Source: Alphaproteobacteria bacterium
Lineage (GTDB): Bacteria > Pseudomonadota > Alphaproteobacteria > Rs-D84 > SZUA-605
DNA: 64,000 bases
Reading direction: 5' to 3'
Assembly: GCA_031549385.1 (NCBI GenBank)
Contig: JAVBPW010000001.1
Span: forward strand, 160,001-224,000
Each line of letters starts with the position of its first letter. The stretch's first letter is position 1. The position numbers and the translations under genes are program-made. Under the pieces are notes generated by a model that ran no database searches, was not told the origin of the DNA, and saw nothing but the letters and a program-made list of their open reading frames with translations. This document shows positions 1 to 64,000 of the stretch, one piece after another.

Positions 1-817
1 CGCTTTACATGGATTACTTAGAGTTCGTGAATTTACTCAAGATGATGCTCATATATTTTGTACAAAAGCACAAATGGAAGAAGAATGTTTGAAGACTGTA
101 AAATTCATTTTTGAAATTTATAAAGGTTTTGGATTTGAAAATGTAGAAATCAAATTATCAACTCGTCCAGAAAAAAGAATCGGGTCAGATGAAATTTGGG
201 ATATTTCAGAAAAAGCATTAATGGATGTGTTAGACCATAATGGATATAAATATGAAATTCAAGAAGGTGAAGGTGCTTTTTATGGACCTAAACTTGAATT
301 TGTTTTGAAAGATTCTATTGGTCGTTCATGGCAAATGGGAACTGTGCAACTTGATATGAGCTTGCCAGAAAGATTTGATTTGAGCTATATAGCAGAAGAT
401 GGTTCAAAACAAAGACCTGTAATGTGGCACAGAGCTATTCTTGGTTCTATTGAAAGATTTTTGGGTATTTTAATTGAAAACTATGATGGAAAGTTTCCTT
501 TATGGCTTGCTCCTGTTAAAGCTGTTATGATTCCTATATCTGAAAAACATATTGAATATGCTGATAAGGTTTATGAAGAATTCAAAAAAGCTGGAATTAC
601 AATTGAAAAAGATTATTCAAATGAATCTATGCAAAAAAGAATTAGAGATGCTCAACTTCAAAAAATTCCTTATATGATCTTAGTAGGTCAAAAAGAAGAA
701 GATGAAGGAAAGATTTCTATTCGTACTCGTGATAATAAACAAGAAAATGGAATCGAAATTTCTGGATTTATAAAAGAAATACTTAATAAAATAAGTAACA
801 GAGACTTAGATATATAG
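1..817 (+). CDS. thrS: Threonyl-tRNA synthetase, 5'-truncated by the window edge
   Basis: Frame open from position 2 (ALHGLLRVREFTQDDAH), GEGAFYGPK, HRAILGSIERF motifs and a C-terminal anticodon-binding domain. Confidence 0.97.
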   Translation, partial: ALHGLLRVREFTQDDAHIFCTKAQMEEECLKTVKFIFEIYKGFGFENVEIKLSTRPEKRIGSDEIWDISEKALMDVLDHNGYKYEIQEGEGAFYGPKLEFVLKDSIGRSWQMGTVQLDMSLPERFDLSYIAEDGSKQRPVMWHRAILGSIERFLGILIENYDGKFPLWLAPVKAVMIPISEKHIEYADKVYEEFKKAGITIEKDYSNESMQKRIRDAQLQKIPYMILVGQKEEDEGKISIRTRDNKQENGIEISGFIKEILNKISNRDLDI

Positions 818-822
818 TTAAT

Positions 823-868
823 ATCCTATTAAAATGTGGAAAGGTGACTTTCCACAGTTTAACAGGAT
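823..868. repeat. Intergenic imperfect palindrome
   Basis: ATCCTATTAAAATGTGGAAAG-GTGA-CTTTCCACAGTTTAACAGGAT; its 3' end resembles the repeats at 13262, 27912 and 32760. Confidence 0.6.
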
Positions 869-883
869 TAATAAAAAATATTT

Positions 884-958
884 GTCCTTGTAGTTAAATG
901 GATATAACGGGTTCCTCCTAAGAATCAGTTTCAGGTTCGATTCCTGGCCTGGACGCCA
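884..958 (+). tRNA. tRNA-Arg(CCT)
   Basis: Anticodon arm GGTTC-CTCCTAA-GAATC, T-loop TTCGATT, encoded CCA; two mismatches in the acceptor stem. Confidence 0.9.
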
Positions 959-1006
959 CCAACTTGAAGTTGCACGCTTTAGTTTTCTGCAAATAAAAAA
1001 GCCCCT

Positions 1007-1333
1007 TTAAGAGGCTTTTTTTCGATTACGATAATTAAGATAATTTTGAATTGATTCAAATTTTATTGTAAATGTTCTACCATCTAAAGATTTCATTACT
1101 AAATCTTTTTCAGTTGTATAAAAACTTTCTACAAGATTGAAAAGTTTAAATTCTTTCATTGTATCCTTTCTTACGAGAACACAGACTTTCATATCTCGGT
1201 CAAGAACTATTAAAAATTCTTCACAGTTTGTATAACTAATTTCCCTGCCACAATTGAACCATTTGTCATTTTGGGTATTCAAAAACTTAACCCAAGTCGG
1301 GCAGATTTGAATGTTTAAATCTTTATCTTTCAT
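1007..1333 (-). CDS. Hypothetical protein
   Basis: 108-aa ORF with an upstream TTGCAG-N17-TAGTCT promoter-like sequence; no recognised motif. Confidence 0.6.
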   Translation of the reverse strand: MKDKDLNIQICPTWVKFLNTQNDKWFNCGREISYTNCEEFLIVLDRDMKVCVLVRKDTMKEFKLFNLVESFYTTEKDLVMKSLDGRTFTIKFESIQNYLNYRNRKKAS

Positions 1334-1424
1334 AATATATATTTTTAGGTTTGTTTATATAAGTTTACTTGTAGACTAATTCACAAATTCTGATTCTGCA
1401 ATAAAAAAGAGCAAATTCTGCTTT

Positions 1425-1664
1425 TTAGCATCTGCAAGAAGGACTTAATGTCCCATCATTACAAAGTAATTTTCCAGAATTACTATCACAACCTCTTACT
1501 CCACCATGATGTGAACAACAACCTTGATTACCTCTCCTTGCATATAAGTTATTCAATTCTTGCATTGTAGGCGTTTTCTTATTGGCTATTTCAATTGTTT
1601 TAGTTATGTTTGCTTGTGATAAAGAAATTGTTAACACAGCTAATATAAATATTATTTTCTTCAT
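1425..1664 (-). CDS. Small secreted Cys-rich protein (GCCSHHGGV-C motif)
   Basis: Signal peptide, AAGGA RBS, C-terminal GCCSHHGGVRGC...CNDGTLSPSCRC. Confidence 0.8.
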   Translation of the reverse strand: MKKIIFILAVLTISLSQANITKTIEIANKKTPTMQELNNLYARRGNQGCCSHHGGVRGCDSNSGKLLCNDGTLSPSCRC

Positions 1665-1782
1665 ATTTAGTCCTTTCTTAGAGTTAATAAAGAAAGAATT
1701 AAATTATTTTTGAACTAAGTAAACAAGTATAGATTCCTAGGAAAATTATCAAAAAATACCCAGCGTTTAGCTGGGTGATTTT

Positions 1783-3045
1783 TTATTGGTTCATAGAATT
1801 AAAGAACTCGGCATTATTCTTGGTTGCTTTAATTTTATCAAGTAAGAATTTCATTGCATCTACCACACCCATTGGTTGTAAGATTCTTCTTAAAATCCAC
1901 ATTTTTTGTAAGTCTGCTGCTGGAACTAATAAATCCTCTTTTCTTGTTCCTGACTTTGTTATATCAATTGCTGGGAAGATTCTTGTGTCTGCAAGTTTTC
2001 TATCCAATATGATTTCTGAGTTTCCTGTTCCTTTAAATTCTTCAAAGATAACTTCGTCCATACGTGACCCTGTTTCTATTAATGCTGTTGCTATAATAGT
2101 CAATGATCCACCCTCTTCTATATTACGAGCTGCACCAAAGAATCGTTTTGGACGTTGAAGAGCATTAGCGTCTACTCCACCTGTTAAAACTTTTCCAGAT
2201 GATGGAATTACTGTGTTATATGCACGGCCTAATCTTGTAATAGAATCAAGAAGGATAACTACGTCTTTTCCTGATTCAACCATTCTTTTTGCTTTTTCTA
2301 TAACCATTTCGGCTACTTGAACGTGACGAGATGCTGGTTCATCAAATGTAGATGATACTACTTCACCTTTTACAGACCTTTTCATGTCTGTCACTTCTTC
2401 TGGACGTTCGTCTATTAAAAGAACTATTAATTGAATTTCAGGATGGTTTGCTGTTATTGCATGAGCTATATTTTGTAGCATGATTGTTTTACCAGCTTTT
2501 GGAGGAGCCACAATCAATCCACGTTGGCCTTTACCTTGTGGAGCTATTAAATCTATTATACGAGTTGTTATATCTTGAGTTGAATCTTTTTTATCGTCCA
2601 ATTCCATTTTCAAATGTTGATCTGGGTATAATGGAGTCAGAGAGTCAAATGCTACACGGTGTCTTATTTTCTTTGGGTCGCCACCGTTAATTGTGTTTAC
2701 TGTTTTTAATGCAAAATATCTTTCATTGTCTTTAGGAGATTTTACTTCACCTTCAATAACATCTCCGGTCTTTAAGCCATATTTTCTTATCAAATTAGGT
2801 GATACATATAAATCATCTGGACCTGCATAGTAATTCATTTCTGGGGCTCTTAAAAATCCAAAACCATCAGTTAAAATTTCTAAAGTACCATCCCCAAGGA
2901 GAGTTTCTCCGTTGACTGCTATCTTTTTTAATATAATAAATCTGAGGTGTTGTGTGTCGTGTTGGGATGGATTTTCAATTTCCAATTCTTCCGCCATTTT
3001 GATAAGTTCGGCTGGCGTTTTGCCTTTTAGCTCTTTGATATGCAT
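1783..3045 (-). CDS. rho: Transcription termination factor Rho
   Basis: DGFGFLR RNA-binding motif, APPKAGKT Walker [17 protein letters not shown]. Confidence 0.98.
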
Positions 3046-3223
3046 TAATTTTCCTTATTAAGTTCCATTTTCCTTGATATTTTAGGCTTAAAAATAAAAA
3101 ATGGGAGGTTGTTTTTTTGACATTGATAATTATAGTAGAAAAAAATGAATAAGTCAAGTATTTTGACCTTAAATTTATAATTTTTCCTTTGCTTTTTAAT
3201 TAGAAAGCCTTAAAATCAAGCCT

Positions 3224-3817
3224 ATGACAGAAAATAAAATTATCGAAAAATTAAGCTCTTACCTATCAAAATTCCCATCTCTTGGAAAAAGATCGGCTAT
3301 GAAAATCACTTTACATCTTTTAAATAAGAAGGAAGTGTTGCTTAATCCATTAATAGACGCCTTAATTGAGGCTAAAGAAAAAATATCACCTTGCAAGCAT
3401 TGTGGAAACTTGGACGAAACCAATCCTTGTTCTATATGTAATGATAAATCCCGTGATGATAAGACTATTTGTGTAGTTAAAGACGTTATGTCTTTATGGG
3501 TTATTGAAAAAACTGGAGAATATAAGGGTAAATACTTTATTTTGAATGATTCCATTTTAAAGAAATACGGTGATAATCTTGAATCTGTGGTTGGAAATTT
3601 AAAAAAACTTATAGAAAGTCGTGGGGTGGACGAAATCATATTTGCTATGCCACTTAATATAGACGGCAAAACTATGCAATATTTCATAATGCAAGAACTT
3701 GGAGATAAGGTTAAGTATTGTGAGCTTGCACATGGAGTTCCTATTGGTTCTGATTTAGAATATATTGATGAGGGAACATTACAAAGTGCATTGTCTAATC
3801 GAAAAAGTATAAATTAG
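3224..3817 (+). CDS. recR: Recombination mediator RecR
   Basis: HhH start, CKHC...CSIC zinc finger, TOPRIM-like region, GVPIGSDLEYIDEGTL. Confidence 0.95.
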   Translation: MTENKIIEKLSSYLSKFPSLGKRSAMKITLHLLNKKEVLLNPLIDALIEAKEKISPCKHCGNLDETNPCSICNDKSRDDKTICVVKDVMSLWVIEKTGEYKGKYFILNDSILKKYGDNLESVVGNLKKLIESRGVDEIIFAMPLNIDGKTMQYFIMQELGDKVKYCELAHGVPIGSDLEYIDEGTLQSALSNRKSIN

Positions 3818-3861
3818 TCCTTGATTTTTGGATTTGAGTACATATAATATCTTTTGGTCTC

Positions 3862-3938
3862 GCAAGTGTAGCTCAGTTGGCTAGAGCGCCTCCTTGCCAA
3901 GGAGGAGGTCGAGGGTTCGAGCCCCTTCACTTGCTCCA
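3862..3938 (+). tRNA. tRNA-Gly(GCC), integration target
   Basis: GCAAGTG/CACTTGC acceptor stem, CCTCC-TTGCCAA-GGAGG anticodon arm, CCA. Confidence 0.97.
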
Positions 3939-3939
3939 T
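3894..3939 (+). repeat. attL core (3' half of tRNA-Gly)
   Basis: TTGCCAAGGAGGAGGTCGAGGGTTCGAGCCCCTTCACTTGCTCCAT, identical to 11443-11488. Confidence 0.95.
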
Positions 3940-3944
3940 CATTT

Positions 3945-3973
3945 CCGCCACTTCCAAGAGATGTGGCTTTTTT
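3945..3973 (+). terminator. Intrinsic terminator after tRNA-Gly
   Basis: GCCAC...GTGGC stem followed by a T-tract. Confidence 0.6.
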
Positions 3974-3984
3974 ATTATCTGGCT

Positions 3985-4005
3985 GAGATACCACAGGGAT
4001 ACCAA
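3985..4005 (+). promoter_or_regulatory. Putative integrase arm-type site (left)
   Basis: GAGATACCACAGGGATACCAA, tandem GATACCA at 11-bp spacing, 18/21 identical to 11293-11313. Confidence 0.65.
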
Positions 4006-4019
4006 AACTCAGAAAACCC

Positions 4020-6329
4020 TTATAGCTTTACACTTAAAAGATTAAACATTTCCTCAATATAATTATTTGTATCTGCTATTTCTGAAGCATTTTCATAATT
4101 TCTTTCGAAGTCTAATTCTTCTGGTCTTTCATTATCTTTTATTTCATGATAGATATCGTCTAATCCTATTACAATATCTGAACAGTCTTTTAAATTTATC
4201 TCAAAAACATTCCTAATCTCATTGATATTATCTATAAATAATTCAACATTAAAAGCAGAATCACAGTTTTCCTTACACTCTGACAAACAAGAAGACTTAA
4301 GATATGATAAAAATGAGCTTTTTATTATATTTAACTTGTCGTTATCAAATAGATCTGTATGCTCCTCAAATATATCTTTTAAAATATCAAACTCATAACT
4401 ATCCATTTCTCCTGAATTGCTTCTTTTTACAACACCGTTTATTATATCTTGCTTTAGGTTTTCAATTTTTAATTTTTTAGTAAATTTTGAAAAGCTTATA
4501 TACTCCAAAATGGCTATTAACTCCCTATGCAATTCAAAATCTTCCTCTTTTAGTAAAATTTGAATTCCTTCTTCTATCATTTTTTCTAAAAATTCGGAAT
4601 TTACATAAGAGCTAATTTTTATTAAAGATAAGACCAAAGATCTTATATTTTTAATTTTCATAGATGATATTTTATTATCTTTTTCTTTTGTAAAAATTTT
4701 ATTTATCTTACTTAATAAATAAGTAAAATCTCTCGTTGAAGATTCTTTTTTATTTAACAAAAATATAACTCCAGAAATAGTTGCAAAATGATCCAGCCTA
4801 TTAACTATAGAAATTAAATCTTCAAGATTATAACTGCAATCTGTTATATAATTTTCAATAAAATCTTGTACTGATGGGTCAAAAAATGAAATGTTAGGAT
4901 ACGGGCTATAAGATGTCTTACTAATTTTTATAAAGCTACCTTCTAATTCTTTTAACGCTAGCTCGAAATCTATAGCTTCGTAGGGAGTATTATACTTATT
5001 ACATAAAACACTATGTAATCTGTTAAAGGTTTCTTTTAAATTATCATATCTGTTTATATAATTATTACTCTCTACATATATAGCCAGAAGTAAATGTTTT
5101 GATTTTTCACTTATTTGTTTTTCAAAAGCAAATCTCCATATCTTTTCAGGATTATTTAAATTATCTATAAAAAATTGGAAATAATCTTTTGCTGCTAAAT
5201 CTTTTAAATTTTTTACATTTGTCATCCATTCTACTAATCTAGGTGTATAACTTTTATGCTCTATTATTTTTTTATATTTTTTATCCTCTATTAGCTTAAT
5301 TATATGCTCTTTTTCAAGTTTAGAATAATATAAGTGATTATAAAGAATTCTTGCTTTTTCTATAAGTTCATAATCTTCTATAGTTATCAAAACCTTTTTT
5401 TCTTCTAATGAACTATTTTGAAAGCATTCTGATAGATGTATTGAATTAGTTAATAAATGCTCTCTTGTTGTTAATATGAATAGTTTATTATTTGTATTTT
5501 TTATTAAGTCCATGAATTTGATTAAATTTTCATCTTCATTTTTTCCTAAATCATTAGAAAATGTTTTTCCTAAAAAATCATCATAATAAAAAACTTGTTT
5601 AAGATCTTTATCAAAAATATTTCTTCCTTCTTCAACGTCTTTTATTATTTCAATTGGAGTAAATTTATCTTTTAATAGAGAATAAATTATCATTTCTGAT
5701 AAAAAAGTTTTCCCTATTCCTGCATTTCCTGATACTATTATAACTTTATTCTCATTTAATTTATCTAGCGCTTCATTAAAAGATTTTGTTTGAACATACT
5801 TTGGAGCTTTTTCTTGTATTCTTCTTATCAATTCTTCTGTTTTTACTATAGATGAATTGTTAAATTGTTGAAACAAAATTTCTTTTAAAACAGCTGAACT
5901 TGTAAGCCACAATTTTATATGTTTTTTTACTATATCATCATGTTTTCTTATAAGATTCAGAATATCATTCAAAGATATTATATCTTCAGTAGTTTTTATA
6001 TATGGAGACAACTCATTAAAAATCAGCTCTTTTTCTTGAGGATTCATTTCAACAGAAGCTACAACAATATATCTTTCAGGATTTAATTTTTTTATTTTTG
6101 GCAATTCGCTATTTTTTAATTGATACTTTAATGAATTAAACCCCGATTTGATATAGTGCTTACATTGTATTATTGTTTTTTTATTTAACTTAGTATATCT
6201 TAAGTCTATTCCTTTATCTGTTCCTGTTTTAAAACTCTCTATTAAAGGTATCTTAAAGTGCATTTGCAATAAATCTCTTACAAGTTCTTCAAAATCAATG
6301 TCTGTTAATTTTCCTAAATCATATTCCAT
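4020..6329 (-). CDS. Mrr-like restriction endonuclease fused to STAND (nSTAND3-like) NTPase; putative anti-phage protein
   Basis: FEELVRDLL...GTDKGIDL...IIQCKHY nuclease motif; GNAGIGKT Walker A, YYDDFLG Walker B, ILTTRE; long helical C-terminus. Confidence 0.8.
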   Translation of the reverse strand: MEYDLGKLTDIDFEELVRDLLQMHFKIPLIESFKTGTDKGIDLRYTKLNKKTIIQCKHYIKSGFNSLKYQLKNSELPKIKKLNPERYIVVASVEMNPQEKELIFNELSPYIKTTEDIISLNDILNLIRKHDDIVKKHIKLWLTSSAVLKEILFQQFNNSSIVKTEELIRRIQEKAPKYVQTKSFNEALDKLNENKVIIVSGNAGIGKTFLSEMIIYSLLKDKFTPIEIIKDVEEGRNIFDKDLKQVFYYDDFLGKTFSNDLGKNEDENLIKFMDLIKNTNNKLFILTTREHLLTNSIHLSECFQNSSLEEKKVLITIEDYELIEKARILYNHLYYSKLEKEHIIKLIEDKKYKKIIEHKSYTPRLVEWMTNVKNLKDLAAKDYFQFFIDNLNNPEKIWRFAFEKQISEKSKHLLLAIYVESNNYINRYDNLKETFNRLHSVLCNKYNTPYEAIDFELALKELEGSFIKISKTSYSPYPNISFFDPSVQDFIENYITDCSYNLEDLISIVNRLDHFATISGVIFLLNKKESSTRDFTYLLSKINKIFTKEKDNKISSMKIKNIRSLVLSLIKISSYVNSEFLEKMIEEGIQILLKEEDFELHRELIAILEYISFSKFTKKLKIENLKQDIINGVVKRSNSGEMDSYEFDILKDIFEEHTDLFDNDKLNIIKSSFLSYLKSSCLSECKENCDSAFNVELFIDNINEIRNVFEINLKDCSDIVIGLDDIYHEIKDNERPEELDFERNYENASEIADTNNYIEEMFNLLSVKL

Positions 6330-6422
6330 GTTATTTGCCTTTATTAACTTTTATTAAAAATAATAAATCAAAAAAATTATTTATTCAATCACAATACATT
6401 CTTAATTGGGGCTTCATTTAAA

Positions 6423-6451
6423 TTGACTTTTATTTTTATGTATTATATCAT
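6423..6451 (+). promoter_or_regulatory. Sigma70-type promoter for structured leader copy 1
   Basis: TTGACT-N17-TATCAT. Confidence 0.65.
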
Positions 6452-6457
6452 TTTTTT

Positions 6458-6655
6458 AATGCTGGGTGTTCCAGCGTTGAGGTGTAGTTACCTCTATGAC
6501 TAGCGTCTGCAGACGTTAAATGCCCTCAACCTTATGGTTGGAGGGCTCGCGAATAAGCTTAAGGCAAATAAGCGGCACTATCTAGTCATAGTAACTAACC
6601 TCCAGCCACCTCTTTTTAAGGTGGTTTTTAATTAAAAACAACAAATTGGAGGTTG
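6458..6655 (+). ncRNA. Structured cis-regulatory leader, C4/CI-like antisense RNA module, copy 1
   Basis: Several hairpins, long-range complement 6485-6503/6582-6597, terminator 6604-6629, anti-RBS 6597-6604; same architecture as 11582-11777. Confidence 0.7.
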
Positions 6656-6658
6656 TAT

Positions 6659-7345
6659 ATGAAAAAACTAGTTATTAGCTTTATTGCTTTATCAATATCA
6701 GGGTGTTCTTACCTGTCAGACTTAATGCCAACATATAAATGTTATTCATCAGAAAAAGCTGCTGCGTGTCTTTTACAGAAAGATTATGACTCTCTAATTA
6801 CAAAAGGATATTCTGAAGAAGACATTAAAACTCTTATTGGAAAATTGCTTGGAGGCGAATACACAGGCTATTGTGTTGAAGAAATTCAAGGAAAATGCAG
6901 ATTCAATTATACTTTAACAGATATAGAAAAAGTAGAAAAGACCCTTAAAGCAGATAAAGTTAGGGAAGAAAAAGAACAAGCTCAATCTGACAAGCAAGCT
7001 AAAGAAGTTCAAACTATAGAAAAGAAGTATAGTAAAAAATTCTGTTCAGAAGAATTACATTGGTATGGTTTGTCAAAACAGTCAATTCCTAAGAATTGTT
7101 TACTTTATGCCCAAACAGGATATTTAACAGTTATGCAACAAGCTCCTAGTGGTACTTTAGTTAATTTAAGATTGCCAGTGGGATATTCAGATCAAACCTA
7201 TTTTGTTGTTAGCAACAGTAAAGATTCAGGATTAGCTGATGACCAAGCTATCTCTCAAGGTATATTTGAAAATGTAGGCACTTATCAATATACATCAGTA
7301 ACGGGAGCAACAAGAACAGTCGTAAAATTAAAGAGATTACAATAG
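6659..7345 (+). CDS. Lipoprotein of unknown function (island cargo)
   Basis: MKKLVISFIALSISG-C lipobox; GGAGG RBS before ATG 6659. Confidence 0.8.
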   Translation: MKKLVISFIALSISGCSYLSDLMPTYKCYSSEKAAACLLQKDYDSLITKGYSEEDIKTLIGKLLGGEYTGYCVEEIQGKCRFNYTLTDIEKVEKTLKADKVREEKEQAQSDKQAKEVQTIEKKYSKKFCSEELHWYGLSKQSIPKNCLLYAQTGYLTVMQQAPSGTLVNLRLPVGYSDQTYFVVSNSKDSGLADDQAISQGIFENVGTYQYTSVTGATRTVVKLKRLQ

Positions 7346-7354
7346 GAGGTAATT

Positions 7355-7789
7355 ATGAAAAAAAATAAATATATTGAGAGTACATTATCAAAAGATGAAA
7401 ATATATTAGCTGTGGCTGAATTGCCTTGGATTAGCTATATAACTCCAGCGGCTATATTTTTATTTGCTTTTATAGCACTATTCAGCTCATTTGCTTTGTT
7501 TATAATAATCGGAGCAATAGGGTTATTAGTCTTAATGAGACTATTGGCGGTTGAGATGGTTTGTACTAATAAACGAGTAATCTTAAAGAAAGGCTTCTTA
7601 TTGCCTCATACTGAAGAAATCAGAATAGAAAAAATAGAATTTGTTTCTATGGGTGGAGATATGGGCGACTGTGGAACTTTGATATTTGGAGGAACAGGAG
7701 CTACTAAGGTCATCTTTAATGTTAAAAATCCAAAACAAACAAAGGTTGAATTTGAAGAAGTTATAGAAAGACTTCATAGGAAAAAGTAA
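7355..7789 (+). CDS. Membrane protein with bacterial PH (bPH_2-like) domain
   Basis: YIESTLSKDE start, two TM helices, VCTNKRVILKKG motif. Confidence 0.75.
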   Translation: MKKNKYIESTLSKDENILAVAELPWISYITPAAIFLFAFIALFSSFALFIIIGAIGLLVLMRLLAVEMVCTNKRVILKKGFLLPHTEEIRIEKIEFVSMGGDMGDCGTLIFGGTGATKVIFNVKNPKQTKVEFEEVIERLHRKK

Positions 7790-7794
7790 TATAG

Positions 7795-7861
7795 TTTCGA
7801 CAGTTATGGTTTTTGATATGGTTAATTTTATTGACTTGTATCGAAAATCAAGCTGTCGAAA
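7795..7861. repeat. Imperfect inverted repeat between convergent genes
   Basis: TTTCGACAGTTATGGTTTTTGATA ... TATCGAAAATCAAGCTGTCGAAA. Confidence 0.6.
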
Positions 7862-8281
7862 TCAATCTTCATCAAACACAAGATCTTCATCTGCTTCTAG
7901 AATTTGTTTTAGCTTCCTAATTTCGTTAATATCAACCGTTTCTCTTGGTTCGTGCTGTATTATTACACTTAAGGGCTTATCTTCACTTGTTAACCTAAAA
8001 ATCGTATCAAATGCCTTTATATTTCCATTTAATGCACTATCAATCATTTTTATAGCTAACGCCGTTCTTACATCTATTTCTTTTATCTCTAGCGTAGGAT
8101 AATCTTTTTGTAAACCTTCTGTATTTTGATATGGCGTATCTAATAGATTTTTTAGAACTCTTGATAATTCTTTCTTTTTCTTTCTAGATTCTCCACTTGC
8201 GATACCACCAATTCTACCTAGTTCTCTTGCTTCACTCTCGCTTCGTTCATTCATTGGGGTCAGATTTTTTTCATTTGCCAT
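7862..8281 (-). CDS. Phage-type KGG-motif protein, putative small terminase-like
   Basis: MANEKNLTPMNERSESEARELGRIGGIASGESRKKKK N-terminus; start taken as ATG 8281. Confidence 0.65.
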   Translation of the reverse strand: MANEKNLTPMNERSESEARELGRIGGIASGESRKKKKELSRVLKNLLDTPYQNTEGLQKDYPTLEIKEIDVRTALAIKMIDSALNGNIKAFDTIFRLTSEDKPLSVIIQHEPRETVDINEIRKLKQILEADEDLVFDED

Positions 8282-8933
8282 TGCTAAACATTCCTTCATA
8301 TTTTGATCTGGTGGATTGAGATAGTTGTCTGGATAAATAGATTTCAAGATTCTCTTTATTATGCAAGCAATAAGCTAGCCATTTAGTCCAATTCTCATCT
8401 AAATCCCTAAAATATACCATTTTTCTATTCATTGGATGCTTTTTGTAATCTCTACCAAATACTGTTCGCTTTAATATGCTTTTGATTTTAGCAATATCGT
8501 CAATTTGAATAATCCCGTGCAAGTGTAAGTTTTCTTTATCTGATTCATCTAGTATAAAACAATACTTGGGAATATAACCCAGCGTATTATTAAAGTTGGA
8601 ATTTATCCTCCTACGGATGAAATCTGCAGCATTGGATGAATTTTTTGCTTTTATTGCAAACTTGTATGAAAAATCAACAGTGAATGCTTTGAAGCCTAAA
8701 TCCTTACCAAGACCAAATACAAAAAACAATCTTTCAATATCGCTTAACCTAGACCAATTTTTTATCTTTCTCTCTATATCTCTAGATATATTTATAATAT
8801 ATACTAAAGAAGATTTATTTATTGTGGATCGGTCAACTTCTTGAAGAAATGAGTTTGATTGGGCTTTAAGACAATCTAAGCTCTCAAAAACACTTTCCTT
8901 TTTTGTAAAAGGATAATTCTCATAATTAAGCAT
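8271..8933 (-). CDS. Putative HUH-superfamily (rolling-circle Rep-like) endonuclease
   Basis: AFTVDF (motif I-like), YCFILDE...LHLHGIIQ (HUH motif II), WLAYCLHNK (candidate catalytic Tyr). Confidence 0.55.
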   Translation of the reverse strand: MLNYENYPFTKKESVFESLDCLKAQSNSFLQEVDRSTINKSSLVYIINISRDIERKIKNWSRLSDIERLFFVFGLGKDLGFKAFTVDFSYKFAIKAKNSSNAADFIRRRINSNFNNTLGYIPKYCFILDESDKENLHLHGIIQIDDIAKIKSILKRTVFGRDYKKHPMNRKMVYFRDLDENWTKWLAYCLHNKENLEIYLSRQLSQSTRSKYEGMFSNGK

Positions 8934-8943
8934 TACTGAATCC

Positions 8944-9168
8944 TTAAATTTGAGAAGAGCTTTGAACTACTTTGGATAGCCTTTTATCAACCCATTCATC
9001 TAAAGATTCTTTTTTATAAACAATACGTTTTGTTCCAAATTTTTGGTAAGAAGGACCTCCGCCTATTGTTATGTATTTTGATAGTGTTTTTTCAGATGTA
9101 GGAAGTCCTAGAACTCCTGTTAGATATTCAGAAGCTTCTCTTTTTGTAAAATATGTTTTTGATGTCAT
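8944..9168 (-). CDS. Excisionase/AlpA-like winged-helix protein
   Basis: YFTKREASEYL...TLSKY..GGGPSYQKFG..IVYKKESLDEWV. Confidence 0.85.
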   Translation of the reverse strand: MTSKTYFTKREASEYLTGVLGLPTSEKTLSKYITIGGGPSYQKFGTKRIVYKKESLDEWVDKRLSKVVQSSSQI

Positions 9169-9260
9169 AACTTTTCCTTTTGGTTATTTACTTTGGCTTT
9201 TCTGCCTTTCATAACTAAAAGATATTATTTGTTAAAAACATTTGTAAGACAGGTCACTAG

Positions 9261-9989
9261 CTAGACAGACTTTTTTCGTTTTCTAAGACTATTAGCTTCC
9301 TTAAACCAAGACTTTGAAATATCTCTACCTACCTTATAATCTTCTTGGATTTCTTCAAGAATCTCTAAATAAGAGGCGTCTCTATCGTAAGCTCCCGCAT
9401 TCCATTCTTTTAAGAATAATTCTTTTTCGGATTTTAGATTTTCTGATTTCTTGTAACTTGTCTTTTCACTACCTTTCTTATACCTTCTTGATTTTTCTAT
9501 ATTTTCAGTTTGAACTATTACATTTCCTATTTTCATAGTTTCTATTACTGAGCTGTGATAGTTATAAGATAATCTAAATAATTCTTGATAGTTTATATTG
9601 TTACTTAAATTAGCATTGTTTAATAGGTCAAACAACAGTTTTACTGCTTCTTTTATTTTGTTTGTCATAGATGGATTTCCTATACCTACATATAACGGAT
9701 CTAAAGTAGCATTTTTAACAATTTTATCTATTATTTCTTTTTTAGATTTAGATACCTGAATTTCCATTCTTTCTTTATTTATTAGGCATTCTGCGAGCAG
9801 ATTAACTGGGATTTTACTGTTATTAGTTTTGTTAATATCTTCTTCATTGTAAACTCTATAAATATAAACTAAAGACCTTATTGCGTTTTCAAATACACCC
9901 AAAAGTATTTCTTTGTCTTTTGGACTTATTTTTAGTTTTTTAATAATTTTAGGATAACTCTCTATAAGATATTCATAATCAACTTTCAT
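9261..9989 (-). CDS. Hypothetical protein co-oriented with integrase
   Basis: 242-aa ORF starting immediately after the int stop; possible C-terminal HTH. Confidence 0.65.
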   Translation of the reverse strand: MKVDYEYLIESYPKIIKKLKISPKDKEILLGVFENAIRSLVYIYRVYNEEDINKTNNSKIPVNLLAECLINKERMEIQVSKSKKEIIDKIVKNATLDPLYVGIGNPSMTNKIKEAVKLLFDLLNNANLSNNINYQELFRLSYNYHSSVIETMKIGNVIVQTENIEKSRRYKKGSEKTSYKKSENLKSEKELFLKEWNAGAYDRDASYLEILEEIQEDYKVGRDISKSWFKEANSLRKRKKSV

Positions 9990-9990
9990 A

Positions 9991-11271
9991 TTATGCCCTT
10001 TTTGATATATCTATGATTTTATCTTCTTTTGTTCCCTTTAGTGCGTGCTCTATCTCTGATGAAATATGGTTTGCTGAAGCTATTAAACTTTTATCTGGCA
10101 AATGAGAATATCTGTTAGTTATACCTTTTAGCTTATGTCCTACTAACCCAGCGAGGGTAAATTCTGTATAACCTAAATCAGCCCCTACACTTGTAAATGT
10201 ATGTCTTAACGAATGGATAGTAAATTTTTCTTTCTCTAGGATTTTATTTTCAGTCTCATCTTTGCTTTCCAATATACTAATAAATGAAGCCCTTAAATTT
10301 ACCAAATGTAACCCTGTCCTTCTTGAAGGAATAACCCACTCTGAATTGTTTTCTCTTCTTATTTGTTGTAATAATCTCAATGCACCTATACCAAAAGGTC
10401 TTATCTGTTTTCCTGTTTTTGTGTCTGGGAACCTAAAACATTGATTTTGAAAATCTACATATTGCCATTTTAATGTTAGTATTTCATTTTTTCTACAACC
10501 TGTAAGGAGAAGTAATTTTATAGCATTTACATCATCTTTGTAATTAACACTCCATTTAGGAATAGATAGGATATTTCCTAATTTCTTTATTTCCTCTAAT
10601 GTTAAAAACTCTTCCTTGGGCTTTAATGGTGGTTTTTTTATACCTCTTGCAGGATTTATTTGTAATTGCTCCTTTGATATCCCAAATTCAAGTATGGTTC
10701 CTAATAAAGAGACTGCTTTACCTGCTGCTGCATTTCCACCTCTTACTTTGATTCTTCCTCTTAGTTTATCACTTTTTTCATCTTTTCTTACTTTGTCCCC
10801 TTTTATTATTTCATATTTCATTGTCTCAATTTGACCTTTTGTGAGACTTTCTGTTGGAACTTTACCGATCAAAGGCTTTATTAGTCTTTCTATACAACTT
10901 CTATTTTCAATTATTGTCCTAGGTTTTTTGTGAGTAGTTGCTTCTTTCATATACCAATCACATAATTCACTTACAGTTTTCACCTCTTTGTTCTTTGATT
11001 TTTCTTTCGCTGGGTCTTTGCCTAACTCAATATCTCTTAATAGCCCTCTTGCTCTTTCTTTAGCTTGTTCCAATGTCATATTTGGAAAAGAACCTACCTT
11101 AAAAAATCTTTGCTGATCAAATTTATTTCTGTATTTGATACTAAAAGTTTTTACACCTGATGGATAAACCCTTAATGCAAAACCTGATAAAGCTTCATCA
11201 AAGTAATTTACTAACTTTTCCTTAACAGGAACTGTCTTAACAAAGGGTAATGTCATTTTTATAACCGCCAT
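9991..11271 (-). CDS. int: Tyrosine integrase with N-terminal arm-binding domain
   Basis: GFALRVYPSGVKTF arm domain; TGCRKNE, DTKTG, HSLRH, VGH...RY catalytic motifs; start MAVIK after AAGGA. Confidence 0.95.
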   Translation of the reverse strand: MAVIKMTLPFVKTVPVKEKLVNYFDEALSGFALRVYPSGVKTFSIKYRNKFDQQRFFKVGSFPNMTLEQAKERARGLLRDIELGKDPAKEKSKNKEVKTVSELCDWYMKEATTHKKPRTIIENRSCIERLIKPLIGKVPTESLTKGQIETMKYEIIKGDKVRKDEKSDKLRGRIKVRGGNAAAGKAVSLLGTILEFGISKEQLQINPARGIKKPPLKPKEEFLTLEEIKKLGNILSIPKWSVNYKDDVNAIKLLLLTGCRKNEILTLKWQYVDFQNQCFRFPDTKTGKQIRPFGIGALRLLQQIRRENNSEWVIPSRRTGLHLVNLRASFISILESKDETENKILEKEKFTIHSLRHTFTSVGADLGYTEFTLAGLVGHKLKGITNRYSHLPDKSLIASANHISSEIEHALKGTKEDKIIDISKRA

Positions 11272-11292
11272 TTTTAATCCTTTTATTTTTTC

Positions 11293-11313
11293 GAGATACC
11301 ACCAAGATACCAA
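11293..11313 (+). promoter_or_regulatory. Putative integrase arm-type site (right), just upstream of int
   Basis: GAGATACCACCAAGATACCAA, matches 3985-4005. Confidence 0.65.
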
Positions 11314-11442
11314 TAAATTGAAAAAGTGTTAATTTATTGTAGAACATAATAGTAGAAAAGTAAAGCTCAGAATGCTAGATTACTGGCATATATAGTAAAT
11401 AAAAGAATTTTTGAAAAGTTAAGAAAAGTATTCACGCCCATT

Positions 11443-11488
11443 TTGCCAAGGAGGAGGTCGAGGGTTCGAGCCCCTTCACTTGCTCCAT
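11443..11488 (+). repeat. attR core (tRNA-Gly 3' fragment)
   Basis: 46/46 identity with 3894-3939; the tRNA 5' half is absent. Confidence 0.95.
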
Positions 11489-11581
11489 TTTTTACCTGAT
11501 GTTTATCAGGGATTTTTTTTTATAAACTCATAGCTTTATTTTGTTATTGATTTATTTCTGTATTTAAGATACCTTTTTATT

Positions 11582-11777
11582 GATGTTGAGAATTTCAACA
11601 TTGAGGATTTGTACCCTCTCATTACGCGGATATACACCCGAAACTGTATGCCTACTAGTCTTTATGACTGGAAGGCATCAAAATAAGCTTAAGTGCAAAT
11701 ATGATGCACTATCGTAATGTAGGTACAAACTTCCAGTCGCTATTTAAACCAGCGACTTTTTTAATTTAAAGGAAGTT
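11582..11777 (+). ncRNA. Structured cis-regulatory leader, C4/CI-like antisense RNA module, copy 2
   Basis: Same helix order as copy 1 with compensatory sequences; shared AATAAGCTTAAG(T)GCAAATA and GCACTATC cores. Confidence 0.7.
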
Positions 11778-11779
11778 GT

Positions 11780-12643
11780 ATGAAAGACATTTTAGTTCAT
11801 GTTCACTTGTATTATGTTGAACAATGGGATTTTATTGAAAAGCATTTAAAAAATATAAATCCTTACAAATATAAATTATTTATTACTATGGTAAAAAAAG
11901 ATAAAGAGATAGAAGAAAAAATTTTAAATTTTAATAATAATGCTAAAATTATTATAACCGATAATATTGGGTATGATATATGGCCTTTTATTAATTTAAT
12001 TAATTCCATTAATCTTTATGATTATAGTTATATTATAAAATTGCATACAAAAAGGTTTGTTGAGCAAAACTACTCTTTGAATGGGTTCTCTATGCATGGA
12101 TATAAGTGGAGAGATTATTTATACTCTTTTTTAAAATCAAAAAAGGATTTTCAAAAATGTATTAAGTCTTTTGAAAAAGATGAAAAACTGGGTATGATAG
12201 GCAATTTCAAGATTACCTTAAAAAATCACAAGGGAGATAAAAACACTACTGAAAAAACAAAAGAAATAATGAATAAATTGGGCTATAATTCTAATATTAA
12301 TTATATCGCTGGAAGTATGTTTATGGTAAGAGCTGAATTATTTAATTTTATAAAAGCGATGAAACTGAAAAAAGAAAATTTTCCTACAAAATTAATTAGT
12401 GGTATTAGCGGTACTTTTGCTCATAATATGGAACAAATCTTTGGCATTTGTATAATAGCTCAAGGTTATAAAATTGAAGATATTTTTTCTTTTTGGGGAT
12501 ATAAAATACAATCTTTAATATTAGCTTTTTCAATCTTTTTGCAATATTTTAAAAAATTTATTTTTCAGAAAAAAATTACACGAAAAGGTAAGTTAATTGT
12601 TAAAATTCTTGGTATTCCTATTTGGAATTATAAAATTAAATGA
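11780..12643 (+). CDS. RgpF-like (rhamnan synthesis F) glycosyltransferase
   Basis: VHVHLYY, NIGYDIWPF, KLHTKR, WRDYL, AGSMF, AHNMEQ motifs. Confidence 0.8.
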   Translation: MKDILVHVHLYYVEQWDFIEKHLKNINPYKYKLFITMVKKDKEIEEKILNFNNNAKIIITDNIGYDIWPFINLINSINLYDYSYIIKLHTKRFVEQNYSLNGFSMHGYKWRDYLYSFLKSKKDFQKCIKSFEKDEKLGMIGNFKITLKNHKGDKNTTEKTKEIMNKLGYNSNINYIAGSMFMVRAELFNFIKAMKLKKENFPTKLISGISGTFAHNMEQIFGICIIAQGYKIEDIFSFWGYKIQSLILAFSIFLQYFKKFIFQKKITRKGKLIVKILGIPIWNYKIK

Positions 12644-12729
12644 CTTTTACTTTTATATTTATATTGATTTTTGGGAAAAGAGGGAGCATAATTCGTTACG
12701 TTAATTTATCAACTAAAAGGAGTTTGATT

Positions 12730-13203
12730 ATGAAAAAATTACTATCTGTGTTCGCACTTACATTATTAGTTTCTGCTGGGGCTAATGCTTGGTGTTTGTT
12801 TAACTGTGAAGAAGAAGCTAAAGAAGCTGCAACTGCTGCTAAAACTGAAGCTAAAGCTCAAAAAGAAGATATCAAAAATATGACAGAAGAACAAAAAGCT
12901 GATATCAAAGCTCAAAAAGACGCTGCTAAAAAAGATATTAAAGATAAAAAAGATTCTACAAAGAAAGACGTTAAAGACAAAAAAGACGCAGTGAAAAAAG
13001 AAGCTAAAGATAAAAAAACTGCTGCAAAAAAAGAAGTAAGCGATAAAAAGGCTGCTGTAAAAAATACTTCTGACTCTAAGAAAAAAGAAGTAAAGAGTAC
13101 TGCAGATGCAAAAAAGAAAGAAGCTAAAGATAAGAAAGCTGCTGCTACAAAAAAAGTAACTGATAAAAAAGAAGCTTTAAAAGCTGCTGCACTTGCTGAA
13201 TAG
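12730..13203 (+). CDS. Secreted Lys/Ala/Asp-rich protein with 11-aa repeats
   Basis: AAGGAG RBS, signal peptide ending ANA, KKDIKDKKDST/KKDVKDKKDAV/KKEAKDKKTAA repeats. Confidence 0.85.
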   Translation: MKKLLSVFALTLLVSAGANAWCLFNCEEEAKEAATAAKTEAKAQKEDIKNMTEEQKADIKAQKDAAKKDIKDKKDSTKKDVKDKKDAVKKEAKDKKTAAKKEVSDKKAAVKNTSDSKKKEVKSTADAKKKEAKDKKAAATKKVTDKKEALKAAALAE

Positions 13204-13220
13204 TTTTAAGCTTAAAAAAT

Positions 13221-13248
13221 AAAGGAGCATCATTTGATGCTCTTTTTT
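13221..13248 (+). terminator. Intrinsic terminator
   Basis: GAGCATCA-TT-TGATGCTC followed by a T-tract. Confidence 0.75.
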
Positions 13249-13261
13249 ATATCAAGAGTAA

Positions 13262-13315
13262 CTTATGAAATTATTAAAAACAGGGTTTTTAACAATTTAA
13301 CAAGTTTAATAATAA
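13262..13315. repeat. Dispersed ~54-bp palindromic repeat, copy A
   Basis: Nearly identical to 27912-27964. Confidence 0.8.
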
Positions 13316-13376
13316 CATTTAATCTTTTAAATATTATTAAGATAAATAAAAAATCCCTCAATTGAGGGATTTTAAA

Positions 13377-13928
13377 TTAATCTCTTTCTATTTCTTTTGA
13401 ACTTTTCTTTTTTGATTTAAGGGAAAATTTCTTTGCACCTTTTTTGAAAGAAGTTTCTACCCCTAGTGTGTCAGAACCACCAAGTTCTTCAATTCTTGCT
13501 TTATATTCTGCTATTTGCCTATATAATTCTTCAGCTGTCAAAAGTACATCTGGAGTTATTTTTTCATTTATCTTTTTAAATATACTTGTTTTTTCTTTTT
13601 TATCTTTTTTTGGTTCTTCTGGTAATTCTGCTATTTGGCTTTCAATTTTATCTATTTTTGCATAAATGCTTTTTTGTTCTGCTCTTAATGAATTAATTTC
13701 TTTACTTGTTTTTGCATGTCTTAGTTGTTCAAGAACTGAACCTTCTTCTTCAAGAAGATCAGTAATCTGTGTTTGTAATGTTTTCTTTTGGCTTGTTTTA
13801 GGAGATCCTTCTCTTGCTGCTTGAGCTTCTGCTTCATGTAATTTTTTTGCATAATAATCCCTAAGCTTTTTAATATCTGGAATTTGTTGTCTTAATGTAT
13901 TAAGTGCACCCCATGGAAATACTGCCAT
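13377..13928 (-). CDS. Coiled-coil hypothetical protein
   Basis: E/K-rich heptads; start MAVFPW after AAGGA; terminator AATCCCTCAATTGAGGGATT downstream. Confidence 0.7.
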   Translation of the reverse strand: MAVFPWGALNTLRQQIPDIKKLRDYYAKKLHEAEAQAAREGSPKTSQKKTLQTQITDLLEEEGSVLEQLRHAKTSKEINSLRAEQKSIYAKIDKIESQIAELPEEPKKDKKEKTSIFKKINEKITPDVLLTAEELYRQIAEYKARIEELGGSDTLGVETSFKKGAKKFSLKSKKKSSKEIERD

Positions 13929-13997
13929 AATAAAATCCTTTTTTATTGTTCTTTTATGGAACAAGTATATCATTTTTAGAGGTAAAAGTAAATGGAG

Positions 13998-14600
13998 TTA
14001 TTCTAGACTTAAAATGATTTTTCGGATTTCTGATAGGCCTAAATTCTTTTCAGATGAAGTATACAAAATATCATTAAACATAGCGCCATGTTTTAATGAT
14101 ACCCCTTCTAGGCTATCTTTTAGTTTTTCCAGTTCAGGAGCTTTTAGTTTATCTGTCTTTGTTATTACCATTTGGTATAATATTCCACATTGATCTAACA
14201 TTTTCATCATATCTTCATCATTAGGTTTAATACCTTGGCGAGCATCCACTAAAAGAAAAACTCTTTTTAATTGTGTTCTGCCACGCAAGTAATCATACAT
14301 TAATCCTTGCCATGATTTAGAAAGCTCTTTTGATGTTTTTGCATACCCATACCCCGGTAAATCAATTATCATCATGAAATCTGCCCAGTTGAAAAAATTC
14401 AAACTTTGAGTTCTTCCTGGAGTGTTTGATGTACGTGCAAGACCTGGGGTTTTTGTTAATGCGTTAATCAAGGAAGATTTTCCTACATTAGATCTGCCTA
14501 CAAATGCTACCTCATCTAATGATGAAAATGGTAGAGTGTCAAGATCATTAAACGAACCTAAGTACTTAGGTCGTACCTTCAATAATTTAGCTTCTAACAT
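13998..14600 (-). CDS. engB: Ribosome biogenesis GTPase EngB/YihA
   Basis: GRSNVGKSS, TPGRT, DLPGYG, TKTDK. Confidence 0.95.
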   Translation of the reverse strand: MLEAKLLKVRPKYLGSFNDLDTLPFSSLDEVAFVGRSNVGKSSLINALTKTPGLARTSNTPGRTQSLNFFNWADFMMIIDLPGYGYAKTSKELSKSWQGLMYDYLRGRTQLKRVFLLVDARQGIKPNDEDMMKMLDQCGILYQMVITKTDKLKAPELEKLKDSLEGVSLKHGAMFNDILYTSSEKNLGLSEIRKIILSLE

Positions 14601-16155
14601 TTTTGTTACTTCTCTCCAATAAAAACATCTGAAGTATAGCAAAAAGGTTACTTATTGTCCAATACAAAATTAGTCCACTTGCTAAATTACCGAAAATTAA
14701 AACGAAAATGAATGGCATATATTTTAATACAGGCATTTGGTTTGTTGCATCTGAGCCTTGTAGCTTTTGTTGCATATACATTGTTAAACCCATTAATATT
14801 GGAAGTAATCCAACTTGAGGGAAAAATGCTGGTATTGAGTATGGTAATACCCCAAATAAATTAAATATAGATGTCGGATCTGCTAATGATAAATCATTTA
14901 AATATAAGAACCCTGCTCCACGTACTGAGAAATCTACTATTAATACTCTGTATAAAGCAAAAAAGATCGGAATTTGTAAAAGTAATGGCAAACATCCTGC
15001 TGCAGGGGACACTTTATTTTTTTGATAAAGTTTCATTACTTCTTGATTCATTTTCATTTTATCATCTTTATAAATTGATTGAATCGCTTTTATTTGTGGC
15101 TGTAATTTTTTCATTGCAAATGATGACTTAAATGATTTTTGAGCCAATGGAAACAATACTATTCTCATTAAGATTGTTAGAATGATAATTGCTATACCCA
15201 TGTTACCTGTTATTGAATATAGATAATTCATAAATTCTGCTACTGGTTTTGCTATTACATGAAATGAACCATAATCTATTGAAAGGTCTAAACGAGTTGC
15301 GTTAAACTTTTTTTCTATATTACTTATAACATCACCCTTTTTAGGACCTACAAAAAATGTATATCTTTGAGTTGATGTTTCTCTTGGATTAACTGTAAAG
15401 TCATTTGAAATTTCTATTTTTTTAGAATCTTTTAGTTTTGAAAAATTAATAAGCATAGGATCGTTTATTATAAATATATTTTCAAAATATCTGTCTGTGA
15501 ATCCTATCCAACCTGATACAGCTTGATATGTTTTTACTGTGTCTTTTTTTAATTCTTCAAAATTATCATTTATATAAGATATTCCACCTTTATAAACAAA
15601 ACTTGATTCTTTTTTCGAATCGTTATTTTCCATTGTTATTATTGGAAGTACTCTGACAGAGCCGTTATTATTGTTTGTTATTTTATGAATAATATCGAGA
15701 GAATAATCTTCATTGAAGTTATAATCAATTGTAAATATTATTCCACCTTTATTATAAGTTAATTGATTACCTTCAAATTTCATATCTGCAAAATTAGGAC
15801 AAAATGATACTCCGCAATCAAGAGCAAATGACATAGTATTTTCTTTATTTAATACTTCATATTGGTTTTTATTATTATCTTTGTATTGTTTTAAAACTAA
15901 TTTTGATATTGTTATTCTGTTTGATGAGAAGTCTAATTGAATATCGAAATTCTTATTTGAATATGTTTTTGTAACTACTTTTTCAATTATTGTAGAATTA
16001 GCTGTTGATGGAGCAACTGCAACTGGAGTATTTGCTTGAGCTTTTTCTTCTTTCTTTGTATTTGGTGATGGAAATAATAATCTGAAAAATACTATTGTTA
16101 ATGCCATGAATGCTAAAAATTTTAGCATAAAATATTTATCTTGTTTGGTTTCCAT
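14587..16155 (-). CDS. yidC: Membrane protein insertase YidC
   Basis: GCLPLLLQIPIFFALY, LYWTISN; canonical operon position. Confidence 0.96.
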   Translation of the reverse strand: METKQDKYFMLKFLAFMALTIVFFRLLFPSPNTKKEEKAQANTPVAVAPSTANSTIIEKVVTKTYSNKNFDIQLDFSSNRITISKLVLKQYKDNNKNQYEVLNKENTMSFALDCGVSFCPNFADMKFEGNQLTYNKGGIIFTIDYNFNEDYSLDIIHKITNNNNGSVRVLPIITMENNDSKKESSFVYKGGISYINDNFEELKKDTVKTYQAVSGWIGFTDRYFENIFIINDPMLINFSKLKDSKKIEISNDFTVNPRETSTQRYTFFVGPKKGDVISNIEKKFNATRLDLSIDYGSFHVIAKPVAEFMNYLYSITGNMGIAIIILTILMRIVLFPLAQKSFKSSFAMKKLQPQIKAIQSIYKDDKMKMNQEVMKLYQKNKVSPAAGCLPLLLQIPIFFALYRVLIVDFSVRGAGFLYLNDLSLADPTSIFNLFGVLPYSIPAFFPQVGLLPILMGLTMYMQQKLQGSDATNQMPVLKYMPFIFVLIFGNLASGLILYWTISNLFAILQMFLLERSNKNVRS

Positions 16156-16380
16156 TTATTTTTTCCTTTTTTCTGGTACAGGATCATATCCACCAGGCAT
16201 GAATGGGTTACATTTACAAATTCTTTTTATACCAAGAAATAAACCTTTTATCAAGCCAAATTTTTGAATTGCTTCAATTGCATAGGTAGAACATGTTGGC
16301 TGAAATCTGCAATTATGAGGTAAATATGGGGAAATTGCATTCTTATAAATTTGAATAAAAAATATAGCTATATTTTTCAT
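16156..16380 (-). CDS. yidD: Membrane protein insertion efficiency factor YidD
   Basis: [11 protein letters not shown]...CNPF.GGYDPVP. Confidence 0.95.
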
Positions 16381-16727
16381 TAATTAGATTTTTCTTTTAA
16401 TTGCTTATTAACTTTTTTTATTGTTGATAAAAATTCTTCATTAAGTTTAGTAAATTCAGTATCAGTGAAATCTTTTTTTAAAATTATTAGATAGGCTGTA
16501 TTTTTTTCTAATACATCAGTATTATTTCTATAAATTTCACGTATTTGACGTTTAACTCTGTTTCGAATCACTGCTAGATTACTGATGTTTCTTTTTGAAG
16601 CTATTATGCCTAAATAATTATCATCAAAATCTGGGGCTGCTACAATAGTGAAACAAGGGGTATTCCATTTGACCCCTTGTTTCTGTAACTTTTCAAAATC
16701 TCTTTTTTTTGTAAGAGTCTTTATCAT
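16380..16727 (-). CDS. rnpA: RNase P protein component
   Basis: [16 protein letters not shown] motif; between rpmH and yidD. Confidence 0.93.
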
Positions 16728-16734
16728 GTTTTCC

Positions 16735-16881
16735 TTAGTTTGCGCTAGTCACTGCTAGTCTTTTTCTACCTTTAGCACGTCTTGCATTAAGCACTTTTTG
16801 CCCGCCAGCTGTTTCCATTTTAGAACGGAATCCATGCACTTTTACACGTCTTGCTTTTGATGGTTGATATGTTCTTTTCAT
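16735..16881 (-). CDS. rpmH: 50S ribosomal protein L34 (not in ORF track)
   Basis: Translated by hand: [48 protein letters not shown]. Confidence 0.96.
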
Positions 16882-16948
16882 AATATTATCCTTTGAATTT
16901 CAAAATTTGTACTAGGTTTATACCACCATTGGTTTAAAATGTCAATAT

Positions 16949-17827
16949 TTACTTCTTGTCTTTAACTACAACTTCTGGAGCTTGACCACTTGGAGAATTA
17001 GCAGGCTTTGTGTCTGGTGTTTGACTTATTGGGCTATTTGCTGTTGAAGTATCTTTATCTTCTATACAATTATCACCTAAAGGCCTGTATCCTTTGTTAC
17101 ATTCAACTTTACAACCATTTATTTGAAAATATACCCATTTTCCATTAGGAACTGGAGATTTTAAATCACATTCCGCTTTTTTCTTCATTTGTTCTTCATT
17201 GCTTAATTCAAGAGCTTTTTGGCTTTGCTTTTGCAAATCTTTCTTTTCTTTGTTTTGAACTATGTTATAGATACCTGATCCAACAGCTGCTACTGATGTT
17301 CCTATTGCTACTGCTGTTGCAGTTTTCTTGCCTTTTTCAGCTTTTTGTTTGTCACCTTCAAGTTCAGCATATTTTTCGGCCCATTCATTTATTGCTTCTA
17401 CATGATTTTTATTCATTGCATCACATTCTGTTTTAAACATTCTGTAATTTAGGCTCACACGTTGGGCTATTTCTTCATAGATAATAGCTTTACATGTGCT
17501 GTTAGAAGTTGGAAGACCAGAACCTTGCAATACGCTATAAATTGAAGTTGCATCTGTACAAATATTGTTTGCACAATATGTATCAAGTAATTTTGTTACA
17601 TCATCTTTCTTACAATTATCAACCTGAGAAGTTACCTGGGAAGAAGTAGTTGTTGCAGTTGCTGATGCTGCAGTGGTTGATTGTGTCTGAGAAGGTGATC
17701 TTGATTGTTGAGCAGCTTGAGCCCTGCTGTTATCTTTTCCACCTGTTCCTTTCAAAGATGGTCTGCTTTGGGCATACACCTGAGATGTTGCCATTATACA
17801 AACTAAAAGGGTAAGCAGTTTTTTCAT
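16949..17827 (-). CDS. Secreted hypothetical protein, S/T/Q-rich linker and Cys-containing domains
   Basis: Signal peptide, internal small-residue hydrophobic segment, C-terminal Cys cluster. Confidence 0.75.
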   Translation of the reverse strand: MKKLLTLLVCIMATSQVYAQSRPSLKGTGGKDNSRAQAAQQSRSPSQTQSTTAASATATTTSSQVTSQVDNCKKDDVTKLLDTYCANNICTDATSIYSVLQGSGLPTSNSTCKAIIYEEIAQRVSLNYRMFKTECDAMNKNHVEAINEWAEKYAELEGDKQKAEKGKKTATAVAIGTSVAAVGSGIYNIVQNKEKKDLQKQSQKALELSNEEQMKKKAECDLKSPVPNGKWVYFQINGCKVECNKGYRPLGDNCIEDKDTSTANSPISQTPDTKPANSPSGQAPEVVVKDKK

Positions 17828-17875
17828 AATTTACCTTTTGACACTTAATTTTATTTACTTTAGTATATCACAAAC

Positions 17876-18523
17876 ATGGATACAAAGCAAAAAAAATTTT
17901 ATGGACGCAGATGTGGAAAACAATTAACTCCTAATCAAAAAAGATTAATGAAGGAAGTGTTTCCTTTATTGCAATTAAAATCGGATTTTAAATTAAATCC
18001 AGAATTTAAAAAAGTTCATCTTGATATTGGTTTTGGTACTGGAACTAATTTAGTTGCTAAGATTCAAAAAAATCCTGATGTATTTTTTATTGGAGCTGAA
18101 CCTTTTATTAATGGGGTTGCTCAATTTTTAAGTTACTTATCAAAAGATTTTTATAAACAAATTGCACTACATTCTGATGATATTTTAGAAATGTGGGATA
18201 ACTTTGATGATGAAATGTTTGATAAAATTTATCTTTTATATCCTGATCCATGGCCTAAGAAAAAACATGAAAAAAGAAGATTTGTTAGCATAGATAATTT
18301 AAACAAACTTGCTCGAATCCTTAAAACTAATTCGACTATTGATATTGCTAGTGATATTTCTGAATATCTTGATTTGCTTCGAGAAAATCTCAAAAATATA
18401 GATAATTTAAAGATTATTTATGATTCAAAAAATCCATATGAAAATTGGGTTACTACAAAATATGAACAAAAGGCTTTTAGGGAAGGAAGAGTTCCACAAT
18501 ATATTACTATACAAAAAATTTAG
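17876..18523 (+). CDS. trmB: tRNA (guanine-N7) methyltransferase TrmB
   Basis: DIGFGTG, GAEPF.NGV, YPDPWPKKKHEKRR, TKYEQKA. Confidence 0.95.
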   Translation: MDTKQKKFYGRRCGKQLTPNQKRLMKEVFPLLQLKSDFKLNPEFKKVHLDIGFGTGTNLVAKIQKNPDVFFIGAEPFINGVAQFLSYLSKDFYKQIALHSDDILEMWDNFDDEMFDKIYLLYPDPWPKKKHEKRRFVSIDNLNKLARILKTNSTIDIASDISEYLDLLRENLKNIDNLKIIYDSKNPYENWVTTKYEQKAFREGRVPQYITIQKI

Positions 18524-18861
18524 TTCTTTTCTTTATATTGAACTTCGATTGTTTGTTTTGTTTCTTTTTGATGTTTGTATTGTTGATAATATTCATTCTT
18601 TTCACAAGGAGCACCATTATCGTCATATCCATAGCCCATTGAACATGTGATTGATTTCTTTTGTGATATAACTCTTACATTTGGAGATGGTGAATAAACT
18701 TGTTCTGCTGGATTATAATCTACTCCACTTAATTCTGAATATGTATATTGAGTAGTTGTAGCTGAAGACTCTGAATTAATTGCTGTTGAGTGCTCAACTG
18801 GAACATCATTTGATGATGAACATCCAGCGAGCACTAATAAAACAACAAGCAATTTTTTCAT
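18520..18861 (-). CDS. Lipoprotein of unknown function
   Basis: LAGC lipobox. Confidence 0.75.
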   Translation of the reverse strand: MKKLLVVLLVLAGCSSSNDVPVEHSTAINSESSATTTQYTYSELSGVDYNPAEQVYSPSPNVRVISQKKSITCSMGYGYDDNGAPCEKNEYYQQYKHQKETKQTIEVQYKEKN

Positions 18862-18862
18862 A

Positions 18863-19513
18863 CTATTTATTTGGTATAATCTTAATTTCTACACGTCTGT
18901 TTTGTTGACGACCAGCTGCAGTTGCATTGCTTGCAATTGGGTTAGATTTTCCAAATCCTAAAGTTGTAAAACGAGCTGCTTTTAAACCTTGGCTTTGTAA
19001 GTATGCAGCAACAGAGTTTGCTCTTTGTTTTGACAATTGGTCATTATGAGCATCTGTTCCTGTGTTGTCTGTATATCCTGATACCATGATTGTTGTTGTA
19101 TCATATTTTTTGAATACTTTTGCAATTGAATTCAATGTTGCATAGAAACCTGAATTAATATCAGATGAGTCTGATGTAAATGTTATGTTTCCTGGCATGA
19201 TAAGAAGAATTTCATCACCACTACGTAATACTGATACTCCAGTTGAAGCTAGTTCTTCTCTTAATTGAGCTTCTTGTGTATCCATATAGTATCCAACTCC
19301 GCCACCTACTGCTGCGCCAGCTGCTGCACCAATTAATGCTCCTTTACCTTTATTTTTTGATGTTAATGCTCCTACTGCTGCACCACCTGCTGCTCCTGCC
19401 ATTGTTCCCCAAGTTGCTTTTGAAACTTTTTGTTCTTGAGTGTATGGATCAGTTGTTGTACATGCTGATGCTAATACAGCCATTGCCATTAAAGATATTA
19501 TTGATTTTTTCAT
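18863..19513 (-). CDS. OmpA-family lipoprotein with glycine zipper (YiaD-like)
   Basis: Lipobox, GAAAGAAVGGGVGYYMD zipper, GYTD...LSKQRA...NRRVEI. Confidence 0.93.
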   Translation of the reverse strand: MKKSIISLMAMAVLASACTTTDPYTQEQKVSKATWGTMAGAAGGAAVGALTSKNKGKGALIGAAAGAAVGGGVGYYMDTQEAQLREELASTGVSVLRSGDEILLIMPGNITFTSDSSDINSGFYATLNSIAKVFKKYDTTTIMVSGYTDNTGTDAHNDQLSKQRANSVAAYLQSQGLKAARFTTLGFGKSNPIASNATAAGRQQNRRVEIKIIPNK

Positions 19514-19578
19514 TTTTTCATTCCTCTTTTTTTATGAATTAAATAACATTATAGCCAAGAGTTTTTAAAAAAAAAGTA

Positions 19579-20049
19579 TTATTTTACATTATTAAAATAA
19601 TCAAGCGCACCTTGAAGAAAATAAGATGCTGCTAGTTTATCTATTATCTTTTTTCTTTTGCCCCTGGACATATCAAATTCATTGATTAATTGCTTTTGCA
19701 TAAATTGAGATGAAAACCTTTCATCCCAAAAAATTTGTGGAAGATTTATATTTTCTTTTAAATTATTTGAAAAGTTTTGAACTTGAATAGAAATATCTGA
19801 ATCTATACCAGACATTTTTTGAGGAAGACCTATTATAAATCCACCTATATTATTTTCTTTTATTAATTTTTGAATTTGAACTAAATTAGTTTTAATTCCT
19901 TTGTTCTCAATTACTATTAATGGAAAAGCTATTTTAAAATCTGCTGATGAAATTGCGAATCCAATTTGTTTAGAACCAAAGTCAATTGCTAATACTCTTT
20001 TTTTTTCTTTTAAAATTGGTTCAAAAAAAGATTTTACTTCATTATTCAT
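19579..20049 (-). CDS. ruvX: Holliday junction resolvase-like RuvX/YqgF
   Basis: LAIDFGSKQIGFA, GLP, WDERFSS, DKLAA. Confidence 0.92.
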   Translation of the reverse strand: MNNEVKSFFEPILKEKKRVLAIDFGSKQIGFAISSADFKIAFPLIVIENKGIKTNLVQIQKLIKENNIGGFIIGLPQKMSGIDSDISIQVQNFSNNLKENINLPQIFWDERFSSQFMQKQLINEFDMSRGKRKKIIDKLAASYFLQGALDYFNNVK

Positions 20050-20050
20050 A

Positions 20051-20620
20051 TTAAAAACAATCTAACTTTTCATCAATATATGGATCATCAACTATATCAC
20101 CAGTTTTTGGATCTTCTGTCCAACAACCGATATCATCACCTAAAATATCAAGTCCATCTGGAGTTGTTCCTAATACTTCTGGACCATCACCTTTAGCAGC
20201 TTCGTTTGCTTGATCCTTTTGAGGTGTTTGTGTTGCAAATGGATTTGCAAGTGTTGTTTTTTCTTCTGGCTTTGCTATAGGTTCTGGAGATGGTGCAGGT
20301 GGAGTTGTGGTTGTAAATGGATTATCCAACTTAGCCTTTTCTTCAGGCTTTGATTCTGCAGCAGCAAAAGGATTTTCTAAGGCTATTTTTTCTTCTTTTT
20401 TCTCATCTTTTGCCGGTGTTTCATCCTTTTTTTCTTCAGAAGTCTTTGCTGTTTCTTGAGCTTTTTTTGCTTGTGAGGCAATTATTTTTTGTGTTCCTTT
20501 TCCTGCTGATTTTGCACCTGCAAAAAAATAATCAACTACTTTTGAAATAGGTTTAGAAAATACTGTTCCTACGCCTATTCCTAATATCGCAAAGATAAAT
20601 GCAAATAATACTTTTTTCAT
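20051..20620 (-). CDS. Membrane-anchored protein sharing its C-terminal module with VirB10
   Basis: N-terminal hydrophobic helix, P/T/K/E linker with three NPF motifs, ends GDDIGCWTEDPKTGDIVDDPYIDEKLDCF. Confidence 0.85.
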   Translation of the reverse strand: MKKVLFAFIFAILGIGVGTVFSKPISKVVDYFFAGAKSAGKGTQKIIASQAKKAQETAKTSEEKKDETPAKDEKKEEKIALENPFAAAESKPEEKAKLDNPFTTTTPPAPSPEPIAKPEEKTTLANPFATQTPQKDQANEAAKGDGPEVLGTTPDGLDILGDDIGCWTEDPKTGDIVDDPYIDEKLDCF

Positions 20621-20633
20621 TTTTGTATACCTC

Positions 20634-22910
20634 TTAAAAACAATCTAATGTTTCATCTATATATGGGTCGTCAACTATATCACCTGTTTTAGGATTTTCT
20701 GTCCAACAACCGATATCATCACCCAAAATTTCATAACCTTCTGGTGTTGAACCAATAAACTCTGGTTCTGCAGCAGCTGGAGCTGCAACTGGAGCTTGTG
20801 CACCTGCTTGAGTAATCTTAAATGGATCTTCTTTTACAGGAGCTGGAGTATCTTTTGGTTTACTTATTTGTGCTTCAAATCCTGCTTGTTGGATATCCTG
20901 GAAAGCTTGGTTTGATTTTGCAAGCTCTGTTTCATACGCTTTTCTTGATGGATCTTCTATCTCTTTTGGTGCTTCAATAACTCCTGCTAAAGCAGCACCT
21001 GCTGGAGCAAACGGAATAGATATTTCGTCTGAAAATCTTAACATTATATCTTTTGTTGGATATACAGTAATACGAGTTCCAGCTGGAACTTCAAATGGTG
21101 GTGTATTATTAGCCATTGAATCTTCGACAAATTTACTAGCAATTGTATTCCAAGTTCTTATTAATTCTTTCTTTGCATTTTCTGTTGATTTTTCAGTTCC
21201 TTGAATTTGTTGTGTTGTTGAACCATTTGTATCAAGAATAATTTTTGAAGTATATGCTTGAGATACTGGATCAAGTAAGTTTATTGCTGCTGGAACAAGA
21301 GCAGTTATCATTGGTTTTACAAATTGTTCCAAATAATCTGTTGCACCTTTTCCAGGAACGCCTAACTTTCCTTGAGCATCAGCAGAAATAGCTTGTCCTT
21401 CTTCAAATGTAAATTCAGCACCATCTGGTCTTATTATTCTTAACCAATGTATTTGAACTTTTGAATATGATACATATGTTGCTGGCCATTGTCCTGTTGC
21501 TTGACCTAATAACTTTGACCCTGCTGGGATAATTACAGTTCTTCCATTTTCACCATAAACATTCCTTTCAACAATTCCAATTGCAGGCATTTGAGGATAA
21601 CCTTTTGATGTAAATACTGGATATGCTATTACTGCAGGAATTGGCTTGTATCTTCTTATTACATAAGTTTCATCTTTTGGTGGAGATGACATTTGATGAC
21701 CTGCTGTAACAGTATAAGGAACTTTTGAATTTACATAAGATTCATAAACTTCTTTTGAATTAGCAACTCTTCTTGCATCTATACCGTTAACTTTAGTTCC
21801 ACCACCTTGACCTTTGGCTGCTATTCTTGCTTCTCTTCTTGCTTTTATTTTTCCTGCCCAGATTTCTGAATCTTGAGCTTTCTTATTATCATAATCAAAC
21901 CAATTATCTGGAATTACTATATCCAACATATTTTTTAATTTTGCCTGTGAGAATCCGTCATTGTCATAACCTATTAAATTTCCGTTATCATCAAAAATTT
22001 TTCCATCTTTGCCTAATTTTCCAAGCACCTTTGTACATCTGTGAGAGTAAACTGTTTTATCTGGGCGAATCCAACCAATTGGATTTCCATTTAAACCATA
22101 GGCTGTTATTGCATATTTTTTACAGTCAATTACAGGAACTATTTCTTTTAATCCAGTTACTGGTTTTGCTGCATTAATTGTTGGAGTTTTAATAGGTTTA
22201 ATATCATCAAATAATGGCTTTGTTACTTTTAATGGTTCTTGCTTTGGTTCTTCTTTTGGCACAAAAACAGGCACTGGTTCAACCACTGGTTCACGAATTA
22301 TTTTTGGTTCTTCTTTTGCAGTTTTTAAATTCAAAAGAATTATAGAAGAATTTGTCTTTGGTGTTAATGATGATAAATCTTCCCATGAAATTACTATGTT
22401 TAAAGTTTTTTCTTCAGAAACAATTGGAAACCATGAAATGTCAATCGTACAACTGTTTAAGGCTGGAACTAATTTATCAAGTTGATCACAATCATCTTTT
22501 ATAATTACTGATGGATGTAATGGGTCTAATTTTACTGAGTTGATTTTTATTTCACCCTCAAGTGCTGTTATAATTATCTTATCATCAAATGATGAATTAA
22601 CTTTTTGTGATAATGCATCAACTTTATCTTTTGAAAAATTAATTTTTGCTTCAATATTTTTTACTGGAGCTACATTAACTGGAGTTATTTTATCTTCAAT
22701 TTTTTTGCTTTTAGGACTTGGTATAATTCCTATAATAAATACTAATGCTAAAAATGTTGCTATACCAAAAAGTATCCAATTATATTTAGATATTTTTTTT
22801 TGTGTAATTACAGTTGTGTCATTTTTAATTGTAGTAGAGGAACTTCCGTTTTGTCCGGAAGTATCTTTCTTCTTAAATAAATTACTGAAAAATTCTTTTA
22901 TCTTTTTCAT
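20634..22910 (-). CDS. virB10: Extended VirB10/TrbI-like T4SS core protein
   Basis: TM helix, Pro-rich linker, VERNVYG...IIPAGSKLLG...WLRIIRPDG...DAQGKLGVPG...PAGTRITV TrbI domain. Confidence 0.85.
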   Translation of the reverse strand: MKKIKEFFSNLFKKKDTSGQNGSSSTTIKNDTTVITQKKISKYNWILFGIATFLALVFIIGIIPSPKSKKIEDKITPVNVAPVKNIEAKINFSKDKVDALSQKVNSSFDDKIIITALEGEIKINSVKLDPLHPSVIIKDDCDQLDKLVPALNSCTIDISWFPIVSEEKTLNIVISWEDLSSLTPKTNSSIILLNLKTAKEEPKIIREPVVEPVPVFVPKEEPKQEPLKVTKPLFDDIKPIKTPTINAAKPVTGLKEIVPVIDCKKYAITAYGLNGNPIGWIRPDKTVYSHRCTKVLGKLGKDGKIFDDNGNLIGYDNDGFSQAKLKNMLDIVIPDNWFDYDNKKAQDSEIWAGKIKARREARIAAKGQGGGTKVNGIDARRVANSKEVYESYVNSKVPYTVTAGHQMSSPPKDETYVIRRYKPIPAVIAYPVFTSKGYPQMPAIGIVERNVYGENGRTVIIPAGSKLLGQATGQWPATYVSYSKVQIHWLRIIRPDGAEFTFEEGQAISADAQGKLGVPGKGATDYLEQFVKPMITALVPAAINLLDPVSQAYTSKIILDTNGSTTQQIQGTEKSTENAKKELIRTWNTIASKFVEDSMANNTPPFEVPAGTRITVYPTKDIMLRFSDEISIPFAPAGAALAGVIEAPKEIEDPSRKAYETELAKSNQAFQDIQQAGFEAQISKPKDTPAPVKEDPFKITQAGAQAPVAAPAAAEPEFIGSTPEGYEILGDDIGCWTENPKTGDIVDDPYIDETLDCF

Positions 22911-24304
22911 TGAATTCTAACCACACTGCAATTGATATTTTTCTTTGATAATCTTGTGCAAATTTCACTTCCTTGTTCAAGTGTAATTTTGCCACGAGCT
23001 GGTTTTATTCTTAATCTGTATACTTCTGCACCGTGATAAGGTTTATTGCCTAATTCGTCTACTGTATTTGTATCAACTGTGTAGTATGGGTCGAACCCAC
23101 TTACTATTTCATTGAAGTTTTCATTTGAAATTAATTCATTCCATACTTTTTGTAATTCTGCAATAGTTCCTGATTTAGCAAGTTCAATTGCTACGTCATC
23201 TTCGTATTGATATACAAATGGAGTGTTTCTTGTTGGTAAGAAATATCCTGCCGGATAATCAACTCTCATCACAGGTTCATATGTTTGATGTGGAATTTCT
23301 GCAATCAATGGATTTCTGTATGTTTGTTCTCTTGTATAAACATCTTCAAATACATCGCCTTTTGGTTGTGCTTTGGGTTGATATGTTTCTTGACCAATCA
23401 TTTCACCTGTTGGATATTGTGATACTAGGAATGGTTTGTCTCTTTTTTTGATGCAAACTATTCTTTGTCCATTACGCAATACCATATCACCTATTCCTTC
23501 AATTACCATCAATCTTGAATTAGGTCCTTCTGAACGAAATGAAACTGGAGCTTCTCCACCTTCTACTAATATAGATACTACTGGTCTTTGGTACATTGAA
23601 ACTGCTTTTTCACCAAAATCTATATAAGTGAAAATTTTATCTCTCCAAACTCTTTCTGGAGCTATTATATAATCATCTGGGTTTGGCACAAAGATATCTA
23701 AATCAAAACGAAATTCTGTTGGATCAACTGGAATTGTTTTTATCCAACTGTAATCTTCACCATCCATATATGTTCCTTTGGTAGAATTTTGAGAACCTAT
23801 TCCTGGAATTGTCGCCACACCTGAACCTGATGAAAATTTACCTTTTGATTTTCCATTTTGTGAAGCTTTAATATTTACTATTGTATTTGTTATAGTTTCT
23901 GTATTTACACCTTCTGACTTTAAGTAAAAAGCATATTTATTTCCAGATACTCCAAATACTATCATGTTTGTATCTGATCCTGTGTATCCTGCTGTTGGAG
24001 TTGCCATAAGAGTATTTTTTGCAACTGTTTTTACTTCGAAGAAATCTGCTTCTCCTACATATGCATCTTTAATAGTTTCCCATGCCGGAAAATTTATAAC
24101 CGTTACCATTCCTTCACGTAATCTTAATTGAAGAATTTTATCTGGGGACCATTCAAGTTCTGAATATCCAGGAGCTAATTGATCTGAACCCATATTTTGA
24201 TATGGATTTTCCCATGCTGGTTGAACACCAAGTTCTCCGTCTGATTGAGCAGATGCAAAACCTGATATAAACACAACGCTTAAAAATAAAATTAATTTCT
24301 TCAC
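22907..24304 (-). CDS. virB9: VirB9/TrbG-like protein with C-terminal SPOR-like domain
   Basis: Signal peptide, TNMIV, PERVWRDKIFTYIDF, VLRNGQRIVCI; C-terminal YRLRI...EICTRLSKKNINCSVV. Confidence 0.82.
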   Translation of the reverse strand: MKKLILFLSVVFISGFASAQSDGELGVQPAWENPYQNMGSDQLAPGYSELEWSPDKILQLRLREGMVTVINFPAWETIKDAYVGEADFFEVKTVAKNTLMATPTAGYTGSDTNMIVFGVSGNKYAFYLKSEGVNTETITNTIVNIKASQNGKSKGKFSSGSGVATIPGIGSQNSTKGTYMDGEDYSWIKTIPVDPTEFRFDLDIFVPNPDDYIIAPERVWRDKIFTYIDFGEKAVSMYQRPVVSILVEGGEAPVSFRSEGPNSRLMVIEGIGDMVLRNGQRIVCIKKRDKPFLVSQYPTGEMIGQETYQPKAQPKGDVFEDVYTREQTYRNPLIAEIPHQTYEPVMRVDYPAGYFLPTRNTPFVYQYEDDVAIELAKSGTIAELQKVWNELISNENFNEIVSGFDPYYTVDTNTVDELGNKPYHGAEVYRLRIKPARGKITLEQGSEICTRLSKKNINCSVVRIQ

Positions 24305-24314
24305 AACTCTCTCC

Positions 24315-24977
24315 CTAGTAGCTTACTTTTCTGTTATATTCATATTTACTTATTACAAATCCAAACGGATTTTTCAAGCGATCTTTGTATGGTAAGTATA
24401 TTTTTTGCTTTGAAAATTCGCAAGTTATAAATACTTCAAATTCTTGTTCATTGTTTATATAAACTTTTCCACTTTGATCATAGTCTGTTATAGTTCCTTT
24501 TACCTGGTATCTTCCAGAAGATTCAAGATATGAGATAGATTTAATATCTACCACTCTTGTTAATTTCTTTGGATTTCCACTTCCTATTATTTGTTTATAT
24601 AATTCATCAGATACAAATTCATTATAAACATTTTTAGTCGATGCGTAAAATAAATAACTTGATGGACCCCAAAGTTCATAAACCTTTAATGGACTTAATG
24701 AAAATTGTTCACGTTGTAAAACATATTTCTTGATTAAAACTTTTTGAATGAAGTCACCTTGCAATTGTTCCATAGTTAAATCTTTTTGCAAGTAAACTTG
24801 TTTATTTTCTAAATCATCAATTTGTAAATAATATGGTTGAACTTTTTGAATTGGAAAAAAAGCAACGAAAGCTAATGCTAATATAACATTAGTTATTAAT
24901 GATATACCACATAAGATTGTTAAAAACCTTGAGGTTAACCATAAACTTTCAACTGTCTTTTGATATGAATCTGCCAT
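24315..24977 (-). CDS. virB8: VirB8-like protein
   Basis: Single TM, KVQPY, KKYVLQRE, C-terminal RLKNPFGFVISKY. Confidence 0.85.
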   Translation of the reverse strand: MADSYQKTVESLWLTSRFLTILCGISLITNVILALAFVAFFPIQKVQPYYLQIDDLENKQVYLQKDLTMEQLQGDFIQKVLIKKYVLQREQFSLSPLKVYELWGPSSYLFYASTKNVYNEFVSDELYKQIIGSGNPKKLTRVVDIKSISYLESSGRYQVKGTITDYDQSGKVYINNEQEFEVFITCEFSKQKIYLPYKDRLKNPFGFVISKYEYNRKVSY

Positions 24978-25041
24978 TTCCCCTTTCCTATTTTATTACA
25001 TACTAGCAACGCAGATAAAAATGTGCAAGAAAATTCTTGCT

Positions 25042-25182
25042 TTATTTTGGTTGCGGTAGCGTCAATTCTTTTGGGATTATCAAACGTTTGTTCTCTTCAA
25101 CTTGTTTTTCACAATCACATGATGAAAATGTAGAACAGCCTGAAATTAAACCTAAACAAAATAGAAGTACAATTTTTTTCAT
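25042..25182 (-). CDS. Small lipoprotein, VirB7-like by position (not in ORF track)
   Basis: AAGGAG RBS; MKKIVLLFCLGLISG-CSTFSSCDCEKQVEENKRLIIPKELTLPQPK, 46 aa. Confidence 0.75.
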   Translation of the reverse strand: MKKIVLLFCLGLISGCSTFSSCDCEKQVEENKRLIIPKELTLPQPK

Positions 25183-25289
25183 TTCTTTCTCCTTAATATT
25201 GGTGTTTATTATAAGAAAGAGTTAAAAAAAAGCAAGAATTCTTGCAAAAAAGTTTTTTTTAATTAAAAATAAGGCAAAAGGATTTTTTA

Positions 25290-27911
25290 ATGGATAATGC
25301 AACACCTGCTATGAAGCAGTATTTACAGATAAAACAAGATAATAAAGACTCTCTCGTGCTTTATCGTATGGGTGATTTTTATGAATTGTTTTTTGATGAC
25401 GCTATTACTACTGCAAAGGTTTTAAATATTACTCTTACTAAAAGAGGATTTCATAATGATAAACCTATTCCAATGTGTGGAATCCCTTTTCATGCTTTAG
25501 ATAATTATTTACCTCGACTTATAAAAGAAGGTTATAAAGTTGCTCTTTGTGAACAAGTTGAAACTCCTGAAATGGCAAAACTTCGTGGAAATAATGCTGT
25601 TGTTAAAAGAGAAGTTACTAAAGTTATTACACCCGGAACAATATTGGAAGATAACTTAATAAAAGATTCATATAACAATTTTTTATGCACTGTTTGCCAA
25701 GATGATGAGAACCAAAATAATTTTATTGTAGCTTATGCTGATATTTCTACTGGTTCTTTTTTTGTAGAACAAACTCAAAATATCGAATCGTTTTTACAAA
25801 GAATTAGCGCTTCGGAAATTGTTATATCTGAAAGTTTAAAAAATCTCGAAATTGTGCAACCTATTGTAGATAATTTGAAAAAAATTACTGTACTTCCTGA
25901 TTTCAAATTTAATAAGAAAAATAATATGATTGTTTTTCAAGAAAACTTTGGAATCTATGATTTTACATCTGTTGGTGATTTTACATTAGAAGAAATAAAT
26001 GCAGCTGGAGTTTTAATTGACTATATCAAATTAACTTCTAAATTAGAAAAGGTAGAACTTAAGAATTTATCAAAGAATGTTTCTGATAAAGCTTTAAAAA
26101 TAGATTTCAACACTTGGAAAAATTTGGAAATTACTCAGTCATTAACTGGAGAAAAAAAAGCTTCTTTATTTTACTGTGTAAATACTACTAAAACAAATAT
26201 TGGTTCTCGATATTTAAGTCAGATGTTTGCGAATCCTATTTGCGATATAGACGAACTTAATTTACGATTTGCTAAACAACAATTCTTTATTGATAATTAT
26301 GACCTTACTTTAAAAATAGAAAAAGAATTGCACCAAATACCGGATTTTGAACGAGCTATTAGCCGAATTCTGTATAATAGAGGTGGACCTCGTGACCTTG
26401 ATGTTATCAAAAACACTTTAAATATTTTGCCTAAAATTTGTTTAGTTTTGACTGAGATAGATTTTGAATTTAATCAATTTTTATCTGAATATAATATGTC
26501 TGACTTTTGCCTCAGTTTTAATAATTTAAAAGATAAATTAGAAAGTGCTTTAATGGATGAATTACCATTACTTGCTCGTGATGGTGGATTTATAAAGACT
26601 GGATATTCATCTGCACTTGATGAATATAAAAATGTAGCAATTAATGCGAATCAGTACTTAGAAAACTTACAAGAAAAGTATAAAAAGGAAAGTGGTTCTA
26701 TATCTCTTAAAATAAAAAATAATAATATTTTAGGATATTATATAGAAGTACCTTCTAAACAAGCTGATTACTTGTTAGATCAAAAAAATGGATTTATTCA
26801 TCGTCAAACTTTAATTAATGGAGTTCGATTTACTACCAATGAATTGTTTGAATTACAGACCAAAATCGAATCAGCTAATTCAAAAATACTTGGACTTGAA
26901 TTAGAAATTTTTGAAGACTTGATTAATGATATTAAAGTTCATTCTAAAGCTCTTTATGAGCTATGCAATAAGTTGGCATCACTTGATGTGTTTACTTCAC
27001 TTTCTGTTAATGCGAGACAAAATAACTTTTGTAAACCAGAAATAAACGAATCGAATGAATTAATTATAGAAAATGGAAGACATTTAGTTGTTGAACATTT
27101 CTTAAAGAAAGAATTAAAAGATTTTATACCAAATGACTGTGTTATGAAAGATATGGATAAAATCAATTCGCGAATTTGGTTGCTTACTGGACCTAATATG
27201 GCTGGAAAGTCTACTTACTTGCGTGCTAATGCTTTGATTGTTTTTATGGCACATGTTGGATTATTTGTTCCAGCTTCACATGCTGTTATTGGAATAGTTG
27301 ATAAAATATTTTCAAGAATTGGAGCTTCAGATAATCTTTCAAAGGGACAATCTACATTCATGAATGAAATGATAGAAACTGCTGCAATATTAAATCAAGC
27401 TACTCCAAAATCTTTTGTTATCTTAGATGAAATAGGACGTGGTACTTCTACTTATGATGGACTTGCTATTGCTAGTGCAGTACTCCAATATATTCATAAT
27501 GTGAATAATTGCAGAACATTATTTGCTACTCATTATCATGAATTAACTTCACTTACTAATTCACTTGCGAATCTATCGAATCATACTATGGAAATAAAAG
27601 AATATAATCATGAAGTAATTTTCATGCATAAGATTAAAGAAGGTCGTGCTGATAAAAGCTATGGTATTTGGGTAGCAAAATTGGCTGGTATACCTTCTAT
27701 TGTTATTAACAATGCTAAAGCAATTTGTGAAAAATTAGAAAAAAATAAAGATGAAGCTGATTTACCTTTGTTCAATAATATAGAAGAAAACTCAAAAGAA
27801 GAAATAAGAATTCCGTCTGAAGTAGAAGAAAAACTTCAATCAATTGATTTAGATACTTTAACACCTATGGCTGCTATGCAGTTTTTGTATGAATTGAAAA
27901 AGAAGATTTAG
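25290..27911 (+). CDS. mutS: DNA mismatch repair protein MutS
   Basis: TPAMKQY, RMGDFYELF, TGPNMAGKST, DEIGRGTS, ATHYHEL. Confidence 0.98.
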   Translation: MDNATPAMKQYLQIKQDNKDSLVLYRMGDFYELFFDDAITTAKVLNITLTKRGFHNDKPIPMCGIPFHALDNYLPRLIKEGYKVALCEQVETPEMAKLRGNNAVVKREVTKVITPGTILEDNLIKDSYNNFLCTVCQDDENQNNFIVAYADISTGSFFVEQTQNIESFLQRISASEIVISESLKNLEIVQPIVDNLKKITVLPDFKFNKKNNMIVFQENFGIYDFTSVGDFTLEEINAAGVLIDYIKLTSKLEKVELKNLSKNVSDKALKIDFNTWKNLEITQSLTGEKKASLFYCVNTTKTNIGSRYLSQMFANPICDIDELNLRFAKQQFFIDNYDLTLKIEKELHQIPDFERAISRILYNRGGPRDLDVIKNTLNILPKICLVLTEIDFEFNQFLSEYNMSDFCLSFNNLKDKLESALMDELPLLARDGGFIKTGYSSALDEYKNVAINANQYLENLQEKYKKESGSISLKIKNNNILGYYIEVPSKQADYLLDQKNGFIHRQTLINGVRFTTNELFELQTKIESANSKILGLELEIFEDLINDIKVHSKALYELCNKLASLDVFTSLSVNARQNNFCKPEINESNELIIENGRHLVVEHFLKKELKDFIPNDCVMKDMDKINSRIWLLTGPNMAGKSTYLRANALIVFMAHVGLFVPASHAVIGIVDKIFSRIGASDNLSKGQSTFMNEMIETAAILNQATPKSFVILDEIGRGTSTYDGLAIASAVLQYIHNVNNCRTLFATHYHELTSLTNSLANLSNHTMEIKEYNHEVIFMHKIKEGRADKSYGIWVAKLAGIPSIVINNAKAICEKLEKNKDEADLPLFNNIEENSKEEIRIPSEVEEKLQSIDLDTLTPMAAMQFLYELKKKI

Positions 27912-27964
27912 CTTATGAAATTATTAAAAACAGGTTTTTAACAATTTAACAAGCTTAATAATAA
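27912..27964. repeat. Dispersed palindromic repeat, copy B
   Basis: Fills the mutS-prmC gap; matches 13262-13315 with one indel and one substitution. Confidence 0.8.
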
Positions 27965-28714
27965 TTATAATTTATGTAAATATATTATACGATTTATTTG
28001 GTTGTAGTCTTTGAAGAGTTTGAATTTAAAATCTTTGAATATGTTTATTATATCTTCTTCTTGATCTTTACCAAATTCAAAAAAGATGTTTGGAGATTTT
28101 AAATCTTTCATTAAATCATAAAACCTTCTATAGAAATCTAATCCATCGTTACCACCATCTAATGCGGCAATTGGATCAAAATTTTTAACATTATTATCAA
28201 GAGTTTGGATTACTTTAGTTTCTATATATGGAGGGTTTGATATTATTAAATCGAATCCTGAAAAATCAAAATCTTCTTTTAAAATATCTGCCTCTTTAAA
28301 TTCTACATTTTTTATATTTATATTTGTTGAATTTTGATTTGCAGCTGTTAATGCTTCTTTACTGATATCTAATCCAAGCCCATGAGCTGATTTAAAAATA
28401 TCAAGTAATGTTAAAAGAAGACAACCTGAACCTGTTCCTATATCAACTATATTTTTAGGATTTTTATATTCTGATAAAACAGCTTGGATTAAAATTTCCG
28501 AATCGGCACGAGGTGATAGAGTTGCTTTATTTAATGAAAACTCATGATTATAAAAAGCTCGTTTATTAAAAATTCTATCCAGTGGAATTCCGGCTTTTCG
28601 TTGCTTAATTATTGAATCTATCTTTGATAAATCTTCCCCAATTTCCTCAATAATATACTTAGCCTCATATGAGGATAGTTCTTTTGATAATAATGCGTAG
28701 ATTTCGTTTTTCAT
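27965..28714 (-). CDS. prmC: Release factor glutamine methyltransferase PrmC/HemK
   Basis: PRADSE, DIGTGSGC, SNPPY, ALDGG.DGL; start MKNEI (the longer ORF runs through a tRNA). Confidence 0.93.
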   Translation of the reverse strand: MKNEIYALLSKELSSYEAKYIIEEIGEDLSKIDSIIKQRKAGIPLDRIFNKRAFYNHEFSLNKATLSPRADSEILIQAVLSEYKNPKNIVDIGTGSGCLLLTLLDIFKSAHGLGLDISKEALTAANQNSTNINIKNVEFKEADILKEDFDFSGFDLIISNPPYIETKVIQTLDNNVKNFDPIAALDGGNDGLDFYRRFYDLMKDLKSPNIFFEFGKDQEEDIINIFKDFKFKLFKDYNQINRIIYLHKL

Positions 28715-28734
28715 TGAGCTTCTTTGATAATTGA

Positions 28735-28818
28735 TGGTGCGGGTGAAAGGACTTGAACCTTCATGGGTCGCCCCGCTGGAACCTAAATCCAGTGCGTCTG
28801 CCATTTCGCCACACCCGC
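28735..28818 (-). tRNA. tRNA-Leu(TAG)
   Basis: GCGGGTG/CACCCGC stem, CTGGA-TTTAGGT-TCCAG anticodon arm, long variable arm, CCA. Confidence 0.95.
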
Positions 28819-28896
28819 AACACGGTAGAATATAGGGTAAAAATATTAAAAAAGCAAGATTTGTTTTTTATCTTTTAATATGCTATAATTTTGGCG

Positions 28897-29331
28897 ATGA
28901 AAAAAATACCTTTATTATTAGTTGGACTTTTGGCTTTAGCATCATACTCGTATGCCCAAGAATACCGTTCATTAAAGGATAAAGAAACTCATGTTAGATC
29001 TGGACCTGGGTCTGATTATCCTGTTATTTATAAGTATAAAACTTCTGGACTTCCTTTAAAATTGTTAAAACAATACCAAGGATTTTCCCAAATTAAGGAT
29101 TATTATGGTAACACTGGCTGGATAATTGATACAAAGCTTCGAAAAAAACGTAATCTTTTTGTTTTCAGAAACTCTTTTGGATATGATAAGAAAACAACTA
29201 ACTCAGCAAAAGTATTTGAAATCATGGCACCTAATATATTAGAGCTTAAAAATTGTGGCGATGATTTTTGCAAGGTAGAATATAATAAAAAAGAAGCTTA
29301 TGTTTTAAAAAGTAATGTTTGGGGATTTTAA
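28897..29331 (+). CDS. Secreted tandem bacterial SH3-domain protein
   Basis: VRSGPGSDYPVIYKY..GLP, G.TGW, ends VWG. Confidence 0.85.
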   Translation: MKKIPLLLVGLLALASYSYAQEYRSLKDKETHVRSGPGSDYPVIYKYKTSGLPLKLLKQYQGFSQIKDYYGNTGWIIDTKLRKKRNLFVFRNSFGYDKKTTNSAKVFEIMAPNILELKNCGDDFCKVEYNKKEAYVLKSNVWGF

Positions 29332-30507
29332 TTATAGCTCATCTAATAGCTTGTATAATTCTGGACTTAGATATCCGTCTATTAACATACCATTTGTTTT
29401 TTGAAATGCTTTGATAGCTTTTTTCATACAGCTTCCCATTACGCCATCAACTTCACAAGTATAATAATCTTTTCTTTTTAAGATATGTTGAACATGTTGG
29501 ATTTCATCAACTGTAAATCTTTTTTCTTCTGGAAATAATAACTTGATAGGTTTACCTTCTATTTGATCTGCAAGAAGCCCTATTGAAAGAGCATAAAAAT
29601 TAGAACGGTTCCATTTTAAAATTTTATCAAAATTTGGATAGACTAAAAACGCTGGACCTTTTACACCAGATGGAAGAAGTAATTTTGCTTTAATGTCTGA
29701 TACAGGAAGTGATTTACCATCAATTGTTTTTATATCTAAATCTTTATAATAAGACAAAGGTTGATATGTATCTGTAATATCATTCATTAAGGCTTCGAAC
29801 GGAACATCAACTACCCTGCCCCATTTTTCATCTTTTTCCCAACCCATTCTTTTTAAATAAGCTGCAGCTGAATAAAACGAATCCTGTAAGTTTGTTACTA
29901 TATCAACTTTTTCTTTTGCAATTTTTCCTTCTTTATACATATCAAATGTAGTTGGCATAAATTGAAAGTTTCCAAATGCTCCTGCCCATGAACCTTTAAA
30001 ATCTTTTCTTTGTATATGACCTTGCTTTAAAATTTTAAGAGCTGCAAAAAATTCTGATTTGAAAAAAGCTTCACGTCTTCCATCATAAGCCATAGTAGCC
30101 GTTGTTGATAAAATATCAAATGAACCTTTATTTGTTCCATAATTTGTTTCTGCTCCCCAAAAAGCTACCAAAATTTTTGCAGGTACTCCTGTCTTTGCAG
30201 AAACTTCATTCAATAAAGTTCTATACTTTTTTAAATTTGTCTTTCCATTTTTAATTCTTTCATCATTTACTAAATTTTGGTAGTAAAGTTTAAATGGACG
30301 AGTGAATTCTGGCTGGAATTTATCTTTATCTACTGCTTCTTGATAGTAATTTATATCTATAAAAGTTTTATCCAAGAATGCTTTATCGAATCCTTTAAAA
30401 GCAGCTTCTTTTTTTAACTCTTTTACATATGAATCAAAAGTGGAAGGGTTTTCTGCAAAAGCAGAAAATGTTATAAAAGAGAGTAAAGTTAAAAATATTT
30501 TTTTCAT
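29332..30507 (-). CDS. Lytic murein transglycosylase (MltB/SLT_2 family) with PG-binding domain
   Basis: WGAETNYG, GSWAGAFG.FQFMP, WNRSNFYA, C-terminal DGVMG..KAIKAFQ. Confidence 0.93.
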   Translation of the reverse strand: MKKIFLTLLSFITFSAFAENPSTFDSYVKELKKEAAFKGFDKAFLDKTFIDINYYQEAVDKDKFQPEFTRPFKLYYQNLVNDERIKNGKTNLKKYRTLLNEVSAKTGVPAKILVAFWGAETNYGTNKGSFDILSTTATMAYDGRREAFFKSEFFAALKILKQGHIQRKDFKGSWAGAFGNFQFMPTTFDMYKEGKIAKEKVDIVTNLQDSFYSAAAYLKRMGWEKDEKWGRVVDVPFEALMNDITDTYQPLSYYKDLDIKTIDGKSLPVSDIKAKLLLPSGVKGPAFLVYPNFDKILKWNRSNFYALSIGLLADQIEGKPIKLLFPEEKRFTVDEIQHVQHILKRKDYYTCEVDGVMGSCMKKAIKAFQKTNGMLIDGYLSPELYKLLDEL

Positions 30508-30540
30508 CGCACTGATGATAGCATATAAAATTTTGAAAAA

Positions 30541-31623
30541 CTATTGAATTTGAATAAAATAGGATTTTTTCTTTTCTAATAACTTGAAGTCTTCTTTGAA
30601 AACACCTGTTAGGAATGTTTGAATGCCTAAATTTTCAAGTTCTGTAAATAGTTTCTTTTTATGTTCTTCGTCTAAATGAGCTACTACTTCGTCCAAAAGA
30701 AGTAATGGTGTATATCCCTTTATTTCCTTTATCATATAGCAACATGATAAAATTAAAGAAAATAAGATTATCTTTTGTTGGCCTGTTGATGTCATGTGAG
30801 ATGGCATCTTTAAATCTTCATTATATATAAGAATCTTGGTTTTATTTATGCTTTCTATTAATTCATCCATTAATCTTTTTTCTTTTAAATAGGATTGGTA
30901 TTCTTCTTCTATTAAAGTAAATGGAGTATTTTCTTGAATTCTGTTTTCTATAAACCCTGATAAGGAAATACTTATCTTTGGAAATGAGGTTGGACTTTCC
31001 TGCATTACTTTATTTAATTTAGATATAAATAAATGTCTGCTTGATGCAATAGATACCGATAGGTTGCTTATTTGATGATCTATTGAATTTAATAAGCTAT
31101 CTTTTTTTATGCCATTTTTTATGAAAAAATTACGTTGTTTAAATAGCTTATTTATATCTGAAAGCTCGTTTGCATGGTTTGGATAAAATATTGCTGTTAA
31201 TTTATCTATTAATTTTCTTGAACTTATTGGACCTTCAAGAAATACTTTGTCCATTGCAGGAGTTATCCAAAATATTTTACTTATGTTTTGTAAATCTTTT
31301 TGTGATGTTTTTTTATCATCTATTAATATATTCCTAAATGGAGATTGCTCTGTATCGTATATACAATTTATTGTATAAAAAATTTGAGCTATATTCATGA
31401 TTGAATTTACTTTGAAATAGTTCTTATCTGAACATACATTTGAAATTTCTGATAGTTTTGCTTTTTTTAAACCATTGCCTGCAGTTAAATAGGAAATTGC
31501 TTCAAGAATATTAGTTTTGCCTACTCCATTGTTTCCATATATAACAACGAAATCATTTTCAAAATTAAATTTTTTTGAAGTATAGTTTCGATAATTTTCT
31601 AAATACAATTCCAGTAATCGCAT
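30541..31623 (-). CDS. recF: DNA replication/repair protein RecF
   Basis: NYRNY, GNNGVGKTNILEAI, STGQQK, LLLDEVVAHLD. Confidence 0.93.
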   Translation of the reverse strand: MRLLELYLENYRNYTSKKFNFENDFVVIYGNNGVGKTNILEAISYLTAGNGLKKAKLSEISNVCSDKNYFKVNSIMNIAQIFYTINCIYDTEQSPFRNILIDDKKTSQKDLQNISKIFWITPAMDKVFLEGPISSRKLIDKLTAIFYPNHANELSDINKLFKQRNFFIKNGIKKDSLLNSIDHQISNLSVSIASSRHLFISKLNKVMQESPTSFPKISISLSGFIENRIQENTPFTLIEEEYQSYLKEKRLMDELIESINKTKILIYNEDLKMPSHMTSTGQQKIILFSLILSCCYMIKEIKGYTPLLLLDEVVAHLDEEHKKKLFTELENLGIQTFLTGVFKEDFKLLEKKKSYFIQIQ

Positions 31624-31722
31624 GTAGGTTTTATAGCCTCTTTTTTACAAATCTTCAATAATTTATTTGATTTTGTATATTTTATGTTTTATAATTAAAA
31701 ACATCTTACGGAGGGATACATT

Positions 31723-32700
31723 ATGAAAAAAATTTATATGCTTGCACTAGTCTTGCTTTTTGCTGGATGTGCTAAATACGATAATCCAGATTTTGCAACT
31801 GATGATTATTACTCATCTGACAGTGCTACTGAGCAAACTGCTTCAAACTCATCAAGTTTGTTGCCTGATGAAGAAGCTCCATATTCTTATACAGAAACAA
31901 CAACTATTGAAACTACTGAAATTGTTAATGTTGCTGGTATGCATGATAGTGTTATGAATGCACCACTTACAAACTATAAAGTTGGAAATCCTTATAACCT
32001 AGACAACAATACTTATACTCCTTATGAAGATTATACATATAAAGCTGAAGGTATGGCTTCTTGGTATGGAAATGAATTTGCAGGACAAAAAACTGCTAAT
32101 GGTGAAACATTCAACAATTCATACTTTACTGCTGCACACAAAACTTTACCTATGCCATCTGTTGCAAAAGTAACTAATTTGGAAAATGGAAAATCTACTT
32201 ATGTTAGAATCAATGATAGAGGTCCTTTTACAAAAAGCAGATTAATCGACGTATCTGAAGCTGCTGCACAAGAACTTGGTTTTAAAGAAAAAGGTTCCGC
32301 ACAAGTTAGAGTTGAAATATTACCTGCTGAAAGTGTAATTTTGAAAAATAAAGCTTTAGCTAATGCTCCAGTTGAACCTGCAACTAACTTAGTTGACGCT
32401 GCTCCAGTTGCAGCTGCACCTGTTGCAACCACTGCTGCTGTTGAAACAATTAAACAAACACCAACTGGAACATTTGAAGTTCAAGCCGGTGCACTTGGAT
32501 CAAAAGAAAATGCTGAAGCATTGGGAACAAGATTATCTACTATAGGAGACGTAAGAATTATTTCTGATGGTGATTTCTTCAAAGTTAGATTTGGACCATA
32601 TGCTTCAAAAGAAGAAGCTTTGAAAGTTAGATCTCAATTGATAAATATGGGAGTTAATCCAGGACTTATTAATAATGGTAAATGGGCATCATGGGATTAG
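31723..32700 (+). CDS. rlpA: Septal ring lytic transglycosylase RlpA with SPOR domain
   Basis: Lipobox, GMASWYG..TANGE..AAHKTLP..RINDRGP, C-terminal SPOR. Confidence 0.95.
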   Translation: MKKIYMLALVLLFAGCAKYDNPDFATDDYYSSDSATEQTASNSSSLLPDEEAPYSYTETTTIETTEIVNVAGMHDSVMNAPLTNYKVGNPYNLDNNTYTPYEDYTYKAEGMASWYGNEFAGQKTANGETFNNSYFTAAHKTLPMPSVAKVTNLENGKSTYVRINDRGPFTKSRLIDVSEAAAQELGFKEKGSAQVRVEILPAESVILKNKALANAPVEPATNLVDAAPVAAAPVATTAAVETIKQTPTGTFEVQAGALGSKENAEALGTRLSTIGDVRIISDGDFFKVRFGPYASKEEALKVRSQLINMGVNPGLINNGKWASWD

Positions 32701-32724
32701 GAACCTGACGTTCCATCGCTTTAT

Positions 32725-32753
32725 TAGGGTTTGATTTATTCAAGCCCTTTTTT
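32725..32753 (+). terminator. Intrinsic terminator after rlpA
   Basis: AGGGTTTGA-TTTAT-TCAAGCCCT followed by a T-tract. Confidence 0.7.
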
Positions 32754-32908
32754 ATTTCTAAATTAATTTATTAAAATATGAATTTGAATAATTTAACAAG
32801 TTTAATAATTAAAACTAATTTATAATTTTTTTACTTTGAACTATTGAAATGTTTTAAACTGACACTATATATAAAACAAATATTCATGATCTCCGAATAT
32901 CCTTAAAA

Positions 32909-32939
32909 TAAAAAGATGGAAATTACTTTCCATCTTTTT
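32909..32939. terminator. Orphan bidirectional terminator-like hairpin
   Basis: AAAAAGATGGAAA-TTAC-TTTCCATCTTTTT. Confidence 0.65.
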
Positions 32940-33042
32940 AAAAAAGGGCATTCCTTTTTCTCCTTCTTATAATTTTAGAAATATAAAAACTAAAAGCAAG
33001 AGTTAATTTGAAAAATTTTAATTTTTTTGATATAATGATTAG

Positions 33043-34203
<1,161 letters not shown>

Positions 34204-34214
34204 TTGGAGGAGCT

Positions 34215-35294
34215 ATGAGAATTGGAATTATTACTGCTGGGGGAGATTGTCCTGGATTAAATGCTTTTATAAAAAAAGTAGTCGATAAAGCCTCTCAACT
34301 TGGAGCTGAAGTTATAGGTTTTAAAAATGGTAAAACTGGAATGTGTAAATCTGTTCCTGATACTGTTTTATTAACTGCAAAAGATTTTGAAAATGGAATC
34401 GATATGATTGGTGGAACTATGCTTGGTTCTTGTATTCGAGATACTCAAAAAATAAAGGATGCTATAAAGAAAGGAATACAACTTCCTGCTATTAATGAAA
34501 ACGGAGTTGCAGTTGCATTCTTTCCTTTTTTTAAAAATGCTGTTGAAAAAATGAAGATAGATGTCTTGATTATGAGCGGCGGAGATTCGTCTATTGATAT
34601 ATTTGCAAAATGTGCAAATCAAATAGATTTACCTTTAATTGCTATTCCAAAGACTATCGATAATAACGTTGCTCTTACAGAATTTTGCCTTGGTTATAGC
34701 AGTGCTGTTGAGATTTCTAAAAATTTGATTGAAGGAATTAGAAACACTGCAAGAAGTCATAGCCAATGGATTATATTTCAAACTATGGGTGGAGGTACTG
34801 GAGAACTTGCTATGAATACAGGAATTTCCAGTGGAGCTGATGTTATACTTGTTCCTGAAGTTAAATTTAATTATTTGAAAATTTTACAAAAAATAGAAGA
34901 TGATAACAGACGAGGAAAAAAGTTTGGAGTTATTATAGTTGCTGAAGGAGTACCACCTTCTAATAAAAAATATAAATATGCAACTGATGAATTATTTGAT
35001 CTTTTAAGTAAAAATAATGTGTCTGCGCGAATCACTATTGCTGGCCATTATATAAGAGGATGTAATCCAAATGCATTTGATTATATGATTGGGTCACTTG
35101 GTGGAGCTTATGCTGTTGAACTTATTCAAAATAGAACATTTAATAAAATGATTACTTTTGGAGAAAGTAATGTAGGTATGGTTAATCTTGGTGATGTTAT
35201 TAGTTCTGAAGCTGATAAATTAAAGAAAGATGATAATTTAACTGAATTTGCTAGAGCATTGGATATTTACATTGGAGATGAATTTATTGATTAA
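34215..35294 (+). CDS. pfkA: PfkA-family 6-phosphofructokinase homologue with divergent active site
   Basis: TAGGDCPGLNA, GGTMLGS, GGDSS, PKTIDNN, VAEG. Confidence 0.8.
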   Translation: MRIGIITAGGDCPGLNAFIKKVVDKASQLGAEVIGFKNGKTGMCKSVPDTVLLTAKDFENGIDMIGGTMLGSCIRDTQKIKDAIKKGIQLPAINENGVAVAFFPFFKNAVEKMKIDVLIMSGGDSSIDIFAKCANQIDLPLIAIPKTIDNNVALTEFCLGYSSAVEISKNLIEGIRNTARSHSQWIIFQTMGGGTGELAMNTGISSGADVILVPEVKFNYLKILQKIEDDNRRGKKFGVIIVAEGVPPSNKKYKYATDELFDLLSKNNVSARITIAGHYIRGCNPNAFDYMIGSLGGAYAVELIQNRTFNKMITFGESNVGMVNLGDVISSEADKLKKDDNLTEFARALDIYIGDEFID

Positions 35295-36420
35295 GAAAGC
35301 TTTTAATCAATAATTTTTTAGCTTGGCTTTCTTTTATTCCCTTTGAGCAAAGATATTGAATCTCAGATTCATTTAATTGAGTTATTGCTGATCCATGATT
35401 TACATTAACATCTTCACTGTCTATGTGAAGGTTAGGAATAAATGAAACTTTTGCATTTTCTCCTAGTAATAAACTTGTAAACTTTTCATATCCAAATACA
35501 TCTTTTTGATTTTTTGGAATTATTAAATCACCATTAATTTTTAAAATCTCAGACGAATCACATAAAGACTTTAAAATAATATTTGAATGTGATCCTGATT
35601 TTTGACTTATTTCAAAATTATAGGTGTAATTCTTAAAATTATAAAATAAAGAAGAATTATCTAATTTTGATTCAGTATCCATATTTATAATTTCATCATG
35701 ATAAATAGTAGATGATTTTTTAATTTCATTTTTTATATTTAATACAGAATTTTTACCTAAATTAATTTCATTAAAAAGGCAAAGAGTTGATTTGTTTGTT
35801 TTTAAAATCTGATTATAGTTAACTATTGATTTTGAATCAGAATTTATTACTAAAACCCGGCAATTAAGGGAGTTTGCTTCTTTAATTGAAAGAAATGTTT
35901 CCTGTAAGTTTACAGATGTATTCTTTGAAATATTTATAAAAATAGTAGAAAAAAACATATCCTTTTGAGTAACTGTATTTATATGAATTACATTAACTGG
36001 TAATGATGGAGTTGCTTTTATATTTATTGATATAGGACTTTTTAGATATGAAGCACTCAAAGAAGCAAATATTGATTTAGAATAATTGAATTCTTGAAAT
36101 TCTTCTTTTACTTCTATTACCTTTTGGTCATAAAGAGAAAGATTTTCATTAAATACTCCATTTAAAAAGACTATTGTATTTGACTTTTTAAACTTAAGAT
36201 TAAGATCTTTTAATGAAAGAAGTTTTAAATCTGGATTGATATTTACTTTATATTTTAGACTTTTCATTAATGATAAAAAATTTTTATCTTCCATGTATTT
36301 TAAATAAGAGTTTGCTGCATTTCGACGGAAAGTTATAAACTTATCATCTGCATTTTTTGATAAAAGCCTGAAATCTTCAAAATGGGGGATTTTCGGAGGA
36401 TTTATTATCTTTAAACTCAT
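35284..36420 (-). CDS. sufD: SufD-like Fe-S assembly protein
   Basis: VFLNG, C-terminal PNLHIDSEDVNVNHGSA...YLCSKGI..AKKLLI.SF. Confidence 0.8.
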   Translation of the reverse strand: MSLKIINPPKIPHFEDFRLLSKNADDKFITFRRNAANSYLKYMEDKNFLSLMKSLKYKVNINPDLKLLSLKDLNLKFKKSNTIVFLNGVFNENLSLYDQKVIEVKEEFQEFNYSKSIFASLSASYLKSPISINIKATPSLPVNVIHINTVTQKDMFFSTIFINISKNTSVNLQETFLSIKEANSLNCRVLVINSDSKSIVNYNQILKTNKSTLCLFNEINLGKNSVLNIKNEIKKSSTIYHDEIINMDTESKLDNSSLFYNFKNYTYNFEISQKSGSHSNIILKSLCDSSEILKINGDLIIPKNQKDVFGYEKFTSLLLGENAKVSFIPNLHIDSEDVNVNHGSAITQLNESEIQYLCSKGIKESQAKKLLIKSFLNQ

Positions 36421-36492
36421 TATTGTTAATTTTCCTTGTTAAAAATAAATATAGCCTTTATTATATAGCAAAAATTACAGGAGTCAAAAGAA

Positions 36493-37593
36493 ATGGGTTT
36501 TAATTGTGGAATAGTTGGATTGCCAAATGTTGGAAAGTCTACTTTATTTAATGCGTTAATAAAAACTGCTTGTGCACAAGCTGCTAACTATCCTTTTTGT
36601 ACTATTGAACCTAATGTTGGTAAAGTTAGCGTACCTGATGAGAGATTATTAAATTTAGCAACTCTTGCAAACAGCCAAAAAATTATTCCTACTCAACTTG
36701 AGTTTGTTGATATAGCTGGTCTTGTTAAAGGAGCGTCTCGTGGTGAAGGATTAGGAAATAAATTCTTATCTCATATTCGTGAAGTTGATGCTATTTGTCA
36801 TCTTATAAGATGTTTTGAAAATACTGACATCACTCATACTGAACAAACTATTGATCCTATACGTGATAAAGAAATTATTGATACAGAACTTTTGTTGGCT
36901 GATTTAGAATCGTTGACTAAGCAAGCTCAAAATTTAGAAAAGAAAGCAAGAGGAAATGACAAAGATGCAAAAGAGGCTTTTGTTATTGCTAAACGAATCA
37001 TTGAAAGCTTAGAAAAAGGTGTTGGAGCAAGAGCTCTTAGTTTTAGTGATAATGAATTGTTTCATGTTAAACAATTTAATCTTCTTACTATTAAACCTGT
37101 TTTATATATTTGCAATGTAGAAGAAGATAGTGCAGCTCAGGGAAATAAATATTCTGATTTAGTAAAAAATGCTGCTGAAGCAGAAGGTAATAAAGCTGTT
37201 ATTATTTCTGCAGAAATTGAAAAAGATATTGCTTTGCTTGAAAGCAGAGAAGAACAAATTGAATTTTTACAAACTATTGGATTAAGCGAAACTGGGTTAG
37301 ACAGAGTTATCAAAGCTGGATATGAATTATTGAATTTAATAACTTATTTTACAATTGGTCCAAAAGAAGCTCATGCTTGGACTATTATAAAAGGAACTAA
37401 AGCACCTGAAGCTGCTGGAGTTATTCATACCGATTTTGAAAAAGGATTTATTAGAGCTGAAACTATTTCTTATAAAGACTATGTTGAATATAAAACTGAA
37501 GTTGCTGTTAAGGCTGCTGGTAAAATGCGAATCGAAGGAAAAGATTATATTGTTAATGATGGCGATATAATGCATTTTCTGTTTAATAACTAA
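36493..37593 (+). CDS. ychF: Redox-regulated ATPase YchF
   Basis: GLPNVGKST, NYPFCTIEPN, DIAGLV, C-terminal TGS domain. Confidence 0.97.
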   Translation: MGFNCGIVGLPNVGKSTLFNALIKTACAQAANYPFCTIEPNVGKVSVPDERLLNLATLANSQKIIPTQLEFVDIAGLVKGASRGEGLGNKFLSHIREVDAICHLIRCFENTDITHTEQTIDPIRDKEIIDTELLLADLESLTKQAQNLEKKARGNDKDAKEAFVIAKRIIESLEKGVGARALSFSDNELFHVKQFNLLTIKPVLYICNVEEDSAAQGNKYSDLVKNAAEAEGNKAVIISAEIEKDIALLESREEQIEFLQTIGLSETGLDRVIKAGYELLNLITYFTIGPKEAHAWTIIKGTKAPEAAGVIHTDFEKGFIRAETISYKDYVEYKTEVAVKAAGKMRIEGKDYIVNDGDIMHFLFNN

Positions 37594-39839
37594 AATATAC
37601 TTTGAATTATATTTTCATTAAACCAACTAATTGGTTTAGTTATTACTTCTTCTGTTACTTTTGAAACTACACTTTTATTCTTTTTTACATTTAAATTTGG
37701 ATCAAGTTTTGGGATTTCAAGTTTTCCAAGATCATGCAATAATTGTTTTTTATCTTCTTCAAATGAAATTGTGTTTTCTGCATATTGTCTGTTAATTGCT
37801 GTCTTACATGGAGTTTTATCAGAACCAATTGCCTTTATCCAATTGTTTGCTAAATAACCTACTCCCAATACTGGAAGAGTTAATGTTCCACCTGATACTA
37901 TTGTAACAAATGTTGTTGTTATTGCTAATTTGGTTATTGATTTAAATAATTGATCCCCTGACACCATTAATGATGGTTTTGCTATTGGACCTTTTACTTC
38001 AAGCATAGATATAAATTCTGATGTATCTATACCTAAACTACTTACAGGAACTGGAACAATAGAAACGTCTAATCTTTCTTTTTTGAAATCAATTTTTCCG
38101 TTTGCAACTATATTTACCTTGTCTGTTTGAATTGCAATTTCTCGGTATGATTCAGCTTGTCCATCTTGGAGTTGTAAATTAGCAGCAAAACAATAAATTT
38201 TAACATCCTCACTTTGACTTTTGAAAATTCTGTCAAATGTAGTTTTTAATACATCTTTTCCTAATGTAAAATCTGATAAGTCGTATCCTTTTAACTCTGT
38301 TGTTGAATTTAATATTCCTTCACCTGTTGCTGATCCAACGAGTTCTGACAAATTTGCACCTTGGGCTTTTACATAAATTTCTACATTCCCGAATCCATCA
38401 TCGTCTATTACTTGTCCGCCACCTGAATATCGAATCACTTTTCCTGGGGATATATGTTGAGCTTTGAAAATTGCAGCTAATGTTATATGTTTTTTTGAAC
38501 TTGCATCTGCTCTTAATAAGACTTCTCCTGAACCATCTGCATAATTTGCAGTTAATGGATTTAGAGTTCCTACACCATCTTTTAGAGCTAATTTAAATTT
38601 AATATTTTCAATTGGCATTGTTGACATTGGATAAAGTTTGTTAACAGTTACATTCAATTTTGCATCAAATTTATTTACTAAATCAATTGGAAATGGAACA
38701 TTAATAAATACTTTTGGATCGCGCTTTTCAAGCACATAAGCCGGGGTTTCCTTGTTTTTATTTTGTCCATACACATGACCTTCATAAGCAAATATTCGTG
38801 GAAGATTAAGTGTTTTTCCTGTTAATGTTAGATCTATATTTGGACGACCTTGGATTAAATTGTTTATGTTTCCTTTTATTGTAAAACTGCTGTCTAATAT
38901 ATCTATATCAAGTTTTTTTATTGCTATTTTATTTAATGAACCTGAAGCAGTTATATCTATTTCAGTTTTTGGAATATCAACAAATTCTATATCAAAATTT
39001 TTTAATTCACTTTGAATGTCTTCAACTGTACCTTTTGCTGTTAAGTTAATTCCTTGAAACTTATCCAAGTCTTTTATTGAAGCATAAACTATTAAATCTG
39101 ATTTATCCCAAACAATATCAGCATTAATTTTTATAACATCACTTTTATTTAATATCTCGTGCAACGGAGACATTAAAATATTTAAACGATAGGTTTTCCC
39201 ACCTGTATAAATATTAGAAGTAACTTTTGTTTTTACATCATCTATTTCAAATGAAAACATGGAAGATGATAATTTATATTTTTCTTTAACATCTTTTGTT
39301 TTTACATTAAGAGTTAAATTTCTAACTATGATATTTGAAAAAGCTAAATGAATTGGAGCAATTTTTTTACTATCTTTTTTTACTTTTACTGATTTATCTT
39401 CAACTGGTTGTTTATGTAGGAAAGCAAAATCTGTTATATTAGATTTATTATTTATTTCTTCATAATTTATTATTGGATCTTCTATAGACACTCTTCTTGC
39501 TTTTAATTTACCTGTAAGCAATTTAAAAACAGAAACAGAAAATCTTATTTTTTTTGCTGTAAATAATTCTTTATAAGTTCCATTAGGGGAATTTTGAATT
39601 GATATTTCATTTAATTCAATTACTGGAGAGAGTCTTTTGAAACCCAGCGATATATCACCTTTTATTTCAAACTTATGACCTAAGAAAACTGATACCTTTT
39701 CTTCGATACTACCTTTTGTTTCATTTATATCTAAATTAGATAATGCAAAATAGATTGATACTGCTGCTGCTGCAAGAACAACGAATACTATTTTAAAAAA
39801 TCCCCAAAATGTTTTGCGTATCATTTTATATTTATCCAA
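37590..39839 (-). CDS. AsmA-family protein
   Basis: N-terminal anchor, beta-rich body, C-terminal GKIDFKKERLD...VKGPIAKP. Confidence 0.8.
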   Translation of the reverse strand: MDKYKMIRKTFWGFFKIVFVVLAAAAVSIYFALSNLDINETKGSIEEKVSVFLGHKFEIKGDISLGFKRLSPVIELNEISIQNSPNGTYKELFTAKKIRFSVSVFKLLTGKLKARRVSIEDPIINYEEINNKSNITDFAFLHKQPVEDKSVKVKKDSKKIAPIHLAFSNIIVRNLTLNVKTKDVKEKYKLSSSMFSFEIDDVKTKVTSNIYTGGKTYRLNILMSPLHEILNKSDVIKINADIVWDKSDLIVYASIKDLDKFQGINLTAKGTVEDIQSELKNFDIEFVDIPKTEIDITASGSLNKIAIKKLDIDILDSSFTIKGNINNLIQGRPNIDLTLTGKTLNLPRIFAYEGHVYGQNKNKETPAYVLEKRDPKVFINVPFPIDLVNKFDAKLNVTVNKLYPMSTMPIENIKFKLALKDGVGTLNPLTANYADGSGEVLLRADASSKKHITLAAIFKAQHISPGKVIRYSGGGQVIDDDGFGNVEIYVKAQGANLSELVGSATGEGILNSTTELKGYDLSDFTLGKDVLKTTFDRIFKSQSEDVKIYCFAANLQLQDGQAESYREIAIQTDKVNIVANGKIDFKKERLDVSIVPVPVSSLGIDTSEFISMLEVKGPIAKPSLMVSGDQLFKSITKLAITTTFVTIVSGGTLTLPVLGVGYLANNWIKAIGSDKTPCKTAINRQYAENTISFEEDKKQLLHDLGKLEIPKLDPNLNVKKNKSVVSKVTEEVITKPISWFNENIIQSIF

Positions 39840-40708
39840 TAGGGATATGGAGCCCTGAAATCTCCGTATCCAGGTAAAGTTAACTCATATGCAAACAAGT
39901 GTAAGAAATTTTTGTCTTTCTCGCAAGATAAATCTTTTGCATAAAGTCTGTCACCTATTATTGGACAATTAAGACCATAGGAAAGATGAGCTCTGATTTG
40001 ATGCTTTCTTCCCGTTAGTGGAGAGCATTGTACTAATGCTGTATAGTTTTTGTATCTTTTTAATAATTGATAATCTGTTCTTGATTGTTTTCCATGAACT
40101 TTGTCGACTATCATTTTTTCTTTATTATCTGTTATTAATGGGAGATCTATAAAACCTTTTGGTGGTCTTGGATATCCACATGTTAATGCTATATATGTTT
40201 TTTTTACTTTTTGAAACTTGAATGCTTCAGATAAATTTCTTGCAGTCTTTGTATTTAATGCAACTACCATTACACCTGATGTGTCTTGGTCAAGACGGTG
40301 GACTAAATATACTTCTTTCTTTAATGCAGCTTTTAATATTTTATCAATGGAATTTCTTATATTAATTCCACCTTGAGAAGATATACCTTGAGGTTTGTTA
40401 AATACAACTATGTCATTGTCTTGATAAATAATTGAATCAAGTAACTTAGTTTGAAGTTCTTTTGGAACTCCTATCTTTTCAACCATGTCTTCTGTTAAAT
40501 TAGTTAAAAATGGAGGTATTCTTATTTTATCCCCAGAATATAGAGTTTCATTAAATTTTACTCTTTTGGAATTTACCCTTATTTGACCTGTACGACAAAG
40601 CTTTTGTAAATGAGATAAAGATAATAACGGATACTTTTTATAAAAAAACTTATTAAGTTTTATAGTATCTATATCTTTATCAACAATAAGTTCTTTTTGT
40701 TTTTCCAT
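39821..40708 (-). CDS. RluA-family (RluC-like) pseudouridine synthase
   Basis: S4 domain, NKPQG..SQGG, VHRLDQDTSG, TGRKHQIRAHL. Confidence 0.92.
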   Translation of the reverse strand: MEKQKELIVDKDIDTIKLNKFFYKKYPLLSLSHLQKLCRTGQIRVNSKRVKFNETLYSGDKIRIPPFLTNLTEDMVEKIGVPKELQTKLLDSIIYQDNDIVVFNKPQGISSQGGINIRNSIDKILKAALKKEVYLVHRLDQDTSGVMVVALNTKTARNLSEAFKFQKVKKTYIALTCGYPRPPKGFIDLPLITDNKEKMIVDKVHGKQSRTDYQLLKRYKNYTALVQCSPLTGRKHQIRAHLSYGLNCPIIGDRLYAKDLSCEKDKNFLHLFAYELTLPGYGDFRAPYPYWINIK

Positions 40709-40771
40709 TTTGTAATAAAAAAAGTCATTTAAAAATTAATGACTTTTTCCTATTTTATTTGTTAAAAGCCT

Positions 40772-40897
40772 TTAATTGCCTTGCTTTGCTTTGAACTTTG
40801 GGTTCTTTTTGTCGATTGCAACAACTTTCTTCCCACGGCGTATCAATTGTACGTTGCCTCTGGTTCTCCAAGCTTTTAGTGATCTTAATACTTTCAT
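40772..40897 (-). CDS. rpmJ: 50S ribosomal protein L36, zinc-free type (not in ORF track)
   Basis: MKVLRSLKAWRTRGNVQLIRRGKKVVAIDKKNPKFKAKQGN. Confidence 0.92.
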   Translation of the reverse strand: MKVLRSLKAWRTRGNVQLIRRGKKVVAIDKKNPKFKAKQGN

Positions 40898-40965
40898 TGT
40901 ATCCTCGTGTTTTTAAAATTCTTTGGTTGAGAGTAGACTAAATAGCTGTAAAAGTCAATAAAAAA

Positions 40966-41850
40966 CTACCTCATGCCCCAAGTTTGGTAAAATTCATCAT
41001 CTGTGAATATATTTTCTTTAACTTTCACAAATAAGAATAGTCTTACTTTTACATCCAACTCTTTTTGAAGTTCTACTCTTGCAGCTGAACCTATTTTTTT
41101 AAGCATTTCTCCATTTTTTCCAATAATAATCTTTTTTTGCGAATCGCGAGATACATAAATAATTAAATTAAAATCATAACCATATTCTGTTTGTTCAACT
41201 TTTTCTGGCTCTACTGTTGCTGAGTATGGAAGCTCTTGATGTAGAAATCTGTAAATTTGCTCTCTTACCATTTCACATGCAAAAAGTTTTAATGGAAAAT
41301 CACTGACTTCATCTTTTGAATATACCCAAGGATGTTCTGGCATTGCTGAGGCTAATTCTTTTTTCATAGCATCAAGCCCTGTTCCTTTATTTGCTGAAAT
41401 CATAAAGACTTCTTTAAATGGATATTTGCTCATTAAATCTTGAGCTATCTTTAATAGTTTTACTTTTTCAATGGTGTCTACTTTATTAATAGCAACATAA
41501 ACTGGAATATTTATATCTGAAATTCTTTTTATTATGTTATCTATTTCTTTTTTGTTTGGCGCTTTAGCGTCTATTAATATCAATAAAGCATTTGCATTTT
41601 GCAAAGAAGAAAAAGCTGTTGATATCATTGAGCGTTCTAACCTTGACTTAGCACTGAATATTCCAGGAGTATCTATTAAAATTATTTGGGAGTTTTCATA
41701 ATTAAAAATCCCATTGACTGTAGTTCTTGTTGTTTGAACCTTTGATGATACTATTGATACTTTAGCACCTACTAATTTATTTATTAAAGTAGATTTGCCT
41801 GCATTTGTTGGTCCAATTACTGCTACAAAACCCATTCTTTGTTTCTTCAT
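40966..41850 (-). CDS. era: GTPase Era
   Basis: GPTNAGKST, QTTR, DTPG, NKVD, KH domain. Confidence 0.97.
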   Translation of the reverse strand: MKKQRMGFVAVIGPTNAGKSTLINKLVGAKVSIVSSKVQTTRTTVNGIFNYENSQIILIDTPGIFSAKSRLERSMISTAFSSLQNANALLILIDAKAPNKKEIDNIIKRISDINIPVYVAINKVDTIEKVKLLKIAQDLMSKYPFKEVFMISANKGTGLDAMKKELASAMPEHPWVYSKDEVSDFPLKLFACEMVREQIYRFLHQELPYSATVEPEKVEQTEYGYDFNLIIYVSRDSQKKIIIGKNGEMLKKIGSAARVELQKELDVKVRLFLFVKVKENIFTDDEFYQTWGMR

Positions 41851-41964
41851 GTTTTTGATTTTATAAGAAATTTTTAATAAATACTATAAATTTTTTAAAT
41901 TATTGCATTTTTCGATTTTTTTGATTATATTCTTAATATTGTTAACAAAAAACAGGGTTTTATT

Positions 41965-42255
41965 TTGAATAATCATTTTTTGAATTTCTTTATTGGGGCT
42001 ACTTTTTCTATAATAGTACTTATCTTGAAATGGTGGGCTATCAAATATAAAGAACGCGTAAAAGATGCAGGAAGATTTCTTTTAGCTAATGCTATTTTTA
42101 GATTTTTAATGATTGTTGTTACTTTTTTTATTGTTGGCTTTAATGTTACTTGGTTGGACGCATTTATATTCTTAGCTGGATATTTAATTTTTCAACTTTT
42201 ATTAAACAGACTTATGAATTCTATCAAAAATGTTAGCTCAAATACAAAGCTTTAG
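41965..42255 (+). CDS. Small integral membrane protein
   Basis: Three hydrophobic helices; TTG start. Confidence 0.55.
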   Translation: MNNHFLNFFIGATFSIIVLILKWWAIKYKERVKDAGRFLLANAIFRFLMIVVTFFIVGFNVTWLDAFIFLAGYLIFQLLLNRLMNSIKNVSSNTKL

Positions 42256-42343
42256 TTTTAAGTTTTGTTTCCAGCTATAATAAATTGACAAATCGTTAAA
42301 ATTTTAGTATATTTTAGATATAAATTAAAAAAGGAGATTTTAT

Positions 42344-43360
42344 ATGAAAAAACTTATTTTCGGTCTTGCAGTTTTAGCTTCATTTGGAGCAAACGCAGCA
42401 CCTTTTAACATGACTTACAATTCTGAAAACCCTTTCTATCAACCAAGGGAAAATGAATTCTATTCTAAAACACAAGTGGAAATGGCTTGGACTTCTATTG
42501 ATTTAAGAGGCGCACAAGCTGTTAATGGAACTCAAGCTAATCTTGAAAGAGATATCACAGATAACAATATCTTTGTAAATGAAAGAATCGGTTACGGTAT
42601 TAATAGACAATGGGAAATCTGGGGTGAATTTGGATTTGTAAAATCTGATTTAGAATGGAAAGATTTAAATACTGGATATGATAAACTTTCTTCAGATGAA
42701 ACAAAAATGAACTATATCACACTTGGTACATCTTTCTTTATTACAAGAACAAAAGATTTTACTGCTAAAGTTTCTGTTGATTACTCACTTGCTCCTGATA
42801 ATGATGTTGTTGGTTATGGTGATAAAATCCACGCTAATGTTGTTCTTGGTAAAGAATGGGAAAATATGGTTCTTGCTTTACATGGTGGAGTTATCTTTAA
42901 CTTAGGAACTACTGAAGATATTGATTACTATGGTTTTTCAACTCCATTAGATATTGATAGCACAATTGATTACTTTGTTGCTGGAGAATTCATGTATGGA
43001 TTTAACGAAAAGATTTCTGCTCAACTTATGTTGAAATATGAAATCTTTGATCCAAGCAGTGAACAAAATATTAATTTCTTAAATAATCAAGATGCTGTTG
43101 ACTTCTTCGGAAATGACGATTCTGATAATGTATTTACTATTGCTGGTCAATTAAACTACTCATTTACAAAATCAATACTTGCATCTTTATATGTTGGAAT
43201 GTCATTCCATTCTGTTGATAAATATACTACAGTTGATCCTTTCTTAGTACAATCAGCTGTTATTAACGATTGGTCAGATTTCCAAACTGTTTTATATAAT
43301 TATAATATTGACAATTTTACAACAACATATGTTGGCTTAAAATTCAATATAGTATTTTAA
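42344..43360 (+). CDS. Outer-membrane beta-barrel protein
   Basis: Signal peptide, alternating aromatic strands, terminal YVGLKFNIVF. Confidence 0.8.
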   Translation: MKKLIFGLAVLASFGANAAPFNMTYNSENPFYQPRENEFYSKTQVEMAWTSIDLRGAQAVNGTQANLERDITDNNIFVNERIGYGINRQWEIWGEFGFVKSDLEWKDLNTGYDKLSSDETKMNYITLGTSFFITRTKDFTAKVSVDYSLAPDNDVVGYGDKIHANVVLGKEWENMVLALHGGVIFNLGTTEDIDYYGFSTPLDIDSTIDYFVAGEFMYGFNEKISAQLMLKYEIFDPSSEQNINFLNNQDAVDFFGNDDSDNVFTIAGQLNYSFTKSILASLYVGMSFHSVDKYTTVDPFLVQSAVINDWSDFQTVLYNYNIDNFTTTYVGLKFNIVF

Positions 43361-43446
43361 TTTAGTTGATTTTTTGAAACTAATCAGATAAAAAGGGTGT
43401 ATGAAAATACACTCTTTTTGATTAAGAGATTTTAGGGAAGTAGATT

Positions 43447-44883
43447 TTGGAAAATAAGACAGTTGATTTTTTGAAAGAAGTGCCTAAGCACTATGAAGCC
43501 GAACAAGCTTTGCTTGGAGCTATTCTTGTTAATAACAGAGCTTTTGAAAAAGTATCTGACTTCTTGCTCGAATCACATTTTTCCGATGATACTCACAGAA
43601 AAATATACAAAGAATGTTTTAGATTAATTTCTGAAGGAAAACTTGCCGATCCTTTAACACTAAAAATTCGTTTTGAACAATTAAACCAACTTGGTGATAT
43701 TGGTGGATTTGATTATTTAGTTAAACTTGCAGGTGTTGGTATTAGTGCCGTTAATGCAGGCGATTATGGAAGATTGATTTTTGATGCTGCTATTAGACGT
43801 AATTTGATTGATATTGGACAAGAGATAACTAAAGATGCTTTTGACCATGTTAACGGAGTTCCTGGAACTGAACAAATTGAAGTGGCTGAACAAAGACTTT
43901 TTGATTTAGCAACAACTGGAGAATCACAAGGAGATTTAGTTCAACTTAAATCACCTTTAAATGTTGCTTTGGAAAAAATTGAATATGCCTATAAGAAAGA
44001 TGGAAGTACTACTGGTATTTCTACTGGTATTACTGCTGTTGATAATGCAACTGGTGGTATGCACCCTTCTGACTTAGTTATTGTTGCTGCTCGTCCTGGT
44101 ATGGGTAAAACTAATTTAGCTCTTTCATTTGCTATTAATGCTGCAAATGAAGTTCTTAATAAAAGAGCTCCTCACTTTTTAACTGGTCCTGTTGCTTTCT
44201 TTTCTCTTGAAATGAGCCAAGACCAATTAGCTATGCGTCTTTTGTCGTCTCAAGCTGAAATTTCTGGAGATAAAATGAGAAAAGGTAATGTGAACGAAGA
44301 TGAAATTTCTAAACTTTCACAGTATGCAATTGCTATGGCTAATTTACCTATTTATATAGATGATACTCCTGGTATTTCTGTTCCTGCTATTCGAACACGT
44401 GCAAGAAGATTAAAAAGTCGACAAGGGCTTTCTATGATTATTATTGATTATATACAATTACTTTCATCACCTGGTGGAGCAAAAGATAATCGTGTACAAG
44501 AAGTTTCTGAAATTACTCGAGGTTTGAAATTGCTTGCAAAAGATTTGCAAGTTCCTGTGATTGCTTTATCTCAGCTTAATAGATCCGTTGAACAACGTAC
44601 AGATAAGCGACCTTTACTTGCTGACCTTCGTGAATCTGGATCTATTGAACAAGACGCCGATATGGTTATGTTCGTTTATCGTGAAGTTTATTATTTAAAG
44701 AACAATCCACCTTCAACTGATGATCCTGAAAAATTTGCTAAATGGCATGAAAGAGTTCAAAAGTTAGAAAATAAAGCTGAACTTATTATTGGAAAGCAAC
44801 GTCATGGACCTACTGGTACTGTTGATATGGCCTTCATAGGAGAGTATTCTAAATTCTCTGATTGGTACGAAGGTGAAAAATAA
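43447..44883 (+). CDS. dnaB: Replicative DNA helicase DnaB
   Basis: AEQALLG, AARPGMGKT, FSLEM, IDYIQL, DLRESGSIEQDAD, KQRHGPTG. Confidence 0.98.
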   Translation: MENKTVDFLKEVPKHYEAEQALLGAILVNNRAFEKVSDFLLESHFSDDTHRKIYKECFRLISEGKLADPLTLKIRFEQLNQLGDIGGFDYLVKLAGVGISAVNAGDYGRLIFDAAIRRNLIDIGQEITKDAFDHVNGVPGTEQIEVAEQRLFDLATTGESQGDLVQLKSPLNVALEKIEYAYKKDGSTTGISTGITAVDNATGGMHPSDLVIVAARPGMGKTNLALSFAINAANEVLNKRAPHFLTGPVAFFSLEMSQDQLAMRLLSSQAEISGDKMRKGNVNEDEISKLSQYAIAMANLPIYIDDTPGISVPAIRTRARRLKSRQGLSMIIIDYIQLLSSPGGAKDNRVQEVSEITRGLKLLAKDLQVPVIALSQLNRSVEQRTDKRPLLADLRESGSIEQDADMVMFVYREVYYLKNNPPSTDDPEKFAKWHERVQKLENKAELIIGKQRHGPTGTVDMAFIGEYSKFSDWYEGEK

Positions 44884-45002
44884 TCTATTTTGGCTGCGAA
44901 GCAAAAGGATTATAAAATCGCTTCACAATCACATAGCGTCAGTATGCTCATGCGAATCAATTTTATAATACTTCCGTTCTCTCTCAAAATAAATTATTTT
45001 TC
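44875..45002. repeat. 128-bp nested palindromic element overlapping the dnaB stop
   Basis: 18-bp outer IR (1 mismatch) and 14-bp inner IR (1 mismatch). Confidence 0.7.
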
Positions 45003-45073
45003 CTATTTTATTAAATAGCAAATATTGTAACTGGAGCGTTGACGTTTGAAATCGATTTTGCTATCTTAATTGC

Positions 45074-47245
45074 ATGGATAATATTTATAAAGTATCTTTA
45101 AATTTGGCTATAAATGAACCCTATGATTATAAGATTATGGGCGAATTAAAAATTGGTCAAGTAGTGCTTGTTCCACTTCGTGGAAAAAAGGAATTTGGAA
45201 TTGTTTTAGAAAAAGATAATCCATCAGTTGATATAAAAAAAATTAAACCTATTACATCTTCATATGAATATATTCTTTCTCCAAAACAAATTGAGTTTTT
45301 AAAATGGGTTGCTAATTATACTATGTCTCCTATTGGCATGATTGTTAATATGAGCATTCCTGAAAAAGATGTTTTTGAAGTAGTAAAAAAAGAAAAACTT
45401 TATAACCTTAAAGAAAACTTTGTATTAGCACGAGAAAATGAAACAAGAATAAAACTTATTAATTTTTTAAAAAATTATCGTCAAAATTTATCTATACACG
45501 AAATGAGCTTAAAAGCTAAAGTTCCTGTATCGACTATAAAAAACCTTATAACTTTCGGTGTTTTAGAAGAAAAAGAAGAGAAAGATCAAGATGAAATAAT
45601 TGATCATGATATAAAAACAACAGATTTTTCATATCTTAATGAAGAACAAAGAAAAGCTTATGACGCTGTTAAACATACTAAAGATTTTAAAACTTTTTTA
45701 ATTAATGGGGTAACTGGAAGTGGAAAAACAGAAGTTTATTTTGCTGCTATTGCTGATCAATTAAATTCAGGTAAGCAAGCTTTAATTATGCTTCCTGAAA
45801 TTTCACTGACTGCTCAATTTTTAGAAAGATTTAAAAAAGTATTTGGAATTTATCCTACTCTTTGGCATTCTGGACTTCGTAAAAAAGAGAGAAGAGTTAA
45901 TTGGAAAAATATTTATAACGGTAATGCAAAAATAATTGTTGGAACCCGTTCTTCTTTGTTTTTACCTTTTAAAGATTTAGGACTAATTGTTGTTGATGAA
46001 GAACATGATGGTTCATATAAACAAGAAGATATAGTTTTATATAATGCTCGTGATATGGCTGTTATGAAAGCTAAGATAGAAAATGTGCCTATTATTCTTG
46101 CATCTGCTACACCTTCTCTTGAAACATTAGTTAATTGCGAATCAGGAAAAATGACTGAATTGCATTTGCTTAAAAGACATAATGAAGCTGTTATGCCTGA
46201 TGTGTTTTTAATTGATATGAAACAAAATAAACCTCAGAAGATATTAAATAAAAAATCATGGCTTTCAGATATGTTTGTTGGTGAACTTGCCCAAACACTA
46301 TCAAGAGGGGAACAAGGAATAGTTTTTTTAAATCGCAGAGGTTATGCTCCTCTTGTTATTTGTGAAAAATGTGGTCATAAAGAAAAATGTGATGACTGCG
46401 ATAGCAATATGGTGTTACATAGCAATCAATATGGTGAAAAAATGATTTGTCACCATTGTGGTAAAAGCAGACAAATTCCTCATGTGTGCTCTTTTTGTAA
46501 TGAAGAAAATTCATTTAACTTGTCAGGGCCTGGAATCGAGCGAATTGCTGAAGAACTTAAATTTAGATTTCCTAAAAATAATATACTTATTCTTTCCACT
46601 GATACATCATCTGGATTTTCAGATATACAAGAAGCTGTGGCAAAAATAGAAAATAAAGAAGTAGATATTATTATTGGAACTCAAATATTAACCAAAGGCC
46701 ATAACTTTCCTTTAATTACTTTTGTTGGAATAGTCGATGGAGATATGAGCCTTATGGGAAATGACTTTCGAGGAGCAGAGAAAACTTTTTGTTTGCTTGA
46801 ACAAACTAGTGGACGTGCGGGACGATATGAAAAACCAGGAAAAGTTTTTATTCAAACTTATCAACCTGATAATATAGTTATGCAAGCGCTTTTGAAAAAA
46901 GATAAGCATATGTTCCTTGAATTTGAAAAAGATGCCAGAAGAGCATTAGAAATGCCACCATATGGAAAATTAGCTTCCATTATTATTTCTGGAACTGATA
47001 AAAATATTTTAAATCAATTTTGTAATGAATGTGCGAGGATTATTCCTAATAACCCTAATGTTAAAATATATGGTCCTATGATTGCACCTATATCTTATTT
47101 GCGAGGAAAATATAGAATGAGATTTTTGGTTCAAACTACTAAAAATACTAATATGCAAAATCTTATTTCATCGTGGCTTGGAGGTAAAAAAACACCTTCT
47201 TCAATCTCATTAAAAGTAGATATTGACCCATATTCTTTTACATAA
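45074..47245 (+). CDS. priA: Primosomal protein N'
   Basis: GVTGSGKTEVY, DEEHD, LNRRGY, four CxxC pairs, GRAGR. Confidence 0.97.
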   Translation: MDNIYKVSLNLAINEPYDYKIMGELKIGQVVLVPLRGKKEFGIVLEKDNPSVDIKKIKPITSSYEYILSPKQIEFLKWVANYTMSPIGMIVNMSIPEKDVFEVVKKEKLYNLKENFVLARENETRIKLINFLKNYRQNLSIHEMSLKAKVPVSTIKNLITFGVLEEKEEKDQDEIIDHDIKTTDFSYLNEEQRKAYDAVKHTKDFKTFLINGVTGSGKTEVYFAAIADQLNSGKQALIMLPEISLTAQFLERFKKVFGIYPTLWHSGLRKKERRVNWKNIYNGNAKIIVGTRSSLFLPFKDLGLIVVDEEHDGSYKQEDIVLYNARDMAVMKAKIENVPIILASATPSLETLVNCESGKMTELHLLKRHNEAVMPDVFLIDMKQNKPQKILNKKSWLSDMFVGELAQTLSRGEQGIVFLNRRGYAPLVICEKCGHKEKCDDCDSNMVLHSNQYGEKMICHHCGKSRQIPHVCSFCNEENSFNLSGPGIERIAEELKFRFPKNNILILSTDTSSGFSDIQEAVAKIENKEVDIIIGTQILTKGHNFPLITFVGIVDGDMSLMGNDFRGAEKTFCLLEQTSGRAGRYEKPGKVFIQTYQPDNIVMQALLKKDKHMFLEFEKDARRALEMPPYGKLASIIISGTDKNILNQFCNECARIIPNNPNVKIYGPMIAPISYLRGKYRMRFLVQTTKNTNMQNLISSWLGGKKTPSSISLKVDIDPYSFT

Positions 47246-47270
47246 AAAACCGGCATTATGCCGGCTTTTT
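47245..47270. terminator. Bidirectional terminator
   Basis: AAAAACCGGCA-TTA-TGCCGGCTTTTT between convergent genes. Confidence 0.75.
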
Positions 47271-47284
47271 AGTTAATTTTATAA

Positions 47285-48055
47285 TTAGAATTCAACCCCA
47301 ACTCTCATACCAAAAGTTGTTTCATCTTCTTCTGCTTCTGCATCATATGCAATATAGCCTGATAACATGATATTTGATTTTATAGAATAATTTAACTTTG
47401 TGCCAAAAATTGTTTTATCAAGCACATTTTCTTGAGATTCATAACGATCTAATGAGAAGTTTAATGATACTAAATCTTCTACTAATTGAAATGCAACTTC
47501 TGCTCCAATATTTAATGCTGATAAATCATCCCCATCAAGATAGTGTCCATTTAATCTTGGATCAGAAAAGTAATAATTATATCCAAATCTTGCCGCAATC
47601 AAAATTGACTTTCTGATTTTTTCTCCTAATCGTACTCCTAAATAAAGTGAGTTATCACTTTTTCCATAGCTTGTTGGATTCTGCTCAAACACTTGTCCAT
47701 GAGCATATTTTTTTGAAATATTTGTGCTGAATCTTGTTTCAATATCAAATTTGAATTTTTCATCTATTACACGGAAATTAGCTCCAACTAATAAATCTGA
47801 TAATGATTGATCTTCACCCATTATTTTGTCACCAAATGATAGACCTAATTTTTGATAAACCATTATATTTTTTGTTATTCCATATCCAAATTCTTCACCA
47901 AATACTACATCTGTGTGATTGTGTGTTGGAATTTCTATTATACCTTTAGCATAGAACTTTCCTTTTGTTGTCATATATAATGGATTTTCTAAATTAACAG
48001 CGAAAGCAGGTGTTATGAAAGATCCAGCGATCGCTAATAGTAAATATTTTTTCAT
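47285..48055 (-). CDS. Outer-membrane beta-barrel protein
   Basis: Signal peptide, NLENPLY start, terminal FGMRVGVEF. Confidence 0.8.
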   Translation of the reverse strand: MKKYLLLAIAGSFITPAFAVNLENPLYMTTKGKFYAKGIIEIPTHNHTDVVFGEEFGYGITKNIMVYQKLGLSFGDKIMGEDQSLSDLLVGANFRVIDEKFKFDIETRFSTNISKKYAHGQVFEQNPTSYGKSDNSLYLGVRLGEKIRKSILIAARFGYNYYFSDPRLNGHYLDGDDLSALNIGAEVAFQLVEDLVSLNFSLDRYESQENVLDKTIFGTKLNYSIKSNIMLSGYIAYDAEAEEDETTFGMRVGVEF

Positions 48056-48071
48056 CGTATTCCCCTTTTAT

Positions 48072-49406
48072 TTATTCGTAACTTAATAAGTGCACGAACT
48101 TAATGAACTTTTGATTTAAAAGAGCAAATTGAGTATCTATATCATTTTTCTTTGCAAGAAAACGATCAAGCTCTGCGTCTTTCAAATTGCTTATAGATGG
48201 CATCTTTACAGTAATTGGATTTACATGAACACCATTTTTAATTATTTCATAATGTAAATGAGGGCCTGTTGAAATTCCAGTTGAACCTACATATCCTACT
48301 ATTTGACCTTGCTTTACACGAGTTCCTGAAACTACTCCACTTTTAAAGCTACTCATATGAGCATAAGCAGTTGCATATGAACCATTGTGGCGAATCTTTA
48401 TATAATTACCATATCCACCTTTTGTGCCTCTGAATTCTACTACACCATCACCTGCTGCTGGAATTGGAGTTCCTGAAGGTGCTGCAAAGTCTACACCTTT
48501 ATGTTGTCTTGTAAATCCAAGAACTGGGTGACGACGTGATCCGTATGATGATGAAATTCTTGCTCCGTTAATAGGTGTTTTCTTTAAAGCTTTTTGTGCT
48601 CCATTTCCTTTAGAATCATAATAACCTACTTTACCATCTTCTGTTGTATGTCGATAGATTTCTATTGGTTTAAAATAACTTTTGTAGTTTCCATAAATTA
48701 ACGCACCTTCACCAATATATGTTCCATTTGGTGAATATTTTTCTTCATATAAAATTGAAAAAGTGTCCCCATCTCTTACATCACGAGCAAAGTCTAAATC
48801 GAAAGCAAAGATATCATAAAATGCTGCAATAATGTTATATGGGATATTTTGAGCTGATGCTACTTCAATAAAACTTTGACCTTGGCCAATAGTTCCTTCT
48901 TTTCTTACTAATTTTGTTGTTGCTGTTTGAGTTTTCTTTGATGATACAAAAACATCACCTGATTTTGATGTTTGGATTTTTTCAAGTTGAGAACGAATTA
49001 TTTCTAATTTTACTACATTGATAGTATTTTGTTCACCATCTTGATAATAGATTACTATCTTATCACCAATTTTATTTTTCTCACTTGGTTGCAATGTTCT
49101 TATGTCAAATACACCTTTAAATGATTCCAAAATTTCTTTTGTCTGTTCTTGTTGAACACCTGCTTTTAACATAAGGGAAGAAAATGTATCACCTGATACA
49201 ACTGTTAATTCAATTTTTTTTGATTGAACAAGAGTTGAAAGAGATGAAAAGAATTTTTTACTGCTTTCTTTTTCCTCGTTAGTTGGTGTAGTTGGAGTTG
49301 ATATAGACTCCTTTGATGGAGATACTATAAAAATTAATACGCTAACAATCCCTATTAAAATACTGAGGGAAATATATTTGATGTACTTTTGGACAAACTT
49401 TTTCAT
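48072..49406 (-). CDS. M23 murein DD-endopeptidase (MepM-like)
   Basis: HKGVDFAA, YAHM, STGPHLHYE. Confidence 0.93.
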   Translation of the reverse strand: MKKFVQKYIKYISLSILIGIVSVLIFIVSPSKESISTPTTPTNEEKESSKKFFSSLSTLVQSKKIELTVVSGDTFSSLMLKAGVQQEQTKEILESFKGVFDIRTLQPSEKNKIGDKIVIYYQDGEQNTINVVKLEIIRSQLEKIQTSKSGDVFVSSKKTQTATTKLVRKEGTIGQGQSFIEVASAQNIPYNIIAAFYDIFAFDLDFARDVRDGDTFSILYEEKYSPNGTYIGEGALIYGNYKSYFKPIEIYRHTTEDGKVGYYDSKGNGAQKALKKTPINGARISSSYGSRRHPVLGFTRQHKGVDFAAPSGTPIPAAGDGVVEFRGTKGGYGNYIKIRHNGSYATAYAHMSSFKSGVVSGTRVKQGQIVGYVGSTGISTGPHLHYEIIKNGVHVNPITVKMPSISNLKDAELDRFLAKKNDIDTQFALLNQKFIKFVHLLSYE

Positions 49407-49447
49407 GAGATTTATTATACCACTTTATTTTGAAAAATTCAACAATT

Positions 49448-49858
49448 CTATGCAGATTCCATTAATTTTTTTGCACTTTCTTGTATGTTTTTGATTAATG
49501 AGATAATTCCATTTTGGCGAGCACTGGTAAGGAGTTCGTTTAAGCCTAGTTCTTTTAAAAGATTCATAAAATCAAATTCTAAAATTGTTTCTGGAGTCTT
49601 GCCTTCAACTGTTATATGAAAAATATATAACACTCCATTTAAAATTTGCGAATCTGAATAAAAATAGCTTTTTATTTTATCGTTATCTTTTATTAAAATA
49701 GAATAAACTTTTGATGAACATCCTTGAACTAAACATTCATCTTTTTTACATTCTGTTGGAATTACTGGAAGTAATTTTGCTAAATCTAGTAAATAATTAT
49801 ATTTATCTTCTGTTGTTTCCAGATATGAGAAATTTTGTTTTAATTCTTGTAGTGTCAT
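49448..49858 (-). CDS. sufE: SufE sulfur acceptor
   Basis: VQGCSSKVY, SDSQILNG, RQNG. Confidence 0.9.
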   Translation of the reverse strand: MTLQELKQNFSYLETTEDKYNYLLDLAKLLPVIPTECKKDECLVQGCSSKVYSILIKDNDKIKSYFYSDSQILNGVLYIFHITVEGKTPETILEFDFMNLLKELGLNELLTSARQNGIISLIKNIQESAKKLMESA

Positions 49859-50220
49859 ATTAAATCCAAATCAAATTTTGCGCTCTCAGACATCATAGAA
49901 ATATCCCAAGCTGGTTCATAAGTTAATTTTACAGATACAGTTCCTACATTTTTTAAATCTGAAACTGCTAATGCTACTAATTGTGGCATTATATCTGCAT
50001 ATGGGCAAGTTGGAGAAGTTAGAGTCATTAAAATATCTACATCACCATTTTTCTTTAGGTCTATATTGTAAATTAAACCAAGTGAATATAGGTCTATGCC
50101 AACATCTGGATCTTGAACTGTTTTTATAGCATTAATTATTTGTTCCTTGTCAGAAATTGGTTTTATATCTGGAGGAATTTTTTTTTCTATAAAAGCTGAC
50201 GGAAGCGGTTTATTTGTCAT
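49855..50220 (-). CDS. DUF59/SufT-like Fe-S assembly protein
   Basis: DPDVGIDLYSLGLIY, MTLTSPTCP, EPAW. Confidence 0.9.
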   Translation of the reverse strand: MTNKPLPSAFIEKKIPPDIKPISDKEQIINAIKTVQDPDVGIDLYSLGLIYNIDLKKNGDVDILMTLTSPTCPYADIMPQLVALAVSDLKNVGTVSVKLTYEPAWDISMMSESAKFDLDLI

Positions 50221-51361
50221 AACCTAAGACCTTTAAAGCTTGTTTTAATTTTTCTGTTGCTTTTTTTATATCATCTTCATCATTATATACACCAAAAGAA
50301 ATTCTTAAAGTCGATGGGATTTTTAAATAATGATGCAATGGAGCACAACAATGAGTTCCACTTCTTATATATACTCCCATATTTCCTAATAAAAGAGAAA
50401 TATCATAGGAAGCTATTTTATCAAAATAAAAACATATACAACCAGCTTCTGGCTCGCCTACTATTTTGGCGCCTAATGACAAAAGTTCTTTTTTTGCTTT
50501 TGATACTAATTTTTTTGAATAGGACAAATCTTGCTTGTTTAAAAATTCTATTGCTGATTTTAATGATATGATTTCTGGTATAGCTAATGTACCTGCTTCA
50601 TAAACTTGTGGCGATGATACAAAATTTGGAATATTGTCTTTTACATCACTTACTGTTCCACCACCTGTACGGTAATTGTTTTCAAAAGGTTCTTTAGAAT
50701 ATAAAATTCCTACCCCAAATGGACCATATATTTTATGAGCAGAAAAAACTAAGAAATCACAATCCAAATCTTTTACATTGATTTTTTCATTAGCGATTAA
50801 TTGGGTTGCGTCTATTAAAATTTTAGCACCGTAAGTGTGTGATAAACGAATCATTTCTTTTATTGGCTGAATTCGACCTATACAATTAGAAAAACCGGTT
50901 ATTGATACAAATTTTACCTTGTTTTTTGATAAAAGTTCTTTGAAATTTTTTAAATCTATATCACCATTTTCATCCAATTTACAAACTAATAAATTATTTT
51001 TGAATTTTGTTACAAATGGAAGATAGTTTGAATGATGTTCCAAATAACTTACTAATATTTTTTCATCTTTTTTTAGATTTATTGATAAAGATACAAAATT
51101 AATTCCATCTGTTGCTGATTGAGTAAATATTATATTTTCATCTTTACATGATAAATAATTTGCAACAGCATTTCTTGTTTCATTTATGGCAGATTGATTT
51201 TTTGAAGCTAATAGGTATGATGACCTTGAAACATTACTTGTATTTATATAGGCATTATTTAAAGCTTTTAATACAATTTCCGGCTTTTGAGTGGTTGCTG
51301 CTGAATCTAAATAAACCAAATCGTTGTTTTTAAAAAATGGAAACAATTCTTTTTGGGTCAT
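50210..51361 (-). CDS. sufS: SufS-type cysteine desulfurase
   Basis: YLDSAATTQKP, EHHSN, SAHK.YGP, RSGTHCC. Confidence 0.9.
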   Translation of the reverse strand: MTQKELFPFFKNNDLVYLDSAATTQKPEIVLKALNNAYINTSNVSRSSYLLASKNQSAINETRNAVANYLSCKDENIIFTQSATDGINFVSLSINLKKDEKILVSYLEHHSNYLPFVTKFKNNLLVCKLDENGDIDLKNFKELLSKNKVKFVSITGFSNCIGRIQPIKEMIRLSHTYGAKILIDATQLIANEKINVKDLDCDFLVFSAHKIYGPFGVGILYSKEPFENNYRTGGGTVSDVKDNIPNFVSSPQVYEAGTLAIPEIISLKSAIEFLNKQDLSYSKKLVSKAKKELLSLGAKIVGEPEAGCICFYFDKIASYDISLLLGNMGVYIRSGTHCCAPLHHYLKIPSTLRISFGVYNDEDDIKKATEKLKQALKVLGYDK

Positions 51362-51453
51362 TTTTCCGAGTCCTTTTATTTTGTATTGACATCTGGTTCT
51401 ATTTAGAATAATGTAGTGAGAAATTATTAAAAATCAATAAAAAAGAGAGGTTT

Positions 51454-51765
51454 ATGATGGTACACACAACTAATGCTAATACTTTTGAAAATGATACAAA
51501 AAGTGGTATAGTCCTTGTTGACTTTTGGGCTGAGTGGTGTGGACCTTGCAGAATGATGCATCCAGTGCTTGAAGAAATTTCTGAAGAACTTCCTAATGTA
51601 GTGATTTTTAAGCTTAATATTGAAGAAAACAAAGAATTAACTTCTGCTTTTAAAATTATGTCTATTCCTGCTTTCCTTTTGTTCAAAGATGGCAAACACA
51701 TTGATACCCTTATTGGTGGACATGATAAAGAAGAAATGATTGATTGGATCAATCAGAACGTTTAA
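51454..51765 (+). CDS. trxA: Thioredoxin
   Basis: DFWAEWCGPC. Confidence 0.95.
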   Translation: MMVHTTNANTFENDTKSGIVLVDFWAEWCGPCRMMHPVLEEISEELPNVVIFKLNIEENKELTSAFKIMSIPAFLLFKDGKHIDTLIGGHDKEEMIDWINQNV

Positions 51766-51789
51766 GCAGATTTAAAAAGGGGAATTACC

Positions 51790-52224
51790 ATGATGAACGA
51801 TAAATTAACAGAATTGCCTAACGGATATATACCTTCTGAAAAAGAAGAATATATGAATGTTAACCAACTTGAATATTTCAGACGTAAATTATTTTCTTGG
51901 AAAGAAGAAGTTTTAAATAATTCAAAAGAATCTTTTGAAGAATTAAAAGATAATAATGAAGCTGGTGGAGATTCTAAAGATGAAGGCGATAGTGCTGACA
52001 GTGAAACAAATCGTCAATTGAGTTTAAGAAAAATTGATAGAGATAATAAGCTTATTAAACAAATTGATTCTGCATTAGATAGAATTAAAAATGGTACTTT
52101 TGGATATTGTATCGTAACTGGTGATAAAATCGGTATTGCACGTTTAGAAGTTAGACCTATTGCAAAAATGACAATAGAAGCTCAAGAAGAACACGAAGAA
52201 CAAGAAAAGTTTAGAGAAGATTAA
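51790..52224 (+). CDS. dksA: RNA polymerase-binding protein DksA
   Basis: EEYM..QLEYFR, DEGDSA, GYC..TG..IG..RL..RP. Confidence 0.93.
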   Translation: MMNDKLTELPNGYIPSEKEEYMNVNQLEYFRRKLFSWKEEVLNNSKESFEELKDNNEAGGDSKDEGDSADSETNRQLSLRKIDRDNKLIKQIDSALDRIKNGTFGYCIVTGDKIGIARLEVRPIAKMTIEAQEEHEEQEKFRED

Positions 52225-52610
52225 TATTCTATTATAACAAAAGAAACTACTGTTTCTTTTTCATCAGATAATGAAAGGTGTATTTTTGCACCTTTTATTT
52301 TTTTTGATACATATTTTTTAGTATTTCCTAATAACTCAATTGATGGAGCTCCTAAATCATCATGAATGATTTGAATTTCTTTAAAACAAATATCACCTCT
52401 TATCCCTGTTCTAAGCGCTTTTGAAAAAGCTTCTTTTACACAGAATAATTTTGCTATTTGTCGGGTTTTGGCATCATTTGTTTTTAATTCACTTATTTGT
52501 TTTACTTCTTTTTGGGATAATATTCTTGATGGAAAAAAATCTTTATGTTTCTTAAAAACTTTTTCAATTCTTTCTATTTCAACTATGTCAGTTCCAATCC
52601 CATATATCAT
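52221..52610 (-). CDS. acpS: Holo-ACP synthase
   Basis: GIGTDIVEI.RI, KEAFSKA..TG, LSLSDE. Confidence 0.93.
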   Translation of the reverse strand: MIYGIGTDIVEIERIEKVFKKHKDFFPSRILSQKEVKQISELKTNDAKTRQIAKLFCVKEAFSKALRTGIRGDICFKEIQIIHDDLGAPSIELLGNTKKYVSKKIKGAKIHLSLSDEKETVVSFVIIEY

Positions 52611-53194
52611 TTCTTTTTACCTTGCTTGTTTTTTAAATAGCTTTTTCTAAGTTCTTGATATTTTTTTATATTAAAGCATGAAATTTTATAACTTACTATA
52701 TATGTTATTATAACCAATGGAATACATCCAATCAACATAGGAAACCAAATTTTAAATACTTCTGTTTTAAATAATATATAATCAAGATTTAATATAGACT
52801 TTATGAATGAACCAAATAATTCTATAAATATTAAAGGTGTTGGAAATTGTTCCAATCTGTATGATGGCATGATTAATATTCCTGTCATGTATATTAAATA
52901 CCATATAAATGGAAATGTTATTGGATTTCCTATTAGGGAACTTATATAAGCTGCAATTATATTTCCTCTGAATATTAAACAAAGAATCGAAATTATACCC
53001 ATATGAAGACCTATAAATGGGGTAAATGATACCGCTATACCAAAAGCTATTCCTTTTGCTATTGTAGATTCTTTATCTGATATTCTTGCTATTGTTAAGG
53101 CGTGATATTTTGTCGTACGAAAAAAACCCATTTTGGGATATATATAATTTCTTACTCTTTCCCAAAAATGAAGTGGTTCTTTTCGTTTAAACAA
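52607..53194 (-). CDS. DUF2062-like membrane protein
   Basis: IAKGIAFG..FTPFIGLH, GNPITFP. Confidence 0.8.
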   Translation of the reverse strand: MFKRKEPLHFWERVRNYIYPKMGFFRTTKYHALTIARISDKESTIAKGIAFGIAVSFTPFIGLHMGIISILCLIFRGNIIAAYISSLIGNPITFPFIWYLIYMTGILIMPSYRLEQFPTPLIFIELFGSFIKSILNLDYILFKTEVFKIWFPMLIGCIPLVIITYIVSYKISCFNIKKYQELRKSYLKNKQGKKK

Positions 53195-53653
53195 CTATTC
53201 TTCCTTTGGTTCAATATGGATAGCACTTACAATTGCTTGAGCTGCTACTCTATCACCTACTTTTGCAACAGCGCTATATTTCCATATATTTCTTCTTTTT
53301 TGAATTTTTTCAACATATATTTCTACTGTATCACCTGGTAAAACTTGGCTTCTGAATTTTGCGCTTTCAATTGATGTAAATAACATCAAAGCACCTTTGC
53401 TTTTTACTGCATGACAACCAACAATTCCTGCTGATTGAGCCATAGCTTCAATTACTAATACTCCTGGGCAAATTGGATTGCCTGGGAAGTGTCCTTTAAA
53501 GAAGTATTCATCACCTGTTAGTTTCCATATACCAACACCTCTTTCTTCACCTTCAACATCGCGCATTTCTGTGATAAATAAAAAGGGATCTCTGTGAGGG
53601 AGATAATTTTTTATTTGTTCTAGCCCTATGTTTTCTTTTATAACTTCAGTCAT
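53195..53653 (-). CDS. fabZ: 3-hydroxyacyl-ACP dehydratase FabZ
   Basis: LPHR.PF, FFKGHFPG.P..PGVLVIEAMAQ. Confidence 0.96.
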   Translation of the reverse strand: MTEVIKENIGLEQIKNYLPHRDPFLFITEMRDVEGEERGVGIWKLTGDEYFFKGHFPGNPICPGVLVIEAMAQSAGIVGCHAVKSKGALMLFTSIESAKFRSQVLPGDTVEIYVEKIQKRRNIWKYSAVAKVGDRVAAQAIVSAIHIEPKEE

Positions 53654-53657
53654 TGTT

Positions 53658-54701
53658 TTACTTTCCTTGTTTAATAAATTGACGTGTTAATGCTGTTAAT
53701 TTGAAAAAATCTCTTACATTTATTCCTGGTGAACCCATTATTTTTGAATGAGGAGCTACATCTGCCATTATACCTGATTGTGCTCCTATTTGAGCAAATG
53801 AACCTACTGTTAAATGTCCACCCAAGCCAGCTTGGCCTCCACATATCACAAAATCACCAAGAATTGTATTTCCTGCTAATCCTACTTGCCCACATAGTAA
53901 ACAATGTTTTCCTATTACACAACCATGACCTACCATTACAAGGTCGTCTATTTTTGTACCTTGGCCTACAAATGTATCGTCTAATGCACCTCTGTCAACA
54001 CATGAACCTGCACCAACTTCTACATCATCTTCTAATATTACTCTTCCAATTTGAGGCACATATTTATGCCCTTGTTCATTTGATTCATAACCAAAGCCTG
54101 CTGCACCTATTTGACATAATCTGCTAAATACACAATTATTTCCAATAATTGCATGAGAAATTACTACAAGTGATTCTATTTTAACATTATCGCCAATTAT
54201 GCAATCTGATTTAATTACAGAATTTGCTTGAATTATTGTATTTGAACCAATTTCTACATTATCTTCAATGACTACATTCTCACCAATAAATACTTTTGAT
54301 TTATCTTTAAATTTTACTGATGGTGATATTTTTGCAGATGAAGCAATTGAGTATTCTGTTTCTTCTTTATACATTACTTCCAATGCTTTTAAAAATGCTT
54401 GTTTAGGATGTGAAGTTATTAATCCTGTTACATTCTTTGGTAAGTATTCTAAATCACTTTCTTTTACAAAAACAGCTAATGCTTTTGTGTTGTCTAAATC
54501 AACTTTTATTGTTGATATGAATTTTTGAACGAATCTTCCAACTTCAAAAAAACTTATATCGCTTTTTGTGGCACTTTTTAATGATGCGCAACCTGTTACA
54601 ATTTGAGAACCTGATTTATTATCTGTTAAATTAGCATTACAGAGCTTTGAAAGCTCTGTTAATGTAATTGTCTCAATTGTAAAGAATCTTTTGTCAGACA
54701 T
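53658..54701 (-). CDS. lpxD: UDP-3-O-acyl-glucosamine N-acyltransferase LpxD
   Basis: Hexapeptide repeats, [19 protein letters not shown]. Confidence 0.93.
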
Positions 54702-55960
54702 TATTTAGAACAACTTTGTAACTTGTTTGATAAATTATTAATATCATCACTTATATTACGGTATGAAGTTTTTCCAAATTCATCCTTCATAGTATATGTG
54801 ATTGATTTCTTTTCGAGATTTTTATGATCAAGAACAGTTCTTAAAATCTTCGCATCTCTTTTAATTCCATATGAGTTTTGACATGCACATTGATTTCTTG
54901 CTTCTTTTACTATATCCCAAGATTTTGATGCTCCGAATATATCTGCTATATCTTGGTCTGAATAAAACATACATAGTTCGCCAGCTTTATAGAAATTATA
55001 ATCATCAATTAAGAATTTATATGTATTATCTTTTCCATATTTTTCTTTCATGATATTTGTTATATATGTTCTGCAACAACTTTCAGATGTTTCTAATATT
55101 CTTTTGTAAGCATTCTTTGCATATGATAAATTTGGATCTGATAAACATACTGGAGATGGCACTGATGATAGATATGCTAATCCATCTACAATAGCTCCAT
55201 CAACTAATTGACCTTCTCTTTTTGGATTTACTTCGTATGTTACTGGTTTTGTTTCCCATACTTTTTCAAATTTTTCTTTTTCTTGTCTTCTTATTTTAGC
55301 TATAGCTGCATTTTGTTGTTCTTGTTCTGGAGATAAAACAACAACAACTGGTTGTTTTTTTTCTTCAATTTGTTTTAATGGAGACTTAGTTGGTCTTTTT
55401 GTTGCACAACATTTATCTTTTTTATTTTCACAGCAACAATCTTTTGCTTTTGCCTTTGGTTTAGCAGCTGGTTTTGGTTGTGGCTTTGGTTTAGGTTTTG
55501 CTTTATTGCAACAGTCTGGTTTTTTAGGACATGTTGTTTTGCATTCTGTTTTACATTCACAAGCAACAGCTTTTTTTGCAACTGGCTTCTTTTTTGCTGG
55601 AGGTGTTGCTTTTTTCTTTGCAATATCGCAACATGATTTTTTATCAGCACATTTCTTTTGGCATGGTTTTTTATTTCTGTTATCCAAAATTATATATGTG
55701 TCAGCTTTGTTATTACTTTTTAACTTAGGTTCTTCCTTTGTTGTTGTAATAACTTCTGTTGTTTCAATTTCTTTCTTACCACTGTTATCATACTCTTTAG
55801 TTTCTTTTATATCTTCATATGTTTCAACTTTCCCATTTTCAACAGTTCTAATTTCTGTTGCTTCAATATAATGTGAAGAATGACCATATAAATCATATTC
55901 TGGCGGCAAGTCGCAGCCAGATATGATTAGTAAAGAAACTAAAGGTAGATACTTTTTCAT
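54701..55960 (-). CDS. Lipoprotein with Cys/Lys/Pro-rich low-complexity segment
   Basis: ISGC lipobox; CC/CCC clusters among Lys runs; C-terminal Cys-containing domain. Confidence 0.8.
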
Positions 55961-55965
55961 TTAGA

Positions 55966-56574
55966 TTACATTCCTTTTGGAGTTTTCATTGAAACCTTTT
56001 TTACTTTTTGGTTTAATACTTTGATAACATCATCTGTGATATCAAGAGCTGGATTTAAGCTGATGATTTGTGCAGAATTCAAAATTACTGTAATTTCTTT
56101 TTTCTTTGCAATTGTTTCAATGATATCATTTAAGTATGTTTCTTGAACGTTTTGTAAAGCTTCACGGTAATTGTTTTCAATTGATTGAGCTTTTTCTTGA
56201 ATATCTTTTTGGAAATTCATTACTGATTGTTGGTATTCATTAACTTTCTTTTCAAGAACGTCTTTTGCCAATACAGCTTGTTTTTGTTCAATTTCTTTTT
56301 TTGCTTTGATTAATTCTTCTTCTTTCTTTTTTGCTTCTTTATTCAATTGTTCTGAATATTTTACACGTTGATCTGCAAGAGCTTTCAAAGCATCTGCTGT
56401 TTCATTGATTTTAATCATATTAATTGTTCCAAAATAGATTTGACCAACTGAAGTTACTGATGTTGTATCAATATCTTTGTATGGATCAGCTTTTGGTTTT
56501 AAGATTAAGTATGCACCGGCTACTACAACAGCAACTGCAATTATACCTGCGATTATTTTTGCATTTTTAGACAT
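55966..56574 (-). CDS. skp: OmpH/Skp periplasmic chaperone
   Basis: Long coiled coil, C-terminal DITDDVIKVLN; upstream of lpxD-fabZ. Confidence 0.85.
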   Translation of the reverse strand: MSKNAKIIAGIIAVAVVVAGAYLILKPKADPYKDIDTTSVTSVGQIYFGTINMIKINETADALKALADQRVKYSEQLNKEAKKKEEELIKAKKEIEQKQAVLAKDVLEKKVNEYQQSVMNFQKDIQEKAQSIENNYREALQNVQETYLNDIIETIAKKKEITVILNSAQIISLNPALDITDDVIKVLNQKVKKVSMKTPKGM

Positions 56575-56743
56575 TTAGTTCTCCTTTTAATTTTGTTTTT
56601 TTTATTATCAGATTCTATTCTACAATCTTGTTAAATTAAAATCAATATTTTATTTTTTAACAAAATAAGTTTGATTTTTCTTAACTTTATATAATATAAT
56701 GAATTTATTAATATACAAGAAAAATCTTTTTAAAGGATAATCT

Positions 56744-57157
56744 ATGACAATAAGAAAAATCACAATTGAAGAAAAAAAAGAAATCTTTTTGAAAATCTTA
56801 GAATCGACAGGTACTATTGTTTCTGGTTATGTTGCTAAAAACCAGTTAAACAAAAAAGAGTTAACAGATATTATAAATAGTGTTTATGATACATTAGAAA
56901 ACATATCTTTTAAAACTGTTAGATTGCATACTACTAATGTTGCTCCTGATAAAACTATTACTCCTGATTATATTGTTTGTTTAGAAGATGGAAAAAAGCT
57001 TAAAATGTTAAAAAGATATTTAGCTCGTAAATATGGCATGACACCTGAACAATATAGAAAGAAATGGAACTTAGATGACGATTATCCTATGACTGCTCCA
57101 AATTATACTAAAAAAAGATCTAAACTTGCTAAAAAAACTGGGTTGGGTAAAAAATAA
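56744..57157 (+). CDS. mucR: MucR/Ros-family regulator
   Basis: IVSGYV..N, ITPDYIVCLEDGKKLKMLKR...YPMTAPNY...GLG. Confidence 0.92.
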   Translation: MTIRKITIEEKKEIFLKILESTGTIVSGYVAKNQLNKKELTDIINSVYDTLENISFKTVRLHTTNVAPDKTITPDYIVCLEDGKKLKMLKRYLARKYGMTPEQYRKKWNLDDDYPMTAPNYTKKRSKLAKKTGLGKK

Positions 57158-57954
57158 TGATTTTTAATGCTAGTAATTTTAATTCTACTGCTTTTGAAAT
57201 TTTTGGATTTTCTATAAAATGGTATGGACTTGCATATATGCTTGCTTTTATAGGAGCATTGTATCTTATTACATACATAACAAAAAAAGAAAATAATAAA
57301 AAATTTAACAAAAAATTTTGGGATGAATTTTTATTTTATGTTGTTGCTGGAATTGTTATTGGTGGGCGATTAGGATATGTACTCTTTTATAATTTACCAC
57401 ATTATATATATAACCCATTAGATATTCTTGCTGTTTGGAATGGAGGAATGTCTTTTCATGGTGGTGGACTTGGTATGCTTGGAGCAGCTTTATTATTTTC
57501 TAAAAAACAAAAAGTTAGTTTCTGGCAGCTTTCTGATTACTTAATGATTGTTGCTCCTATCGGTCTTTTTTTAGGACGAATTGCAAATTTTGTCAATCAA
57601 GAACTTTATGGAAAATTTACTAATGGAAAATGGGGAGTGATTTTTAATAACGAAGAATTTCCAAGACACCCAACTCAACTTTATGAAGCTTTTTTAGAAG
57701 GTATTGTTTTATTTATAGCTATGCTTTTTTTATATAAGAAAACTAATGTTATGAAAAAACATGGAATGCTAACTGGAATTTTCTTTATATTATATGGTGT
57801 ATTAAGAACTGTTGTAGAATTATTTAGATTACCTGACACTCAACTTGGATATTTATTTGGAACTAATTGGCTTACTATGGGAATGGTTTTATGTTTTGCT
57901 ATGGTATTTGTTGGTTCTGGAATTATTTATTACTCAAATAAAAAACCAGCTTAA
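57157..57954 (+). CDS. lgt: Prolipoprotein diacylglyceryl transferase
   Basis: WYG, GGRLGY, GGMSFHGG, GRIANFVNQELYG, RHPTQLYEA. Confidence 0.97.
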   Translation: MIFNASNFNSTAFEIFGFSIKWYGLAYMLAFIGALYLITYITKKENNKKFNKKFWDEFLFYVVAGIVIGGRLGYVLFYNLPHYIYNPLDILAVWNGGMSFHGGGLGMLGAALLFSKKQKVSFWQLSDYLMIVAPIGLFLGRIANFVNQELYGKFTNGKWGVIFNNEEFPRHPTQLYEAFLEGIVLFIAMLFLYKKTNVMKKHGMLTGIFFILYGVLRTVVELFRLPDTQLGYLFGTNWLTMGMVLCFAMVFVGSGIIYYSNKKPA

Positions 57955-57985
57955 TGCTGGTCTTTAAATTTTAAACTAAATTATA

Positions 57986-59032
57986 TTAGAAATTTCTTCT
58001 GTATCCAACAAATATAGATGTATTAAACATATTATTTGTTCCAATTAAATCTTCTGAAATTTCATTGTTTCCAATACCCCATGTTACTAATCCTAAATTA
58101 GTAAACTTAACACCCATTTCAATTGAAGATGTTTGACCTAATACATAACTTGTTCCTGCAATGATATTCCATGCAAATGATGTTTCAATTTTTGTATATT
58201 CTGGATAGTAACAACTTGAATTCCATTCACCAGTGGAAGCACAACTTGAATACTTAAAGAATGACCCACCTGATGGATCAGACATTTCACCTTCTGGATC
58301 AAGTAGCGTTGTCTTTGTTTGGTTAATAGCAATACCAACTCCTACTCCAACAAAAGGAATAAAATCACCCTTTTTTGCTGTTTCACCTTTTTTATTAAAA
58401 TCATAAATAACATTAAACATAAATGTAGATGAATTAATATCACTTTCTACAGCTGTTGTAAGATTATTATCTATATTTGCTTCATAAGCACCATCTGATG
58501 CGTCTTGCATATAACCTTTTAAGAAAGGTGATGATTTATATTTTAAATTAAGATATTGAGCAGCTTCAACTTCAATTCTTATATTTGAATCTTGTTTTAC
58601 ACGTCCTCCAAATGCAAAAGAAAAATATCCCACATAAGTTTTTAAATCTTCACCTATTTCCCAATCATGGAAATTAGCAATTGAAGGATTAAGACTTATC
58701 AATTCACCTTCTGCAGGAGCATTATCATCAGTTCCTGGAGGGTTTTGGTATCTTGGACCATAGAACACTCTTTGAGCACCTGGAGTTGTTGCACAATCTA
58801 GAGCACTTGATGTACCTTCTCCACAACGCCATACTTCATCATAATAAACTTGCATACGATTAATTTCATTACTTGGAGAATTCATAAAATATGCAAAACC
58901 ACCTCGGATAGCTATATAAATAAATCCACCTTCACCCTTATTTGGTGTACCAAATGTACGAAGACCAGCTTGAGCAAATGCCCCACTGGTTGCAAAAAAA
59001 GCAAGCAAAGCTATTGATAATGATTTCTTCAT
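57986..59032 (-). CDS. Outer-membrane beta-barrel protein with long Cys-containing loops
   Basis: Signal peptide, RIEVE, FMFNVIYDF, PFVGVGVG, FAW, terminal VGYRRNF. Confidence 0.8.
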   Translation of the reverse strand: MKKSLSIALLAFFATSGAFAQAGLRTFGTPNKGEGGFIYIAIRGGFAYFMNSPSNEINRMQVYYDEVWRCGEGTSSALDCATTPGAQRVFYGPRYQNPPGTDDNAPAEGELISLNPSIANFHDWEIGEDLKTYVGYFSFAFGGRVKQDSNIRIEVEAAQYLNLKYKSSPFLKGYMQDASDGAYEANIDNNLTTAVESDINSSTFMFNVIYDFNKKGETAKKGDFIPFVGVGVGIAINQTKTTLLDPEGEMSDPSGGSFFKYSSCASTGEWNSSCYYPEYTKIETSFAWNIIAGTSYVLGQTSSIEMGVKFTNLGLVTWGIGNNEISEDLIGTNNMFNTSIFVGYRRNF

Positions 59033-59139
59033 TCTTCCCCTTAAAGATACTTCGACTATTATTTTACATCATTTGAAAATTCATTTCAAGATATAATTTT
59101 TATTGCTAATAGTTATTATAATTGCTATAACAACTTCTT

Positions 59140-59826
59140 ATGGAAAAGTATTTAGAAATTTTAAAAAATTATAAATCTGATAGCGTTTTTAATCCTTGGG
59201 GACAAAGCGATAAAGAACATGATATAGGTAATGAAGCTCCAAAAATCAGATTTAATAATCTAACTCAATATTTAAAGCAACGTGAGAATGCTAAATATCT
59301 TTTAATTGCAGAAGCTTTAGGATACCAAGGAGGACATTTTTCTGGAATCGCTATGACTTCTGAGAGACAATTATTAAGCGATAACGAAACTATGTTTGAA
59401 AAGATATTTAAAGGTCCTAAACAACGTACTAGTTGTTCTTTGAAGTTATCAAATAAGGGATTAAATAATTTATCTCAAAATGGGTTTGCTGAACCAACTG
59501 GAACTATTGTTTGGAATACACTGTCTTCTCTTATGGGAGATACTTATAATTGGATTAATTGGAACACCTATCCTTTTCACCCATATAAATCTGAAGGTAT
59601 TCTTACAAACAGAACTCCATCAAAAAAAGAAGTTGAAGAAGCTGAATATTTTTTATCAGAATTCTTAAAAGCATTTGGAGAAGGTAAAGAAATAATTGCC
59701 ATTGGAAACTATAGCGAATTAGTTTTAACTAAATTAAATAAAAAATTTATCAAAGTTCGCCACCCAGCAAATGGAGGTGCTGGCAAGTTCAAAAACCAAG
59801 TATCAGATTTTTTAAAAAACAAATAA
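59140..59826 (+). CDS. Uracil-DNA glycosylase superfamily protein
   Basis: AEALGYQGGHFSGIAMTSE, PFHP, NRTP, RHPANGG. Confidence 0.85.
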   Translation: MEKYLEILKNYKSDSVFNPWGQSDKEHDIGNEAPKIRFNNLTQYLKQRENAKYLLIAEALGYQGGHFSGIAMTSERQLLSDNETMFEKIFKGPKQRTSCSLKLSNKGLNNLSQNGFAEPTGTIVWNTLSSLMGDTYNWINWNTYPFHPYKSEGILTNRTPSKKEVEEAEYFLSEFLKAFGEGKEIIAIGNYSELVLTKLNKKFIKVRHPANGGAGKFKNQVSDFLKNK

Positions 59827-59851
59827 AAAACCGGCATTTAAGCCGGTTTTA
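59826..59851. terminator. Bidirectional terminator
   Basis: AAAAACCGGC-ATTTAA-GCCGGTTTT. Confidence 0.75.
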
Positions 59852-59857
59852 TTTTTA

Positions 59858-62800
59858 TTATTTGTTAGGTAAATCTGGTATTGCCATTGTAGCACCTTCG
59901 TTTACTTTTGTTTGGCTTCCAGCTTTATTTGTCCACCAGCATCCGTAAGAATTTGTCGGCCATCCCATTGTAGCTTCATCACAAGTTAATGTATTGCTTG
60001 ATGTTACTACTTTAGATCTTGATTCATAGTTTTTACCAAAAAGTTTCTTCTTTTTGTATCCACGTGAGTTAACTGTAAAGTTACATGTGTTATTACTCCA
60101 CACTTGTCCTTGTTCAGCACACCATGTTTTATTTGCCTCAATTTTTCTTGCAGCTTCTGCAGCTTGAGCAGCAGCAGCGTCTGCGGCAGCAGCAGCAGCG
60201 TTAGCAGCTGAGTCTTCAGCACTTCCTACTGCTTCTACTAATACTATTCCTGCAACTGATCCTGGAACTGCTTTTTCTGCATCGTATTCTGCTTTTGTTA
60301 AACATGTTTCAACACCTGTTAATGATACACCAGAGAAACGACATCCACAATTTTGTTTTGCTGTGTCAAACATATATCTGTCTGTTCCTTTTGCTAAACA
60401 TTGTGCTTCTGCTGCAGTATCTCCTAATTTTGCTATTCTGTTTCTAATTGGTAACCAAACAGTATCTAGCTTTGGAGTTGATGCTGAAACTGATGATGGA
60501 TATGTTCTTTCTATTGTATAAATAGGAGCTTTTGTTCTTGAGTATGTTCCTACTTCAACTTGCTTTTCAATAACATCCCATTCGCACATTTCAGCAGCAT
60601 CAGCTGTTGCTGAGAATTTAAGTTTATCGATTGTTAAAGTTGTACATCCTACATAACCTTCACCGCAATTTTGCTTCATGTAATCTTCTACTTTCTTCAT
60701 ACATTCTGCATCTGTGTATCCGTATTTTTTAATAATAGAATCTGAGAATGTTTGCCAGATTGCATCAGGATTTGCCGAACGATTTAATTGAGTTACACAT
60801 GAAAGTTTTGCGCTGTCAATTTCTGTTCTGTTTCTGCATTCTGCATAATCAGATCCACAGATTTTATCCATACATGTTGTTAATCCATTATATACTTCTG
60901 AGTCTGATACGTCTGTTAGATTATCATTAATCATAGAGTTGATAATATCATCCCAGATTGCATTTGTGATTTCTGTTGGAGATGATGCCCATGTGTTTGC
61001 ATCTGCATTTTCACCACTGTATGTGCTTGCACATTTATTGATAATATCTCCACAAGCGGTCTTTGCACGATTTTGAACATCTGCTAAGAACTTAGCTTCG
61101 CCTTTTACTGCTACTGTTCCTGCTGTTAAACATTTTCCAAAGTCTGCACCACATTCTTCAGCTACACAAGATCTTGATTGCTTAAAGCATTCTGAACCTG
61201 ATAATTGTGAACGTGATAGAGCTAGTCTTGTAAATGTTGCCCAGAATTCGTCTTTTTGAGTTTGTGTTTTTAATTCTGTACATCTTTCCATTGAGCTTTC
61301 ACAGAATTTTCTTCTGTCGTTTAATGTAGATTGATTGTAACATTGAGCATATCCTTCACCACATACTGCTTCGTTTTGCATACATGAAGCCATATCTGTT
61401 AAACATTGTGAATTGCTTCTTCCTGCACGTGCTATTGCATTGCCTTTGAAAGCTTTCCAAATAACATCTGTTTGTGCGTCTGTTCTTAAACTTTCACTTG
61501 CAACTGCTGGCATGTTTGCACCTTTACATTGAGCAAGTACTGATGAACAATTAATCTTTCTTGCTTCCATAAGTTCATCTGTATAACATTTTTCAAAATT
61601 CTTTCCACATAAAGAATCTTTTTCCATACAGTTATAAAGTTCTGTAGCACATTGTTCTGCATTGTATTTGTTTGAACTTTCTAAATCATATTTAGATGCT
61701 GCCATTTGATATTTGTTATATGCATTTTGTTGAACCACTGTTAATTCTTTTATCTTTGTATCAATTTCTTTTGAATATGCACGGCAATCATTTCCCACTG
61801 ATGTACCATAAGAAGATTCAACTCGTTTACGTGATTCAGTTGGACATAATTCTAATACTGTTGCACAATTTTTGTTTGCATCTTTTAATAATGCATCACC
61901 TTCTTTTCTTACTGTCTTATTTGATACTTCACCAAGATAAAGATCATAGATATCAATACTGTCTAAATCGAATCCATCTTTTTGTGCTACACCTAAACCT
62001 TGTTTGCTTAATTCTTCAACTGTCACTTCTTTTAAAGCTGTTGCAAAATCTTTACCTTCTAAATCAGCTTTCTTTTTTGCAAGTGGTAAATATTCTGTTT
62101 GAGCTGTTAATTGGTTTATTGTTGCAACTATACCTTCTCTTTTTGTTTCTTTTTCATTAAATCCTGACATTGACCCTGAACATAAACATCTTCCCATGAT
62201 AGAATCTTCTGCTGTATCTTTACAGAATGTATCCATACATGTGTAGTATTCTTCACGACATGCTTTTTCATCAGCTAATTGAGCTGCTACTTGTTCTTTT
62301 GTTTTTGTTACTTCTGTTTTTGTTCCATCAATTCCAGCTGCTTTTAACGCATCAGCTACTGATGTTGTTGAAGTAGTAGTTGTAGTTGCTGCTGTTCCTG
62401 CTGTTGCTGCTTTAACTGTTAAATTTGAAACACCTGCACGGCGTGATACTGCTGATCGTGCTTCACTTGTTGTTGCTACAGTTCTTCCAGTTCTTGCGGA
62501 TCTTGCACCTGCTGCTGTTGTACGAGTACCTGTTGCTACTCCTCTTGCTGAACGTGCACCTGCTGCTGATGTTGTTCCTCTTGCTGAACGTGCTGCACCA
62601 GTTGCTGCGGCTGGAGCTGCACCTCTTGCACTTCTTGCACCGGATGTTGTTGCGGCTGGGGCTGCACCTCTTGCACTTCTTGCACCAGATGTTGCTGTTG
62701 GAGTTGCTACTCCTCTTGCACTTCTTGCGCCGGATGTTGCTGTTGGAGTTGCTACTCCTCTTGCTGGAGCTGCTGATCTTGCCTGTCTTGTAGTTGTTAC

Positions 62801-62902
62801 AGTAACTTCTTCTTCAATTATCTCTTCAACTTGGGCGAAAGATAGCGTTGAAATAGGCATTATTGCTAATGAAATTAGGAATATTTTTAATAATTTGTTC
62901 AT
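59858..62902 (-). CDS. Large secreted Cys-rich repeat protein
   Basis: Signal peptide, GARSARG repeats, about five C-x6-C...CG-x2-[FY]-x2-C units, Ala-rich helix, C-terminal domain shared with the next gene. Confidence 0.85.
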   Translation of the reverse strand: MNKLLKIFLISLAIMPISTLSFAQVEEIIEEEVTVTTTRQARSAAPARGVATPTATSGARSARGVATPTATSGARSARGAAPAATTSGARSARGAAPAAATGAARSARGTTSAAGARSARGVATGTRTTAAGARSARTGRTVATTSEARSAVSRRAGVSNLTVKAATAGTAATTTTTSTTSVADALKAAGIDGTKTEVTKTKEQVAAQLADEKACREEYYTCMDTFCKDTAEDSIMGRCLCSGSMSGFNEKETKREGIVATINQLTAQTEYLPLAKKKADLEGKDFATALKEVTVEELSKQGLGVAQKDGFDLDSIDIYDLYLGEVSNKTVRKEGDALLKDANKNCATVLELCPTESRKRVESSYGTSVGNDCRAYSKEIDTKIKELTVVQQNAYNKYQMAASKYDLESSNKYNAEQCATELYNCMEKDSLCGKNFEKCYTDELMEARKINCSSVLAQCKGANMPAVASESLRTDAQTDVIWKAFKGNAIARAGRSNSQCLTDMASCMQNEAVCGEGYAQCYNQSTLNDRRKFCESSMERCTELKTQTQKDEFWATFTRLALSRSQLSGSECFKQSRSCVAEECGADFGKCLTAGTVAVKGEAKFLADVQNRAKTACGDIINKCASTYSGENADANTWASSPTEITNAIWDDIINSMINDNLTDVSDSEVYNGLTTCMDKICGSDYAECRNRTEIDSAKLSCVTQLNRSANPDAIWQTFSDSIIKKYGYTDAECMKKVEDYMKQNCGEGYVGCTTLTIDKLKFSATADAAEMCEWDVIEKQVEVGTYSRTKAPIYTIERTYPSSVSASTPKLDTVWLPIRNRIAKLGDTAAEAQCLAKGTDRYMFDTAKQNCGCRFSGVSLTGVETCLTKAEYDAEKAVPGSVAGIVLVEAVGSAEDSAANAAAAAADAAAAQAAEAARKIEANKTWCAEQGQVWSNNTCNFTVNSRGYKKKKLFGKNYESRSKVVTSSNTLTCDEATMGWPTNSYGCWWTNKAGSQTKVNEGATMAIPDLPNK
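62495..62790 (-). repeat. Coding tandem repeats encoding (G)ARSAR(G) units
   Basis: Repeated CCTCTTGCACTTCTTGC / GTTGCTGTTGGAGTTGCTACT blocks, about 45-bp period. Confidence 0.8.
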
Positions 62903-63031
62903 CTCCAGATCCTTTAAAATTTTGTATACTTGGTTATTATATCATAATTTTCATATGTTTAAAAGTGCTTTTTGAAAAATAATAAAAAAAATAACCAGAA
63001 TTTCTTCTGGCTATTTTTATTTTTTCATACT

Positions 63032-64000
63032 TTATCTGTATGGTAGAGCTGGGATTGATAAGTATTGTCCTTCTCTTACTGTTACACCATTTGGTAACCA
63101 ACATCCATATGCATTTGTTGAGAATCCCATGTAACTTTTGTTACAATACATTGTTGATCCTGCTGAGTAAACTCTTGTTCTTGTTTCATAACATGATTTT
63201 AAGTTCAAGAACCCACAACGTTCATATCCACGTGATGTTACTGTGAAGTTACATGTTGTACCTGTCCATGATCCACCATTTAGTGCACACCATGCTCTGT
63301 TGTTTGACACAACTTGAGCAGCACGAGCAATAGCAGCAGCGGCATCAGCAGCAGCTTTTGCAGCAGCAGCACTCATAGCTAGTTCAGCTTCAAGTTTTGC
63401 TCTTTCTGCAGCTACTTCAGCAGATGTTTTACATGATCCGTCAGATTTCATACCATTAACACAAGTACATGCTTCATTAGCCCATGTTCCTGATGAACCT
63501 GTACATTTTGTATATGCTTCTTTTGCTACACATGATCCATTTGATGCTAGTGAGTGACCAACTGGACATGAACAAGTTCTGTTTGTATCGTTCCATGTTC
63601 CTTTTGTTCCTGTACAATTTGTATATTCAGATAATTTTGTACATGATCCTTCTGCATTTGTTGTGTGTCCTACTGGGCAAGCACATTTATCACCTGACCA
63701 TGTTCCACCACTTGCATTACAGTTTGTTAAATTACCTGTTGCTTTACAGAAACTTAGAGAGTCTGTTGCATAGCCACTTGGACATGAACATGATGATCCG
63801 TTCCAATTTCCACTTGATGACTTACAATTGTCTTCTTTTGATACTACACAAGATGTTCCTTGTAATGTGTATCCTGTTGGACATGAACATGTTCTTGCAC
63901 TGTTATTCCATGAACCATTTGAACCTACACATTGTTGGTATTGAGGTAAGATTTCACATCTTGTTCCTGATAATGCATACCCTGTGTTCAAACAGCTACA
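63032..64000 (-). CDS. Cys-rich EGF-like repeat surface protein, 5'-truncated by the window edge
   Basis: Frame open to the edge; five C-x4-G-x-W...C-x-C-(P)-x-G units; C-terminal domain paralogous to the 59858 gene. Confidence 0.85.
   Translation of the reverse strand, partial: CSCLNTGYALSGTRCEILPQYQQCVGSNGSWNNSARTCSCPTGYTLQGTSCVVSKEDNCKSSSGNWNGSSCSCPSGYATDSLSFCKATGNLTNCNASGGTWSGDKCACPVGHTTNAEGSCTKLSEYTNCTGTKGTWNDTNRTCSCPVGHSLASNGSCVAKEAYTKCTGSSGTWANEACTCVNGMKSDGSCKTSAEVAAERAKLEAELAMSAAAAKAAADAAAAIARAAQVVSNNRAWCALNGGSWTGTTCNFTVTSRGYERCGFLNLKSCYETRTRVYSAGSTMYCNKSYMGFSTNAYGCWLPNGVTVREGQYLSIPALPYR

Follow-up and report, generated by a model that had tools for sequence, protein, structure and literature searches.

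Among the closest described systems are RNAs that recognise an address in the leader from which they come. The CI RNA of phage P4 is encoded in a leader, and its seed pairs with a complementary box upstream in that same leader, a pairing associated with premature termination. Another P4 box, seqC, lies downstream, and there the CI RNA causes termination in trans. In the immI leader of P1 and P7, the annotated P1 record gives the order −10 box, hairpin, 4-bp hairpin with a1 in an 8-nt loop, b1 and c4, with the loop of the second c4 hairpin and the 3′ junction complementary to b1 and a1. After release from its leader as an RNA of about 77 nt, C4 represses in trans. Published work describes C4 as RNase P-processed and as working through its a′/b′ loops, and also describes multi-copy C4-like “Group 1” sRNAs of A. 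baumannii with unknown targets (PMC5320573). Furthermore, the sRNA-Xcc1 family (RF02221) is found in Xanthomonas integron cassettes, upstream of the symE toxin gene and in the same orientation (10.1101/2025.06.18.660453), and forms tandem arrays in Xylella.

Here we analysed a window of 64,000 nucleotides from an alphaproteobacterial genome of 931 kb, in which a sequence-only reading had proposed a C4-related, self-targeting RNA switch in two copies.

Two structured leaders in the window

Both copies have the same layout, a sigma-70-like promoter followed by a 5′ hairpin, a structured leader, a terminator and, 15-30 nt further on, a gene. All of the strings and pairings listed by the sequence-only reading for the two copies are present where it placed them. 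The parts of copy 1 are as follows.

6423..6451, + strand, promoter-like site (TTGACT-17-TATCAT, 10/12 matches), ending 6 nt 5′ of the 5′ hairpin
6458..6478, + strand, 5′-terminal hairpin H0, AATGCTGG/CCAGCGTT
6479..6494, + strand, hairpin Ha (GAGG/CCTC) with an 8-nt loop
6485-6491, + strand, a1-like seed S2 (TAGTTAC), within the Ha loop
6495..6503, + strand, b1-like seed S3 (TATGACTAG), the 5′ arm of helix P1c
6504..6515, + strand, small hairpin P2 (CGTC/GACG)
6522..6546, + strand, hairpin P3, in which S4 (6522-6531) sequesters S5
6536-6546, + strand, S5, the 5′ arm of the closing stem
6536..6607, + strand, C4/sRNA-Xcc1-like core (RF02221 37.4 bits, threshold 53)
6536-6544 with 6599-6607, + strand, closing stem
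6547-6575, + strand, hairpin I with an A-rich conserved loop, inside the C4-like core
6577-6592, + strand, hairpin II, whose loop carries seed S3′ (6582-6590)
6591-6597, + strand, junction seed S2′, inside the C4-like core
6597..6604, + strand, anti-Shine-Dalgarno (anti-SD) stretch AACCTCCA, made up of the last part of S2′ and S6
6604..6631, + strand, predicted intrinsic terminator (called by the scan at 6604-6626), whose 5′ arm has bases in common with the closing stem's 3′ arm
6647..7345, + strand, SD TGGAGGTT (6647-6654) and lipoprotein-like gene

The corresponding parts of copy 2 are these.

11582-11777, + strand, whole element, parts matching copy 1
11582..11602, + strand, hairpin H0
11603..11626, + strand, hairpin Ha and seeds, S2 (11608-11615) and then S3 (11620-11626)
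11649..11677, + strand, hairpin P3 (S4 with S5)
11666..11738, + strand, C4-like core with closing stem 11666-11674/11730-11738
11713-11719 and 11722-11729, + strand, seeds S3′ and S2′, within the C4-like core
11735..11762, + strand, terminator AGTCGCT/AGCGACT plus a T run
11771..12643, + strand, SD GGAAGTT (11771-11777), complementary to AACTTCC, and RgpF-like gene

In copy 1, the targets TAGTTAC and TATGACTAG (6485-6503) have exact complements at 6582-6597, and AACCTCCA is complementary to the SD TGGAGGTT. The lipoprotein-like gene that follows starts with an ATG at 6659 and encodes 228 aa, for which a Pfam search matched no family. The terminator of copy 2 was missed by our consensus scan because its loop is 9 nt. 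Minimum-free-energy folds of copies 1 and 2 reach −70.4 and −63.0 kcal/mol (z-scores −6.1 and −7.7), a stability that 0 of 200 shuffles attained. The genes near the two copies are an Mrr-nSTAND3 NTPase, the lipoprotein-like gene, an integrase and the RgpF-like gene.

A large leader family with two covarying folds

A covariance model built from the single sequence of copy 1 scored copy 2 at 53.5 bits (E ~1e-11), recovered a third copy in the same genome at 47.8 bits (G000:C2:105942-106111, minus strand), and had matches in 78 of 101 related genomes. The two covarying copies first recognised are thus both real but an undercount, as the family has hundreds of members, some 430 or more, across related genomes, reaching dozens per genome in some very small ones, with 56 matches to an improved model in one 1-Mb genome. 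Family matches are confined to one bacterial class among the genomes sampled. This leader family is large and absent from Rfam at curated thresholds, and we found no description of it as an alphaproteobacterial family in the literature searched. The two cores that had been called invariant proved to be so only between the window copies. When 185,579 species genomes were scanned for the exact core, 27 loci came back, with the second core in 0 of 27; these therefore seem to be chance matches. The same scan of viral contigs returned 0 loci.

The layout of the window copies recurs in the family. A promoter of the form TTGnnn-16..18-TAnnnT is present in 67 of 94 members, ending 3-13 nt (mostly 6-7) 5′ of the hairpin, and a perfect hairpin of at least 6 bp (H0) adjoins the element in 89 of 94; the genes begin 15-30 nt past the terminator. 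S5 begins with GGU in most members, and the most conserved unpaired bases sit in hairpin I. A leader peptide was considered and dropped, as inspection of the alignment shows no conserved start codon at usable spacing.

Next we examined the pairing of 59 aligned members and found that two mutually exclusive folds both covary, which bears out the idea of a structured RNA switch. In fold 1 the 5′ target pairs with the 3′ seed over a long helix, and fold 2 is a three-way C4-like fold. The counts for fold 1 lean towards it because the alignment (A6) was fitted to that fold: helix P1b/P1a is 95.2% paired compared to 77.7% in shuffles (0/500 reach this value) and at most 50.9% when slid (n = 59), with up to 34 double-sided changes per pair, while P1c is 95.6% paired with double-sided change in 9/9 pairs and P3 86.6% with double-sided change in 10/10 pairs. 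The small hairpin P2 is 98.1% paired; in hairpin Ha, 90% of cells are paired and 3 of 4 pairs vary on both sides. The C4-like fold, which was absent from the model that built the alignment, is 87.4% paired compared to 72.9% in shuffles (0/500) and no more than 49.3% after sliding. Within this fold, the closing stem reaches 83.1% pairing and shows double-sided change in 6 of 9 pairs, hairpin I covaries, and hairpin II occurs as ACUAU/AUAGU, ACAAU/AUUGU, ACCAU/AUGGU and ACCGU/ACGGU. Helix P1a (S1 with S6) varies mostly one-sidedly, and S1 covaries better with a local linker in Ha. Fold 1 is predicted to be more stable than fold 2 in 50 of 59 members, by a mean of 13.8 kcal/mol; when the 5′ target domain is removed, the gap narrows, averaging 4.3 kcal/mol (2.2 in copy 1).

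The overlap of the closing stem with a terminator, proposed from the window copies, is likewise seen in the family, where the 3′ arm of this stem also tracks the downstream ribosome-binding site (RBS). By a hand count of the listed members, S6 of the CCUCC type (31 members) has GGAAG as SD in 0 of 31, while the CUUCC type (16 members) has GGAAG in 6, GGAAA in 2 and (C)CAGAAGU/GGAAGU matches in 3; the CUCCC type (8 members) has GGGAG in 6/8 and the GCUCC type (3 members) GGAGCUU in 1/3. S6 and SD are perfectly complementary over 7 nt or more in 18 of 59 own pairs compared to 11.9% of cross pairs, giving family-wide support to the suggested anti-RBS pairing; the match is under 6 nt in 37 of 59 members, and absent or only 4-5 nt in many. 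For comparison, TT follows the SD core in only 8 of 78 cases upstream of long ORFs in the window's own genome.

Resemblance to C4 and sRNA-Xcc1

At Rfam gathering thresholds, tRNAs alone reach score in the window. No riboswitch or other curated cis-regulatory leader matched, and the remaining low scorers are unrelated. The C4 model (RF01695; gathering threshold 45 bits, with P1 as positive control at 68.8 bits) matched 0 of 5 genomes at E ≤ 1 and neither copy 1 nor copy 2 at E ≤ 10, and the P1 c4 locus had no match to our model R2 at E ≤ 0.01. The c4-a1b1 model (RF03163, threshold 46.7 bits) stayed below threshold, its best match being a single member at 24.6 bits; it matched in 1 of 5 genomes, and 10 of 14 control genomes also match at that level. 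Accordingly, the search of Rfam proposed with the sequence-only reading turned out negative for C4, and the nearest family is sRNA-Xcc1 at sub-threshold scores: 51 of 51 matches, spread over all five genomes, lie below its 53 bits, the best at 49.6. This model has no match to copy 2, and its signal was lost in a 20-locus Rfam scan because of stricter filters and E-value scaling.

The likeness to C4 holds in that the parts of the family map one-to-one on a1/b1-c4 of P1, in the same order and shape as in the P1/P7 immI leader and likewise in the leader of the gene that the unit precedes. H0 corresponds to the first hairpin of c4-a1b1 and Ha has the shape of the second, so that the family, too, has a −10 box and a first hairpin, then a 4-bp hairpin whose 8-nt loop carries the a1 counterpart, and then a single-stranded b1 counterpart; the c4-a1b1 model aligns to its one 24.6-bit member in exactly the register of P1. 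In the three-way domain, S3′ and S2′ occupy the positions of b′ and a′ of P1. The likeness fails at the Rfam C4 model and at a second target. P1 has a2/b2 sites at the RBS, whereas a search of the window's own genome with the exact seeds of the two copies found no such downstream target, each exact target occurring once in the 931 kb, at its cis site. The classical C4 mode, in which loops bind at an RBS, is therefore inapplicable here. Unlike P1, the family has a strand, S4, to sequester the closing stem, and this stem overlaps an intrinsic terminator and carries an anti-SD in its 3′ arm. The copy number, up to 56 matches in a single 1-Mb genome, differs as well.

Like the A. baumannii Group 1 sRNAs, the family has many C4-like copies per genome; unlike them, it fails the Rfam C4 model that Group 1 matches, lies directly 5′ of genes and is coupled to a terminator and an SD. 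sRNA-Xcc1 is the best Rfam match to the core, sharing the closing stem, a first hairpin with an A-rich loop and a second hairpin; in the accessible part of its description it is a trans-acting sRNA, without an a1/b1-type partner, terminator overlap or SD link. The likeness to the P4 CI RNA is one of described behaviour. Collectively, we conclude from comparative sequence evidence that the family appears to be a previously undescribed form of the C4-type leader antisense system, one that has expanded greatly.

Candidate modes of regulation

At the level of sequence, the anatomy, both folds, the diversity of the seeds and the link between S6 and the SD are shown. For 6330-7345, no RNA run was listed as containing the sequence, and two runs on offer had almost none of its sequence words. 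The seeds differ between copies 1 and 2 and, in a relative, even between units with 90-100% coding identity, in line with the orthogonal seeds first claimed. A set of 16 paralogous leader-HTH units from one genome includes 19 pairs with a coding identity of 90% or more, and for these the mean identity is 0.80 in the non-seed leader and 0.52 in the seeds; one pair has 100% identical coding sequences and seeds that are 34% identical. The seeds are the fastest-changing part of the leader, with a conservation of 0.46 compared to 0.66 at third codon positions of adjacent paralogous genes. Tandem arrays include gene-less units with their own promoter and terminator, whose seeds are the same as those of the adjoining gene-linked unit.

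We hypothesize, with about an even chance of being right, that each element is a self-contained C4-type promoter-leader unit with copy-specific negative autoregulation. The transcript would open with a protective hairpin followed by the a1/b1-like target, S2 in the loop of Ha and S3 single-stranded, and some 80 nt further on the C4-like three-way domain would display their exact complements, with S3′ on the hairpin II loop and S2′ at the 3′ junction. In fold 1, target and seeds would zip into the ~21-bp helix P1 while S4 holds S5 in P3, and the full terminator would form. In fold 2, S5 and S6 would close the C4-like domain, taking 2-3 bp or more from the terminator and tying up S6. When free, S6 could act as an anti-SD and mask the RBS of the downstream gene. 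A leaky terminator may then yield mostly short leader RNA and some mRNA. The short RNA, probably cleaved in the way C4 is, at the 5′ border of the closing stem, would expose its seeds and pair in trans only with leaders that bear the matching a1/b1 address, and such pairing may displace the cis helix and leave S6 free to mask the SD. Each gene would in effect be “immune” to its own RNA, the sign of the regulation being a guess.

Several observations argue for autoregulation: the placement of promoter, H0 and gene, which is that of a leader and not of a free-standing gene, the topology shared with P1, the fold z-scores and the covariation of both folds, S6 tracking the SD, the fold gap that shrinks without the 5′ target domain, seeds that behave as addresses, and the precedents of C4 and sRNA-Xcc1. 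Other observations argue against it. No second a2/b2-type target was found in the window's own genome, the pairing is explicable by a cis helix alone, and P1a, needed as an anti-anti-SD, changes mostly on one side. Since the terminator stays whole in fold 1 and in the P3 state alike, the sequence does not reveal an efficient “on” route. The short SD matches in 37 of 59 members and the silence of the Rfam C4 model also weigh against it, as does the ACCA that would fit RNase P 3′ of the closing stem, which is not conserved (copy 2 has GCU there). Furthermore, gene conversion could account for the seeds shared by tandem units, and recombination rather than selection for the mosaic pattern of leaders and coding sequences.

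A conditional attenuator and translational switch that acts purely in cis, either like a riboswitch or through a protein or temperature, is a possible explanation that we nonetheless consider doubtful. Here the “seeds” would simply form the two sides of a structural helix, with no action in trans, and a common signal at the A-rich loop of hairpin I or at the three-way junction would shift the balance between fold 1/P3, with terminator on and SD masked, and the C4-like fold, with terminator weakened and SD free. Covariation of both folds fits this explanation as well, each seed has exactly one partner in the genome, in cis, and the terminator overlap and S6/SD complement are classic features of an expression platform. 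The most conserved unpaired bases lie where a binding site would be expected, and dozens of copies before varied genes would suit a global signal. However, no Rfam riboswitch or leader family matches, the rapid change of the seeds is unexpected of a merely structural helix, some tandem units have their own promoter and terminator but no gene, and the layout copies a known trans-acting antisense system. The gene-less units point in another direction too, as do the element's own promoter and terminator, the sub-threshold sRNA-Xcc1 matches in all five genomes, and the presence of members on islands and on four predicted viral contigs: the element could be a free-standing trans-acting sRNA gene of sRNA-Xcc1 or C4 type, with targets elsewhere such as phages or plasmids and the downstream gene a mere neighbour. 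We consider this improbable, since no other target of either seed was found in the window's own genome, the gene lies too close to the terminator to leave room for its own promoter, and its SD co-varies with S6 of the RNA.

High copy number, tandem arrays and the frequent location on islands beside tRNA genes would also be expected of a repeat acting as DNA, that is, a MITE-like element, a recombination site or an IS110/IS1111 bridge/seek RNA locus. Such an origin is scarcely credible given that the signal is strand-specific (the copy 1 model scores 196 bits on its own strand and 23.5 bits on the reverse strand), that G-U pairs are many (30 of 59 members at one P1a pair, for example), that promoter, terminator and SD come in fixed order, and that the helices covary rather than conserve sequence. 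No transposase family, DEDD-type included, was found among the neighbours of either window copy, and a bridge or seek RNA was dropped on that ground. Binding of Hfq to the A-rich loop, as in isrK, was also dropped, as no Hfq gene was found in the genome (97% complete). RNase P RNA is present in this genome.

Under the autoregulation hypothesis, each accessory gene is probably throttled via its own private RNA address. If it holds, the C4 principle of a leader RNA recognising an address in its own leader would be more than a phage curiosity and would be a main means of controlling accessory genes in a reduced-genome lineage, reaching about 1 in 20 genes in one relative. As a1/b1 are the sole seed partners here, the “putative” a1/b1 sites of P1 would gain a testable role. 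An extension that we regard as unlikely is a genome-wide, RNA-addressed control layer in Hfq-less bacteria of ~1 Mb, with a private switch per accessory or “contingency-type” gene that is heritably on or off, or dose-limited. This would imply dozens of orthogonal seed pairs and expression set without DNA change, by feedback of the processed leader RNA on its own a1/b1 address, an RNA counterpart of phase variation built from natural programmable orthogonal attenuators. The family further ties sRNA-Xcc1 to the C4 architecture. Its seed pairs, which occur naturally and number in the hundreds, would provide mutually orthogonal parts for controlling genes with RNA, and the family could be added to Rfam. 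Among the genes that family members precede are those for type III mod, opacity-type porins, pilin-like proteins, glycosyltransferases and near-identical small HTH paralogues, a cargo unlike the icd and ant of P1.

A family of promoter-linked leaders

The two leader RNAs of the window, copy 1 and copy 2, represent a real finding that is richer than first described. A covariance model based solely on copy 1 (R1) scores copy 2 at 53.5 bits and a third copy, located on another contig of the same genome and preceding a type III restriction-modification methylase gene, at 47.8 bits. At E ≤ 0.01, R1 matches 78 of the 101 genomes of the same order and 61 of 64 within one genus, with about 427 matches across the order sample and a maximum of 28 per genome. 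The genome search suggested by the sequence-only reading of this DNA therefore returned a real family, and the two copies of that reading were an undercount. A model from 33 members (R2) gives 56 matches in one related 1.0-Mb genome (G048), and the scale is notable: in one genome a leader occurs about every 18 kb. Of 151 genomes sampled across the class, R2 also matched 14, 12 of which belong to other families; in the phylum-wide sample it matched 4 of 151, all 4 labelled 'same class', as were all genomes with family matches outside the order. A motif scan of IMG/VR led to four predicted viral contigs (L124-L127), confirmed by R2 at 78-129 bits, in which members precede unrelated genes.

For 94 distinct members with sufficient upstream sequence, we found that the element adjoins a perfect hairpin of 6 bp or more in 89, and that TTGnnn-16..18-TAnnnT is present in 67, ending 3-13 nt (mostly 6-7) before the hairpin. 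The start codon usually lies 15-30 nt past the terminator T run, with a strong Shine-Dalgarno (SD) sequence ahead, so that a separate gene promoter has no space. Judged by these signals, each member is a predicted transcription unit and at the same time a leader. Among 47 downstream proteins scanned for Pfam families, 6 carry HTH_3, 3 are DNA methylases (C5, type III, type IIG), 2 are outer-membrane beta-barrel or opacity-type porins, and UvrD helicase, RgpF, GT10 glycosyltransferase and SMC_N/AAA_21 ATPase occur once each; most have no Pfam family. By eye, many N-termini are signal-peptide-like or lipoprotein-like and two proteins are pilin-like.

The window copies are laid out as follows.

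6423-6451: copy 1 promoter-like site, TTGACT-17-TATCAT, ending 6 nt before the 5′ hairpin (consensus scan)
6458-6478 to 6647-6654: copy 1 whole element, from 5′ hairpin to ribosome-binding site
6604-6626: copy 1 terminator (consensus scan)
11582 to 11777: copy 2 whole element

In copy 2 the consensus scan called neither promoter nor terminator; the candidate promoter is weaker, and the terminator was missed because its 9-nt loop exceeds the limit of the scan. The minimum free energies are -70.4 (copy 1) and -63.0 kcal/mol (copy 2), with z-scores of -6.1 and -7.7; the 200 shuffles were all less stable. The sequence description of both copies was borne out: the two-part targets lie at the positions first read, each with its exact complement some 100 nt further downstream, and each exact target occurs only once in the 931-kb genome. 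The exact strings proposed as invariant cores are shared by the two window copies and are not conserved beyond them.

Two exclusive folds

We examined a 59-member alignment for two structures. Fold 1 combines the target-seed helix (P1a, P1b, P1c), the spacer hairpin P3 (S4 with S5) and the full terminator; fold 2 is a closed three-way C4-like domain in which S5 pairs with S6, the anti-SD stretch.

Pairing and double-sided changes in the 59-member alignment, which is itself fitted to fold 1 and has fold 2 outside its model
Fold 1, P1a+P1b: 95.2% of cells paired (77.7% shuffled, at most 50.9% slid); 7 to 34 double-sided changes per pair in 5 of 7 P1b pairs
Fold 1, P1c seed helix: 95.6%; changes in all 9 pairs
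Fold 1, P2: 98.1%; all 4 pairs
Fold 1, P3 (S4 with S5): 86.6%; all 10 pairs
Fold 1, hairpin I stem: 97.8%; all 4 pairs
Fold 2, whole: 87.4% (72.9% shuffled, reached by 0 of 500; at most 49.3% slid)
Fold 2, closing stem (S5 with S6): 83.1%; 6 of 9 pairs
Fold 2, hairpin Ha (S1 with linker): 90.0%; 3 of 4 pairs
Fold 2, hairpin II: 73-82%; 4 of 5 pairs

Variants of the closing stem include GGUUGGAGG/CCUCCAACC, GACUGGAAG/CUUCCAGUC, GGCCGGGAG/CUCCCGGCC and GGCCAGAAG/CUUCUGGCC, and those of hairpin II are ACUAU/AUAGU, ACAAU/AUUGU, ACCAU/AUGGU and ACCGU/ACGGU. The two folds are incompatible at three points: S5 pairs with either S4 or S6, the downstream complement S3′ is either the hairpin II loop or an arm of P1c, and P1b takes the last two bases of hairpin II. 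These comparative data show that the RNA of the promoter-leader unit can take up two exclusive folds, maintained in evolution, that differ in seed pairing, terminator integrity and the holder of the anti-SD.

In 50 of 59 members the calculated energies favour fold 1, with an average margin of 13.8 kcal/mol. Once the a1/b1-like domain is removed and just the 3′ part is folded, the mean gap between P3 and the closed state is 4.3 kcal/mol (SD 9.8; 44 of 59 members, those projectable), with 2.2 for copy 1 and 7.7 for copy 2. Because the two states are much closer without the 5′ target domain, its availability could, in these energy models, tip the balance between folds.

The overlap between closing stem and terminator holds family-wide, since S6 and the terminator 5′ arm always have 2-3 nt in common. 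When the closing stem is enforced, the predicted folds of copies 2 and 3 leave the terminator only 3-4 bp, and the terminator hairpin of copy 1 is unformed. The SD region is complementary to S6 and its two preceding bases, and in a manual count S6 type tracks SD type.

S6 type and SD in 59 members
CCUCC, 31 members: GGAAG in none, GGAGGUU in many
CUUCC, 16 members: 6 GGAAG, 2 GGAAA, 3 (C)CAGAAGU/GGAAGU matches, 4 GGAG(G), 1 none
CUCCC, 8 members: GGGAG in 6
GCUCC, 3 members: GGAGCUU in 1
ACACCCC, 1 member: match absent

S6 and SD are perfectly complementary over 7 nt or more in 18 of 59 own pairs vs 11.9% of cross pairs, and over 8 nt or more in 7 of 59 vs 2.8%. As background, an SD core of this kind lies upstream of only 78 of 677 long ORFs in the window's genome, with TT following in only 8 of the 78. 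The anti-RBS pairing first proposed gains support from this tracking and enrichment, but many members have a short match or none, so that the link applies to a large subset rather than to the whole family.

Relation to C4 and a proposed model of feedback

At curated thresholds Rfam returned only tRNAs. At relaxed thresholds the copy 1 core scored 37.4 bits against sRNA-Xcc1 (threshold 53), the nearest family, which had 51 sub-threshold matches in 5 of 5 genomes tested (best 49.6 bits); C4, the expected relative, matched in 0 of 5, and c4-a1b1 gave a single weak match (24.6 bits). We take the architecture to be the decisive comparison. In the phage P1 record AF234172, the P1c4 promoter's -10 box is followed by a 7-bp hairpin, a 4-bp hairpin whose 8-nt loop contains a1, single-stranded b1, a spacer hairpin and c4, whose second-hairpin loop is complementary to b1 and whose 3′ junction is complementary to a1. 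In the family these parts recur, with their order and roles unchanged: the 5′ hairpin H0, hairpin Ha with seed S2 in its loop, seed S3, spacers P2 and P3, and a core whose hairpin II loop holds S3′ and whose junction holds S2′. Unlike P1, it lacks a2/b2 sites, judged from the seeds of the two window copies in their own genome, has an S4 strand, an anti-SD and a terminator that overlaps the closing stem, and differs in cargo and copy number. The proposed kinship with P1 C4 thus stands for layout and roles, but not for the a2/b2 sites or Rfam scores. On this shared defining layout, and with Rfam membership scores failed, we class the family, which gives a1/b1-type sites a testable role, as a new variant of the C4/sRNA-Xcc1 type that has expanded greatly.

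The portions of published work consulted define c4 and c4-a1b1 (PMC2864571) and describe excision of C4 by RNase P at a GGW site, its action via a′/b′ loops and many C4-like sRNAs in A. baumannii (PMC5320573), sRNA-Xcc1 ahead of symE in integron cassettes of Xanthomonas (preprint 10.1101/2025.06.18.660453) and tandem sRNA-Xcc1 arrays beside C4 and isrK matches in Xylella (PMC12189769); in that literature, supplementary files aside, we found no description of the present leader family. The window's genome (97% complete) has RNase P RNA at C7:375038-375325, and no Hfq gene (PF17209) was found in it.

By analogy with C4, we hypothesize that the abundant terminated leader would be a small-RNA precursor. 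The small RNA, parted from its own a1/b1 domain, would pair with newly made transcripts of that unit at the matching address and displace the cis helix, leaving S6 free to mask the SD. The outcome would be copy-specific negative feedback. We consider the chances of such a C4-like trans-acting leader RNA evenly balanced; its weakest parts, which we infer, are the direction of regulation and the action in trans. The main rival, a purely cis switch responding to a common signal, seems to us rather unlikely.

The seeds bear on this choice. Among 37 distinct full-length copies from the 56-match genome (loci L047, L092-L120), 16 precede monocistronic, near-identical 75-aa HTH genes (MAKLLIDANYYG...). 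Mean pairwise identity in these 16 units is 0.79 for the coding sequence (0.66 at third positions), 0.81 for P3, 0.78 for P2, 0.68 for S2 and 0.46 for linker plus S3. In the 19 pairs with coding sequences at least 90% identical, mean seed identity is 0.52, and below 0.6 in 15; one pair has 100% identical coding sequences and 34% identical seeds, and another, apparently of recent duplicates, has identical seeds. Some genes are preceded by tandem units that lack a gene but have a promoter and terminator of their own; these units share seeds with the adjoining gene-linked unit. Arrays of 2-4 complete units (promoter, leader, terminator) with no intervening ORF occur at L100 876-1648, L110 1113-1650 and L112 1501-2022, and in each the last two units have common seeds. 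Between paralogous loci the seeds differ. Divergence and tandem sharing are each consistent with selection for private addresses, which would imply some trans action; recombination and gene conversion could also produce both patterns. The family is also a natural collection of orthogonal seeds, of interest to RNA biologists.

Surroundings of the window copies

Copy 1 lies inside a 7.5-kb integrative island, and the gene downstream of it is lipoprotein-like, without a Pfam family. Copy 2 lies just beyond the right repeat of the island, ahead of an RgpF-like gene.

3894-11493: integrative island, flanked by a 51-nt direct repeat (96% identical) corresponding to the 3′ half of tRNA-Gly(GCC)
3894-3944 and 11443-11493: island direct repeats
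4020-6329, minus: Mrr_cat + nSTAND3 NTPase gene, divergent from copy 1
8944-9168, minus: HTH_17 gene
9991-11313, minus: tyrosine integrase

Directly 3′ of the RgpF-like gene, an ORF at 12640-13203 (187 aa), without a Pfam family, consists mostly of 33-nt (11-aa, Lys/Ala-rich) tandem repeats. A tRNA called at 884-955 scores just 46.5 bits; two pairs at the acceptor-stem base are mismatched, and it may be a degenerate tRNA or tRNA-like element.
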